Below are positions 1 to 44,950 of a DNA stretch of 44,950 bases, piece after piece. Positions within the stretch are counted from its first letter, which is position 1; each line of letters opens with the position of its first letter. This DNA is from a virus. Lineage: Duplodnaviria > Caudoviricetes. The stretch is taken from IMG/VR virus record IMGVR_UViG_3300020388_000025, positions 1 to 44,950 of that record. One strand, written 5' to 3'. The notes under the pieces are model-generated. The model made no database searches and was not told the DNA's origin. It worked only from the letters and a program-made list of their open reading frames with translations. The position numbers and the translations under genes are program-made.

Positions 1-1
1 A

Positions 2-1414
2 AAGAACGTTGTAGCTCAAGCTAATTCATTAGCAATTCAAGCTCAAAGTGAATCTGTAAAAAAGCCTGAAGCCACTTCACAAAATGAGTCTGTAGAGGTG
101 GTAACTGAAGCATATTCTAAAAATTTAACTGATAAAGATGTAGATGCTCAATTTAAATCCATGAGAGACCCTGAATCATTTTATGGTGATTTAGATACTG
201 CAAGAGCAGATATGAAAAAAGACTATAGTCCTAAGAATTCAGCAAGACCAAAAGTTTGGACTGCATTAAGCTATCCTGTCAGAGATGGAGATTATTACTT
301 TGCATTTATTGATAAGAATCAAAAGAATAATATGAAGTATAATGAAAAGATGAACGATGCACTTAAAGTAGCATTAAAGGGTGGTGATAAAAAGTCTGTA
401 GATGATATGTGGTCTGTTGTATCAAGAGAACTAAGAACATATCCTAAGAGTTTAGGTTGGAATGATACTATGACTCGTGAAGAACTTTACGGAGCTATTC
501 AACATATGTTAGGAAAAATTAGTGAATCAAACATTATTGAAAAATCTTTAAAAACAAAAGCTGGCATTATGGTTGGTAAAAGATCAAAGGCTCCTAAATA
601 CGAATCAACGGGTATCACAGAGGCAGTCAAAACTGTAGGACCTAAATGGCAAATAGCTAAAAAAGTATTTCCTATAACTCCAAACCAATGGAAAAAAGAA
701 TGGAAAGATAAATATAACGTTGAATTTATCAAAGTAGAAAAGAAAAGAATTTTTAAAGGACAACCAGATCAAACATTTGTATATGTAAAAGGTGAAGAAA
801 AAGATTTAGCTAATTGGTTTATGCAAGTCTATTCTAAACTTCCTGGTATGAATGTTCCATTATTTAAAAGTATGCCTAAGACTTTAGCTATGGTTAAAGA
901 TGCAGATGATGGTCGTAATTTTGGTTTAACCAAAGAATCAAATGATATTAAAGAAGGTTTTAAGCTATCTGATGAAATGATAAGAAGAAAGTTTCCAAAT
1001 GTTTGGGCTGCTAGCGCAAAAGAACCTAAAGTTTTAGATATGTTTCATAAGTCTGTAAATACAGCTAATATGAATGTTAAGACAAAAGCTTATCAAAAAT
1101 TAACGATAGGAAAATTTATTCGTGATGAATTAAATGGTGGTTATTTAGATAGAGAAATTATTAAAAAGCTTAATCTAAAAGCAAGTAATAATTTCTCAGC
1201 TTTAAGAGGAAAGCTCAATGATGTAAAAGAAGCTAACTTTGAATTCGTTGATATGGATAAAAAGACAAGAGATATCGTAGTTAACCTTGCAAAGAAGCAT
1301 GGTGTAAAAGTTAAAGAAAGAAAAAAAGGTAACCTAAGTAATTTAGATTTAGAAGGACCTAATAATAAGATGGGTAAGTTCATGGAACAATTACCACCGG
1401 AGGCATTAGAATAA
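2..1414 (+). CDS. Lys-rich probable internal head/virion protein, 5'-truncated
   Basis: Frame is open from position 2, so the true start lies upstream. Repeated hydrophobic-x-E-(A/S/G) motifs (VTEA, ISES, ITEA, IKEG, VKEA) resemble T4 gp21 cleavage sites. Confidence 0.55.
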   Translation, partial: KNVVAQANSLAIQAQSESVKKPEATSQNESVEVVTEAYSKNLTDKDVDAQFKSMRDPESFYGDLDTARADMKKDYSPKNSARPKVWTALSYPVRDGDYYFAFIDKNQKNNMKYNEKMNDALKVALKGGDKKSVDDMWSVVSRELRTYPKSLGWNDTMTREELYGAIQHMLGKISESNIIEKSLKTKAGIMVGKRSKAPKYESTGITEAVKTVGPKWQIAKKVFPITPNQWKKEWKDKYNVEFIKVEKKRIFKGQPDQTFVYVKGEEKDLANWFMQVYSKLPGMNVPLFKSMPKTLAMVKDADDGRNFGLTKESNDIKEGFKLSDEMIRRKFPNVWAASAKEPKVLDMFHKSVNTANMNVKTKAYQKLTIGKFIRDELNGGYLDREIIKKLNLKASNNFSALRGKLNDVKEANFEFVDMDKKTRDIVVNLAKKHGVKVKERKKGNLSNLDLEGPNNKMGKFMEQLPPEALE

Positions 1415-2091
1415 TGAAATCATTTAAAGGATATGTTAATGAAGGAATGGACTTCAGTAAGATTATTAAAATCAGTGTAGGCGTAGAACATAAAAACGAT
1501 AAAATGTTTGAAGCTTTATTAAAGAAAGAAGACTTTGGTTACAATGGACCAATGGATAAATCAAGATATGAAAAATTAGGTTTAGATGAATTTATTATTG
1601 TTGGACCAGATACACCTGTAATGAAATGGGTATCAAAGAATAAAAAGTTTATAGTTAAATTAGCTAAATTACCAATGCCTAAAATAACATTTGCATCTGT
1701 AGATGTAAATCAATATGGTGGTAAAAACCTTGTAGAAAAGACTATGAGTAAGAAGCAAAAAGATGAATTTGATAAGCTTTATAAAAAAATGGATGGTGGT
1801 AAAGAACATCAAGCAATTAAAAGAAAGGAAAAAAATCCTGTAAAAGCTGACGATATGTTTCACGCTCTTGTTATGAAAAAAATAATAGGTGAAGCAATAG
1901 ATCACCCTGCATTTATAAATGTAACTTTACAAGATTTTGCTAAGCACATGAAAAGAATTAAACCTCATGCTAAAAAGGCTGGTACTAAATTAACAGTACA
2001 AGGTTCAGATGTAAAGGTTGATGGTTTAGCAACAGCAATTAAAAAGATGTTTGATTATATGACATCAGATGGGAAGGGATTCTATGAGTAA
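1414..2091 (+). CDS. Probable internal head protein
   Basis: N-terminus MKSFKGYVNEG resembles the T4 IP capsid-targeting sequence; TAATG coupling to the upstream gene. Confidence 0.6.
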   Translation: MKSFKGYVNEGMDFSKIIKISVGVEHKNDKMFEALLKKEDFGYNGPMDKSRYEKLGLDEFIIVGPDTPVMKWVSKNKKFIVKLAKLPMPKITFASVDVNQYGGKNLVEKTMSKKQKDEFDKLYKKMDGGKEHQAIKRKEKNPVKADDMFHALVMKKIIGEAIDHPAFINVTLQDFAKHMKRIKPHAKKAGTKLTVQGSDVKVDGLATAIKKMFDYMTSDGKGFYE

Positions 2092-2389
2092 GCATGACCC
2101 AAGACCAATACAAGAAGTATTAGAAGCTGTTAGACAAACTGCAGCTAAAACATTAGAAGAAGCAAACTTAAGTCAAGAAGAAATAGACGAAAGAGCTGCT
2201 TTAGTTATGAATCATACACATATAATAGATGTTATTTTAAAAGACTTACATGCGATGTTGTTAAAACAAATGACAAAAGGTAAAACAGAACTTGCAAATA
2301 ATGTTGCTGGCCTAGTAGGATTAAAAGTAACTACTAAGGGTCAAGAAAGAAATAAAGCATATATGTATGATCTAACAAAAGGCAAATGA
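2069..2389 (+). CDS. Hypothetical protein (start may be the later Met, MSKHDPRP)
   Basis: ORF track; tightly packed with neighbours. Confidence 0.6.
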   Translation: MGRDSMSKHDPRPIQEVLEAVRQTAAKTLEEANLSQEEIDERAALVMNHTHIIDVILKDLHAMLLKQMTKGKTELANNVAGLVGLKVTTKGQERNKAYMYDLTKGK

Positions 2390-2559
2390 TTAGATTTAAA
2401 TTATTTAATGAAGATAAGTTTAGCAAATATAATGAATTGCTAGATAAAAAGAAAGCTCTTATGCAAACAGATGATAAAAATATGGCTAAGGCTGTAGCAA
2501 AAGCTATGCTTAGAGTAGATAAACAAATAAAAGAAATAGAAAAACAATTAGAATTATGA
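2386..2559 (+). CDS. 57-aa hypothetical protein, not in the ORF track
   Basis: MIRFKLFNEDKFSKY...IEKQLEL; ATGA overlaps at both ends fill the gap exactly. Confidence 0.7.
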   Translation: MIRFKLFNEDKFSKYNELLDKKKALMQTDDKNMAKAVAKAMLRVDKQIKEIEKQLEL

Positions 2560-2897
2560 AATCATTTAAAACATTTTTTGAAAACAAAGGCCCATGTTGG
2601 CCAGGCTATGTTCAAGTAGGAACAAAGATGAAGAATGGAAAGAAGGTTCCTAATTGTGTTCCTAAAGAAAATGTACAAGAAGGGCCTGGTAAGAATAAAG
2701 GCGAAACCTGGGAAAAAGGGTTTAAAAGAAGAGTTGTAAAAACAACTAAACCAGAACATAAAGAAGATGGTTATAACTGGAGAATCAAAGGTAAAGAACG
2801 AGACGAGATATCTATTAAGCTTTACAAATCAAAACCAAGTTATGACGAATATACAAAACAAATGAAAAGGGTAGCAGGACATGAATTCGGAGGTTAG
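2556..2897 (+). CDS. Probable internal head protein with CWPGY...VPNCV motif
   Basis: MKSFKTFFEN targeting-like start; Cys-pair motif familiar from marine T4-like phage proteins. Confidence 0.65.
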   Translation: MKSFKTFFENKGPCWPGYVQVGTKMKNGKKVPNCVPKENVQEGPGKNKGETWEKGFKRRVVKTTKPEHKEDGYNWRIKGKERDEISIKLYKSKPSYDEYTKQMKRVAGHEFGG

Positions 2898-3279
2898 AAC
2901 ATTTTCTGAATGGAAAGAAAGGTTTGCTATATATGAAGGCAAACACGTTCCATTAGAACAACCAATGGTTGCTTTGTCCGAAGCTGAATATGATGGAAGA
3001 AAGGTGGAACTCGATAAACCAAGTCGTAGTTCTGGTGGTAAAAAATATCAAGTGTATGTAAAGAATCCAAAGACTGGTAATGTAATGAAGATTATGTTTG
3101 GTGATGAAAAAGGTGGATTGTCAGCTGACATAGGCGATAGAGATGCTGCAAGAAACTTTGCTAGTAGACACAATTGTGATACGAAGAATGATAAAACAAA
3201 AGCTGGTTATTGGGCATGTAGATTACCATGGTATGCAAAAGAATTAGGAATGAAAGGTGGCGGTAGATACTTCTGGTAA
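2881..3279 (+). CDS. Conserved hypothetical phage protein
   Basis: KKYQVYVKNPKTGNV...FASRHNC...AGYWAC motif. Confidence 0.65.
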   Translation: MNSEVRTFSEWKERFAIYEGKHVPLEQPMVALSEAEYDGRKVELDKPSRSSGGKKYQVYVKNPKTGNVMKIMFGDEKGGLSADIGDRDAARNFASRHNCDTKNDKTKAGYWACRLPWYAKELGMKGGGRYFW

Positions 3280-3556
3280 TTTAGATTTTCCATTTATGGA
3301 AGAATACGCATGTGATAAAGGTATTGTTCGTACCTTTGATCCTGAGCGTGATGATTCAGAATATGTCTGGCATCGCGATCACGAAGATCGAGAAATCGAA
3401 GTACTGAGTGGTGAAGGTTGGCAATTTCAATATGAAGGATGCTTACCGTATTTATTAGAAAAGGGTATGATCTTTGATATTGCAAAAGGTGAATTTCATA
3501 GATTAGTAAGAGGTGTTACAGCCTTAAAATGCAGGATAATAAAGAAAAATGGATAA
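3257..3556 (+). CDS. Small cupin-fold protein (start uncertain)
   Basis: WHRDHEDREIEVLSGEGW...GEFHRL cupin-type His motifs. Confidence 0.6.
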   Translation: MAVDTSGNLDFPFMEEYACDKGIVRTFDPERDDSEYVWHRDHEDREIEVLSGEGWQFQYEGCLPYLLEKGMIFDIAKGEFHRLVRGVTALKCRIIKKNG

Positions 3557-3863
3557 CGAAACACAAGTTTACACAATACAAGCACAAAGGCTTGATCGTA
3601 TTGAGGAAAAACTAGATCAAATGGGTGAAGCCATTGTGATGTTAGCGCGAGCAGAAGAAAAGATATCTACCTTGACAAGTTTTAGTAAACAACAGTCAGA
3701 GCAGATTTTAAATATTATAAATAGATTAGACAGAGTTGATAATAACGTTAATAGCAATTCCAACACTGTCGCATTAATTAATAAAGTTTTTTGGTTAATT
3801 GTTGCAGGCTTAATAGCAGCATTTACCTGGGAAATGGTATTACATAGTGGTTTAATTAACTAG
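3549..3863 (+). CDS. Coiled-coil protein with C-terminal TM helix (holin/XhlA-like topology)
   Basis: RLDRIEEKLD heptads, then VFWLIVAGLIAAFTW. Confidence 0.5.
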   Translation: MDNETQVYTIQAQRLDRIEEKLDQMGEAIVMLARAEEKISTLTSFSKQQSEQILNIINRLDRVDNNVNSNSNTVALINKVFWLIVAGLIAAFTWEMVLHSGLIN

Positions 3864-3874
3864 GAGGTTAACAA

Positions 3875-4528
3875 ATGAGACTACAGGATAAAGAAGGCCT
3901 TGAGATTGCCTCCACCGTATTAGACGTGTTGGAAGGTAAAGTCAAGAAAGAAAACAAAAAGAAAGATGATGTACAAGAAGTCGAAGAGCCAAAAGCAAAA
4001 GGCGAAAAAGATTTCAAAGACAAGCATGTTAAAAAAGTATCTGGTATGAAAAACGACGGGACAAACATTAAAGAAGCAAAAAAGCTTAAAGCCGGTCGTG
4101 GTAAAGCGACAATAGATGTAGATCACACCGGCCAAGGTATTCCAGCAGCTGAAAAGAAATACAAAGTCAAATTTAAGAAAAATAAATTTGGTGGTATGGA
4201 TGTTACAGGTGATAAGAAAAACATTCTAGCTTATATGCAAGCTAGTGATGGCCATGGCATGGACTCAGATGATTTAGAAGAACTATATCCAGAACTTATG
4301 GAAGGATATAAAAAATCTAAAAAAGAAGCTGTCGATGAAACAGAACTAGAAGATGATAAAGAAGAAACTGATGAAGCTTCAGAGAAGCAAAAGAAATATC
4401 AGGCATTCTTTCAGAAAGCACTTAAGAAATTTGGAGTAAAATCTCCAGCCGAATTGGAAGGCGATAAGAAAAAAGAATTTTTTGATTACGTTGATGCTAA
4501 TTACGAAGGCGATAACGAGGAAGACTAA
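3875..4528 (+). CDS. Highly charged probable prohead core/internal protein
   Basis: GGAGG RBS; E/K-rich with several x-x-E-A/G sites. Confidence 0.55.
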   Translation: MRLQDKEGLEIASTVLDVLEGKVKKENKKKDDVQEVEEPKAKGEKDFKDKHVKKVSGMKNDGTNIKEAKKLKAGRGKATIDVDHTGQGIPAAEKKYKVKFKKNKFGGMDVTGDKKNILAYMQASDGHGMDSDDLEELYPELMEGYKKSKKEAVDETELEDDKEETDEASEKQKKYQAFFQKALKKFGVKSPAELEGDKKKEFFDYVDANYEGDNEED

Positions 4529-4992
4529 TGGATTTTTTTAAAGTAAGAAACAAACTATATATAGATGAAGCGTTTAAATTACCTAAACCACCATTTAAAA
4601 CTATGCACATTACTGGATTCAGTGCTAAATTAAAAATGAATCAAGAAGCTATGCATGATGATAATACTGGACCACAAGTTATTAAAGATGTTAAGTCAGC
4701 TTTAAAAATAGTAGAAAAGCATTTCAAAAAATTAGGTTTAAAATATAAAGAAGATGAAGTTCTCAAAGGTCCTAAAACTGTAAAAGGTTTTAAATTTGGT
4801 TCTGGAGCAGCTGATTTTGAATTAGATATCTATCCAGGGTTTCCTGGTAAAAACCCTACCGTACCATCTGGTAAAGTAACGGGTGATATTAATTTTGATG
4901 ATATGGTAACTGAATTAGGTAAGCTTAAATCATTTGTTAACTTTCCAAGAAGTGATTGGAGTGTTAACTACGGCGAACCTGGCAAGAAGTAA
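4528..4992 (+). CDS. Hypothetical protein, possibly internal head
   Basis: MDFFKVRNKLYIDEA N-terminus; TAATG coupling. Confidence 0.55.
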   Translation: MDFFKVRNKLYIDEAFKLPKPPFKTMHITGFSAKLKMNQEAMHDDNTGPQVIKDVKSALKIVEKHFKKLGLKYKEDEVLKGPKTVKGFKFGSGAADFELDIYPGFPGKNPTVPSGKVTGDINFDDMVTELGKLKSFVNFPRSDWSVNYGEPGKK

Positions 4993-5025
4993 AAATTAAA
5001 TTAACCGAGAGGTTATATATAATAT

Positions 5026-5397
5026 ATGATGGATAATTTTGAAGTATTGACGCATAAGAACTTTAAACTCTATGCGGCTAAAATGTATAATAATCCTGAG
5101 TGTTTAGATGTTAATGAGTTTAAACAAGACCTTAATAGATTTAAATACCTAAAGAGATTATTAAAGCGATATGAGTTAACTGGAGACCTCCAGGAAAGAC
5201 TGATACTAAATCATATTATAGTATTATATAATGTGTTTGGTATAGAAGCATGTAATAAGATGATGTGGTATAAGATCAATGAGGAACATTGGCATTATCT
5301 TAAACCATTTTTAGTTTATCTTAATTACTTACCTGAAGGTGAAAAGGTTACAATTACCATGGATCCATATATCATAGAAGTATTAAGAGAAATATAA
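5026..5397 (+). CDS. Conserved T4-like hypothetical protein
   Basis: YNNPEC...DLNRFKYLKRLLKRY...ERLILNHIIVLYNVFG, typical of marine T4-like phages. Confidence 0.75.
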   Translation: MMDNFEVLTHKNFKLYAAKMYNNPECLDVNEFKQDLNRFKYLKRLLKRYELTGDLQERLILNHIIVLYNVFGIEACNKMMWYKINEEHWHYLKPFLVYLNYLPEGEKVTITMDPYIIEVLREI

Positions 5398-5979
5398 ATG
5401 GGATTATTAAGTAGAGCAGCAGATACCGCATACGCTTTTAGGTTTCTAAAATTGTTTGTTACACCATTCAATAAAACAAAAGCATTTGAATTAGGCATCA
5501 TTGACGAAAAGGGTAAGAATCAAATTAAGATTCGTGACCTTGGTACTCAAGATCAAAGATCAGCTTATACTGTATTCCATAGATTAGTTTTTAATCTCAA
5601 AAAATTATTAGAAAAAATACCTGGCGGTAGGTCAAGATTAGCATCTTATGCAGCTGCACTTTATCTTATAAAAGAAAAAGACCAGCTCAACGACGAAACA
5701 ATAGATTTAATTTTAAATAAAATATCAGAGGATTTAGATTTAGAAGAGTCAAGGGATTACCTAACAGACTTTGAAGAATTAAATCCTGGTAGATATTTTT
5801 TAACTCAAACACTAGCACATCCAATAACTGGTGAAGAGGTTTTTAAAGCAGGTGATATTGTAGTAAATGAAGATATACAAGTACCCGTTGATAAACTTGC
5901 AGGTATAAATATATTTACAGCAATACATGAAAAGACAAAACAAAATGTGTATATAACACATTCAAATATAGAAAGATAA
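5398..5979 (+). CDS. Conserved T4-like hypothetical protein
   Basis: FRFLKLFVTPF...AFELGIIDEKG...FHRLVFNLKKLL...LASYAAALYLIKE. Confidence 0.7.
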   Translation: MGLLSRAADTAYAFRFLKLFVTPFNKTKAFELGIIDEKGKNQIKIRDLGTQDQRSAYTVFHRLVFNLKKLLEKIPGGRSRLASYAAALYLIKEKDQLNDETIDLILNKISEDLDLEESRDYLTDFEELNPGRYFLTQTLAHPITGEEVFKAGDIVVNEDIQVPVDKLAGINIFTAIHEKTKQNVYITHSNIER

Positions 5980-6212
5980 TGGCAACAAAATATACAAAAT
6001 CATTTAACGAATATATCAAACAATGGGAAGATGCAGCAGCTAACTCAGTGTCGAGTGGTGGTGTTGATATGGCTCCTAACGCAATGGGTAGTAAAGCTTT
6101 ACTTAAAAGAAAGAAAAGAGTATATGATGGTCGAACTAAAGAGGGCAGAAAGTTTGTAGAACGAATGCTCGCTAGGAGAGAAAAACGTGAATCAGCTAAA
6201 AAAACTACTTAA
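5979..6212 (+). CDS. Small basic hypothetical protein, possibly internal head
   Basis: KSFNEYIKQWEDAAAN targeting-like segment; TATAAATA at 5904-5911 upstream. Confidence 0.6.
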   Translation: MATKYTKSFNEYIKQWEDAAANSVSSGGVDMAPNAMGSKALLKRKKRVYDGRTKEGRKFVERMLARREKRESAKKTT

Positions 6213-6438
6213 TGGTATAAAGAACTTTTATTATTGGATTAAAAGATACTTTACCCTTAGATATACAATACATATATCATACGATAGCCAATGGGGTAAT
6301 GAAGATGACCAAGTATATAATGGCGTTCGCAAAATAATCAAATCAAATTTCAAAGAACTTAAGTTTAGAACTGAAGATAAAAGGACTGTTCATATTCGTG
6401 GTATGAATGGTTTGCGCTATAGGATAGAGGACGAATAA
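6187..6438 (+). CDS. Hypothetical protein
   Basis: ORF track; GGAG upstream of a GTG start. Confidence 0.55.
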   Translation: MNQLKKLLNGIKNFYYWIKRYFTLRYTIHISYDSQWGNEDDQVYNGVRKIIKSNFKELKFRTEDKRTVHIRGMNGLRYRIEDE

Positions 6439-6815
6439 TGCAACAATTATTAATAGGAATAATACTTATTCTTGGTCTAGGTGGTTGGTATCTATATAAT
6501 GAGAATCAAACCTTAACTGAAAATAATTTAAAATTAGAAGTTGCAGTTGAAGAGCAAAAAGAAGCTATGACTGCAATGAAAGAACAATACGAAAAACAAG
6601 GCAAATCATTAATGCAAATGAGTAAAATGAATGCAGAGATAGAAGCTGAGAAAGCAGAATATCTAGCAATATTTGCCAAACACAATTTAGATAACTTAGC
6701 TTTAAGAAAACCAGGACTTATGGAAAATAGATTCAATAGTGCTAGTGAAGCTGTGATGGAGGGATTAGAAGATGATACAGAAGTTCTTTACAATCTTAAT
6801 ACTACTAGCGATTAG
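6438..6815 (+). CDS. Inner-membrane spanin (Rz-like)
   Basis: N-terminal TM helix plus long coiled coil; overlaps a lipoprotein gene. Confidence 0.7.
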   Translation: MQQLLIGIILILGLGGWYLYNENQTLTENNLKLEVAVEEQKEAMTAMKEQYEKQGKSLMQMSKMNAEIEAEKAEYLAIFAKHNLDNLALRKPGLMENRFNSASEAVMEGLEDDTEVLYNLNTTSD

Positions 6816-7290
6816 TGGTTGTTCTTTATTAGGAACAAAACAAATAGAGGTTGTATCTAAACCTATACAAATAGATATTATGCAACCAGACTTACCAAGA
6901 CCTGTTGAATTAACAGCTCCTTCATGGTATGTTGTATCAGAAGCAAAGATAACTAATCCTTGCAAAAAGCTTGAAGGCGAAACTAAAAGACCAAAGGTAT
7001 GTGATTTAGATCAAAGAGAAAATCCAGATTGGCCTGAAGTTTATACATATCTTGACAGATTTCTTGATGATATGAAAAAACAAAACAATGGAGATATTGT
7101 TTTTGTAGCTACTTCAGTTGGTGATTATAAAGTGATGGCAACAGATATGCAAGAGCTAAAAAGATACATCAAACAATTGGGTGAGGTTGTAATCTATTAT
7201 AGAAATGTTACTATGCCTGATGGTTCACAAGGTAAAGGTGTTGGAATAGAAATAGAAACTCCTGAATCTATCGAAAATATCCGCGGCTAA
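6772..7290 (+). CDS. Outer-membrane spanin lipoprotein (Rz1-like)
   Basis: Signal peptide with lipobox ISG-C; Pro-rich segment; 44-nt overlap with the i-spanin. Confidence 0.7.
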   Translation: MIQKFFTILILLAISGCSLLGTKQIEVVSKPIQIDIMQPDLPRPVELTAPSWYVVSEAKITNPCKKLEGETKRPKVCDLDQRENPDWPEVYTYLDRFLDDMKKQNNGDIVFVATSVGDYKVMATDMQELKRYIKQLGEVVIYYRNVTMPDGSQGKGVGIEIETPESIENIRG

Positions 7291-7304
7291 ATTTAAAATA
7301 AACC

Positions 7305-7333
7305 TTTACAAATCATGTGATTTGTGTTATAAT
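7305..7333 (+). promoter_or_regulatory. Sigma70-type promoter with extended -10 (nrdA)
   Basis: TTTACA-17 nt-TATAAT with TGTGT immediately upstream of the -10. Confidence 0.85.
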
Positions 7334-7344
7334 ATATACTAATT

Positions 7345-9606
7345 ATGAATGAAAAAAGTATTATGTCGATCAATGTTACCAAAAGAGATGGTTCACTACA
7401 ACCTTTCAACTTAGATAAAGTCCACAAAGTATTAGAATGGGCAGTTGAAGATATCAGTGGTGTATCAATGTCTGAAATAGAAATTAAAGCAAACATACAA
7501 TTGTTTGATAAAATTAATGCTTATGATATTCATGAGCTCTTAATTAAATCAGCAGCTGAATTAATATCTGAACATACACCAAATTATCAATTTGTTGCAG
7601 CAAGACTGATCAGTTATAAATTAAGAAAAGAAGTTTATGGTGACTATGCACCATGTTCACTAAGAGATTTAGTAGAACAAAACATAGAACGCGGTGTCTA
7701 TGATTCTGAAATACTACAATGCTATACAATAGATGAGTTAGTAGAATTAGATCAATATATAAAACACGAAAGAGACGATAGTTTTACTTATGCTGGAATG
7801 GAACAATTCCGTGGTAAATATCTAGTACAAGATAGAAGAACTAAAAAGCATTTTGAAACACCGCAAATGTTGTATATGATGATCAGTGCAACATTGTTTT
7901 CTAATTACAAAGAGAACAGAATGAAGTACGTAAAGGAGTATTATGATGCGATTTCTCAATTCTATATATCTTTACCTACGCCGATTATGGCAGGAGTTAG
8001 AACTCCTACGAGACAATTTAGTTCATGCGTCCTTATTGAATCCGGCGATTCCCTGGATAGTATTAATGCTACTGCTACTAGTATTGTTAAGTATATAAGT
8101 AAGAAAGCCGGTATTGGAATAGGTGCAGGTAAAATAAGAGCACTCGGTGCTAAGATTGGTGATGGCTCTGTAGTACATACAGGGTTAATACCTTTTCTAA
8201 AATATTTTCAATCAGCTGTGAAGTCATGCTCCCAAGGAGGTGTACGAGGAGGTGCGGCCACAGTATATTTGCCAATATGGCATTATGAGTTTGAAGATTT
8301 AGTTGTCTTAAAGAATAACAAAGGTACAGACGAAACAAGAGTTCGTCACATGGATTATGCATTTCAATTTAATAAATTAATGTATGAACGATTACTAGAA
8401 GGTGGTAATATTACTTTCTTTGATCCAAATGATGTACCTGAAATATATGATGCATTCTTTAATGACCAAGATAAGTTTAAAGAGCTATATGAAATAGCAG
8501 AAAGAAAAACATCTATTAGAAAAAGAAGCTTACCAGCATTAGAAGTCTTTTCCAGATTTTTAACTGAAAGAAAAGATACAGGTCGAATTTATTTGATGAA
8601 TGTTGACCATGCAAATGAGCATAGTTCTTTTGAAGAAAAGGTAGCACCAATCCACATGAGTAATCTATGTTGTGAAATAGACCTACCTACACAACCCTTA
8701 GAGGCATACGACGATCATACAGGAGAGATATCTCTTTGTACCTTATCTGCAATCAACTGGGGTTTGATTAATGAACCTAAAGAGTTTGAAAAATATTGTA
8801 ATTTATCAGTTCGTGCTTTAGATGAACTTATGGATTATCAACAGTATCCTGTTGCTGCAGCTGAATCAAGTACAAAAAGTCGTAGACCTTTAGGTATAGG
8901 TATTATTAATCTTGCATACTTTTTAGCAAAGAGAGGTTTGAAGTATGACGAATCAGCATTTGAAATAGTAGATGAGTATGCAGAATCATGGTCTTACTAT
9001 CTTATAAAAGCATCAGCCGATCTTGCAAAAGAAAAAGGTAAAATACCATTGAATAGCCATACAAAATATGCCAGTGGAAAGTTACCAATTGATACATATA
9101 AGAGAGCAATAGATAATTTAATAGCGCATAAAGAACGTTTACCGTGGGAAGATTTGCGAAAGCAACTCAGAGAAACTGGCATTCGAAACTCTACGCTGAT
9201 GGCATTGATGCCGGCCGAAACATCTGCTCAAATTAGTAATAGTACAAATGGTATTGAACCTCCAAGAGCTTTAGTATCATATAAACAAAGTAAAGACGGA
9301 GTTATGGCTCAAGTCGTACCCGGTATTTACAATTTAAAAAATAAGTACGATCTGCTATGGGACCATAAGTCACCTAATGGCTATCTAAGTATTTGTGGTA
9401 TATTACAGAAATACGTAGACCAAGGAATATCAGTCAACACTTCATATAATCCAGAATTCTTTGAAGATAATAAAATTCCAATGTCTATTATGTTACAAGA
9501 CTTAGTGAATGCGTACAAATTAGGAATCAAACAATTATATTATTTTAACACCTACGATGGAGCAGGAGAAATGCAAGACGAAGATTGCGAGAGCTGTAAG
9601 ATATGA
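7345..9606 (+). CDS. nrdA: Ribonucleotide reductase class Ia alpha subunit
   Basis: ATP cone (VTKRDG), QFSSCVLI, SNLCCEI, C-terminal CESC. Confidence 0.98.
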   Translation: MNEKSIMSINVTKRDGSLQPFNLDKVHKVLEWAVEDISGVSMSEIEIKANIQLFDKINAYDIHELLIKSAAELISEHTPNYQFVAARLISYKLRKEVYGDYAPCSLRDLVEQNIERGVYDSEILQCYTIDELVELDQYIKHERDDSFTYAGMEQFRGKYLVQDRRTKKHFETPQMLYMMISATLFSNYKENRMKYVKEYYDAISQFYISLPTPIMAGVRTPTRQFSSCVLIESGDSLDSINATATSIVKYISKKAGIGIGAGKIRALGAKIGDGSVVHTGLIPFLKYFQSAVKSCSQGGVRGGAATVYLPIWHYEFEDLVVLKNNKGTDETRVRHMDYAFQFNKLMYERLLEGGNITFFDPNDVPEIYDAFFNDQDKFKELYEIAERKTSIRKRSLPALEVFSRFLTERKDTGRIYLMNVDHANEHSSFEEKVAPIHMSNLCCEIDLPTQPLEAYDDHTGEISLCTLSAINWGLINEPKEFEKYCNLSVRALDELMDYQQYPVAAAESSTKSRRPLGIGIINLAYFLAKRGLKYDESAFEIVDEYAESWSYYLIKASADLAKEKGKIPLNSHTKYASGKLPIDTYKRAIDNLIAHKERLPWEDLRKQLRETGIRNSTLMALMPAETSAQISNSTNGIEPPRALVSYKQSKDGVMAQVVPGIYNLKNKYDLLWDHKSPNGYLSICGILQKYVDQGISVNTSYNPEFFEDNKIPMSIMLQDLVNAYKLGIKQLYYFNTYDGAGEMQDEDCESCKI

Positions 9607-10649
9607 GTATATTAAAGAAAAATAAAAAATCACATCTAGTAAAAGAAATGTTTTTTGACGAAGGAGTCGATGTCGCAAGATACGATCAACTCAAATATCC
9701 ACAACTAGATAAGATTACCGAAAAACAATTAGGATTCTTTTGGAGACCAGAAGAAGTTGATGTGTCTAAAGATAAAAAAGATTTCAATGAATTAACAGAA
9801 CACGAACAACATATATTTACTTCTAATTTAAAAAGACAAATACTATTAGATAGTGTACAAGGAAGAGCTCCAAATTTAGCATTCCTACCTCACGCATCAT
9901 TACCTGAAGTAGAAAACTGGATAGAGACATGGTCTTTCTTTGAAACTATACACTCAAGATCATATACACATATAATAAGAAATATATATCCAGACCCTTC
10001 AATCGTATTTGATAATATGTTAAACGTAAAAGAGATATTAGATTGTGGCAAAGATATTGCAAAATATTATGATAATCTAATTGCTAAACCAAACAAAAGA
10101 AATTTATGGATGTGTATGCAATCAGCAAACGCATTGGAAGGTGTAAGGTTCTATGTATCATTTGCATGTAGTTGGGCATTTGCTGAACTTAAAAAGATGG
10201 AAGGTAATGCAAAGATTATTAAATTTATTGCAAGAGACGAGAATACTCATTTGGCCAGTACAACTACAATGATAAAGCTATTAAGAAAAGAGCCAGGGTA
10301 TGAAAAGATTGCAAAAGAAACAGAACAAGAATGTGTTGATTTATTTTTAAAAGTAATTGAACAAGAAAAACAATGGGCTAAATACTTATTTAGAAATGGT
10401 TCAATGATTGGTTTAAACGAATCTATACTTATGGATTATGTAGAATGGATAGGTGCTAAGAGAATGAGAGCTGTAGGATTAACATGTCCATATAATGTTC
10501 CACAAATGAATCCATTACCATGGACAGAAAAATGGATAGCTGGAAGCAGTGTCCAAGTAGCACCACAAGAAACAGAAATTACATCATATATAACTGGTGG
10601 TGTAAAACAAGATGTCGATGAAGGCACACTTAAGGGGTTATCATTATGA
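9603..10649 (+). CDS. nrdB: Ribonucleotide reductase class Ia beta subunit
   Basis: FFWRPEEV, ETIHSRSYTH, LEGVRFYVSF, ARDENTH, VAPQETE. Confidence 0.98.
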   Translation: MSILKKNKKSHLVKEMFFDEGVDVARYDQLKYPQLDKITEKQLGFFWRPEEVDVSKDKKDFNELTEHEQHIFTSNLKRQILLDSVQGRAPNLAFLPHASLPEVENWIETWSFFETIHSRSYTHIIRNIYPDPSIVFDNMLNVKEILDCGKDIAKYYDNLIAKPNKRNLWMCMQSANALEGVRFYVSFACSWAFAELKKMEGNAKIIKFIARDENTHLASTTTMIKLLRKEPGYEKIAKETEQECVDLFLKVIEQEKQWAKYLFRNGSMIGLNESILMDYVEWIGAKRMRAVGLTCPYNVPQMNPLPWTEKWIAGSSVQVAPQETEITSYITGGVKQDVDEGTLKGLSL

Positions 10650-11077
10650 AGGGTTATATATTTTTAATATGTTCTATTATGTTTGGACTTATCATGTATA
10701 CACATGCTAATTTAGAATACAAAGGATTTTCTAACGTATCTGCTTGTACAGGAAAATGCTACGAGGACTACACTAGAGTAAATGGTACATTAGCAGAACA
10801 ACTAGAAAGACAAGCAGAAATAGCAGCGGCAGATGAGTTTAGTTCTATTAGAGGTTTATGGGGTGGTTGCGCAGCATGTCATGGAGCAGAAGGCCAAGGT
10901 ATGGGAGCATTTCCACAATTAGCAGGTCGTGACTCAGAATATATTATAGATAGATTAACTACATATAAAAACAGAGGTGAAGTTGGTTCAATGAGTTCTA
11001 CTATGTGGGCTCAAGCCGGAATGTTGTCTGAATCTGATATTCAAACAATAGGAAAATTTATCGAGGAAACACTGTGA
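10646..11077 (+). CDS. Membrane-anchored c-type cytochrome (c553/c4-like)
   Basis: N-terminal TM/signal; CAACHGAEGQG...FPQLAG; distal Met. Confidence 0.9.
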   Translation: MKGYIFLICSIMFGLIMYTHANLEYKGFSNVSACTGKCYEDYTRVNGTLAEQLERQAEIAAADEFSSIRGLWGGCAACHGAEGQGMGAFPQLAGRDSEYIIDRLTTYKNRGEVGSMSSTMWAQAGMLSESDIQTIGKFIEETL

Positions 11078-11292
11078 TACTAATATACGGAAAAGAACAT
11101 TGTCCATTTTGTGATATGGCAAAAGTATTATGTGTAAAAGAACAAGAAGAATACGAATACTATCAATTAGGAAAAGATTTTGACAGAGAAAAGATGTTAG
11201 AAATGTTTCCTACTGCAAGAACCTTTCCACAAATAATTTTCAAAGGTGAGAAGATTGGTGGATACGATCAATTAAGAGAAAAGTTTGAATGA
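11074..11292 (+). CDS. Glutaredoxin
   Basis: CPFC active site, TFPQI, IGGYDQL. Confidence 0.95.
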   Translation: MILIYGKEHCPFCDMAKVLCVKEQEEYEYYQLGKDFDREKMLEMFPTARTFPQIIFKGEKIGGYDQLREKFE

Positions 11293-11420
11293 TACTAGAA
11301 TGTGAATATTGCTTTCAACGAATAGTAATTAAGCCAGAAGAAAAAGAAATAAATATTAATTTCTGTCCTCATTGCGGTGAACCAACTGACGATGATGATG
11401 AACTGAATTTCCATGATTAA
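11289..11420 (+). CDS. 43-aa zinc-ribbon protein, not in the ORF track
   Basis: MILECEYC...FCPHCGEPTDDDD; ATGA overlap with glutaredoxin. Confidence 0.8.
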   Translation: MILECEYCFQRIVIKPEEKEININFCPHCGEPTDDDDELNFHD

Positions 11421-11838
11421 ATGGCAATATCAAGGCAAAGATTACAAACTACCAGAAGATACCAGTCACAAAGACGTGTATGGTTTTGTGTACTTGATAA
11501 CGAACAGAGCGACCGGAAGAATGTACATAGGAAAGAAATTCTTTTGGAGCAAGAAAACTCTACCAATAACCAAGACAAGAAAACGAAGAAAGAAGCTATT
11601 AGTTGAATCTGATTGGCAAAGCTATTACGGTAGTAATGTTCATCTTAAAGAAGAAGTAAGTAAACAAGGCGATGAAATGTTTCATAGAGAAATATTATAC
11701 CTTTGCAAAACAAAGGGTGAATGTGCTTATGTGGAAGCTAAAGAGCAATTCGATAGAGATGTACTTCTTGACGATAAATATTATAACGGTATTATTAATT
11801 GTCGGATTGGCGGAAACGCAGTAAAAAACTTAAAATAA
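11413..11838 (+). CDS. GIY-YIG family nuclease
   Basis: YGFVYLITN...MYIGKK, YYGSN, YYN motifs. Confidence 0.8.
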   Translation: MIKWQYQGKDYKLPEDTSHKDVYGFVYLITNRATGRMYIGKKFFWSKKTLPITKTRKRRKKLLVESDWQSYYGSNVHLKEEVSKQGDEMFHREILYLCKTKGECAYVEAKEQFDRDVLLDDKYYNGIINCRIGGNAVKNLK

Positions 11839-11841
11839 CAG

Positions 11842-11870
11842 TTTACATTCCACGTAAACTGTGTTATAAT
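11842..11870 (+). promoter_or_regulatory. Sigma70-type promoter with extended -10
   Basis: TTTACA-17-TATAAT preceded by TGTGT. Confidence 0.85.
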
Positions 11871-11878
11871 ATACTATT

Positions 11879-12238
11879 ATGGCAAAGATAATTAAATTCC
11901 CTACAGGTGAAGAAATCGATCCAAAAGACTTAGGGATAGAAAAAACAGCTGAAGATATAATCAATGAGAGATCAAAAGAATGTGTAGCGGTATCACAAGA
12001 ATTGCTTGACATTATAGAAGAGTTTGTCTGTACCGGTCAGGTATCAGACTTTAAAGAATTTATGAGTATGAACTTCAGAGAAGAAGCTTGTTATGAATCT
12101 CGCGATATATATGTTATAGTGAATATGATTAACGCAATGCTAAATAGATATATGGGAATTCCACATAGATTACAAAGAGAATTAGATAAAACATATATCA
12201 CATTAAAGATGTTGCCCTTAGGAGAACCAGAAGAATGA
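11879..12238 (+). CDS. Hypothetical protein
   Basis: MAKIIKFP start directly after the promoter. Confidence 0.7.
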   Translation: MAKIIKFPTGEEIDPKDLGIEKTAEDIINERSKECVAVSQELLDIIEEFVCTGQVSDFKEFMSMNFREEACYESRDIYVIVNMINAMLNRYMGIPHRLQRELDKTYITLKMLPLGEPEE

Positions 12239-13089
12239 TATTATTAGATTATAGTCAAATAGCACTATCAAACATTATTGTACAAAAACTAAATGATGAA
12301 CAAATGATACGTCACATGATACTAAATAGTATTCGTATGTATAATAAAAAATACAGAGATCAATATGGCCAAATGGTTATATGCGCAGATGGCATGAATA
12401 CCTGGAGAAAAGAATATTTCCCTGAGTATAAAGCACATAGAAGAAAACACAGAGAAGAATCAAGTCAAGATTGGACAGAAATATTTAGAATCTTGCATCT
12501 TGTTCGTGATGAAATAAGAGATAACCTACCTTACAAAGTAATACACATGGAAGGTTGTGAGGCAGATGATATCATTGGTGCTCTTGTATTAGAATCACAA
12601 GAGTTTGGTAAAGACGAACCAATGATGATTGTATCAAGTGATAAAGACTTTATACAATTACAGAAGTTTAATAATGTTAAACAGTTTAGTCCAATTCAAA
12701 AGAAAATGGTTACAGACGAGAACCCTAGAACATATGCATTTAATCATATAATGCGAGGTGATGGTGGTGACGGTGTACCAAATGTTTTATCTGCTGATGA
12801 TACCTTCGTTACAGATAAATCACAAACACCATTAAGACAGAAAAAGATAGATGAGTGGTTAGAGAACTCAGATAACCTTAGAGCTGTCATGGACGAAAAC
12901 ACTTATAGGAATTATCAAAGAAATAAAAAGTTAATTGATTTAACTGAGATTCCAGAACAAGTGCAAACAAGTATTATAAATACTTTTGAAGAACAAAAAA
13001 TCGCAATGCGAATGAAAGTTCTTAATTATTTAATTAAAAAAAGATGTAATCAATTAATCGAAGTAGTGGAGGAATTTTATAATGGTTAA
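12235..13089 (+). CDS. rnh: T4-type RNase H / 5'-3' exonuclease
   Basis: MILLDYSQI, WRKEYFPEYKAHR, EADDIIG, SSDKDFIQL, GDGGDGVPN. Confidence 0.95.
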   Translation: MILLDYSQIALSNIIVQKLNDEQMIRHMILNSIRMYNKKYRDQYGQMVICADGMNTWRKEYFPEYKAHRRKHREESSQDWTEIFRILHLVRDEIRDNLPYKVIHMEGCEADDIIGALVLESQEFGKDEPMMIVSSDKDFIQLQKFNNVKQFSPIQKKMVTDENPRTYAFNHIMRGDGGDGVPNVLSADDTFVTDKSQTPLRQKKIDEWLENSDNLRAVMDENTYRNYQRNKKLIDLTEIPEQVQTSIINTFEEQKIAMRMKVLNYLIKKRCNQLIEVVEEFYNG

Positions 13090-13516
13090 ACCAGCGATAC
13101 ATGAAATATTTGAAAAGGCAGCAAGCCTAAAAACTAAAAAAGAAAAAGTAGCATATATAAAAGAAATGGGTCAATACCCTGCTTTTAAAGATGTGTTAAG
13201 AATTAATTTTGATAATGACGTAGTTTGTTTATTACCAGATGGCGAAGCACCTTATAGACAAGATGATGCACCAGAAGGTATGGCATACCAATCATTACAT
13301 AAAGAGTATAGAAGATTCACATACTTTTTCAAGGGTTCACCAAATGCAGAGAACCTAGCACCATTAAAAAGAGAATCAATGTGGATTGATTTATTAGAGT
13401 CATTAAGCGGTGGAGAATCTGACTTATTGGCAAAAGCAAAAGATAGAAGGTTGAAGTATAAAGGCATCACTAGGAAACTAGTGGAAGAAGCCTTTCCGAA
13501 TTTATTAGTAAAATAA
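13082..13516 (+). CDS. Conserved T4-like hypothetical protein
   Basis: LPDGEAPY...KRESMWIDLLESL...VEEAFP; usual neighbour of rnh. Confidence 0.75.
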   Translation: MVKPAIHEIFEKAASLKTKKEKVAYIKEMGQYPAFKDVLRINFDNDVVCLLPDGEAPYRQDDAPEGMAYQSLHKEYRRFTYFFKGSPNAENLAPLKRESMWIDLLESLSGGESDLLAKAKDRRLKYKGITRKLVEEAFPNLLVK

Positions 13517-13544
13517 GGAGGTGGTACTAAACCTATATTATTGC

Positions 13545-13566
13545 GGGGCGAGCAATCGCCCCATTT
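13545..13566 (+). terminator. GC-rich hairpin, possible terminator
   Basis: GGGGCGA-GCAA-TCGCCCC (GNRA loop) with only a weak T tract. Confidence 0.55.
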
Positions 13567-13593
13567 GACATATACAATAAAGTGTGTTATAAT
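13565..13593 (+). promoter_or_regulatory. Sigma70-type promoter with extended -10
   Basis: TTGACA-17-TATAAT preceded by TGTGT. Confidence 0.88.
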
Positions 13594-13600
13594 ATACATT

Positions 13601-14155
13601 ATGAATATTTTTATACTAGATAATGACCCAGTGATTGCAGCTCAAATGCAATGTGATAAACACGTAGTCAAAATGATCGTCGAATCAGGCCAAATGCTTT
13701 CAACCGTACATCGTATGCTTGATGGTAATATGGAACGAAGACTATCTAAGTCAGGTAAAGTAAGAGTTCAATATTGGAAACTAAATGATGATAGAGAAGA
13801 TGTGTTATACAAAGCATGTCATTTTAATCACCCTAGTACAATATGGACTAGAGAATCTATGTTTAATTATAGATGGCACTATAAACACTTTATTGCTTTG
13901 TGTGATGAATACACATATCGTTATGGTAAAATACATGCAACTGATAGAAAACTTAGAAAGATACTATCAAGATTACCAATTAATATACCGGTAAAAAAGA
14001 TGACACAATTCAAATTAGCAATGGCGTCAAATCCAGAATGTATATTCGAGGATCCAATAAAATCCTATCGTGCATTCTATCAAACAAAACAAGAAAGGTT
14101 CAGTATGGTCTGGACTAAAAGAGAAACACCAAATTGGTTTAATGGAGTAATATGA
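13601..14155 (+). CDS. Pyrimidine-dimer DNA glycosylase / endonuclease V-like protein
   Basis: MNIFILD...CDKHVVKMIVESGQMLST, HFNHPSTIW. Start moved from 13541 to 13601 because the promoter lies between them. Confidence 0.8.
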   Translation: MNIFILDNDPVIAAQMQCDKHVVKMIVESGQMLSTVHRMLDGNMERRLSKSGKVRVQYWKLNDDREDVLYKACHFNHPSTIWTRESMFNYRWHYKHFIALCDEYTYRYGKIHATDRKLRKILSRLPINIPVKKMTQFKLAMASNPECIFEDPIKSYRAFYQTKQERFSMVWTKRETPNWFNGVI

Positions 14156-14463
14156 ATTTTTTAAGAAGATCAACAATTTTTATAGTAGATAGCTGGAGAG
14201 TGGTAATGGATGCAAAGTATAATCCATTAAGATATATACCAGACCCTAGTTTACAAACATATTTTATGTTAGTTTTATTTACTATGTGGTCAGGTTTCTT
14301 TGGTCTAATAGCAGTTTATTATATGGGGTGGTTAGGTTATTCTATTGTAACAAGTATAATAGTTCATATTGCAATACTTATTCCAATAGCTATTACAAAT
14401 GGAATCTTTACTGATGCTGAAAGAAATGGTTCTCGTTGGGTAAGAGACTGGAGAAAGAAATAA
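14152..14463 (+). CDS. Two-TM membrane protein
   Basis: YNPLRYIPD followed by two hydrophobic helices. Confidence 0.7.
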   Translation: MNFLRRSTIFIVDSWRVVMDAKYNPLRYIPDPSLQTYFMLVLFTMWSGFFGLIAVYYMGWLGYSIVTSIIVHIAILIPIAITNGIFTDAERNGSRWVRDWRKK

Positions 14464-14465
14464 AG

Positions 14466-14473
14466 TATAAATA
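14466..14473 (+). promoter_or_regulatory. T4-type late promoter
   Basis: Intergenic TATAAATA, 5 nt before the ATG. Confidence 0.75.
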
Positions 14474-14478
14474 AACTT

Positions 14479-14730
14479 ATGATTTACGAATTCAAAAATA
14501 CAGAGACAGATGAAATATTTGAAAAGGTTATGCCAATGGTAGAACTTGATGATTATCTAAAACAAAATCCACATATAAAAAGGTATCATTCAGCTGCGCC
14601 TTCTGTATCATATAGTGGTGAAGCATATATGGGTGTAACTGCAAGAGCCGGTGATGGTTGGAAAGAAGTACAAGATAGAATAAAAAGTGGTATGCCACCA
14701 AAAGATAGACATCTTATAAAAACAAAATGA
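14479..14730 (+). CDS. FmdB-like small protein lacking the Zn cysteines
   Basis: MIYEFKNTETDEIFE...GDGWKEV pattern of T4-like phages. Confidence 0.6.
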   Translation: MIYEFKNTETDEIFEKVMPMVELDDYLKQNPHIKRYHSAAPSVSYSGEAYMGVTARAGDGWKEVQDRIKSGMPPKDRHLIKTK

Positions 14731-14942
14731 AATACGAACAACAAGTTGAATTGCAATTAAATAAAACAAGAGAGGCAACTCCAGAAGAAGTGCATGAATG
14801 GCAAAATGGTGGAGACTTTTTTATGACAGGAAAATTTGATGCGTTGAAAATATTTGTAGTGGCTCCTTCAATAATACAGTTTACGGTAATTGGTGGAATG
14901 ATGCTAGCATTTTTAATAATAGGATTAGGATTAGAAGAATGA
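14727..14942 (+). CDS. Small membrane protein
   Basis: C-terminal hydrophobic helix; ATGA coupling. Confidence 0.6.
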   Translation: MKYEQQVELQLNKTREATPEEVHEWQNGGDFFMTGKFDALKIFVVAPSIIQFTVIGGMMLAFLIIGLGLEE

Positions 14943-15613
14943 ATTTTATACATGAAGAAATCAAGTTAGATTATGCTGACTTAAAAACAGAAACAAAAGA
15001 ATCAGGTAGAACATACCTTGACCCCGAAGGTCATGCGTATCCATCTATCACTACAGTATTATCAATACTATCACGAGAAGCTATACAAAAATGGAGAGCT
15101 CGAGTTGGTGAAGAAGAAGCAAATAGAGTAAGTAGAGTTGCTTCACAAAGAGGAACAAAAGTTCATAATGTTATAGAAAAATATATAGCAAATGATCCAG
15201 ATTATTTAGATGGTGTTATGCCACACAACATACAAACCTTTAAAGATATACAAGGTCATATAGATCAAAACTTAAATAAAGTATATTCTATTGAAGCACC
15301 TTTATATTCTAAACACTTAGGTGTTGCAGGTAGAGTTGATTGTGTAGGTATGTGGGATGGTGAAGATGCAATCATAGATTGGAAAACATCTCGTAAAGAA
15401 AAGAAAAAAGAATGGGTATCAGGTTACTTCATGCAAGCTGCAGCATATGCAATTATGTGGGAAGAAAGAACTGGTAGACCAATTAAGAAATTAGTCGTTG
15501 CAATTGCAGGCGATGAAGGAGCTCAAATCTTCATAGAAGATAGAGATAATTGGACAGACGAATTGATTAAAGTAATCAATGAGTATAAAAGAGAAAAGAT
15601 TTTTAGAGGTTAA
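14939..15613 (+). CDS. PD-(D/E)XK exonuclease
   Basis: YPSITTVL, RGTKVH, AGRVDC, IIDWKTS, YFMQAAAYA. Confidence 0.9.
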   Translation: MNFIHEEIKLDYADLKTETKESGRTYLDPEGHAYPSITTVLSILSREAIQKWRARVGEEEANRVSRVASQRGTKVHNVIEKYIANDPDYLDGVMPHNIQTFKDIQGHIDQNLNKVYSIEAPLYSKHLGVAGRVDCVGMWDGEDAIIDWKTSRKEKKKEWVSGYFMQAAAYAIMWEERTGRPIKKLVVAIAGDEGAQIFIEDRDNWTDELIKVINEYKREKIFRG

Positions 15614-15615
15614 AA

Positions 15616-15813
15616 ATGAATTATTTACTAGAAGCTTTAATCACAAAGCTAGAAGGCGATATTGCAGTAGCAAAAGCAAATGTTATGGTATATCAAAGAA
15701 ATTCAGTTGGTATAGGCGAGCATTCTGATATTGTAGAATCAATAGAAAAAGAAGTAGAAAAGATCGCAGATGCACATGATAAGATTGAAACTATAAAGCA
15801 TTACTTCAAATAA
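15616..15813 (+). CDS. Conserved small hypothetical protein
   Basis: VGIGEHSDIVESIEKE motif; GAGG RBS. Confidence 0.7.
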   Translation: MNYLLEALITKLEGDIAVAKANVMVYQRNSVGIGEHSDIVESIEKEVEKIADAHDKIETIKHYFK

Positions 15814-15820
15814 AAACTAT

Positions 15821-15861
15821 TATAAATAGATATTTACACTAGCACATTTTTGTGTTATAAT
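15821..15861 (+). promoter_or_regulatory. Tandem late (TATAAATA 15821-15828) and sigma70-type (15833-15861) promoters
   Basis: TATAAATA followed by TTTACA-17-TATAAT with TGTGT. Confidence 0.8.
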
Positions 15862-15871
15862 ATAGGTATCT

Positions 15872-16477
15872 ATGAAAAATTTTAAAACATACATTACTGA
15901 AGGTAACAAAGGTTTAACGATCTTTGATATTGATGATACTATGTTTAAATCAAAAGCAAGAGTTAAAGTAAAAAATACAAATACTGGAAAGGTAAAAGAA
16001 TTATCACCTCAAGAGTATAACAACTACAAATTGCAAACAGGTGAAGAATTTGATTTTAGTGAATTCAAATCTGCAAAAGTTTTTTTTAAGACAGCAACAC
16101 CAATAGCAAGAATGGTTGAAAAGGCTAAAGCAATTATCAAGAATGCTACAGCCAAAGGTTCAAAGGTTATCATTGTAACAGCAAGGTCTGATATGGATAA
16201 TAAAGATTTATTCATTAAGACTTTTGAAGCTCATGGTATACCAATGAAAAATGTATATGTTGAAAGAGCAGGAAACATGTCAAATAAATCTAGTGCGGCT
16301 GCAAAGTCAGTAATATTTAGAAAGTATTTAGATACTGGTGAATATGCTAGAATAAGATTGTTTGACGATCACATGGAAAATTTAACAGCATTATTGGATT
16401 TAAAAAGAGATTTTCCAAATGTTGATTTCATGGCTTATAAGGCAGATGCAAAAGGAAGCATAAAAAGAATTAAATGA
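15872..16477 (+). CDS. HAD-superfamily phosphatase-like protein with targeting-like N-terminus
   Basis: IFDIDDT (motif I), IVTAR (motif II), K, LFDD (motif IV); starts MKNFKTYITEG. Confidence 0.85.
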   Translation: MKNFKTYITEGNKGLTIFDIDDTMFKSKARVKVKNTNTGKVKELSPQEYNNYKLQTGEEFDFSEFKSAKVFFKTATPIARMVEKAKAIIKNATAKGSKVIIVTARSDMDNKDLFIKTFEAHGIPMKNVYVERAGNMSNKSSAAAKSVIFRKYLDTGEYARIRLFDDHMENLTALLDLKRDFPNVDFMAYKADAKGSIKRIK

Positions 16478-16560
16478 TTTATAATAAAATGAGAAGCGCC
16501 AGGTATGGTGAAGGTGCAAGATACTTCAAATGGTGGCTTCATATGACAAGGAGAATATAA
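16474..16560 (+). CDS. Possible 28-aa peptide
   Basis: ATGA and TAATG overlaps fill the gap exactly. Confidence 0.4.
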   Translation: MIYNKMRSARYGEGARYFKWWLHMTRRI

Positions 16561-16757
16561 TGCCAGTGAAATTTAAACCGACTCAAATAACAAGAGAGCG
16601 TGGAACAGGAAAATTAACTACTACACATTTTTATATGAAAACAATGCCGAAACAAGAATTGTTTGATTATATAAACAATGATAATAGTAAACCCAAAATT
16701 AAACAAAAGTGTAAAAACGAATTAATTAGACGTGGAATTAAAATAGTATATGCGTAA
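16560..16757 (+). CDS. Small basic hypothetical protein
   Basis: AGGAG RBS favours the MPVKFK start at 16560 over 16530. Confidence 0.65.
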   Translation: MPVKFKPTQITRERGTGKLTTTHFYMKTMPKQELFDYINNDNSKPKIKQKCKNELIRRGIKIVYA

Positions 16758-16917
16758 GCTATGGACAATTTGGAAATATGCAATAGGAAGTTTTTCAGAT
16801 GAACAAACTGAAGAGTATGATAATCTTGTTGCAATTGCCAGAACACTTATTGTTGGATTAAACGTTATATGTGCATTTTTCATTATAGCTAATATTGTTA
16901 GAGGTTGGTATGCGTAG
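16750..16917 (+). CDS. 55-aa membrane protein, not in the ORF track
   Basis: MRKLWTIWKYAIGSFSD...ARTLIVGLNVICAFFIIANIVRGW. Confidence 0.7.
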   Translation: MRKLWTIWKYAIGSFSDEQTEEYDNLVAIARTLIVGLNVICAFFIIANIVRGWYA

Positions 16918-17038
16918 TGCAAGAGAAAAAAGAATCGTAAGACAAAGAGCGATCTCAACTATTTTAGGAATATGTTTATTGATCGGTGCGATCTATATTT
17001 ACATTACTTTTCAACCCGGCTTATTTAGCGAGATATAG
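16910..17038 (+). CDS. 42-aa single-TM protein, not in the ORF track
   Basis: GAGG RBS; basic N-terminus then TM helix; overlaps both neighbours. Confidence 0.55.
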   Translation: MRSAREKRIVRQRAISTILGICLLIGAIYIYITFQPGLFSEI

Positions 17039-17223
17039 TGACTAAGTGGCATGGCGGTAAGGGTTCAAATCCTAGACCTATAAAAAACCAAAAAGAATTT
17101 GAAGAAAATTGGGATAAGATATTTGGAAGAAAAAAGATTCCAAAACATGGTGCAACAAAAATTCATGTTGATAAGACCAAACTAAAACCTAGAGATTATA
17201 AATATAATAATATAGAGGAATAA
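17038..17223 (+). CDS. Small basic hypothetical protein
   Basis: GGKGSNPRP...FEENWDKIFG motif. Confidence 0.65.
   Translation: MTKWHGGKGSNPRPIKNQKEFEENWDKIFGRKKIPKHGATKIHVDKTKLKPRDYKYNNIEE
17197..17204 (+). promoter_or_regulatory. T4-type late promoter
   Basis: TATAAATA upstream of the GAGG RBS for the fibre/lysozyme cluster. Confidence 0.7.
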
Positions 17224-17225
17224 AC

Positions 17226-17492
17226 ATGAGTTTAGATTTAGAAAAATTTGATTTTGGATTTACAGCTGTCGATGAAGATGAGCTTGAAGTAGTTCAAAAA
17301 CAATCACAAAAATTAGAATCAACATCAGGTAAAGCAGAAGAATTAGAAGATAAGTTAAATAAACTATATAATTCAATATTGCCTTTATTAAGTAATTTAA
17401 AAGCAAACCCAGAAAAAGATTATATTTACTGGCCAAAGAGAACAGAAAAGGTTGAAGCCTTTGAAGATTTAATTTCGGAGATAGTTAAGTAA
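17226..17492 (+). CDS. Conserved hypothetical protein
   Basis: FDFGFTAVDEDEL...NPEKDYIYWP. Confidence 0.7.
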   Translation: MSLDLEKFDFGFTAVDEDELEVVQKQSQKLESTSGKAEELEDKLNKLYNSILPLLSNLKANPEKDYIYWPKRTEKVEAFEDLISEIVK

Positions 17493-18535
17493 TGGCACTA
17501 CCAACATCAGGACAAATATCAGTACAACAAATAGCGAATGAAAAAGAAAATGCTGGGTTACCATCAGCTAAAGAAAATATTTCTTTAAGAGGTTTATCAA
17601 AAGACAGTGTAGATGATTATACTCGTGCAGGTAGTACAGCTATAGATATTGCTGTAAATGCAGATTCAGTAGCATCATCAGCTCATGGTGGACCTGATGG
17701 TGGAACATCAGATGGTGGACATAAAGTTAGTGAGTTCTATGGTTACGACCAAGACTTCACTGCAACATCTTTTAATGGTACAGGTGCAGGGTCTGTAAGT
17801 TCATTTACCACTAATACATCTACAAGTGTAAACGTTGCATCAGCATTTTCAAATAGCGGAGCATCATGTGACCTTGATACTTCTTCATTTAGATTTGCAT
17901 CATTCTGGGAAATGAATAATCATCATCAACAAGGTAATTCACCAGTTACCCAAGCCAACTCAACTGGAACTATACACATAGGTAATGATAAAGATAATAA
18001 AAGAATTATGATACTATTAATGAAAGATGGTGATAGTTCTTCACTAGCTGGTGGTGGAAGTAATTCAGGATATATATTAATACCTTATGTCAATTTAGAA
18101 AATGCAACATGGACATATACTTATGAATACGATACTTCAAGTACAGGATATGCTTTAAGTGAAGATACTATAGGAAGTTATAAAGGACTTCCCCTTGCGA
18201 CAGGTACATATACTACAAGTAGTTCTGATATAACTAAACCATCAAATACAAACGAAAGTGGAGGTGCAGTCTATGCAAGCATACCAAGCTTTACTGGAAT
18301 GGCTGCAACTGGGGAATCAATAATTAGTGATGGGTCTTCGTCACAAAAGACTTGGACAGCAAAAGTATCTAGATTTGCTAACAACACTATAGTTAGTATT
18401 GGTAGAAGTTCAAGTCATCAAGGCAGTGTAAGTGTAAGATTAAGAATTAAAGCTGTAAGCGGTTCAGATACATATACTGCATTATCAAATTATTGGCAAT
18501 TAAGTTTTTCAGCGCAAAGAGGGACTGGACTCTAA
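17492..18535 (+). CDS. Ser/Gly/Thr-rich fibre/adhesin-like virion protein
   Basis: MALPTSGQIS...HKVSEFYGYDQ N-terminal module shared with the next gene; beta-rich body. Confidence 0.6.
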   Translation: MALPTSGQISVQQIANEKENAGLPSAKENISLRGLSKDSVDDYTRAGSTAIDIAVNADSVASSAHGGPDGGTSDGGHKVSEFYGYDQDFTATSFNGTGAGSVSSFTTNTSTSVNVASAFSNSGASCDLDTSSFRFASFWEMNNHHQQGNSPVTQANSTGTIHIGNDKDNKRIMILLMKDGDSSSLAGGGSNSGYILIPYVNLENATWTYTYEYDTSSTGYALSEDTIGSYKGLPLATGTYTTSSSDITKPSNTNESGGAVYASIPSFTGMAATGESIISDGSSSQKTWTAKVSRFANNTIVSIGRSSSHQGSVSVRLRIKAVSGSDTYTALSNYWQLSFSAQRGTGL

Positions 18536-19734
18536 TGGCAGTTCCAAGTTCAGGAGCAATTACTCTCGGTAAAATCTATCAAGAAATAGATGGTTCTGGA
18601 TATTCAAATGCTGTTGATCCTGGTGAAGAAGCAAGCTTGGAAGATATGAGCTCAAATGATACTCCAGATTCTTTAAATAGTAATAGTACAAACAGGCCAA
18701 ACGAAACCGCACCTCATTCAATGAGTGAGTTTCATGGTTATGACCAGAGTGCAGTACCACCATTTTCTTGGGGCACTATGCCAACAGTACCTCAAAGTTG
18801 GGGTAATATAAGTCATACAAATGCATTTACAGCATTAGCATTAGCTGGCCTTGGCTTTGCATTTCAGCCAGCAGATAATAGAGTAAGAATACGATATGGA
18901 AATGGAACAGGGTCAAGTATGTTATCATATTCCTATGTTAATCTTCCATATACAGGAAATGATCCTGCATCATGCGAATTTAGTATAGCATATAATGGAT
19001 TTATAACGGGTAGTACTACATCTAACTCACTCTTTGGTGGCCACCTCGCGCTTGCATATCATTCAATGGCTACACAATCATCTTCAAGTGATAGTGGTAG
19101 TTTTACTTCAGCTAACACATTTATACAAAAAACATCTGGTAGTGGATCAGCAGCTTTTAATGCTCTTGGAGCGAATAGCCCACAATGGACAATCAGAGCA
19201 AAAAATTCTAGTGGTACTGTAATTGGAACAAGTAGTACATCTGCTCAAAATAGTATGTCTCTTACAATTACAAGAGGTAACCAAGGTGGCGGTGAATTCT
19301 TCTGTATACATGTAGATATGTTAGTCGATACAGCAGACGGACCAATGTCTATTATAGATGTATTTGAAAAAGACCCTAAGGTTTGGTCTTATAACTGGGA
19401 CAAAAAGCAAAAAGAATTAGTAGATCAAGAAAAAAATATACAAGTTATGCATAAAAATTTATATATTATTAATAATGACTTTAAACTTACAGAAGATCAC
19501 ATTATGTATGGAGAAGATGGAGAAAGTTATTCTATTAATCCAGAGAATGCATTGAAAAAATATGGTAATCATTCGCAAGAATTAAAGGTTGGTAATAAAT
19601 TAAGAACTTTAAGCGGTGATAAATATATAGTGAATGATATTAAAAAATTAGAAGGTGAACATATGACATATACAATTAGTAATAGAAACAAAAACTTTTA
19701 TGCAAATAATATCTTAGTGGATTCAGAAGTATAA
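18535..19734 (+). CDS. Fibre/adhesin-like protein with C-terminal Hint domain
   Basis: Start revised to MAVPSSGAIT (TAATG coupling). PHSMSEFHGYDQ motif. Hint domain from C-IHVDMLV (19303) with TEDH and NFYANNILV. Confidence 0.75.
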   Translation: MAVPSSGAITLGKIYQEIDGSGYSNAVDPGEEASLEDMSSNDTPDSLNSNSTNRPNETAPHSMSEFHGYDQSAVPPFSWGTMPTVPQSWGNISHTNAFTALALAGLGFAFQPADNRVRIRYGNGTGSSMLSYSYVNLPYTGNDPASCEFSIAYNGFITGSTTSNSLFGGHLALAYHSMATQSSSSDSGSFTSANTFIQKTSGSGSAAFNALGANSPQWTIRAKNSSGTVIGTSSTSAQNSMSLTITRGNQGGGEFFCIHVDMLVDTADGPMSIIDVFEKDPKVWSYNWDKKQKELVDQEKNIQVMHKNLYIINNDFKLTEDHIMYGEDGESYSINPENALKKYGNHSQELKVGNKLRTLSGDKYIVNDIKKLEGEHMTYTISNRNKNFYANNILVDSEV

Positions 19735-19883
19735 TGGCTGATTATAAACAATACGCAGTAACAAAAACAAAAGATGGCGTTACAAAAACAATATACACTA
19801 TGGGTGAAGAATTTCCAGCTGGATCGGCTGAAGAAATTGCTGAACAAGCAAAAATAGATCAAATGATAGAGGAACAATTATGA
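19734..19883 (+). CDS. 49-aa hypothetical protein, not in the ORF track
   Basis: TAATG and ATGA overlaps at its ends. Confidence 0.65.
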   Translation: MADYKQYAVTKTKDGVTKTIYTMGEEFPAGSAEEIAEQAKIDQMIEEQL

Positions 19884-20320
19884 ATATAGAACAATTAAAA
19901 GAAACATTGAAAATTGATGAAGGAGTAGTTTATGAAATATATAATGACCACCTTGGTTATCCTACATTCGGTATTGGCCATCTCGTTCTGGAAGGAGAAC
20001 CAGAACATGGGGTATCGGTTGGCACTGCTGTCACAGAGGAACGTGTTGATGCATGTTTTGAAAAGGACGTAGAATATGTATTAAACGATTGCAAGATACT
20101 ACACGAGGACTTTGATAGTTATCCAGAAGAAGTTAAACAAATTATAGCTAATATGATGTTTAATATGGGAAGAACAAGATTAAGTAAATTTAGAAAACAT
20201 AACGCAGCATTACAAGAACATGATTGGAAAACTGCTGCAATTGAAGGGCGAGATTCAAGATGGTACAAACAAGTAACAAACAGAGCCGAGAGGCTGATGT
20301 CGAGATTAGAGGAAGTGTAA
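19880..20320 (+). CDS. T4-type lysozyme (GH24 endolysin)
   Basis: DEG...YNDHLGYPTFGIGHL, NMMFNMG, SRWYKQVTNRAERL. Confidence 0.93.
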   Translation: MNIEQLKETLKIDEGVVYEIYNDHLGYPTFGIGHLVLEGEPEHGVSVGTAVTEERVDACFEKDVEYVLNDCKILHEDFDSYPEEVKQIIANMMFNMGRTRLSKFRKHNAALQEHDWKTAAIEGRDSRWYKQVTNRAERLMSRLEEV

Positions 20321-20428
20321 AGTATTATCATAGCACTGAAAATCAACCACACAAAGGTTGGTATTGGTGTTCTGATAAGAAAGCTTTCTTTAGGTATACT
20401 GATTGGTTAAAACCAATGAGTGATTTTA

Positions 20429-20436
20429 TATAAATA
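20429..20436 (+). promoter_or_regulatory. T4-type late promoter
   Basis: TATAAATA followed by GGAGG and an ATG at 20453. Confidence 0.75.
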
Positions 20437-20452
20437 TAATGGAGGATATATT

Positions 20453-20677
20453 ATGTTTACATGGTTAAAAAATATGTTAGGAATGGGTGAAGCGTCTGGT
20501 GTAAGAGCTAGAAATGCTAAGGGACATTATGTCGCTGATGATAAATCTACACCTAACGTAAACGAAGCCTATGTTGATGGTAAGAAACCAAAACGTAAAA
20601 CGAAGCCTGCCGCTAAGAAGCCAGTTGCTAAGAAAGCACCAGCTAAAAAAGGCAGACCAAGAAAAAATAGGAAATAA
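20453..20677 (+). CDS. Small Lys/Ala/Pro-rich histone-like protein
   Basis: RARNAKGHYVADDKSTPNVNEAY plus PAAKK repeats; start revised using the RBS. Confidence 0.7.
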   Translation: MFTWLKNMLGMGEASGVRARNAKGHYVADDKSTPNVNEAYVDGKKPKRKTKPAAKKPVAKKAPAKKGRPRKNRK

Positions 20678-20679
20678 AA

Positions 20680-20943
20680 ATGGCAAGTACAGTTAAATTA
20701 CTCGGTTCAGAAGTAGCCGTAAGTAATACAGCATCAAATGTTGGTAATGCTAAATTAGTAAGAGTATATAATGGTCACGCAAGTGATCAGTTAGTTACAA
20801 TCAAAAGTGGTTCTGATGTAGTCGGAACAGTCACTTTAGTAACTAAAGAAGTTGTATATCTTATGAAGTTAAGCCAAGAGACAGTTGAAGTCGGTGCAGG
20901 TGTATCGGGCGTCAAGGCAGTGTCAGTTGCATATAGCAGCTAA
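20680..20943 (+). CDS. Small beta-rich probable virion protein
   Basis: Val/Ser/Ala-rich; lies in a late operon. Confidence 0.6.
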   Translation: MASTVKLLGSEVAVSNTASNVGNAKLVRVYNGHASDQLVTIKSGSDVVGTVTLVTKEVVYLMKLSQETVEVGAGVSGVKAVSVAYSS

Positions 20944-21387
20944 ATGGCTTATAGCAAGGAAGTAACCGAAAGATTTTATGGGGTCTTAGATAACCCTAGT
21001 GAATTTTCTGTAGGAAGATTCGACCCCAAAGCTTCTAACGTTGCAACCGGAATGACGGGAGCTCCAGCATGTGGAGACGTCATGAAACTTCAACTAAAAC
21101 TAGATCCAATGGACGATGATAGAATAGTTGATGTTAAATTTAAAACTTATGGATGTGGTAGTGCTATAGCATCTTCTACTATGTTTGTTGAAATGTTAAC
21201 AGGCAAAACAATAGAAGAAGCTAAGCTGATTAAAGATAGAGATATTGCAGAAGCTTTGCAATTACCACCCATTAAGCTTCATTGTTCTGTATTAGCTGAA
21301 GATAGTATCAAAAAGGCTATAGAGGACTGGGAAGAGAAAACTCAATACAGAAAACACAATCAACTATATCCTGAAAATGGAATGTAG
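20944..21387 (+). CDS. iscU: Fe-S cluster scaffold protein IscU
   Basis: GAPACGDVMKLQ, FKTYGCGSAIASS, LPPIKLHCSVLAED. Confidence 0.96.
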   Translation: MAYSKEVTERFYGVLDNPSEFSVGRFDPKASNVATGMTGAPACGDVMKLQLKLDPMDDDRIVDVKFKTYGCGSAIASSTMFVEMLTGKTIEEAKLIKDRDIAEALQLPPIKLHCSVLAEDSIKKAIEDWEEKTQYRKHNQLYPENGM

Positions 21388-21389
21388 TA

Positions 21390-21758
21390 ATGATAGAACT
21401 TACAGATGAAGCGATTAAAAAACTTCTTCAAAAGAAAACCAAAGAACAATTTAGTTATATACGGCTTGGGATTACAGGCGGAGGTTGCGCTGGTTTTGAG
21501 TATGTTTTTGATGCTGTTAATGTTAAGTCTGATTCCGATGTTCTCTTAGACTTCGGTAAATTAAAATTTATAGTCGATAAAGTTTCCATACCTTATCTTA
21601 ATGGTATGACTTTAGACTTTCAAAAGCAAGGATTGAACGAAATCTTTGTATTCCAAAACCCAAAAGAAACTTCATCATGTGGATGTGGTGTATCTATTAA
21701 CTTTGATCTTAATAAAGTAGAAGAAGATTCTTCTAAAATATTTGCAATAGAAGTTTAA
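21390..21758 (+). CDS. iscA: A-type Fe-S carrier (IscA/HesB family)
   Basis: GGGCAGFEY, NPKETSSCGCGVS. Confidence 0.92.
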   Translation: MIELTDEAIKKLLQKKTKEQFSYIRLGITGGGCAGFEYVFDAVNVKSDSDVLLDFGKLKFIVDKVSIPYLNGMTLDFQKQGLNEIFVFQNPKETSSCGCGVSINFDLNKVEEDSSKIFAIEV

Positions 21759-21763
21759 TTTAT

Positions 21764-21771
21764 TATAAATA
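21764..21771 (+). promoter_or_regulatory. T4-type late promoter heading the curli-like operon
   Basis: Intergenic TATAAATA, 9 nt before the ATG. Confidence 0.78.
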
Positions 21772-21780
21772 GATTATATT

Positions 21781-22077
21781 ATGGAAGAAGTATTTCAATT
21801 AATAAGCGATGTGGGTTTGCCAATAGCGGGAGCTTTGGTGATGGGCATCTTTATATTCATCATTATTAAACAAATAATGGAGGGTGTAGTAGATGATATC
21901 AAAACCTTAACTATGTTCTGTGAATCATTAGAAAATCGAGCAAGAACAATGAGCAATGAAATGATTAAAATTGATATGCTTGTAAGTAGTGCATTAGAGC
22001 TAAGACCTGATATCGATAGAGTAGCAAGAGCTGAAAATTTTATCGAAGATGGTAAGCTTGATGTGAGGCGAGATTAA
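21781..22077 (+). CDS. Single-TM coiled-coil membrane protein
   Basis: LISDVGLPIAGALVMGIFIFIII then heptads. Confidence 0.75.
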   Translation: MEEVFQLISDVGLPIAGALVMGIFIFIIIKQIMEGVVDDIKTLTMFCESLENRARTMSNEMIKIDMLVSSALELRPDIDRVARAENFIEDGKLDVRRD

Positions 22078-22367
22078 TGGAACCAATCGAAGAGTTAAGT
22101 TCAATAGGAACTATTATACAAGACTACGGATTTCCAGCTGTTATGGTTGTAGGTCTAGGGTATTTTGTTTATTTTGTATGGAAGTTTATCAGTGATGAAA
22201 TTGAACCTGCGACTGAAAAGATGCATTTCCAATTAATTAAGGTCATAGACCAAATGAGAATGTTGGACCAAGATTTGATTAGACTCCAACAAAAAGTAAA
22301 TGTAGTTTTAGAATATAAAGAGAATGAAAAGAAGAAGAAGAATAACTCAGGAGGAGATAATGGATAG
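22077..22367 (+). CDS. Single-TM coiled-coil membrane protein, paralog-like to the previous gene
   Basis: IIQDYGFPAVMVVGLGYFVYFVW...LDQDLIRLQQKVN. Confidence 0.75.
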   Translation: MEPIEELSSIGTIIQDYGFPAVMVVGLGYFVYFVWKFISDEIEPATEKMHFQLIKVIDQMRMLDQDLIRLQQKVNVVLEYKENEKKKKNNSGGDNG

Positions 22368-22860
22368 AGTAGAGATCACGGTGCTTAGTGGTATTTTTCT
22401 AATATCTGTATTGGCAATCAGTAATCCAATGCAAGCTGATGAAGTGTTTAAATTTAAAAACCCATCGTTTAGTGGATCCGGAACAGGAGCTCACTATCTA
22501 ACAATAGAAAACCAAGAGCATAGTAGAAAGAAAGCAATTAAAGATGCTATGGAAGCTGCACGTAAAGCAGCAGAAAGAGCAGAAGATAATACTACGATGG
22601 CAAAGTTTATAAGAAACCTAGAGAGTAGAATATATGCTCAGTTATCAAAACAATTAGTTGAATCAATGTTTAGTAATGATAACTCTGTAAGGTTTGGCTC
22701 TTTTGTATTAGAAGGTAATACTGTTACATATGAAGTTATTACAAATGAGGATGGTACAGAATATATACAAATGACTATTGTTGCAGAAGATGGAACAACT
22801 ACTGTTATTGAAATTCCAATTGGATCAGGCAACTTTGGTCAAGACCCGGACGTTGGCTGA
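22360..22860 (+). CDS. csgF: Curli assembly protein CsgF-like
   Basis: Signal peptide, FKFKNPSFSG, FIRNLESRIYAQLSKQL, GTTTVIEIP. Start revised to 22360 (GGAGG RBS). Confidence 0.85.
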   Translation: MDRVEITVLSGIFLISVLAISNPMQADEVFKFKNPSFSGSGTGAHYLTIENQEHSRKKAIKDAMEAARKAAERAEDNTTMAKFIRNLESRIYAQLSKQLVESMFSNDNSVRFGSFVLEGNTVTYEVITNEDGTEYIQMTIVAEDGTTTVIEIPIGSGNFGQDPDVG

Positions 22861-23828
22861 TGGAAGGAGTATTAGCATTATTATTAATACTAGGATTACT
22901 GAACGAATCAGAAACTCCTGTATGGTCAGAAACTCCACAAGAGTGTAAAGAAATAGAATACGAAGAAGTAGTAGATGCATTAACAGCATCAAAAAATTCT
23001 GTTAAGTATATACTAGAGAATACACAAAGAAAACATCATATATGTGTCGAAGAACCAGAAGCTATTAGATTACCATCATATATTGATTTATTAAACTTAC
23101 CAGCTGCTGATGAAATGCCTGTCGTAGCAGTATATGGTTTCTTAGATAAAACAGGTCAAAGAAAAGAGAGAGATGGTATAGCAGATTTCTCTACAGCCAC
23201 AACTCAAGGTGGTACAGAATTATTAATTGATGCTCTAAAAACAGCTGCCGATGGTAAATGGTTTAGAGTTGTAGAAAGACAAGGCATTGATAATCTAGTA
23301 CGAGAAAGACAGATTATACGAAGTGCAAGAATTGAATTTGCGGGCGACGGTGGTCCGCAACCATTAAATCCACTCCTATTTGCAGGAATGATAATAGAAG
23401 GTGGAATTATTGGCTACGATACTAATATAAAAACTGGTGGTCGGGGCGCACGACTATTAGGTATTGGTAAAAGTAAACAATATTCGCAAGATGTTGTTAC
23501 CGTATCTGTCAGAGCTGTTTCAGTTCTAACAGGTGAAGTATTATTGAATGTCCAAGCTAAGAAAACTATTCTTGGTTACGGTGGAAGTGGTGATATTTTT
23601 CGATTCGTCGATCAAAGTACCACTCTTGTAGAGTATGAGGACGGTGTGGGTAATAATGAGTCAGTGACATATGCAACACGAACAGCTATTGAAGCCGCCG
23701 TGTTGGAACTAGTATACCAGGGTCACGATAGAGGATTCTGGGTAATTAAAGATGGGCATCGCCATCCACATCTCATAGGTGGGGTTAACGATAAACATCA
23801 ATTAGAAGAGGTAAACGAAAATGAATAA
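22860..23828 (+). CDS. csgG: Curli secretion channel CsgG-like
   Basis: VAVYGFLDKTGQRK, FSTATTQG, WFRVVERQGIDNLVRERQIIR, IIEGGIIGYDTN. Confidence 0.93.
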   Translation: MEGVLALLLILGLLNESETPVWSETPQECKEIEYEEVVDALTASKNSVKYILENTQRKHHICVEEPEAIRLPSYIDLLNLPAADEMPVVAVYGFLDKTGQRKERDGIADFSTATTQGGTELLIDALKTAADGKWFRVVERQGIDNLVRERQIIRSARIEFAGDGGPQPLNPLLFAGMIIEGGIIGYDTNIKTGGRGARLLGIGKSKQYSQDVVTVSVRAVSVLTGEVLLNVQAKKTILGYGGSGDIFRFVDQSTTLVEYEDGVGNNESVTYATRTAIEAAVLELVYQGHDRGFWVIKDGHRHPHLIGGVNDKHQLEEVNENE

Positions 23829-24558
23829 ACTTTTAAGTATAGCGATGCTATTGTCGACATCCTTTGTTTTCGCTGCAGCCACTGATGATAACGAAATAAA
23901 AATCACACAAACTGGTGATACACTTAAATTATATGTAGATCAAATCGGTTTTGGAAACAAAATTGGTGGAAACGACTTTTCAAGTGGATCAGGAACTGTA
24001 ATGTTAATTACAGGTACAACACTAGAGTTTGATTTGGATTTCGCTGGTAACCAAAACGTTTTATTTGGACCTGTTACAGCTGATAGCTCAACCTATAAGC
24101 TTGATTTTACAGGTGATTCAAATGAAATAGATTGGAGTGTCGGAGCTTCAGGCAGTGCAGATGATACAGATATAAACTTTGACGTTACAGGTGATTCAAA
24201 CACTTTTGATATCGATCAAGGTTCTGCAGCAAGTGCAGAAAGATTAAATGCAGATTTAATCTTAATTGGTAGTTCAAATGTCTTTGATATCGACTGGGAA
24301 TCAGACGATAACATTTGGGATTTTGAAATTACTGGTGATAGTAACAATATTAATACGTTGCAAAACGACGGCGAACAAAACCTAGAATTCACTTTAACAG
24401 GTGATTCAGCAGATGTTGATATAAATCAAATATCTGGTACTTGTGCTACAGGTGCAAGTAATGCATGTTCTTCACCGAATGCAAATATTGTTTTAACTGT
24501 TACATCAGACAATGCGATTATTCAACTTAATCAAAAAGACGCAGCTAACGACAGCTAG
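23821..24558 (+). CDS. Secreted curlin-like beta-repeat protein
   Basis: Signal peptide; repeated (F/V/I)TGDSN and QxGxxN strand-turn units; very acidic. Confidence 0.7.
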   Translation: MNKLLSIAMLLSTSFVFAAATDDNEIKITQTGDTLKLYVDQIGFGNKIGGNDFSSGSGTVMLITGTTLEFDLDFAGNQNVLFGPVTADSSTYKLDFTGDSNEIDWSVGASGSADDTDINFDVTGDSNTFDIDQGSAASAERLNADLILIGSSNVFDIDWESDDNIWDFEITGDSNNINTLQNDGEQNLEFTLTGDSADVDINQISGTCATGASNACSSPNANIVLTVTSDNAIIQLNQKDAANDS

Positions 24559-25618
24559 TCTTTTACTCATCAGTGGGTTCGGTTATGCTGAACCCATTGG
24601 CGATATACGAGAATCCATTGGTTATGGTGGAATTACAAGAGATAAAGAAAACTATAGCCATGATGTCGGATTTGAAATTCAATTAAACGATACAGCTGAA
24701 ACTGCAAATGGCAGAATGCTAATTGAATTTTTAGATCAAGCAGAACTCCAACTCAAAGAACATTCAAGAGTCTTAATAGATACAGTCTATTATGACCCAG
24801 ACCCTAGCCTATCAAAAATGACTATGAGAATGGTCAGTGGTACAGCAAGATTTGCATCAGGTAAAAAGGGTTTAATTAATAAATCAAACATAGAAATATC
24901 AACACCAACCGCTACAATTGCTGTAAGGGGCACGGACTTCACCACAACAATAGATGAAATAGGACGAAGCCTTGTTATTTTATTACCCGACGATCAAGGT
25001 AAACCATCAGGTATTATTGAAGTATCAAACTCAGGTGGAACAGTAATATTAGATGAAGCATATGCAGCAACAATGATTGCATCATACGATAAATCACCAA
25101 CATCATCTACAGTTATAAATGGTATTACACCAGCTTTAATTGATAACATGTTTATTGTCAATCCACCAGCAGAAGTAAAACAACAGATAGAAGAAGAATT
25201 AGCAGACGAACAAAACGAAGATCAAGGTTTATTAGATATCGACTTTTTAGAATTTAATGAACTAGAAGAAGATGAATTAGCTGAAGATGAACTTGACGAT
25301 TTTAATGAATTAGATATTGATGAACTTGATGTTGAGTTTCTTATAGATGTTTTAGATATAGTTGACTCAGGCGACTTATTTGATACACTTGGTGAGTTTG
25401 ATCTTAAAGGTGCAAGAAGAGGTTTAAACGATGAATCACAATATAATGTTTTTCTAAGAGATGGAGATTTAGTTCTATACCGTAATGTAAACGGACTTAT
25501 AGAAATAACAATCGGAGCTGCTGGAAGTTTTACATTAGAAACAGATACACCAACTTGGCAAGGTTTAATTATAGGAAATGATGGCGATGACATAGACATT
25601 CGCATAAAACAATTATAA
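24512..25618 (+). CDS. FecR-domain exported protein with acidic linker
   Basis: Signal peptide; ETANGRMLIEFLD...ISTPTATIAVRGTDF...IEVSNSGG; D/E-rich repeats. Confidence 0.85.
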   Translation: MRLFNLIKKTQLTTASLLLISGFGYAEPIGDIRESIGYGGITRDKENYSHDVGFEIQLNDTAETANGRMLIEFLDQAELQLKEHSRVLIDTVYYDPDPSLSKMTMRMVSGTARFASGKKGLINKSNIEISTPTATIAVRGTDFTTTIDEIGRSLVILLPDDQGKPSGIIEVSNSGGTVILDEAYAATMIASYDKSPTSSTVINGITPALIDNMFIVNPPAEVKQQIEEELADEQNEDQGLLDIDFLEFNELEEDELAEDELDDFNELDIDELDVEFLIDVLDIVDSGDLFDTLGEFDLKGARRGLNDESQYNVFLRDGDLVLYRNVNGLIEITIGAAGSFTLETDTPTWQGLIIGNDGDDIDIRIKQL

Positions 25619-25621
25619 ATA
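25614..25621 (+). promoter_or_regulatory. T4-type late promoter
   Basis: TATAAATA overlapping the FecR stop codon, 5 nt before the next ATG. Confidence 0.7.
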
Positions 25622-25626
25622 AAGAT

Positions 25627-26295
25627 ATGAAAAAAATAATAATTATGTTAATGGTAATAGGAGTTTGTTTACTTGCCTTTGCTGCAAGTGCAGGTCCAAC
25701 AGACGATAATCATATTCATGTAGAACAAGTTGAAGGTGGAGATGATTTAAATTTAAACATAACACAAATAGGTTATGGTAATAATGTTAACTTTTCTTTT
25801 GCTCACGCAAGTAACACATTTGATTTAACACAAAATGGTACAGGTAATTCTATATCGTGGGTATCATATTGGGGTTCAGGTAAAAGCTGGGGCGGTGATG
25901 TTGACGGCACAGGCAATGACGAAACAGTATTACAATATGATGGTGCAACTTATGGTAGACATATATTAGGAAACAATAATACAGTAAATGTTTATCAACA
26001 TGGCTCACATACATTTAATTTAGATATACATGCTGATGATGTAGATATTGAATCATGGCAAGAAGGCGGAGGTTCTCATTATTCTCATGCATATTTTTAT
26101 GGTACAGCTGATGGCTCAACAGTTGATCTCATGCAGAAAGGAAGTGCAAATCATAACTCTCAAATAAGATTACAAGGTACAGAACCTACAACATTAAATC
26201 TATTACAACAAGGTAGTACGAATATGAGTTATTCTATTACGAATAATTGTTTTACTGTCGGTGGTTGTACAGTCAATGTCTCACAAGGCAATTAA
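25627..26295 (+). CDS. Second secreted curlin-like protein
   Basis: Signal peptide; ITQIGYGNN, LTQNGTGNS, VYQHG, LMQKG, LLQQG repeats; terminal Cys pair as in 23821. Confidence 0.75.
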   Translation: MKKIIIMLMVIGVCLLAFAASAGPTDDNHIHVEQVEGGDDLNLNITQIGYGNNVNFSFAHASNTFDLTQNGTGNSISWVSYWGSGKSWGGDVDGTGNDETVLQYDGATYGRHILGNNNTVNVYQHGSHTFNLDIHADDVDIESWQEGGGSHYSHAYFYGTADGSTVDLMQKGSANHNSQIRLQGTEPTTLNLLQQGSTNMSYSITNNCFTVGGCTVNVSQGN

Positions 26296-26374
26296 TGAAT
26301 AATTATAGTAGATTTATTCGATATCGTTATGGCTATCCAAGAAGATTTACAGGATTAATTATTGACATATACGT

Positions 26375-28216
26375 ATGAAATATCTTACTTCAATCTGGTC
26401 TACGCTATTACTACTCACAGGTTTAATACTTTTAAGAGTATATGACCCTATTGGATTAGTAGAACAAATTCGTTTAAACACATTTGATCAGTACATTAAA
26501 TCATTACCACAAGAGAAATCAAACGATATTGTTATCGTAAATATTGGTGAGAACTCTCTTGGATCCATGGGTCAATTCCCTTGGCCAAGACAAGAATATG
26601 CACAAATGATTTCTGATCTAAGAGAAGTCAATGCAGGTTATATAGGGTTTACAATTATGTACCCAGAACCTGATAGATTTGGTGGTGATAAAATCTTCTC
26701 GCAATATATGCAAGACAATGGGATTATCTTATCACAAGATGTAGATTCAAACGGAAGGGCAGACAGTGCACCGTATGTCGGTTATGCAACCTTTGGTACA
26801 TCAGAACCTTTAGACTTTATATACAAATATGATGGTTTAGTTGCCAATATTAATATATTAGAACATGAAGCATGGGGTATTGGATTAATAAATGCTGCAC
26901 CTGAAGTAGATAATATCACAAGAAGAATACCACTCATATCAAATGTAAAAGATCAACTCTATCCATCATTTGCTTTAGAAATGACTAGACTTGCATTTGA
27001 CAATCTATCATACACAATTAAATCAAACGAAGCTGGAATAGAAAGTATTGTTGTGAGGCCATTTGAAATACCTACAGATAGTGATGGTTCTATATGGCTA
27101 AAGTGGAATACAGAATTTGAGGAAATAGAATACGAAAGACTAATGCCTGGTATTGATAACTTAGAAGGCAAGACAATTATTATAGGTGTATCAGCAAAAG
27201 GATTAGCTAATCAGATACCTACTCCTGGTGGTCTGATGTATCCAGCCCAGCTTCAAGCCGCAGCTCTGCAAACAATTCTTTCAGACAATCCGATTTCTCG
27301 TCCTGTTTGGGCCGATTCAATAGAAATTTTGGTAAGTTTATTTCTTGCTCTTGTATTGATTTTACTGGTATACCACGCACCGATCTGGGTATCTGGTCTT
27401 GGCTTCGTCGTTCTTTGTGTTGGACAAGCCGGAGTGACTTTTTATATCTGGAATAAATTTTATATACTCCTCGATCTTAGTTATTCTCTAATATTATATA
27501 TAATTTCTTTTGCTTCAACGAGTTTTAATAACTTCTATAAACAATTTGTATTGAGACAACAGATAAAGAAACAGTTTGAAACATATCTGGATCCAAGACA
27601 GGTAGCACTATTACAAAAAGACCCAAGTAGATTAAAGCTTGGTGGTGAAAGAAAAGAAATGACATTTATGTTTATGGACATCGTAGGGTTCACTCCGATA
27701 TCAGAACACTATAAAAATAAAAATGACCCAGAAGGGTTAGTAGATATTATAAATACTTATTTAGACCGTATGACCAAAATTATTTTAAACAATGGTGGTA
27801 CAATAGACAAATACATGGGCGATTGTATCATGGCATTTTGGAACGCTCCTTTGGACGAACCAGATCATGCAGATAAAGCAATACAAACATCCATTGAAAT
27901 AGAGAGAGCAGCAAATGAACTTATTAAAGAACTTGAAGAAAAGGGTTTACCTCGTATTGATGTTGGGATTGGTATCAATTCCGGTACTTGCATCGTCGGA
28001 AACATGGGATCAGAAACTAGATTTGACTATTCCGTCATTGGAGATGCCGTCAATCTCGCAGCTAGACTCGAAGGACAAACTCGCAATTACGATGGGGTTC
28101 GAGTGTTGTTGGGACAAGAAACTTATAAACTCTGTAAAGCAAGAAAATTCACGGAAGTTGATAGGATTCTCGTTAAAGGAAAAAAAGAAAAGACTACGAT
28201 TTATACCAATCACTAA
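26375..28216 (+). CDS. CHASE2-domain class III adenylate cyclase
   Basis: TM, CHASE2 (GQFPWPR, YPEPDRFGGD), 3 TM, then FMDIVGFT, IDKYMGDCIMAFWNAP, RFDYSVIGDAVNLAARLE. Confidence 0.95.
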   Translation: MKYLTSIWSTLLLLTGLILLRVYDPIGLVEQIRLNTFDQYIKSLPQEKSNDIVIVNIGENSLGSMGQFPWPRQEYAQMISDLREVNAGYIGFTIMYPEPDRFGGDKIFSQYMQDNGIILSQDVDSNGRADSAPYVGYATFGTSEPLDFIYKYDGLVANINILEHEAWGIGLINAAPEVDNITRRIPLISNVKDQLYPSFALEMTRLAFDNLSYTIKSNEAGIESIVVRPFEIPTDSDGSIWLKWNTEFEEIEYERLMPGIDNLEGKTIIIGVSAKGLANQIPTPGGLMYPAQLQAAALQTILSDNPISRPVWADSIEILVSLFLALVLILLVYHAPIWVSGLGFVVLCVGQAGVTFYIWNKFYILLDLSYSLILYIISFASTSFNNFYKQFVLRQQIKKQFETYLDPRQVALLQKDPSRLKLGGERKEMTFMFMDIVGFTPISEHYKNKNDPEGLVDIINTYLDRMTKIILNNGGTIDKYMGDCIMAFWNAPLDEPDHADKAIQTSIEIERAANELIKELEEKGLPRIDVGIGINSGTCIVGNMGSETRFDYSVIGDAVNLAARLEGQTRNYDGVRVLLGQETYKLCKARKFTEVDRILVKGKKEKTTIYTNH

Positions 28217-28550
28217 CGAACCTAGTGAAGCTCAATTAAGATATTTCTGGTTTATAAATGCTTTAGATATGGGTGGCTCATATCACTATACAAGAAACCA
28301 TCCTAACATAAAAGAAGCCAATTGGTTACTACCAGACAAACCTAGTGCAGCCCAATTCTTATTACAAAAAGGAATTACAGCTCCTATCGCAGCTCAGAAT
28401 TTTGAAGCAGGGCAAATAGGAATTGCCAATGTAGTAATTACATTGGTTGTTTTAAGAAATCATTATCTCTACGAGAACACATCAAAATGTAGAATAGGAC
28501 CAAATGGTGCTAACTATAATGCTGATGGTACTTGTTTTATCAATAAATAA
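27915..28550 (+). CDS. Putative exported/membrane protein overlapping the cyclase 3' end (start uncertain)
   Basis: Fills 28217-28550; NALD...KEANWLL and hydrophobic helices; signal-peptide-like N-terminus inside the overlap. Confidence 0.55.
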   Translation: MNLLKNLKKRVYLVLMLGLVSIPVLASSETWDQKLDLTIPSLEMPSISQLDSKDKLAITMGFECCWDKKLINSVKQENSRKLIGFSLKEKKKRLRFIPITNEPSEAQLRYFWFINALDMGGSYHYTRNHPNIKEANWLLPDKPSAAQFLLQKGITAPIAAQNFEAGQIGIANVVITLVVLRNHYLYENTSKCRIGPNGANYNADGTCFINK

Positions 28551-28576
28551 CACAAATCCTTAAATACAATTAGTTA

Positions 28577-28659
28577 TGTTACAGTTGTGTGACAACTGTG
28601 TAACAATTGTGTGAACTCTTCCAAAAACCGTTTACACAGCTGCCAAAACATGGTATAAT
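28577..28659 (+). promoter_or_regulatory. Strong early promoter with four 11-bp phased upstream repeats
   Basis: TGTTACA/TGTGACA/TGTAACA/TGTGAAC at 28577, 28588, 28599, 28610; TTTACA(28631)-17-TATAAT(28654). Confidence 0.85.
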
Positions 28660-28688
28660 ATAACTATAAATTTGATAAGGAGAAAAGA

Positions 28689-29024
28689 ATGATTTATAAC
28701 ATAATAGTAAAAAACAAGATTTCAAAGGAATCTAAGTATAGCGCATATAGCGTGGATAAAGTAATTAACTTTTTTAAAGATGATCTAGGATATTGTCTTA
28801 ACCCGGTCCAAGGTTCATTTAACAAATTTTGGATGTCAGGTAAATACATCAAAGATGAAGTTGGTGGAAGTTATAAATCAGGATTTATAGAAGGTTCTAA
28901 GTATTACAAATTGGTTGTAAACGATAGAGACTTTGGAATAGAATCAGGTGGTGATTTAAATGGATGGCAAATGGCCGGAATCATCAAACAAGAAATGCTT
29001 GAAAAATTAAGGAGTGCAAAATAA
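28689..29024 (+). CDS. Early hypothetical protein
   Basis: TAAGGAG RBS directly after the early promoter. Confidence 0.75.
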   Translation: MIYNIIVKNKISKESKYSAYSVDKVINFFKDDLGYCLNPVQGSFNKFWMSGKYIKDEVGGSYKSGFIEGSKYYKLVVNDRDFGIESGGDLNGWQMAGIIKQEMLEKLRSAK

Positions 29025-29263
29025 TGAGAAAAGTAGTATTAAAAGGATTTCCAATAATTAATGGTGTGGTACGTGATGGTGCTATCATAGAGATACCAGT
29101 ACCAGCAGACCTACAAGAATTGGCTTTAGATAAAAGCCAAGATGAAGGTGCTAAGTGGGACTTAATGTGTAAGAGATTACCGTCCTATGGATTTATGAAT
29201 CCAATTGGCAATATGTCAATAAGCCATCTAGTGATAGATGGAGTGGAAAAGGAATTCCACTAA
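29024..29263 (+). CDS. Early hypothetical protein
   Basis: TAAGGAG RBS; TAATG coupling. Confidence 0.75.
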   Translation: MRKVVLKGFPIINGVVRDGAIIEIPVPADLQELALDKSQDEGAKWDLMCKRLPSYGFMNPIGNMSISHLVIDGVEKEFH

Positions 29264-29269
29264 AAATAA

Positions 29270-29578
29270 ACAGGAATCGAGGAAGAGCTGTAGTTGGTTG
29301 GTTGTTGTGAAGCTCTACGAAAATCCCGGTCCTAACTGTTAAAGTCAATTAAGACGTGGCATATAGTTGTGAGGTTAGGATATAAAGGAAACAATGAAGT
29401 AACTGAAATTCTAGGAGTGGTTGGGAAGTTATGGAAAACGAGAGACCTTATGGTGGCAAGCTATCCACCTAGATAAAATTCAGGTAAGGCCTGACTTAGA
29501 AGGACACGCTGTAAAGAATAGGGATAACACCCTAGAGTTGAACAACTATAAACTCAATGTGACTGGCGAGTCACAAAG
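29270..29578 (+). ncRNA. Candidate structured non-coding RNA (~310 nt), family not recognised
   Basis: Longest ORF-free stretch in the window, visibly GC-richer, with many local and long-range complementary segments (see findings). Confidence 0.65.
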
Positions 29579-29581
29579 TTA

Positions 29582-29642
29582 TGTGACAATTGTGTGACAA
29601 TTTAAAAAAACCGTTGACAATTGCAGAAATACGTGATACTAT
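29582..29642 (+). promoter_or_regulatory. Second early promoter with 11-bp phased repeats
   Basis: TGTGACA at 29582 and 29593; TTGACA(29614)-17-TACTAT(29637) with TG extension; same architecture as 28577-28659. Confidence 0.85.
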
Positions 29643-29676
29643 AGACATATAAATTAATAATGATAAGGAGAAAAAA

Positions 29677-29793
29677 ATGAGTGATTATTATAACAATGAC
29701 GACCTAGCAGATCAACTAGATGACGTCTTAAAAAAATTAGCCGTAATGGAAAATAAGCTTGATCAGCTTTTAAAAGATAAGGAGTCTAAGTAA
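29677..29793 (+). CDS. 38-aa coiled-coil early peptide, not in the ORF track
   Basis: TAAGGAG RBS; MSDYYNNDDLADQLDDVLKKLAVMENKLDQLLKDKESK; TAATG coupling. Confidence 0.7.
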   Translation: MSDYYNNDDLADQLDDVLKKLAVMENKLDQLLKDKESK

Positions 29794-30239
29794 TGAATTA
29801 TATTAAATTTGAAAATGTCAGCGAAGACATATCTTACGCAGTAGGCTCTTCTCTTAGAGGCTATATTGATGAAGTAACTACAAACCAATTGATTGCAATG
29901 TTTGGTGAGCCAAGCAGAGTACCTTCTGGTGATGGCAAAGTTCAACTTGAATGGATTATTAAAACTAAACTGATAGATTCAGATGGAACTGAAACAGATA
30001 GTTGTTTCACACTTTACGATTGGAAAGGTTCAGCACCTTCCAACGATGATGTTGAATGGAGAATCAATGTTGGTGGTAGATCACAATTAGATTACTACAA
30101 TGTATTCGATGCATTTGATATTGCAAATCAAACAGATTTCTTATATGCTTACGATGGTGATGGCAAACTATGTCAATCCAAAGAAGGCTTTAATTTACAT
30201 CTATTGGAGATGTGCAAAGCGGAGGCAGCAAATGGATAG
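29793..30239 (+). CDS. Early hypothetical protein
   Basis: TAAGGAG RBS; LIAMFGEP...DGKVQLEW...TLYDWK...WRINVGG. Confidence 0.75.
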   Translation: MNYIKFENVSEDISYAVGSSLRGYIDEVTTNQLIAMFGEPSRVPSGDGKVQLEWIIKTKLIDSDGTETDSCFTLYDWKGSAPSNDDVEWRINVGGRSQLDYYNVFDAFDIANQTDFLYAYDGDGKLCQSKEGFNLHLLEMCKAEAANG

Positions 30240-30537
30240 AACAGATTCTTATGTAATGACTGCTTATACTGCTTCTGCTGGTGATATGTTAGAAATTAAC
30301 ACAATCAGAAATACAGTTAAGTCAATAAACAAACTAATTAAACGAGCTGAAAGAGACCACAATAACCATCCAATGAATGACGACCTTGCAATCTTTCCTA
30401 GATATCGTGTTAATGTTAAAGGTAGGTATGGAAGAAACAATCCAAACTATTGTCCTCATAGAGGAAAGTCTGGATCAGTACCTTTAGAACATGCCGAAAG
30501 AGTGGATGTTTATATTCATAGGAGTAACAGATGGTAA
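30232..30537 (+). CDS. Early hypothetical protein
   Basis: Start revised to MDRTDSY (GGAGG RBS) from 30100. Confidence 0.7.
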   Translation: MDRTDSYVMTAYTASAGDMLEINTIRNTVKSINKLIKRAERDHNNHPMNDDLAIFPRYRVNVKGRYGRNNPNYCPHRGKSGSVPLEHAERVDVYIHRSNRW

Positions 30538-30701
30538 TGCACTTTGAACACATTGCAACTCGTATACCAACAAATGTAAGAGTTGACATTTGGAGTTCTA
30601 TATGTTATAATATAGGATTGAAAGATAAAGCTATTAATAGAGTTATGGCTTTTTATAAATTAGAAGAAACAGATTATTTTTACGAAGGAGTAACAAAATG
30701 A
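30537..30701 (+). CDS. Possible 54-aa protein containing an internal promoter
   Basis: TAATG and ATGA overlaps fill the gap exactly. Confidence 0.5.
   Translation: MHFEHIATRIPTNVRVDIWSSICYNIGLKDKAINRVMAFYKLEETDYFYEGVTK
30583..30611 (+). promoter_or_regulatory. Sigma70-type promoter
   Basis: TTGACA-17-TATAAT with TG extension. Confidence 0.8.
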
Positions 30702-30985
30702 GTGATTTATCATTTGCTGAAATCAAAGCTCAGCTATTAGCTGAAAAAGAAAAATACCAGGCAGAGGTAGAATTTCAAAAAACTGTCAAACGAGTCTATG
30801 CAAGACCAAAAGATTATGGTCGACTTACAAAGTCTATTAAGAAAGCTGAACATCTGGCAGCAGGTGGATTAGATTTACACAAAGACGAAAATAGACACCA
30901 CACAAAAGAAAGTACCGATAGATGGCTGAGCGGTACTTCTTATATGGAAACTTACGAAGCCATGAGGAGTCAAGATGAGTATTGA
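30698..30985 (+). CDS. Hypothetical protein
   Basis: AAGGAG RBS. Confidence 0.7.
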   Translation: MSDLSFAEIKAQLLAEKEKYQAEVEFQKTVKRVYARPKDYGRLTKSIKKAEHLAAGGLDLHKDENRHHTKESTDRWLSGTSYMETYEAMRSQDEY

Positions 30986-31085
30986 TTATTTAATAGAACA
31001 AATTATATTTATGCTACATGTTATGATGGGTGCTACATTCTGTGCATGTGTTTATTTAGCAGTAGATTGGTTTAGAAAACTGTGA
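30975..31085 (+). CDS. 36-aa single-TM peptide, not in the ORF track
   Basis: GAGGAG RBS; hydrophobic core. Confidence 0.5.
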   Translation: MSIDYLIEQIIFMLHVMMGATFCACVYLAVDWFRKL

Positions 31086-31255
31086 GATTATTAGAAGCAA
31101 ACTATGGAGATGTTAGAGTCTTTTCAGAAAGACCATTTGGATATAAAAGATATATCGTAGAATGGAAAGATGGACCTACAACTATGTATTCTGGATTATG
31201 GTATAAGAAAGAAACAGTATTAAAATTAATTGAGGAAAAATTAAAAGATGAGTGA
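31082..31255 (+). CDS. 57-aa hypothetical protein, not in the ORF track
   Basis: GTGA overlap; MRLLEANYGDVRVFSERPFGYKRYIVEW. Confidence 0.6.
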   Translation: MRLLEANYGDVRVFSERPFGYKRYIVEWKDGPTTMYSGLWYKKETVLKLIEEKLKDE

Positions 31256-31517
31256 ATATGATGACGTGGTCGAAAGACAAAGACAATTATTATTAGCAGA
31301 AGAATGGGCATCAGGTGTATCAAGTATACATGCGCATTCTACAAATACAATGGCCTATGATGATAGACCAGGAGATACTGCAAATGGCGAAGGTGTGACA
31401 GATACACAATTTAATAATGGTTTAATTCAAAGAACAAAAAATGGTAAAGTAATACATTACTTTGGTACAAAATTAGAAGGTGAAGATTTAATTGCAGCAT
31501 GGAGGCAAAAAAACTAG
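31248..31517 (+). CDS. Hypothetical protein
   Basis: ORF track; packed with neighbours. Confidence 0.7.
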   Translation: MSEYDDVVERQRQLLLAEEWASGVSSIHAHSTNTMAYDDRPGDTANGEGVTDTQFNNGLIQRTKNGKVIHYFGTKLEGEDLIAAWRQKN

Positions 31518-31546
31518 TTGACAATACAATTCAATTGTGTTATAAT
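31518..31546 (+). promoter_or_regulatory. Sigma70-type promoter with extended -10
   Basis: TTGACA-17-TATAAT preceded by TGTGT. Confidence 0.88.
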
Positions 31547-31554
31547 ATAATATT

Positions 31555-31911
31555 ATGGGAATGACAAATTTTTACATGGGCTCACTAAGGTATTCACCTT
31601 GTGGCAGAAAGCGAAAAAATCATTTAGCTAATCCAGCTAAAAAGAAAATGGTTGCATTTAAGAAAGCAATTATAGAACAAACTCAGCTTGATATTATGCG
31701 AGCAGAGCAAGCAAAACAATACAAATCAGTTATGGAAGAAGCTATTAAAGATGGTACATGGTTAAGTAAGTCTGGTCATTGTAATAAGAAAGAAAATCCC
31801 ATGTACACAGGAACACTAGTAAAAGGTATTGCAACGATGCACAAATCAAATGCGGTACCTGTAATTAGTCAGCAAGAAGCTGAAGACATTGCAAAAATGA
31901 GGAGAGGTTAA
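31555..31911 (+). CDS. Conserved hypothetical protein
   Basis: YTGTLVKGIATMHKSNAVPV motif seen in T4-like phages. Confidence 0.75.
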   Translation: MGMTNFYMGSLRYSPCGRKRKNHLANPAKKKMVAFKKAIIEQTQLDIMRAEQAKQYKSVMEEAIKDGTWLSKSGHCNKKENPMYTGTLVKGIATMHKSNAVPVISQQEAEDIAKMRRG

Positions 31912-32036
31912 TGAAGTGGTTTATAACATTAATATTTGACTTCTGGTCTAAAATTTTTGAATGGTCTTTTAAGCTATTAGGATTGTTTATGATCTTATAT
32001 ACAATTGTATACTTGTGGACAGGCGGAAACATATGA
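31911..32036 (+). CDS. Possible 41-aa membrane peptide
   Basis: TAATG coupling, GAGG RBS, hydrophobic. Confidence 0.45.
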   Translation: MKWFITLIFDFWSKIFEWSFKLLGLFMILYTIVYLWTGGNI

Positions 32037-32080
32037 AAGGATATTGTTTTCACAACAGTTAAATTTAAGGTAGGGTTATT

Positions 32081-32287
32081 ATGATAACAGAAGAAGGAAG
32101 TAAAAATATGATATCAAGTTTTCAACGAGAAACTTTGACATCAGATTTATTTGAAATGAATGGAGTATATGGTTGCGATTATTATAAAGATGGAGTATTA
32201 TTAGCAACAGAAGTATATGCAGGTAAAAGCATACATTATGCTCAAAATGCTGCGGAGAATTACGTAGATGGAATTAAACAAGTTTAA
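32081..32287 (+). CDS. Hypothetical protein
   Basis: KSIHYAQNAAENYVDG motif. Confidence 0.65.
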   Translation: MITEEGSKNMISSFQRETLTSDLFEMNGVYGCDYYKDGVLLATEVYAGKSIHYAQNAAENYVDGIKQV

Positions 32288-32288
32288 C

Positions 32289-32335
32289 AGGTTGACCGGG
32301 GTTTCTAACTCCTTATCATTAGCTTCGGTTAACCT
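32289..32335 (+). ncRNA. Intergenic RNA hairpin with an anti-Shine-Dalgarno loop
   Basis: 15-bp stem with 4 G-U pairs; 17-nt loop TCTAACTCCTTATCATT. Confidence 0.55.
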
Positions 32336-32353
32336 AATTTATATATATTTACT

Positions 32354-33499
32354 ATGAGAAAAAGAACAAAGAAAAGAGGACCATCGTTAGAGGATCAATA
32401 CTTAGGTGCAGAACCTAGTTATGGACCACACAATCCTGTAGGCGAAGGCGACGAAAGAGACAGAGAATATCACAGAGGTGCTAATTGGTTCTATTACTAT
32501 GAGAATAGAAAGAAAGCACATACTGCTATTTTATATTATGCCAAACATGATCTTAAATTAACAGCAAAAGAAATAGTTAATTTAAATAAAAATCCTGTAT
32601 GGAAAATTAATCAATCAAATTATAAACCAGTTGCAATGTTTCAAGCAGGCTGGGTTGGAGCTCCTTTAGATTTAGATGCAGTGAATACACGATTGCGTGA
32701 TCTAGTGAAAGAAGGTGAGAAGATCAAACTTGAAAAACTACAAGAGAGCCCACCAACGCCTGTGATTTCACCACAAGAAAGAACACGAAAGAAAGTGGTA
32801 GAAACTATATGGAGTGATTGGGATTCTACTATTGTAGAAGGTTGGTTCACTGAGAACTTTACACAAAAGTTTTCAGCATATAATAGATTTAAAGGTCATG
32901 GATTAAAAAGCAATTCAATTAATATATTTAAAAATATGTTAGAAGTAGAATACAATAATATTAAAGATGCGTATGATAAAACATGCGAACAATGTATAGA
33001 AGCGTATTCACATATTACTAAAGGTAATAAGAAAAAGATATTAAATCAATTTGAGGAAGTGTTTGCTGATCTGGAGAAACTCAGAACATCATTTAAAGCA
33101 ACACGAACACCAAGAGCATTGAAACCAAAAACATCAGATAAGCAGGTTGAAAGATTACAATACATGAAAGAAAGTATTGATGATAAACTTGTTTCAATTA
33201 ATCCTGTACTTATTCCAGGTAGTCATAAGCTTTATGTTTATAATACAAAGCAAAGAAGATTATTTGAATACACAACAGATTCCATTAATGGATTCGAAGT
33301 TGCTGGTACAACAATTAAAAACTTTGATGCAGAAAGTAGAGTTACACTTCTACGTAAACCAGAAGAGATATTACCATCGGTTTTAAATAAAACTGAAAAG
33401 CAAATAGAAAAAATGTGGAGTAATATTACAACAAAAATAGGTAAACCAACAGGAAGAATAAACGCTGACTGTATTTTACTAAGGGTATTTAAAAGATAA
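32354..33499 (+). CDS. Conserved T4-like hypothetical protein upstream of gp33
   Basis: SINPVLIPG...LYVYNTKQRRL...GTTIKNFD...LRKPEE...GRINADCILLRV. Confidence 0.75.
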   Translation: MRKRTKKRGPSLEDQYLGAEPSYGPHNPVGEGDERDREYHRGANWFYYYENRKKAHTAILYYAKHDLKLTAKEIVNLNKNPVWKINQSNYKPVAMFQAGWVGAPLDLDAVNTRLRDLVKEGEKIKLEKLQESPPTPVISPQERTRKKVVETIWSDWDSTIVEGWFTENFTQKFSAYNRFKGHGLKSNSINIFKNMLEVEYNNIKDAYDKTCEQCIEAYSHITKGNKKKILNQFEEVFADLEKLRTSFKATRTPRALKPKTSDKQVERLQYMKESIDDKLVSINPVLIPGSHKLYVYNTKQRRLFEYTTDSINGFEVAGTTIKNFDAESRVTLLRKPEEILPSVLNKTEKQIEKMWSNITTKIGKPTGRINADCILLRVFKR

Positions 33500-33741
33500 T
33501 GACAGAAGTAGTTGAAGAAAAGATCATGACTAAAAAAAGATTTTCACTAGCAGTTGAAAGTATAGTATCAAGTCATAATATGAATTACATTGATGCAGCA
33601 GCACATGTAGTAGAAGTACGAGGATTAGATTATAAGTCAATGAAAAGACTTATGACAGATTCGTTAAAGGCTAAGATAGAGGCCGAAGCTAAAAGCTTAA
33701 ACCTATTAAGAGTAAAAAAGACTAATAAGTTACCAATATGA
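33499..33741 (+). CDS. gp33: Late transcription co-activator gp33
   Basis: FSLAVE...NYIDA...LKAKIEAEAKSLNLL...KLPI; synteny 33-59-32. Confidence 0.9.
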   Translation: MTEVVEEKIMTKKRFSLAVESIVSSHNMNYIDAAAHVVEVRGLDYKSMKRLMTDSLKAKIEAEAKSLNLLRVKKTNKLPI

Positions 33742-34331
33742 AAGACCCATTTGAGTCTTACAAATTATATAACTCACTCAAGCTACACTTTGAAACAGAT
33801 AGCTATGATGCGATAAAATATAATTTTAAAACATCGGTAAAACCAACTTCTTTTTTTAAAAGAAAAGATAAATACTTTTTTGCGAAGTTAGCTAACACAT
33901 ACGATAATCTATTAGATTTCTATGTAGCTAATTTTAAACATGACGTTAAGTATGTCGGTGATATGCTAAACGAACATGGTGAGAGATATTATCGTGACCA
34001 TAAGAAAGTATGTGAAAGTATTACATACACTTTTGAAAACGATATAAATAGATTATACGAAAGTAATTCTGATTTTAATGCTTTACTAGAAGCAGAAGAT
34101 AATGAACATCCTTTCGTTATAAAGTATTGGCTTCAAGATGAAATACATTTAGAAACTGTAGTAATTCTTGATTCCATTACGGGGTTCGTAGAACGTGAGA
34201 ATAAGAAGATATCAGAAACAATTATTTGGCCTGATATCTATCGTAAGATTATGAAATACAAACCTTTCGTAAAGTTTGATAAAACAAAATGTGTAAATAT
34301 TTTGAAAAAGACCTTTACAAAGACACAATAA
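33738..34331 (+). CDS. gp59: Helicase loader gp59
   Basis: YNSLKLHF...YDAIKY...KRKDKYFFAKL, IHLETVVILD, KYKPF. Confidence 0.92.
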   Translation: MKDPFESYKLYNSLKLHFETDSYDAIKYNFKTSVKPTSFFKRKDKYFFAKLANTYDNLLDFYVANFKHDVKYVGDMLNEHGERYYRDHKKVCESITYTFENDINRLYESNSDFNALLEAEDNEHPFVIKYWLQDEIHLETVVILDSITGFVERENKKISETIIWPDIYRKIMKYKPFVKFDKTKCVNILKKTFTKTQ

Positions 34332-34342
34332 TGTGTTATAAT
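34314..34342 (+). promoter_or_regulatory. Sigma70-type promoter for gp32
   Basis: TTTACA-17-TATAAT preceded by TGTGT. Confidence 0.85.
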
Positions 34343-34395
34343 ATAGATTATATAATGTATAAAGTGGATAATTCAGTAATATATGGAGAAATAAA

Positions 34396-35298
34396 ATGTC
34401 GTTAGATAATTTAAAGAGTATGCGAGGCTCTTCAATAGATAAACTCGTAAAGGCAGCGGAAGCTGTATCCACCAGTAAACCAGATACTAATTCTTATGAA
34501 GATACTAGATTCTGGAAACCTACTAGAGATAAAGCAGGAAACGGATATGCCGTGATTAGATTCTTGCCCGCAAAAGAAGGCGAAGACCTTCCTTGGGTTA
34601 GATATTGGGATCATGGTTTTAAGGGACCTACTGGACTATGGTATATCGAAAACTCATTAACTTCTGTTGGTCAGCAAGACCCAGTATCAGAAGCTAATTC
34701 TGTTTTATGGAATACAGGTAGGGACGAGGATAAGGCTTTAGCTAGAGAAAGAAAGAGAAGGTTACATTACGTAAGTAATATTCTTGTCATTTCTGATCCA
34801 GATAATCCACAGAACGAAGGTAAAGTTTATCTTTATAAGTTCGGTAAGAAAATCTTTGATAAAATTATGGATGTTATGCAACCACAATTTGCAGACGAAT
34901 CACCAGTAAATCCTTATGATTTCTGGGAAGGCGCTGATTTTAAAATCAAGATCAGAAAAGTTGAAGGTTGGGTAAACTATGATAAGTCAGAATTCAGTAA
35001 AGCAACTGCTTTATATGAAGGTGATGAAAATAGATTAACTGAAACTTATGACCAGTTACATTCTTTAACTGAGTTCACGAATGCTGAGAACTACAAAACT
35101 TATGACGAACTTAAAGCTAAGTTTAACAGAGTATTAGGTATCGATGCAGGAGCTTCTATGGATGCTCCGGTAATGCAATCTGCAGAACCAGCAACTCAAC
35201 CAGTATCTGATGGGCAACCATTTGTAGATACACCAGTTGATAATGGTAATGAAGAAGAAGATACATTAAGTTATTTTGCTAAGTTAGCCAATGAATAA
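34396..35298 (+). CDS. gp32: Single-stranded DNA-binding protein gp32
   Basis: DKAGNGYAVIRFLP, GLWYIENSLT, YKFGKKIFDKI, NYDKSEF, acidic tail LSYFAKLA. Confidence 0.97.
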   Translation: MSLDNLKSMRGSSIDKLVKAAEAVSTSKPDTNSYEDTRFWKPTRDKAGNGYAVIRFLPAKEGEDLPWVRYWDHGFKGPTGLWYIENSLTSVGQQDPVSEANSVLWNTGRDEDKALARERKRRLHYVSNILVISDPDNPQNEGKVYLYKFGKKIFDKIMDVMQPQFADESPVNPYDFWEGADFKIKIRKVEGWVNYDKSEFSKATALYEGDENRLTETYDQLHSLTEFTNAENYKTYDELKAKFNRVLGIDAGASMDAPVMQSAEPATQPVSDGQPFVDTPVDNGNEEEDTLSYFAKLANE

Positions 35299-35344
35299 GT
35301 CATAGTCGGCGAGGCTGTATAAGTGCACTTATTACAGTCGGAAG

Positions 35345-35368
35345 AAGGACCTTCGGGTCCTTTTTTTT
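35345..35368 (+). terminator. Rho-independent terminator
   Basis: AAGGACC-TTCG-GGTCCTT with a T8 run (C-UUCG-G loop), between convergent units. Confidence 0.92.
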
Positions 35369-35465
35369 ATTTAGTGTTACAGTGAAGTTTATCTGCTTTG
35401 CGTTGAAAAGACTTTTCTATTTGTCTGTCAAACCAGGTACGAAACCATTGTCTTAATTTACCCAT
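35367..35465 (-). CDS. Possible 32-aa peptide
   Basis: MGKLRQWFRTWFDRQIEKSFQRKADKLHCNTK directly after the tape measure stop. Confidence 0.45.
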   Translation of the reverse strand: MGKLRQWFRTWFDRQIEKSFQRKADKLHCNTK

Positions 35466-35468
35466 AAT

Positions 35469-37520
35469 TTAATCCGAATTTGTTGCTGAATTTGATATCT
35501 GTCTGCCTTCAGCTTCTAAACCAACAACTGTAGAATTTGATGTAGCTATTGATACTGGAGCATTTGATATTTGATTAATAATAACTGGTGAACCCATACC
35601 TGCTGCAGCTCCAGAAGAATATAATTCTAATCCCTGTGCAACATTTACACTTGATAATTGTCTTGCAGAATCGTTTACTCTTTCCATTCCATCTGCTAAT
35701 TGATTAAAAGCATTTGCAACCTTTAATAATTGTACTGTTTGATCTTGACCTTCTGTTATATATTCACCATATATATAACCATCCTCAGAAATACTACCAC
35801 CAGCTAATAAGGTCATAGCATTTGAAAATTCAACTAGATTTTCTATTGTATCACTATCTATTTTAAATGCACCTGATTCTATATTTCCTAATTTAGTAAA
35901 TCCTTCTGAAAGAGTAGTTAAACTATTTGCACCCTTTTCTAGTTCATCACTTTTATCTGCAATGTCCATAGCCATTACTAATGGAGAAGTATTACCACTT
36001 AAGAAGTTTAATGCCTTTGCACCAAAGGATGCTAATGCTCCAGTAAATTCATCTGAACCAAAATTAGCAATACCATCACCAATTATACCCATAGCATCTT
36101 TCACATCTTCTGCATCTTTTATCATATCAGTTCTATCATCACCAATAGATAATAGAGTAGTTACTTTATCTTTTATCTCTTGTGCAAAATTACCATCTTT
36201 TGACATAAAGTTTGAAAGACCTGAACCAACTCCTGCAATTGCTGAACCAACTCCAAAGACTCCTAGCCCAGCGCCAATACCTGCCATTGCTAAAAAGAAG
36301 TCAGAACTTTCACCAATAAATGAATCGCCTGATTCTTCTATCGCATCGTCTATTGATAATAATATTAATACATTGTCTTTAACTTGTTGTGCAAACAAAT
36401 CACCAGTTCCACTAAATTTAGCTATACCTTCAGCGGCACCTTGTCCTAATCCTGCTACTGCAGCTCCTCCACCAAAGAGTGCAAGACCAGCTGCGATTGT
36501 GGTCATGGCAGCTAAAAATACAGCACTTTCGCCGATTAGATTTCCTTTACCACCTACTTCTTCATCAATAGATAATAATGTTATTACGTTCTTTTTGATT
36601 GTATCTGCAAAAGTTTGATCTGAACTAAAATGATTAATACCTTCTGCGGCTCCAGTACCTATTGCTGCTGTAGCTGAGCCTCCTCCAAATAATGCGAGAC
36701 CGGCTGCTATTGTAGTCATGGCAACTAAAAAAGCACCACCCTTAAGTATGAAATCAAAATTACCACCAGCAGCTTCGTTTATAGATAGTAAAGTTAATAC
36801 ATTATCTTTAATACTTTGACCATCAAAGCCAGCAAATTTCTCAGCTGCTCCTGCCGCGGCTGAACCAACTCCAAATACTCCAAGACCAATACCTAATCCA
36901 CCTAATACTACAGCAAGGGTTCCACCTTCTGCATAGAATTTAAGTAATGAACCTTCACCATCAGCTTTAGGTACTATTTCTAAAATCTCTTTTACATTAC
37001 CAGAGACTTTTTTCATATCAACTGTTTCAAATTCTTTTAAAGCTTTTGCTGATGCAAAGAGAGCAATCCCTATTCCGGCTGCTGCGATACCCGCACCCGC
37101 GAGGGCTCCACCCATCTTACCAAGCATTGAACCTCTATTCTTAGATTCTTTTGCTTGAGTTTTAGAAGCTTTAGCTGTTTCTTCACCTGTTTCAGTCTGT
37201 TGTATTAATATTTTATTTGTTTCTATTCTATCTTGTTCTTCTTCAAATGCATTTTCGGATGCTTCCATCTTTTGTGATTTAAAGACATTTGCAATATCTT
37301 TTAATAATTGTTCTTGGTTTGGTAAGGTTTGAATAGCTGATTCAACATTTTTGTTCTGCTCTAAGATAGCAGCTTGTGTTGCTTCCTCTGCAGGTTTTTC
37401 TTTTCCGAAAAGATTTTTCTTAGAAAAAACAGAAGTCAACTCTTTCAAGTCTTTCTTACGATTCATTTCTTCCTCGTTTCCAGCTCCTGTTTTTCCGAAC
37501 GCCTTATCAAATTCAGCCAT
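35469..37520 (-). CDS. Tape measure / baseplate hub protein (gp29-like)
   Basis: Ala/Gly-rich helical ~75-aa repeats (KxNVxTLLSI); lies downstream of gp26/gp51. Confidence 0.7.
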   Translation of the reverse strand: MAEFDKAFGKTGAGNEEEMNRKKDLKELTSVFSKKNLFGKEKPAEEATQAAILEQNKNVESAIQTLPNQEQLLKDIANVFKSQKMEASENAFEEEQDRIETNKILIQQTETGEETAKASKTQAKESKNRGSMLGKMGGALAGAGIAAAGIGIALFASAKALKEFETVDMKKVSGNVKEILEIVPKADGEGSLLKFYAEGGTLAVVLGGLGIGLGVFGVGSAAAGAAEKFAGFDGQSIKDNVLTLLSINEAAGGNFDFILKGGAFLVAMTTIAAGLALFGGGSATAAIGTGAAEGINHFSSDQTFADTIKKNVITLLSIDEEVGGKGNLIGESAVFLAAMTTIAAGLALFGGGAAVAGLGQGAAEGIAKFSGTGDLFAQQVKDNVLILLSIDDAIEESGDSFIGESSDFFLAMAGIGAGLGVFGVGSAIAGVGSGLSNFMSKDGNFAQEIKDKVTTLLSIGDDRTDMIKDAEDVKDAMGIIGDGIANFGSDEFTGALASFGAKALNFLSGNTSPLVMAMDIADKSDELEKGANSLTTLSEGFTKLGNIESGAFKIDSDTIENLVEFSNAMTLLAGGSISEDGYIYGEYITEGQDQTVQLLKVANAFNQLADGMERVNDSARQLSSVNVAQGLELYSSGAAAGMGSPVIINQISNAPVSIATSNSTVVGLEAEGRQISNSATNSD

Positions 37521-37529
37521 TGCTTATCC

Positions 37530-37907
37530 TTATTTTCCGCCGAATGCTTTACCAGCTTCACTAATACCAAATGCACCTAGTGTTACTACTACGAATGACG
37601 TGTATATGGTATCAGATATTTTCAAATCCATATCCCAGAATGCTGTGAGTAAATCACACATTCCAAATACTGTCATTAAACTAAAAGATATAAAACCTAT
37701 AATTGATTTTTCATTTATGTCATTATCGTCTAAAAATAAATCCATAAACTTTCTTTTAGGTGGTGCTAATTGTTTTCGAGCCGCTTCAGCTTCGAGTTTC
37801 ATTTCTTTAATTGTATCTTCGGATTGGTCGAGTTTATCGATCAATGCCATATACTTATCTAAATCAATTTCAACTTCATTTCTACTATTGTCTTGATTAT
37901 CAGCCAT
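37530..37907 (-). CDS. Coiled-coil plus two-TM membrane protein
   Basis: DDNDINEKSIIGFISF...SFVVVTLGAFGI. Confidence 0.7.
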   Translation of the reverse strand: MADNQDNSRNEVEIDLDKYMALIDKLDQSEDTIKEMKLEAEAARKQLAPPKRKFMDLFLDDNDINEKSIIGFISFSLMTVFGMCDLLTAFWDMDLKISDTIYTSFVVVTLGAFGISEAGKAFGGK

Positions 37908-38031
37908 TTCTATTCCTCATTTTTTCATTTTCTGTTTCTATATGTACCTTGAGCATTGAAGTATAAACCTCCCTCTCCCACGGCATCATATTATCTAGTT
38001 CTTGTAACTTATAATTATGATGTTGCATCAT
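37900..38031 (-). CDS. gp51: gp51-like baseplate/tail assembly chaperone segment (frame stays open upstream to at least 38091)
   Basis: MMQHHNYKLQELDNMMPWEREVY motif; not in the ORF track. Confidence 0.8.
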   Translation of the reverse strand: MMQHHNYKLQELDNMMPWEREVYTSMLKVHIETENEKMRNRNG

Positions 38032-38078
38032 CGCAAAATTCGTTTGGTAATGGTTTACCAGCGTATCATGCGAGAGGC

Positions 38079-38786
38079 TTAGGTAAAAAAACTTTGTAGT
38101 CCTCTTAACTCAACTTTATTCTTATGCCCACAAGCGGTACATTCTATTTCATCATTATATGTCATGCTTGGTATTGAAACAAAAAACTCTTGTATCTTTG
38201 CAAATTGAGAACTTGAAAATGATTCAATGAAATCCATTAAATCTTCTCTTGTTTCTTCATCTGCATTATATACATTGTCTTCGTCAAATATTGTTTTTAC
38301 ACAAACACTTATCAAATCCATTAATCCTTCTACTGAATCTAATTTAGATAAATCTAATTTTTCAAGATTTTCCATAGTTGGATATCTCATAGTGAGGCCA
38401 ACTTTTTTATCTTCATCTAGCATGAAGGTGTTTTCTTTATCGATGTTATCAATTTTAACTGCATCGATATTAACACTATAATCATTTAAATTATCACATT
38501 CTTCACATTTCATTCTTAGTGCTATATTTTCACCAACTGATTTTGCTCTCAATTGTAAAAATAAATACTCTAAGTCAAAGGATGTTAATTGTTTTGCATC
38601 CTTTAAATCATAACAAGACATGATTAAATTTTTCACTGCATTTTGAATTTGCATTGCATCCTTAGATTCTAATGCTATCAATAATATTTTTTCTTCTTTG
38701 ACCAAATATGGTCTCATATTTAATTGTTCGCCAGTTGAAGGTAATTTAACCTTATACTGAGGAACACTCAATTTTGGTAATGCCAT
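38079..38786 (-). CDS. gp26: gp26-like baseplate hub assembly protein
   Basis: MALPKL...LPSTG...RPYLVKEEKILL, FDLEYLFLQLRAKSVGE, two CxxC, LRGLQSFF. Confidence 0.88.
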   Translation of the reverse strand: MALPKLSVPQYKVKLPSTGEQLNMRPYLVKEEKILLIALESKDAMQIQNAVKNLIMSCYDLKDAKQLTSFDLEYLFLQLRAKSVGENIALRMKCEECDNLNDYSVNIDAVKIDNIDKENTFMLDEDKKVGLTMRYPTMENLEKLDLSKLDSVEGLMDLISVCVKTIFDEDNVYNADEETREDLMDFIESFSSSQFAKIQEFFVSIPSMTYNDEIECTACGHKNKVELRGLQSFFT

Positions 38787-38810
38787 TATATATTTCTCCT
38801 ATTAATTATA

Positions 38811-39458
38811 TTATCCAAATATTTTACCTGGTATAGCCGACCTTATTGCAGATAGGCTACTACCTATTGTATCTTCAACAATAAACTTATCATATGACAT
38901 TGTAATTTCAACTTTACTTTCTCCACCAGACGCACTGGTTAATTGCATTGCTCCAACACTTGATGGGAATGCATCTTTTAAAACCGCACCATAGACGATT
39001 TCATTTTCTTGGTTAAGTTGCTGTATTACAACATCACAAGTATAATCATCTTTATATCCTAAAGAATTTGTTTCACTGTTTACAATTGCTTCTTGCCAAT
39101 CATCAACCATTCTTTTTACATAAAAATCATTTGTGACCAGAAATGAAAAACTAACATCTGCGTCACTATATCCTTGAACTCTTTTTTCTCTATGCTTACC
39201 AGTAAATTGAAAATCACTTGTAGTTAAAGACCTAGATGGTAAGCTAGCACTTTCACATAAAAGTGTAAGTGATCTAGGATCTGTAATTAATTGGTTCTTA
39301 TTAAAGTCACCTCTAACTAAACTACCAAGTATAGCACCAAAATCAATATTAATTAGTGCTTGAGTGGGTGGAGTGAAGATAACATTAAACCTATTAGTTC
39401 TTCCAATACCACCACGATTATTAATCTCTGCTTTTAAATCATCTATTGAACTAGCCAT
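38811..39458 (-). CDS. Tail tube-like baseplate-tube initiator (gp54/gp19 family)
   Basis: GGIGRTNRF, LCESASLPSR, DDWQEAI, LKDAFPSSVG. Confidence 0.75.
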   Translation of the reverse strand: MASSIDDLKAEINNRGGIGRTNRFNVIFTPPTQALINIDFGAILGSLVRGDFNKNQLITDPRSLTLLCESASLPSRSLTTSDFQFTGKHREKRVQGYSDADVSFSFLVTNDFYVKRMVDDWQEAIVNSETNSLGYKDDYTCDVVIQQLNQENEIVYGAVLKDAFPSSVGAMQLTSASGGESKVEITMSYDKFIVEDTIGSSLSAIRSAIPGKIFG

Positions 39459-39459
39459 C

Positions 39460-40050
39460 TTATCCCTTTGCTATACTTATACTATCTTTAAATACTTTAT
39501 TTAATCCAGCTTTACTGAAATGTTCTGTTGGCAAGAATATTGCTATTTCCCAGTCCGTCATAGGAACACGAGTAATATTTGATTTAACATGTTCACCAAG
39601 ATATCTTTTATAACATGGTTTAAATTCTTTAAACTTAGATGCACCTTTTAAAAGACTATATCTTAATTTTGTTAACCTAGATTTTTCGTTTGGTTCTTCT
39701 GGACCTAATTTTAATAATTCATCAAGGAAAGCAGCTCTAACATCAGGTCTTAGATAATGCAAATTCAATGCATCAAATCCATTCTTGTTTACATCAACTA
39801 TAATTGATAATGGAAACTTATCATAGTATGGTAAGACATCTTTATATTTAGGGTCATATGCATACATTATCATATCACCTAATTGTACTGATGTTGCTTT
39901 CTTTAATGCAGGGTCGCTTAAGACTTTGGTACGACTAACATTCAAATTACGAACATTATTCATAAACCATTTTTGGGCTTCTTTAGACCTAGGATTAACT
40001 CTAGCTCTGTATGCCGCGGACGAAATCTTATCAAATAAACTATCTGCCAT
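39460..40050 (-). CDS. gp2: DNA end protector gp2
   Basis: YDPKYKDVLPYYDKFPL, LNLHYL, PCYKRYL, WEIAIFLPTEHF. Confidence 0.92.
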   Translation of the reverse strand: MADSLFDKISSAAYRARVNPRSKEAQKWFMNNVRNLNVSRTKVLSDPALKKATSVQLGDMIMYAYDPKYKDVLPYYDKFPLSIIVDVNKNGFDALNLHYLRPDVRAAFLDELLKLGPEEPNEKSRLTKLRYSLLKGASKFKEFKPCYKRYLGEHVKSNITRVPMTDWEIAIFLPTEHFSKAGLNKVFKDSISIAKG

Positions 40051-40055
40051 ATCTT

Positions 40056-40063
40056 TATTTATA
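40056..40063 (-). promoter_or_regulatory. T4-type late promoter
   Basis: TATAAATA on the minus strand, 5 nt before the gp2 ATG. Confidence 0.75.
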
Positions 40064-40067
40064 ACAG

Positions 40068-40508
40068 TTAGAGTATCTTTATGCCTAGATTTCTTAAAGT
40101 TTCTTCTGTCCAGACTTGAAATTCCCAGCCATTATGTTTTGCGAACTTATCGGCTGCATTCCATTTATCTTGATTACGAGAAAAAGTTAAAGCTTCATTA
40201 ATATATCTTTTAGTCTTTCTTGATTTTTTAACAGGTGGAACTGTTTGATTTTTTGGTTTGATTTCAATTAAATAGATTTTTTTGTTTTCCATTTCTATTA
40301 ATAGATCAACAAAGTATCTATGTAATTTTCTATCTATTGTACATTTATATGGAACTACCACTCCTTCGCTATTCCACAATTTAACTTTTGGATTATCTTC
40401 ACACCAACGAAAGGCATTTCTTTCCCATAATGATCTAAATACCACATTCGAAACGTCACCAGCATACTTTTCTGGTTTTTTAATTTTGTATTTACCCTTG
40501 TAACTCAT
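40068..40508 (-). CDS. gp4: Head completion nuclease gp4
   Basis: YKGKY...PEKYAGD...RSLWE, HRYFVD, IEIKPKNQT, NQDKWNAA. Confidence 0.93.
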   Translation of the reverse strand: MSYKGKYKIKKPEKYAGDVSNVVFRSLWERNAFRWCEDNPKVKLWNSEGVVVPYKCTIDRKLHRYFVDLLIEMENKKIYLIEIKPKNQTVPPVKKSRKTKRYINEALTFSRNQDKWNAADKFAKHNGWEFQVWTEETLRNLGIKIL

Positions 40509-40540
40509 ATAAATAACTCTATAGTAAATATTTATTTATA
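40508..40540. promoter_or_regulatory. Pair of oppositely oriented late promoters
   Basis: TATAAATA on + at 40508-40515 and on - at 40533-40540, between the divergent gp4 and gp48 genes. Confidence 0.75.
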
Positions 40541-40551
40541 AAGGATAAAAC

Positions 40552-41481
40552 ATGGCCGACGAAAAAACACCTCCATTAGTTCCAGACGAGATATTAAGAT
40601 ATCCACTAAATTTACAAGACGAAGCTAATAATGGTATTATAAAAATTACAATTAAAGAGCGAAGAGCTAGTCAGATTATGAAACATATTTTTTTACCAAT
40701 GCCAACTGGGTTTAATATATCTGATGGTGCTAGCTTTACAAACTTTGAAAGAAGTGGGATGTCAATGGGTGCAAAAGTTATCGAGGAAGGTGTGGCTGGA
40801 TTTTTAAGTGGTGGTGTACAAGGTGGATTGGATGCAATGGGATTAAACTCGAGAGGTGCTGGAATGGACGATATTACTGGGGGTGCTTCTGCTTTTGCAG
40901 CTGATACTGCAGCATTAGGATTACTTTATTTTGGTGGAATGCCTTTAGGTGCTGGTCAGATGGCACAAGAAGCAGCATTTACAGCCGGGGCAGCAATAGA
41001 TAAAGGCGCAAGAAGTAGATTCCAAGAGAATACTATAAGAGAATATAATCTTACTATACAAATGTCACCAAAAAGCGAAAAAGAAAATCAAGCAATAGAT
41101 AAAATAATAAAAATGTTAAGAGGATATAGTTATGCAAATAGAGGTACTAATACATTTGCATTAGATTATCCACCAGAAGTTTTAGTAGAATTTTATCATG
41201 GTCCGGGAAAAATAAATGAATTTATGCCAGTTTTAATGCCATCATATTTAAAATCTGTTGCAACAACATATAATCCTAATACCTTTGGAATGCATGCCGA
41301 TGGTGGAATGGAACAATATGATTTAGCATTAAGCTTCGGAGAGATCAAGCGTCTAACAAGAGATGAGCTTGAGGTTTTAGAAAGTAACAAATTATCTGAT
41401 AATAGACATAATGAATTATATCTTGAGCAACAACTAATTGCAGCTGGATTAAAGACAGTAGAAAATAAAGTCAAGGGATAG
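40552..41481 (+). CDS. gp48: Baseplate tail-tube cap (gp48-like)
   Basis: LRYPL, IFLPMP, MSPKSEKE, YPPEV, TYNPN, LSFGEI; synteny 4-48-53. Confidence 0.75.
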   Translation: MADEKTPPLVPDEILRYPLNLQDEANNGIIKITIKERRASQIMKHIFLPMPTGFNISDGASFTNFERSGMSMGAKVIEEGVAGFLSGGVQGGLDAMGLNSRGAGMDDITGGASAFAADTAALGLLYFGGMPLGAGQMAQEAAFTAGAAIDKGARSRFQENTIREYNLTIQMSPKSEKENQAIDKIIKMLRGYSYANRGTNTFALDYPPEVLVEFYHGPGKINEFMPVLMPSYLKSVATTYNPNTFGMHADGGMEQYDLALSFGEIKRLTRDELEVLESNKLSDNRHNELYLEQQLIAAGLKTVENKVKG

Positions 41482-41491
41482 GAGATAACTA

Positions 41492-42445
41492 ATGTTTTTT
41501 AAAAATTTTCCAAATGAAAAATACGACTTTGATGGCCAAGGTAAATTTCAGAATATAAAAAATATCTTTAGAAGTGTAAGAGCACTTCCTACATTTATAG
41601 ATGAGTTTACATCTTATAAATTATATGATATAATAAACGGAGAACGACCTGATATTATTTCAACAAAATTATATGGTCGACCAGATTTCTATTGGACATT
41701 CTTTGTCATAAATGATTTTCTACATGATGGTTATAGAGCATGGCCATTAGCACAAGAAGATTTACTAGAGTATTTAGAAAAACAATACGAAGGATATGTT
41801 ATAACAACAGATCCTAAGCCTGAACCAGACCCAGATGGATTAGACGATTATAGTAATAATTCAATTGCAGGTAGATTTGATCTTGGTTCTATTATCCATG
41901 GTGTTACTTCAGGGTGTCGTGGCACTCTTGTTAAAAAAGATATAGATATGAATCAATTAGTGATTCAAGATGTTACTCTTGGTTCAGCTGGTTTCCACCC
42001 AATTACTGGTAATTCTGATAATTCAGTATTAGGTGGTGCTTTTATTGGAGATGGAGATGCAACAGAACAAATTAAACAATCAGCTCCAGTTGAAGAAACA
42101 GTAGATTCATATAAAATTTATACATATGCAGATGCTCCTTATAAGTATTATCTTACAACAGATGCTGAAAAGAAAGCAGTAACTAATCAAACATTTATAA
42201 ACCCTACAAGATTAGATGTATCACCAAATGTACATGCAGATAAAGTTCAAATAGCAAAGACTTCTGAAAATGGTACACCAATTTTTCAAAATAGAAATAC
42301 AACAATAGACGAAAATTTTATTTCTTTTCAAACAAACAGAGAATATGAATCAGAACTCAATGATGCTAGATCACAAATAAGAGTTATTGATCCAAATTAT
42401 ATTGGACAATTTGTAGATAGATTTAATAAATTAATAAACGAATAA
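41492..42445 (+). CDS. gp53: Baseplate wedge subunit gp53
   Basis: FFKNFP, GERPDIISTKLYG...YWTFFVIN...WPL, TNREYESELND. Confidence 0.88.
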   Translation: MFFKNFPNEKYDFDGQGKFQNIKNIFRSVRALPTFIDEFTSYKLYDIINGERPDIISTKLYGRPDFYWTFFVINDFLHDGYRAWPLAQEDLLEYLEKQYEGYVITTDPKPEPDPDGLDDYSNNSIAGRFDLGSIIHGVTSGCRGTLVKKDIDMNQLVIQDVTLGSAGFHPITGNSDNSVLGGAFIGDGDATEQIKQSAPVEETVDSYKIYTYADAPYKYYLTTDAEKKAVTNQTFINPTRLDVSPNVHADKVQIAKTSENGTPIFQNRNTTIDENFISFQTNREYESELNDARSQIRVIDPNYIGQFVDRFNKLINE

Positions 42446-42446
42446 T

Positions 42447-43844
42447 ATGACTATAGGTAGTGGACAATCAGATAATGTTAATGCACCAAACTTTTCACCT
42501 AAGAATTATTTAGTAAAACATATTAAATTATTACGTGAAGGTTTAGGCGGTAATGAAATAGGCCAGCGTGCAATAGAACTGACTCAAATAGTTAAGAAAA
42601 TAGAAATCAACGAAAGCATTTATAAGAATGGAATTACAGTTGATATTTCTGTTGCAGATTCAAATAAAATTTTAGATAGACTTAGAATAAATGGTACAGA
42701 GAAGATTGCTTTAAATATAGCTAGAAATGCAGAAGTCAATAGTGAAGAGTTTAAATTAAATTTATCAGTTATTAACATAGATAGTTTTTCTATGCCGACA
42801 CCAGGAATGCAAACTTATGTTTTAAGATGTGTATCAGATTATATAGTTGAAAATCAAAGTAAAGTTATTTCGGAAGAATTTAGTGATGTAAGTAATAAAA
42901 TTAAAAACATAGCTATGTCAGCATTAAACATAGATGAAAAAGATTTAAAAATTGCAGCTACATCTGAATCAGTAAAAGGTATTATACCAAAAATGAAACC
43001 TTTATCAGCAATTAATTGGTTGACAAGAAATATTACTGATAGTGGCTTACCATATTATTTTTATCAAACATCAAATGGTCAAGTACATTTAAAATCACAA
43101 TTAGAAATGCTAGGAGATGAACATAGCGATAGAGATTATATTAATAGTAATCATATTCCAATGTATAGTTTTGCAGATAAATTACAAAATACAACTGATA
43201 AATTTTATGAAGCTGAAAAATTTAGAATAGATAAATTAAATTCAAAGTTAAACTTTTCAGGATTTTCAAATATTGCAAATGGTGTATTAGGTAGTAAAAA
43301 ATATTCCGTAGATATTTTTGAAAAGAATTATTTACCTGCTGTAACACACAATTATAGTGATGATAATAAAAAATTACTAAATTCAGAAAAACCATTTCCA
43401 AGTAAATATATTGAAGGTAAAGAATTTTCTGGTAGAAATTTTTATCTTAATTTAAACAGTGGTGCTTTTGATAATGGTAATAATTATCACGATATTATAA
43501 ATGCAACAATACAACAAAGAGAACAATACTTAAATGGTATTGATAGTCATTCACAAGAAATTGTAATACCAGGTGATTTTAATATTTCGGTTGGTAAAAC
43601 TATTTTCTTAAAAATATTATCTAACACATTTGAAGATGATGACTTGGGGCCTAATGAAGATAATACTACAGAAGATAGAGGTGCATCTGGTGCATATATG
43701 ATATCTTCTATTGTACATACCTTTACACCTCAAAGTTTTATATCAAGAGTAGTTTGCAAAAAAGATTCTTTTATTGATAACCAAGATAATCCAATTGATT
43801 ATTTTGCAACCGATGAAAGCACGAGAACAAAGGAAGGTATATAA
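42447..43844 (+). CDS. Baseplate hub protein (gp27-like)
   Basis: INESIY, INGTEKI, YYFYQT, IPGDFNISVG, SGAYMISSIVHTF; lies before gp5. Confidence 0.7.
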   Translation: MTIGSGQSDNVNAPNFSPKNYLVKHIKLLREGLGGNEIGQRAIELTQIVKKIEINESIYKNGITVDISVADSNKILDRLRINGTEKIALNIARNAEVNSEEFKLNLSVINIDSFSMPTPGMQTYVLRCVSDYIVENQSKVISEEFSDVSNKIKNIAMSALNIDEKDLKIAATSESVKGIIPKMKPLSAINWLTRNITDSGLPYYFYQTSNGQVHLKSQLEMLGDEHSDRDYINSNHIPMYSFADKLQNTTDKFYEAEKFRIDKLNSKLNFSGFSNIANGVLGSKKYSVDIFEKNYLPAVTHNYSDDNKKLLNSEKPFPSKYIEGKEFSGRNFYLNLNSGAFDNGNNYHDIINATIQQREQYLNGIDSHSQEIVIPGDFNISVGKTIFLKILSNTFEDDDLGPNEDNTTEDRGASGAYMISSIVHTFTPQSFISRVVCKKDSFIDNQDNPIDYFATDESTRTKEGI

Positions 43845-44290
43845 TGGATAGACGAGACGATAATTTTAAAAGTATGGGTTTTAGTTGGTTTACCGGAGAA
43901 GTAACTAAGGTTGCAGCTGATGGTACTAACAGAGTAAAAGTATTTCCTCATGGATATTATGATGAAGAATTTAATTCTACAGATGACAATGTAGCTGATA
44001 AATTACCTTGGGCATCAGTTATGATGCCATGCACAACTGCTGGTACTAATACAAGTCACCAAAACCATAGCTTAGAAGTGGGTTCATGGGTTGTTGGATT
44101 TTTTAGAGATGGCCCTAGTGCACAAGACCCAATTATCATGGGTACAATACAGGGTAAAGATAAACCAACGTTAGCAAGTCCTGATGTAAAACAACAAAGA
44201 TTCCAGGGTGGTCAAAATATAATTTTTGATAATAAAGCCGGAACTATTACATTAGCTGGTTCTAGTGTTGGTAAAGTAATAATATTATAA
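43844..44290 (+). CDS. gp5: Short baseplate spike protein (gp5 N-terminal OB domain)
   Basis: FSWFTGEV, RVKVFPHGYY, LPWASVMMP, GSWVVGFFRDG...QDPIIMGTI. Confidence 0.85.
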   Translation: MDRRDDNFKSMGFSWFTGEVTKVAADGTNRVKVFPHGYYDEEFNSTDDNVADKLPWASVMMPCTTAGTNTSHQNHSLEVGSWVVGFFRDGPSAQDPIIMGTIQGKDKPTLASPDVKQQRFQGGQNIIFDNKAGTITLAGSSVGKVIIL

Positions 44291-44950
44291 TGACTCAATT
44301 AACAGCAACAGTTCCACCAATGGAGTGTCCCGATGTCATGTTACCGACTCCAGCAAATCTTAGTAATCTTTTTGGAGACCTTGTTACATTAGCAGAAAGA
44401 GCTGCATTATCTGAAATAGATGAACTAAAAGAAGAAGGTCAAAAATTAAAAGACATAATACAAAAGATTAGAGATACTGTCTTAAGCCCATACGATCCTA
44501 AATTTCAAAAATTAGAAATACCTGAAAAAGAATACGAGATAATGATTACAAGATTAATCAACGAGTATAGTACTTATGTTCAGGCTAAGATTATGGAGAT
44601 TATAGCTAATCTAATACCTAGTCTTGGAGTTGAAGTAGAAATCTTAGGTGTTACAGTTGATGCAGTCAAGTTTGCTATTGATAGACCTTATAGAGCAGAA
44701 ATACTTGGGCAAATAGATATCGATAGTATGTATGATTTATTACCACCTGAATATCAAAGCTTTAAAGATAAATTTGATAGTGCAGATTTAAGAGGTAAAA
44801 AAATAAATGACTTTATAGAAACAAAAGTAAAGGAATTTTTACAAGGCAATATTATTCAAGGATTAGAAGATTTGGGATTGAGTTTTACATTACCAACTGA
44901 TCCAAGAGAGGCTGTTAAATTAGCTGTTCAAGAAATTAAAGACGATACAA
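44290..44950 (+). CDS. Hypothetical protein, 3'-truncated by the window edge
   Basis: TAATG coupling; MTQLTATVPPMECPDVMLPTPANLSNLF..., apparently open to the end. Confidence 0.7.
   Translation, partial: MTQLTATVPPMECPDVMLPTPANLSNLFGDLVTLAERAALSEIDELKEEGQKLKDIIQKIRDTVLSPYDPKFQKLEIPEKEYEIMITRLINEYSTYVQAKIMEIIANLIPSLGVEVEILGVTVDAVKFAIDRPYRAEILGQIDIDSMYDLLPPEYQSFKDKFDSADLRGKKINDFIETKVKEFLQGNIIQGLEDLGLSFTLPTDPREAVKLAVQEIKDDT

Follow-up and report, generated by a model that had tools for sequence, protein, structure and literature searches.

The question raised by this locus is whether the largest gap between the listed ORFs of an uncultured phage genome harbors a functional RNA and, if so, what such an RNA may do in the infected cell. 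The window, i.e. the whole stretch of DNA analyzed, comprises 44,950 nucleotides (IMG/VR record IMGVR_UViG_3300020388_000025). An initial annotation, made from the letters alone, had proposed a structured non-coding RNA of about 310 nt at 29270-29578, located in an ORF-free, GC-richer interval. The gap is indeed the largest one (29264-29676, 413 nt; the next largest has 171 nt) and the GC content of the RNA interval is 0.41 compared to 0.33 for the whole window, but the interval is not completely free of reading frames: a 58-codon frame with a TTG start (29421-29597) overlaps the RNA. This frame has no PHROG match and is not conserved among the homologues. Furthermore, the difference in length from the window copy is not a multiple of three in 27 of 64 copies, an argument against coding.

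Matches to PHROGs (NrdA/B, gp33, gp59, gp32 and tail genes) place the source genome fragment among the T4-like myophages. Its gp32 is 51-54% identical to the gp32 of C48C1, Pelagibacter phage HTVC008M, Methylophilales phage Melnitz and cyanophages. CsgG, FecR, a CHASE2 cyclase and IscU/NifU were identified by Pfam; CsgG, FecR and the CHASE2 adenylate cyclase form a module at 22860-28216. A curli operon is named among the pelagimyophage features in the accessible part of PMC7029224. Judged by its genes, the carrier of the RNA is an uncultured marine T4-like myophage with a pelagimyophage curli module; a host lookup via the IscU protein returned no taxonomy. Counted from its first ATG, a 211-aa ORF (27915-28550) shares about 300 nt with the cyclase gene (26375-28216); the true start of the ORF probably lies later.

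Homologues of the RNA were found in more than 125 IMG/VR contigs. They fall into four clades (A to D), with identities down to 57% within three of them. A scan with an exact pattern left at least 113 loci (7 of 120 rows dropped as chance), and a second pattern, independent of the 5' core, yielded at least 15 loci of the divergent clade D (6 of 120 rows dropped as chance). In a metagenome scan 18 of 48 loci were real and 30 were dropped as chance. Alignments of 23, 64 and 36 homologues were built. The one referred to as A4 comprises 64 unique full-length sequences of clades A to C with identities down to 57%; of 66 such sequences two, one with an insertion and one with a deletion, were omitted. 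When five long contigs were searched with a model built from A4, each gave a single copy. CsgG is present in all five long contigs tested for it. The RNA gene was found at several unrelated loci, with one copy per contig checked. Among cultured phages, blastn with the four clade versions as query gave short chance matches only, and the A4 model gave only coding-region noise in C48C1, HTVC008M, Melnitz, Syn33 and T4 (best 20.2 bits). Two GTDB pattern matches were rejected as chance, one exact pattern being a weak test for cellular homologues.

The comparison of these homologues supports a fold of eight helices and three pseudoknots backed by compensatory changes (Table 1). In an unguided covariation scan (our own implementation, not R-scape; effective sequence number about 20) eight column pairs exceeded every value of 30 tree-simulated null alignments. 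These pairs are located in P2, P3a, P3b, P4, P6 and PK1, and standard pairs make up at least 98% of each. The 58-pair model has 91.0% of its cells paired, compared to 69.4% after shuffling and 35-48% after sliding, and two-sided change was detected at 41 of the 58 pairs. The value of 91% is lowered because two P5 pairs are offset by one base and the MAFFT alignment displaces P1/P2 of clades A and B; anchored strand tables were used for the P1 and P2 counts. P1 closes the junction of P2, P3 and P4/P5, with P6, P7 and P8 coming after it. It is continuous over 6-7 bp in 54 of 64 copies, its strand sequences differ per clade, and it is retained in clade D, which rebuilds the helices with different letters. 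P2 comprises 5-6 bp in all 64 copies with eight strand variants. Many unpaired positions are invariant in the alignments as well.

Table 1. Features of the RNA gene and its surroundings in the window (all on the + strand)
Feature	Position	Strand	Remarks
Sigma-70-type promoter	28631..28659	+	11 of 12, extended -10; likely drives the RNA in the window genome
Two small ORFs (111, 79 aa)	28689..29263	+	upstream, same predicted transcript
Structured non-coding RNA gene, ~278 nt	29273..29550	+	homologue alignments and covariation; ends inferred from conservation
P1	29273-29278/29442-29447	+	closing helix of the 5' domain; two mismatches break it in the window copy
P2 hairpin	29284..29316	+	21-nt G/U-rich loop with invariant GWUGG (UGG 29295-29297)
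P3a	29325-26/29387-88	+	pair 29325-29388 beyond tree-based null
P3b	29330-37/29373-80	+	99.6% of cells paired; 29331-29379 and 29336-29374 beyond tree-based null
P3c	29344-46/29358-60	+	weaker; terminal mismatches in several copies
PK3	29347-29349/29537-29539	+	AAT/RTT in 64/64; TGT/ACA in 11/11 clade D
PK1	29365-29370/29542-29547	+	9 bp in the window copy (29362-29370/29542-29550)
P4	29399-29404/29427-29432	+	98.1% paired; two-sided change at 5/5 pairs
P4 with variable P5 hairpin	29399..29441	+	flanking pentamers TGAAA (29404-08) and TGGGA (29422-26), then GGAAAACGA
P6 hairpin	29452..29469	+	100% of cells paired; two pairs beyond null
PK2	P6 loop 29459-29461/29508-29510	+	three pairs
P7 hairpin, optional	29480..29494	+	missing from 15/64
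P8 hairpin, variable length	29519..29534	+	longer in two clade D copies
TGTGACA repeats and next sigma-70-type promoter (29614-29642)	29558..29642	+	outside the RNA

Among the pseudoknots, PK1 is paired in 99.7% of the cells with two-sided change at five of six pairs, the pair 29368-29544 exceeds the null, and clade D carries its own variants. Two of the three PK2 pairs are intact in all 49 P7-bearing copies, with C-G, G-C and U-A swaps; PK2 is broken in the 15 P7-less copies and paired in all 11 of clade D. The support for PK3 is one clade-level event in which two positions were compensated. Through PK1 and PK3 the 3' tail would fold back into the P3 loop, locking a compact RNA-only core to which P5, P7 and P8 are probably peripheral. 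RNAalifold recovered P3a, P3b, P4, P6 and P8; it drew false pairs at the P2 loop and at the 3' end because pseudoknots cannot be drawn by it.

The nine strand pairs quoted in the initial annotation were all found in place, and six of them belong to the conserved fold with compensatory changes: AGAGCT/AGCTCT (29284/29311, P2), TCCTAAC/GTTAGGA (29330/29374, P3b), GGTGG/CCACC (29452/29465, P6), TCAGG/CCTGA (29480/29490, the optional P7), TAGGG/CCCTA (29519/29530, P8) and the core of the pseudoknot-like pairing 29362/29542 (PK1). The other three are not part of it. AAGTCA 29342/TGACTT 29492 is fully paired in three of 64 copies and without two-sided change, GAGTT 29535/AACTC 29551 is paired in a single copy of 64, and TGTGACT/AGTCACA at 29558 lies outside the conserved RNA, which ends near 29550 and is therefore shorter than proposed, and belongs to the TGTGACA repeats upstream of the early promoters. 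P1, P3a, P3c, P4/P5 and the two short pseudoknots had been missed. Further pairings considered by us were rejected, namely CGTG/CACG, a candidate for the RNase P P4 pseudoknot between CR-I and CR-V (no two-sided change, broken in 16 of 64 copies) and, by eye, UUGUU/AACAA and CCUU/AAGG, given P1 and the variation between clades.

The folding energy, which had been named beforehand as a measure of the candidate, did not distinguish it from shuffled sequences: the z-score of the + strand was -0.75, with 22 of 100 shuffles folding equally well, and ten homologues had values of +0.55 to -1.42. The - strand reached -3.1 in the window copy, a value not shared by the homologues. We overrule the poor energy scores because the comparative evidence supports the fold. 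An excess of G-U over A-C at paired cells of the homologue alignment (264 vs 57) assigns the RNA to the + strand.

Some variants of the gene were observed. A 94-nt insertion between the 5' strand of P3b and the invariant core (L134:505-598, +; also L159 and L240; two contigs only) had no Rfam match and folded no better than shuffles; it could be a small intron, a mobile element or a marker of an exterior junction. Another copy (L109:1007-1244, -; also L186), beside tRNA-Glu, is devoid of about 60 nt including the 3' strand of P1, P6 and P7 and is possibly a decayed gene or an assembly error. In L202:1282-1551 (+) a 5' half of clade A is joined to a P7-less 3' half of clade B, suggesting recombination between clades and modular domains.

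We compared 97 distinct genomic contexts. In clade A, a sigma-70-type promoter ends 9-10 nt before P1 in all 40 contexts and a terminator-like hairpin was detected in 30 of 34. The six mapped clade A loci lie beside the major capsid gene (gp23) with neighbours on the opposite strand, and no same-strand ORF follows the terminator. With its own promoter, usually its own terminator and no downstream ORF, this RNA is not a leader. For clade C, promoters were detected in 17 of 35 contexts and terminators in three of 33. None of 19 clade B contexts has a promoter; in this clade the RNA starts right after tRNA-Asp in 18 of 21 contexts. In eight of 36 clade C contexts the RNA is followed by a tRNA-Glu gene, and in clade D 14 of 15 loci have tRNA-Arg or tRNA-Asp there, the RNA ending 10-25 nt before the tRNA where both are adjacent. 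Adjacent tRNA genes thus occur in three clades (B, C, D) and involve three tRNA types. None of the 40 clade A contexts has an adjacent tRNA gene, the distance being 10 kb or more in three long contigs, and ARAGORN detected no tRNA gene in the window. The protein-coding neighbours vary (cyclase, Hsp20 and gp43, gp23, IscU/IscA; names by reading translations), without a constant one across the contexts mapped. Reverse transcriptase (PF00078) was absent from the five long contigs (29-81% complete) and from the flanking ORFs viewed.

In the window itself no promoter-like site was found on the + strand between 28944 and 29594, and no U-tract terminator of the RNA's own. The RNA likely rides on the transcript from the 28631 promoter, as had been suggested initially, and it is likely made early by the host sigma-70 polymerase. 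The 111- and 79-aa ORFs in between have no PHROG or Pfam match and are not constant partners of the RNA, other contexts showing different genes or none. TGTGACA repeats with an 11-bp period (28572-28608 and 29558-29602) are located just upstream of two early sigma-70 promoters and directly after the phage adenylate cyclase; we take them to resemble Pho-box or CRP half-sites.

Other elements lie near the RNA in its relatives. A conserved element of about 55 nt between RNA and terminator (L174:1716-1772, +; also L185, L187, L223, L234, L255, L271 and L202) has a two-helix internal-loop shape and no Rfam match; it may represent another small RNA or a 3' module accessory to the first. In L162 (1728-1822, +) and L172 a GC-richer element of about 100 nt with a 9-bp closing stem, again without Rfam match, directly follows the RNA in the place of the relatives' tRNA-Glu. 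A glnA riboswitch (RF01739, 56.4 bits; L202:1835-1898, -) is found just after the major capsid gene and upstream of a short basic ORF. L197 and L209 carry a 98-aa ORF on the - strand about 700-1250 nt upstream of the RNA, by eye similar to ribosomal protein S21, and, immediately following the clade B RNA, IscU/IscA-like genes preceded by a T4 late promoter.

The RNA is present in contigs of marine metatranscriptomes. Four runs of one marine study (two samples) contain near-identical contigs over 28679-32500 with little cover of 27500-28600; in two runs the contigs begin at 28679, which fits a transcript from the 28631 promoter. Two runs have a contig over the RNA at a depth of 62 and 30.5 compared to roughly 3-18 for neighbouring contigs, but these depths are contig means that may include DNA or relatives, and genes cannot be ranked by them. 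In four further studies short contigs of relatives cover the RNA. One of them, 237 nt long, begins at 29273 and leaves no loose end, hinting at the 5' end of the RNA. The contigs are records of presence, from which strand, level and discreteness of the transcript are not read.

Rfam 15, whose families include ROOL, GOLLD, raiA, IMES and ribozymes, gave no match in the window at the gathering score and none at E values up to 10 in 29000-29900; loci of clades A, B, C and D yielded only flanking tRNAs, the glnA riboswitch elsewhere and sub-threshold noise. The initial reading as a folded phage RNA, possibly of a new class, is supported. A tRNA or tmRNA was rejected (no ARAGORN gene in the window, no conserved frame), and the same applies for an ncRNA associated with a reverse transcriptase (retron, DRT, UG27), since no linked reverse transcriptase occurs in the five incomplete contigs. 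For RNase P RNA, a set of 23 Bacteroidia sequences was used for comparison. Profile searches in both directions gave nothing below E 0.45, a blind chain of RNase P motifs scored at most 8 compared to 115-123 for real RNase P (p 0.02-0.4), and weight matrices for CR-I and CR-V reached at most 2.8 and 0.4 bits, so that this identity was rejected, too. Full-text literature searches, mostly covering journals outside subscription, gave no description of the RNA, and it is not mentioned in the accessible parts of 2026 genome-language-model preprints. The candidates of Fremin 2023 (PMC10690425) measure 30-151 nt in the accessible part of that work, so a fragment of the RNA could be among them; a motif and contig-id search of its readable tables found nothing and is a weak test, the accessible part of the main table having neither sequences nor contig ids.

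Taking covariation, the relatives' own promoters and terminators and the RNA-library contigs together, we are highly confident that this is a real trans-acting RNA gene. By comparative evidence it is a triple-pseudoknot RNA of an uncatalogued family. In genomic habit it is closest to ROOL and GOLLD, which according to the accessible part of bioRxiv 10.1101/2024.12.08.627333 are phage-encoded, contain several pseudoknots and often lie beside tRNA genes. These RNAs differ from the one described here in topology and in size (about 660 and more than 800 nt vs about 275 nt), and no common sequence is detectable by Rfam. The T4 RNAs rnaC and rnaD (species 1 and 2) are likewise stable and of unassigned function, and their genes belong to a tRNA cluster of a T4-type phage. 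However, they comprise 139 and 119 nt, are classed as late RNAs and by inspection each end in a tRNA-like GG(G)T..GAAT/AAAC arm; the A4 model found nothing in their locus.

The RNA is best read as acting in trans. Our leading guess for its mechanism, a tentative one drawn from motifs and analogy, is that of a tRNA clamp: the phage RNA may grip a host tRNA in trans at the elbow and at the 3' CCA end. The pentamers WGAAA and UGGRA, located one on each strand between P4 and P5, would interlock as a double T-loop predicted to stack on the tRNA elbow. The invariant UGG of the P2 loop would pair with the CCA of an uncharged tRNA, and the clamp would shield or sequester the tRNA during host takeover. 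As far as the accessible parts of the sources show, T-boxes have the T-loop consensus AGAGA plus UGxRA and a UGGN motif binding the tRNA NCCA end (PMC7583486), and the double T-loop is common to T-boxes, RNase P and the L1 stalk, with further cases anticipated (PMC4810234). In favor of the clamp, the covarying P4 is adjacent to near-universal pentamers, found in 73 of 75 sequences on the strands that link P4 to the variable P5 (L080 and L081 are without the first U of the pattern), and GWUGGW is present in the P2 loop of all 75. Furthermore, all 23 RNase P RNAs contain WGARA followed by UGNRA and then a consensus GGnAAAC as in the phage RNA, and tRNA genes are directly adjacent in most clade B and D contexts and some of clade C. 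However, the pentamer-between-helices pattern was also found in 34-70 of 500 shuffles (7-14%) and in nine of 154 window tiles; with this frequency and homologues of one ancestry it provides no more than a lead. The low score of the blind RNase P motif chain speaks against the clamp as well. Part of both pentamers can be covered by an AATT/RRTT pairing in most copies, and the same letters would be explained by a tandem G-A or kink-turn-like loop. A weak internal pairing of the UGG with the invariant UUAA (29339-29342) is also conceivable. Clade A and the window have no adjacent tRNA gene, and adjacency, which is also shown by ROOL and GOLLD, RNAs not known to bind tRNA, can serve to give processed ends.

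The likeness to T-boxes is one of motifs only (two pentamers near AGAGA/UGxRA and an unpaired UGGN; consensus from the accessible part of PMC7583486). The phage RNA has no specifier loop, T-box sequence, expression platform or Rfam match, is a stand-alone gene and carries its pentamers as two strands of an internal loop, whereas T-boxes use a bulge plus an apical loop. From type A RNase P RNA (RF00010), whose specificity domain has the same succession of WGARA, capping hairpin, UGNRA and GGWAAAC, it differs by the absence of the P4 pseudoknot and of the catalytic conserved regions. More doubtful than the clamp itself is the wider claim that this RNA would join the ribosomal L1 stalk, RNase P and T-boxes as a fourth class recognizing the tRNA elbow by interdigitated T-loops, and that it would be the first free phage-encoded clamp, protecting or sequestering host tRNA in infected abundant marine bacteria.

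About equally likely as the tRNA clamp, and just as tentative, is a compactly folded, ROOL/GOLLD-like RNA-only scaffold or decoy, which may multimerise and would bind a protein or complex of the host, such as the polymerase, the ribosome or a defence protein, instead of tRNA. The shared habit of phage location, several pseudoknots and frequent tRNA neighbours points in this direction, as do the many invariant unpaired positions and the lack of a constant protein neighbour, with reverse transcriptase in none of the five long incomplete contigs. On the other hand, the RNA does not match the Rfam models of ROOL and GOLLD and has less than half their size, a candidate partner was not identified, and no covarying self-complementary loop was seen.

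That the RNA is a new ribozyme, with the neighbouring tRNA precursor or a molecule in trans as its substrate, is less likely than these two readings, and we consider it rather improbable. Pseudoknots and invariant purine-rich junctions, both present here (three pseudoknots), are typical of catalytic RNAs, and clade B copies follow tRNA-Asp immediately, those of clades C and D being separated by 10-25 nt from a downstream tRNA. In clade A, however, it is free-standing with nothing to cleave in cis, no ribozyme family scores and the RNase P P4 pairing is absent. Still less probable is an antisense regulator whose G/U-rich P2 loop would serve as the seed for pairing with C/A-rich mRNAs of host or phage. 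GcvB is an example of an RNA with G/U seeds, and an exposed G/U loop of 21-24 nt exists in all clades, but beyond GWUGG its sequence varies between clades, three pseudoknots are unnecessary for a seed, and the best match elsewhere in the window (-22.5 kcal/mol; window only) falls within a continuous tail of scores.

Very improbable is a degenerate, phage-captured RNase P RNA with the specificity domain kept and catalysis lost. Short motifs do occur in RNase P order (GAGGAA, WGAAA-hairpin-UGGRA, GGWAAAC, AGATAAA), and the pattern of the specificity domain (CR-II, P12, CR-III double T-loop) is that found in 73 of 75 sequences and in 7-14% of shuffles, but no RNase P model scores, the motif chain is not significant (ungapped, p 0.05-0.9), the strand next to GAGGAA pairs locally in P2, and clade D is without GAGGAA there. 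A cis-acting leader, DNA element or short coding region, for which the position of the window RNA inside an early operon, the overlapping 58-codon frame and the ordinary folding energy might speak, is largely refuted and hardly credible given the G-U excess fitting a + strand RNA, the off-frame lengths, the clade A terminator without a same-strand ORF downstream and the varying downstream neighbours.

Large pseudoknotted RNAs of bacteria and phages are rare, and the phage ones (ROOL, GOLLD, T4 rnaC/D) are without known function. The RNA described here is small enough for whole synthesis, probing and imaging, and its natural deletion and insertion variants mark dispensable parts. If the proposed tRNA binding is false, it would still be a new RNA fold with strong comparative support. 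If it is true, the RNA would represent a new phage route to manage host translation in the surface ocean.

Follow-up and report, generated by a model that had tools for sequence, protein, structure and literature searches.

A conserved RNA hairpin of marine T4-like phages with a loop complementary to early-gene leaders

Introduction

Marine T4-like phages appear to use one host-type promoter for both their early and their replication genes, and this shared promoter leaves early-gene turn-off as a question. The question arises at a small hairpin in an uncultured marine T4-like myophage: TGATAAGGA(G/T) leaders that follow one class of host-type promoters are complementary to the hairpin loop. 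Is this hairpin a trans-acting antisense RNA carried by the transcript of the promoter at 31518 and directed against early ribosome-binding sites, as an earlier note on this DNA had proposed? The stretch analysed, here called the window, is a 45-kb fragment (44,950 nucleotides, 33% GC) that carries NrdAB, gp33, gp59, gp32, and tail and baseplate genes. In the search for a close isolate, megablast gave no match, the phrog_11903 protein was at most 38% identical, and the best 30 listed matches of gp59 were at most 42% identical.

Fold and position of the hairpin

The hairpin (32289-32335, + strand) consists of a 15-bp stem with four G-U pairs, as had been described for the + strand RNA and can be read directly from the structure, and a 17-nt open loop (32304-32320, +). 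The + strand fold has an energy of -19.2 kcal/mol (z -4.66), which was equalled by 0 of 200 shuffles, and the - strand fold is weaker (-11.7, z -2.25). The loop core ACUCCUUAUCA at 32308-32318 is antisense to TGATAAGGAGT. The reported match of CTCCTTATCATTA (32309-32321) to 29658-29670 is an exact complement, but not all of it is loop: 12 of the 13 bases are open, and the 3' stem begins with base 32321. The two 10-nt complements reported at 28673-28682 and 29776-29785 are both present. A 12-nt complement to any of 69 leaders was reached by 30 of 5000 shuffled loops (0.6%), and by 136 of 5000 (2.7%) when the CTCCT core was kept. Within the window genome alone, the loop-leader match is only moderately beyond chance; it is decisive because the hairpin is conserved in relatives.

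The hairpin lies within the 3' UTR of a three-gene operon and starts 1 nt past the last of three small ORFs (118, 41, and 68 aa; 31555-32287, +; phrog_27048). A sigma70-type promoter at 31518-31546 (+; 12/12, extended -10), with a predicted start site that gives a near-leaderless mRNA, is likely the source of the hairpin-bearing transcript. Downstream lies the phrog_11903 gene (32354-33499, +), which precedes gp33-gp59-gp32 and served as the anchor for finding relatives. The structure prediction for its protein is of low confidence (pLDDT 60). A promoter-like site at 32292-32319 was discarded because it falls within the variable stem. Rfam covariance models, including those of c4 and cuckoo-type RNAs, gave no match over 32289-32335 at E up to 5, and the hairpin was undescribed in the literature searched, which lay mostly outside subscription journals. 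The motif was absent from seven supplementary files of PMC10690425; two further large supplements may hold the family.

Conservation in relatives and stem covariation

Loci were gathered by way of the phrog_11903 gene downstream of the hairpin and the 118-aa ORF upstream of it, and those with more than 40% identity and at least 400 nt of upstream DNA were counted (n = 195, a redundant set). Loop conservation, which had been set as a check on the antisense reading, is nearly complete: the motif occurs upstream of the phrog_11903 gene in 194 of the 195 loci (43-100% amino acid identity), and the remaining locus, L204, has a variant loop and hairpin that are still matched by the covariance model. 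These loci contain 64 distinct hairpins, with less than 90% nucleotide identity to each other. A weak hairpin call in L244 proved false and was removed before later counts. The loop core ACUCCUU(A/U)U is fixed across relatives, while the stems are rewritten with compensatory pairs. Among 62 aligned hairpins, A27-T33 (ACTCCTT) and T35 are invariant and the stems diverge; nine of the 11 core positions do not vary, and A34, C36, and A37 of the ACTCCTTATCA block are each conserved at more than 90%. The mean unpaired probability of the core is 0.90-0.99 in the 64 hairpins, and the loops range from 12 to 29 nt. The hairpin is thus real, an uncatalogued and strongly conserved phage RNA element.

The stem covaries as + strand RNA. 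In 25 sequences, picked as one subgroup alignable by sequence, 99.4% of cells are paired, both-side changes occur in 11 of 14 pairs, and the main helix is paired throughout, 35 of its cells being G-U/U-G. This pairing was matched by 0 of 500 shuffles, and slid controls pair 33-43%. In the full 62-row MAFFT alignment the stems are mis-registered, with only 7 consensus pairs. Two strand tests on the 64 hairpins are crude and weak: the + energy is lower in 37 of 64 unconstrained folds and in 50 of 64 with the loop held open, and G-U counts are 113/977 versus 107/985. The opposite reading, raised in the earlier note as one that would overturn the antisense proposal, takes the element for the RBS of a gene on the minus strand. 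The - strand does read TGATAAGGAGT, followed in 13 of 64 hairpins by a start codon with a frame of 25-67 aa, but the frame lengths are inconsistent, the wobble pairs favour the + fold, and the window has no minus-strand frame behind the element. This reading is therefore hardly credible.

Covariance model R1 gave one match each in the window and in three contigs of 98-128 kb. It gave none in G157, G158, Cr30, phiM12, or DLP6; since the same model missed seven known clade hairpins, this limit on the range of the hairpin is soft. The hairpin was absent from fourteen distant loci reached solely via the 118-aa ORF, and a phrog_11903 profile search of genome contigs found no relative. A loop pattern scan over 120 of about 520 stretches showed clean long stems at the hairpin locus. 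The same scan showed three GC-rich folds at other sites (L022, L097/L123, L125).

In 63 of the 64 hairpins, the loop core lies 10-70 nt past the end of an ORF, and the distance downstream to the next gene ranges between about 33 and 340 nt; the hairpin therefore belongs with the message upstream of it. In 45 of 53 distinct hairpins, the closest promoter on the upstream side is of the near-leaderless class, and a late promoter lies within 300 nt upstream in none of the 53. The element might instead be a terminator, stabilise the 3' end, or act as a cis switch that masks the SD of the next gene; its loop would then have no distant partner. Besides the preceding stop codon (63 of 64), a T-rich tail is found in 21 of 64 hairpins, a new promoter within 60 nt in 27 of 64, and TAAGGAG just downstream in 10 of 64. 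However, 43 of 64, the window included, have no downstream GGAG, and most hairpins are without a U-tract. The short loop and the U-tract directly after the stem that mark intrinsic terminators are lacking, and a 12-29 nt loop with an invariant core is untypical of terminators. Such local roles would also leave the covariation with early leaders unexplained, and we consider them improbable.

Early leaders and promoter classes

The predicted targets in the window all lie on the + strand. Early promoter 2 and its leader (29614-29676) contain the site 29658-29670, which is predicted to pair with 12 loop nucleotides at -16.4 kcal/mol with an opening cost of 1.4. Early promoter 1 and its leader (28631-28688) contain TGATAAGGAG (28673-28682; 10 nt, -15.0 kcal/mol, opening cost 0.7). 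A further predicted target of 10 nt (29776-29785; -15.4 kcal/mol) is the RBS of the 29793 gene, within the end of a 38-aa ORF, and the RBS of the 29024 gene (29008-29015) is a weaker one (8 nt, -11.1 kcal/mol). In relatives, the longest loop complements are nearly always at start codons 1.3-4 kb upstream of the hairpin, often the first behind a sigma70-type promoter, and have the consensus TGATAAGGAGT.

Among 62 sigma70-type promoter matches in the window and G154-G156, 27 are near-leaderless, 9 are followed by GATAAGG-tagged leaders, 14 by another SD, 11 by no ORF, and 1 by a long leader without SD. That many middle genes are leaderless, as had been suggested, agrees with these four genomes, in which an ATG lies at most 12 nt from the -10 box at the 27 near-leaderless promoters. 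For late genes the suggestion holds in part: short leaders occur in 20 of 64 TATAAATA-led ORFs, but 23 of 64 have an SD. The GATAAGG tag was found in 0 of the 64 late-promoter leaders. Near-leaderless starts include DNA polymerase (gp43), NrdA, and UvsY, and tagged genes include small unknowns, a CobS-like ATPase, and a peptidase. The early and near-leaderless promoter classes have one common consensus. When all starts are ranked by duplex energy with the loop, a non-early start comes first in 4 of 4 genomes, which speaks against the antisense reading; early or tagged leaders are within the top nine in each of the four.

Two features of the early block are recorded here in their own right. TGTGACAA-type repeats lie directly upstream of both early promoters (28579-28615 and 29558-29600) and are possibly operator or recombination sites. 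A perfect sigma70-type promoter (30583-30611), conserved in G154, lies inside a 56-aa ORF (30531-30701) and would serve the 30698 gene.

Pairing of loops with their own leaders

Pairing of loops with the leaders of their own phage was compared in 38 distinct loci, taken from the 55 in which an SD-led promoter could be detected. With main effects removed, own loop-leader pairs had an advantage of 1.43 kcal/mol over non-own pairs. When each protein cluster was represented by a single pick, the own-pair effect persisted with 12 clusters (median p 0.001), and with 9 and 6 clusters the median p was 0.012 and 0.008 (worst 0.11); clustering lessens but does not remove shared ancestry in this test. 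When only unpaired loop bases were used, the residual was -1.65 kcal/mol (median p 0.0005) and was robust to omitting any cluster. Internal RBSs, used as a control, showed no own-pair effect (p 0.67-0.74). On average, a loop pairs over 10.7 nt with its own leaders versus 9.7 nt with those of relatives.

Individual loci show both matched changes and exceptions. The loop TCATTA meets the leader TAATGA in the window's group, TCATCAA meets TTGATGA in L004/L267, and in L159/L178 the loop-leader register is shifted 3'. Column-wise covariation is weak, with 33 matches versus 30.7 expected at one site and 7 versus 9.4 at another. Counterexamples are L204, with a changed loop and an unchanged leader, and L157, L264, and L142, in which loop and leader mismatch. 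Hence the co-change of loop and early RBSs that the earlier note had asked for is seen in duplex energies, which track the own leaders, but hardly in single columns, and the counterexamples count against it.

Transcript data

Four RNA runs from one study contain 72-93% of the region's words, and Logan contigs bridge the hairpin in runs X1, X2, and X3. A 110-nt contig from run X5, which belongs to another study, spans the hairpin; Logan contigs are unstranded and give no RNA ends, levels, or proof of a small RNA. The hairpin is uncovered in the small-share runs X6, X7, and X9. RNA contigs are unbroken across the early block to about 32500-32950, which does not imply a single transcript. Contig depth drops past about 32500 in X2 and X3, both from one study, and contigs of this kind cannot show ends or levels.

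This continuity bears on a cis alternative, in which early transcripts read through and stop at the hairpin, and the loop meets the 5' leader of its own message 2.5-3.6 kb away, as in icaR. The strongest targets are in the same-strand block immediately upstream, no convincing + strand terminator separates them from the hairpin, and both partners may share an mRNA there. However, in G155 and G156 tagged leaders with 8-10 nt loop complements also occur at 37-61 kb from the hairpin, where pairing on one mRNA is implausible, and the nearest promoter feeding the hairpin yields an untagged message in the 45 of 53 cases given above. The distant leaders favour action in trans, and long-range cis pairing is unlikely.

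The host side

The IscU-like gene of the window is closest to SAR86 (67-68%), and seven of its eight best matches, from 4 of 64 collection parts, are titled SAR86. The host is thus likely SAR86, judging from this one gene. Of 365 genes in 400 kb of one SAR86 genome, 60 (16%) have SD-like leaders and 24 carry GGAG. Loop matches of at least 9 nt occur at 2 of the 365 genes versus 2 of 1000 random sites. In the window, SD-like leaders precede 9 of 10 genes of the early block and 28 of the 59 genes elsewhere.

These counts make it very unlikely that the loop is a general anti-SD decoy for host shut-off that spares leaderless phage mRNAs, the wider option of the earlier note. The core could pair with any GGAG, and SD-like leaders do occur outside the early block, but the presumed host is SD-poor, with loop matches at background. 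Moreover, the short SD leaders of gp55 and gp45 pair over only 4 nt with the loop. Leaders of bS21 genes pair over 4-7 nt.

A further alternative is that the loop mimics the 16S 3' tail and binds a protein or the ribosome (phage bS21, S1, or RegA), the leader match following from SD/anti-SD resemblance. CUCCUUA fits the tail of many SAR86 16S genes, bS21 is encoded in all three long clade contigs, and bS21 is described as contacting the anti-SD in the accessible part of PMC9723584. However, the invariant A before CUCC and the 3' UCA fit the phage leaders and not the rRNA tail, and a preference for own leaders is unexpected from rRNA mimicry. None of 54 SAR86-order 16S end readings (some genomes were read twice, and more than half were chosen from the CTCCTA type) continues TTATCA, so that the 3' UCA of the loop is absent there and the loop is not a mere rRNA copy. 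We regard such mimicry as quite unlikely.

Trans pairing in this host may have to do without a chaperone: Hfq was not found in 31 SAR86-order genomes, in a search whose controls were detected in 5 of 14. Chaperone-free pairing usually relies on an open seed that is held by a stem.

Comparison with known systems

The hairpin has the conserved structure with an exposed seed that characterises trans-acting antisense sRNAs in general. The c4 antisense RNA of phages P1 and P7 is likewise a phage-encoded trans RNA with loop complements around an RBS of its own phage, and a complement of this kind is displayed in the loop here. As described in the accessible part of PMC12197685, c4 targets the antirepressor (ant) mRNA in temperate phages. 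In contrast, our element is a single hairpin of a T4-like phage, has no Rfam match, and matches a class of early leaders that precede small unknowns, the CobS-like ATPase, and the peptidase and not an antirepressor. Cuckoo RNAs of Alphaproteobacteria share a fixed C/U-rich loop motif with highly variable stems, but the available portion of PMC4615179 presents them as bacterial, with two to four adjacent hairpins and CCUCCUCCC loops; the phage element is one hairpin with a ACUCCUUAUCA loop that matches the phage's own leaders. The hairpin would therefore work like c4 RNA and is built like cuckoo RNAs, and it is a member of neither.

The icaR 3' UTR of Staphylococcus aureus also holds a motif complementary to an SD region, but in the part of PMC3868564 available to us the pairing is inside one mRNA, whereas leaders matched here lie as far as 61 kb away, presumably on other transcripts. 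T4 RegB offers a likeness of function that we infer from the accessible text of PMC3014915: early mRNAs are inactivated at GGAG Shine-Dalgarno sequences in the shift from early to later expression. RegB is a protein endoribonuclease and the hairpin is an RNA. A RegB search of four incomplete contigs gave no match, and this search gave no match anywhere.

A similar pattern of tags is found in cluster K mycobacteriophages, whose start-associated sequences extend an SD tag beyond 16S pairing before non-structural genes (PMC3203893, as available in part). In four genomes, the same portion reports a single copy in opposite orientation that is not linked to a gene, and its authors leave room for an RNA or a protein as the partner. 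Both systems thus combine many tags with a single reverse copy. They differ in tag, phage family, and host. The accessible part of PMC3203893 mentions neither a hairpin nor antisense action, whereas the lone reverse copy in our phages forms the loop of a hairpin whose stem covaries.

Proposed mechanism

We think it probable, on balance, that the loop pairs in trans with tagged early leaders, blocks ribosome loading, and lowers early translation. The hairpin would persist as the stable 3' end of the 31518 message or as a processed small RNA, and its stem-held loop may pair without Hfq. It would cover the tagged SD of early mRNAs in trans and block 30S loading, with predicted loop-leader hybrids of -15 to -16 kcal/mol and small opening costs, and would so repress early translation. 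The near-leaderless replication genes and the weak-SD regulators gp55 and gp45 would escape. The hairpin would thus be an RNA counterpart of the T4 nuclease RegB. It may act after the early burst, although the promoters do not point to a delay in its synthesis: both classes have the same consensus, and none of the 53 hairpins has a late promoter within 300 nt upstream. Counting against this account, RegA is already encoded in two of the three long clade contigs. As for the original proposal of an antisense RNA on the 31518 transcript, loop conservation, stem covariation, and own-leader preference agree with it, and per-column covariation is weak. The comparative case for antisense control of early translation is good, as far as sequences can make it.

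A bolder account, possible though we lean slightly against it, is that a single Hfq-independent RNA is the early-to-middle switch of a lytic phage, by which the tagged class is cancelled, leaderless replication genes escape, and a superinfecting relative is silenced. Accumulated RNA would silence such a relative because loops pair almost equally with relatives' leaders. If this is true, a strong tagged SD lets early genes seize ribosomes in an SD-poor host, and the replication genes, leaderless under the same sigma70 promoter, are spared. The same logic could account for the start-associated sequences of cluster K mycobacteriophages and provides a testable model for these unexplained elements. 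The clade is abundant and likely infects SAR86, and the parts are compact, with a hairpin of about 50 nt and a tag of 10 nt.

Other observations

The window carries an auxiliary gene cluster at 20944-28216 with IscU-/IscA-like Fe-S genes, curli CsgF/CsgG, a curlin repeat, FecR, and a CHASE2-adenylate cyclase. The genes for bS21 in the long clade contigs (L471:7709-7969, L479:4317-4586, L486:10971-11237) have their own sigma70-type promoter and an SD leader, in phages that probably infect an SD-poor host.

The early block of the window contains another conserved, structured region (29270-29560, +), which is non-coding and about 290 nt long. It is present in 15 of 61 relatives with enough upstream DNA, has both-side changes in 17 of 47 predicted pairs in 11 sequences, and gave no Rfam match. 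In L142 and L157 a tRNA comes directly after it.

In G155 and G156, a promoter that diverges from gp55 has no ORF behind it and gives a predicted long 5' hairpin (L478:1-260, -, and L487:15480-15800, +); its transcript is possibly a further non-coding RNA. Finally, the leader of the gp32 promoter (34314-34395 of the window) is conserved in relatives and is likely a gp32 autoregulatory site; candidate gp32 leader RNAs are reported in the accessible part of PMC10690425.
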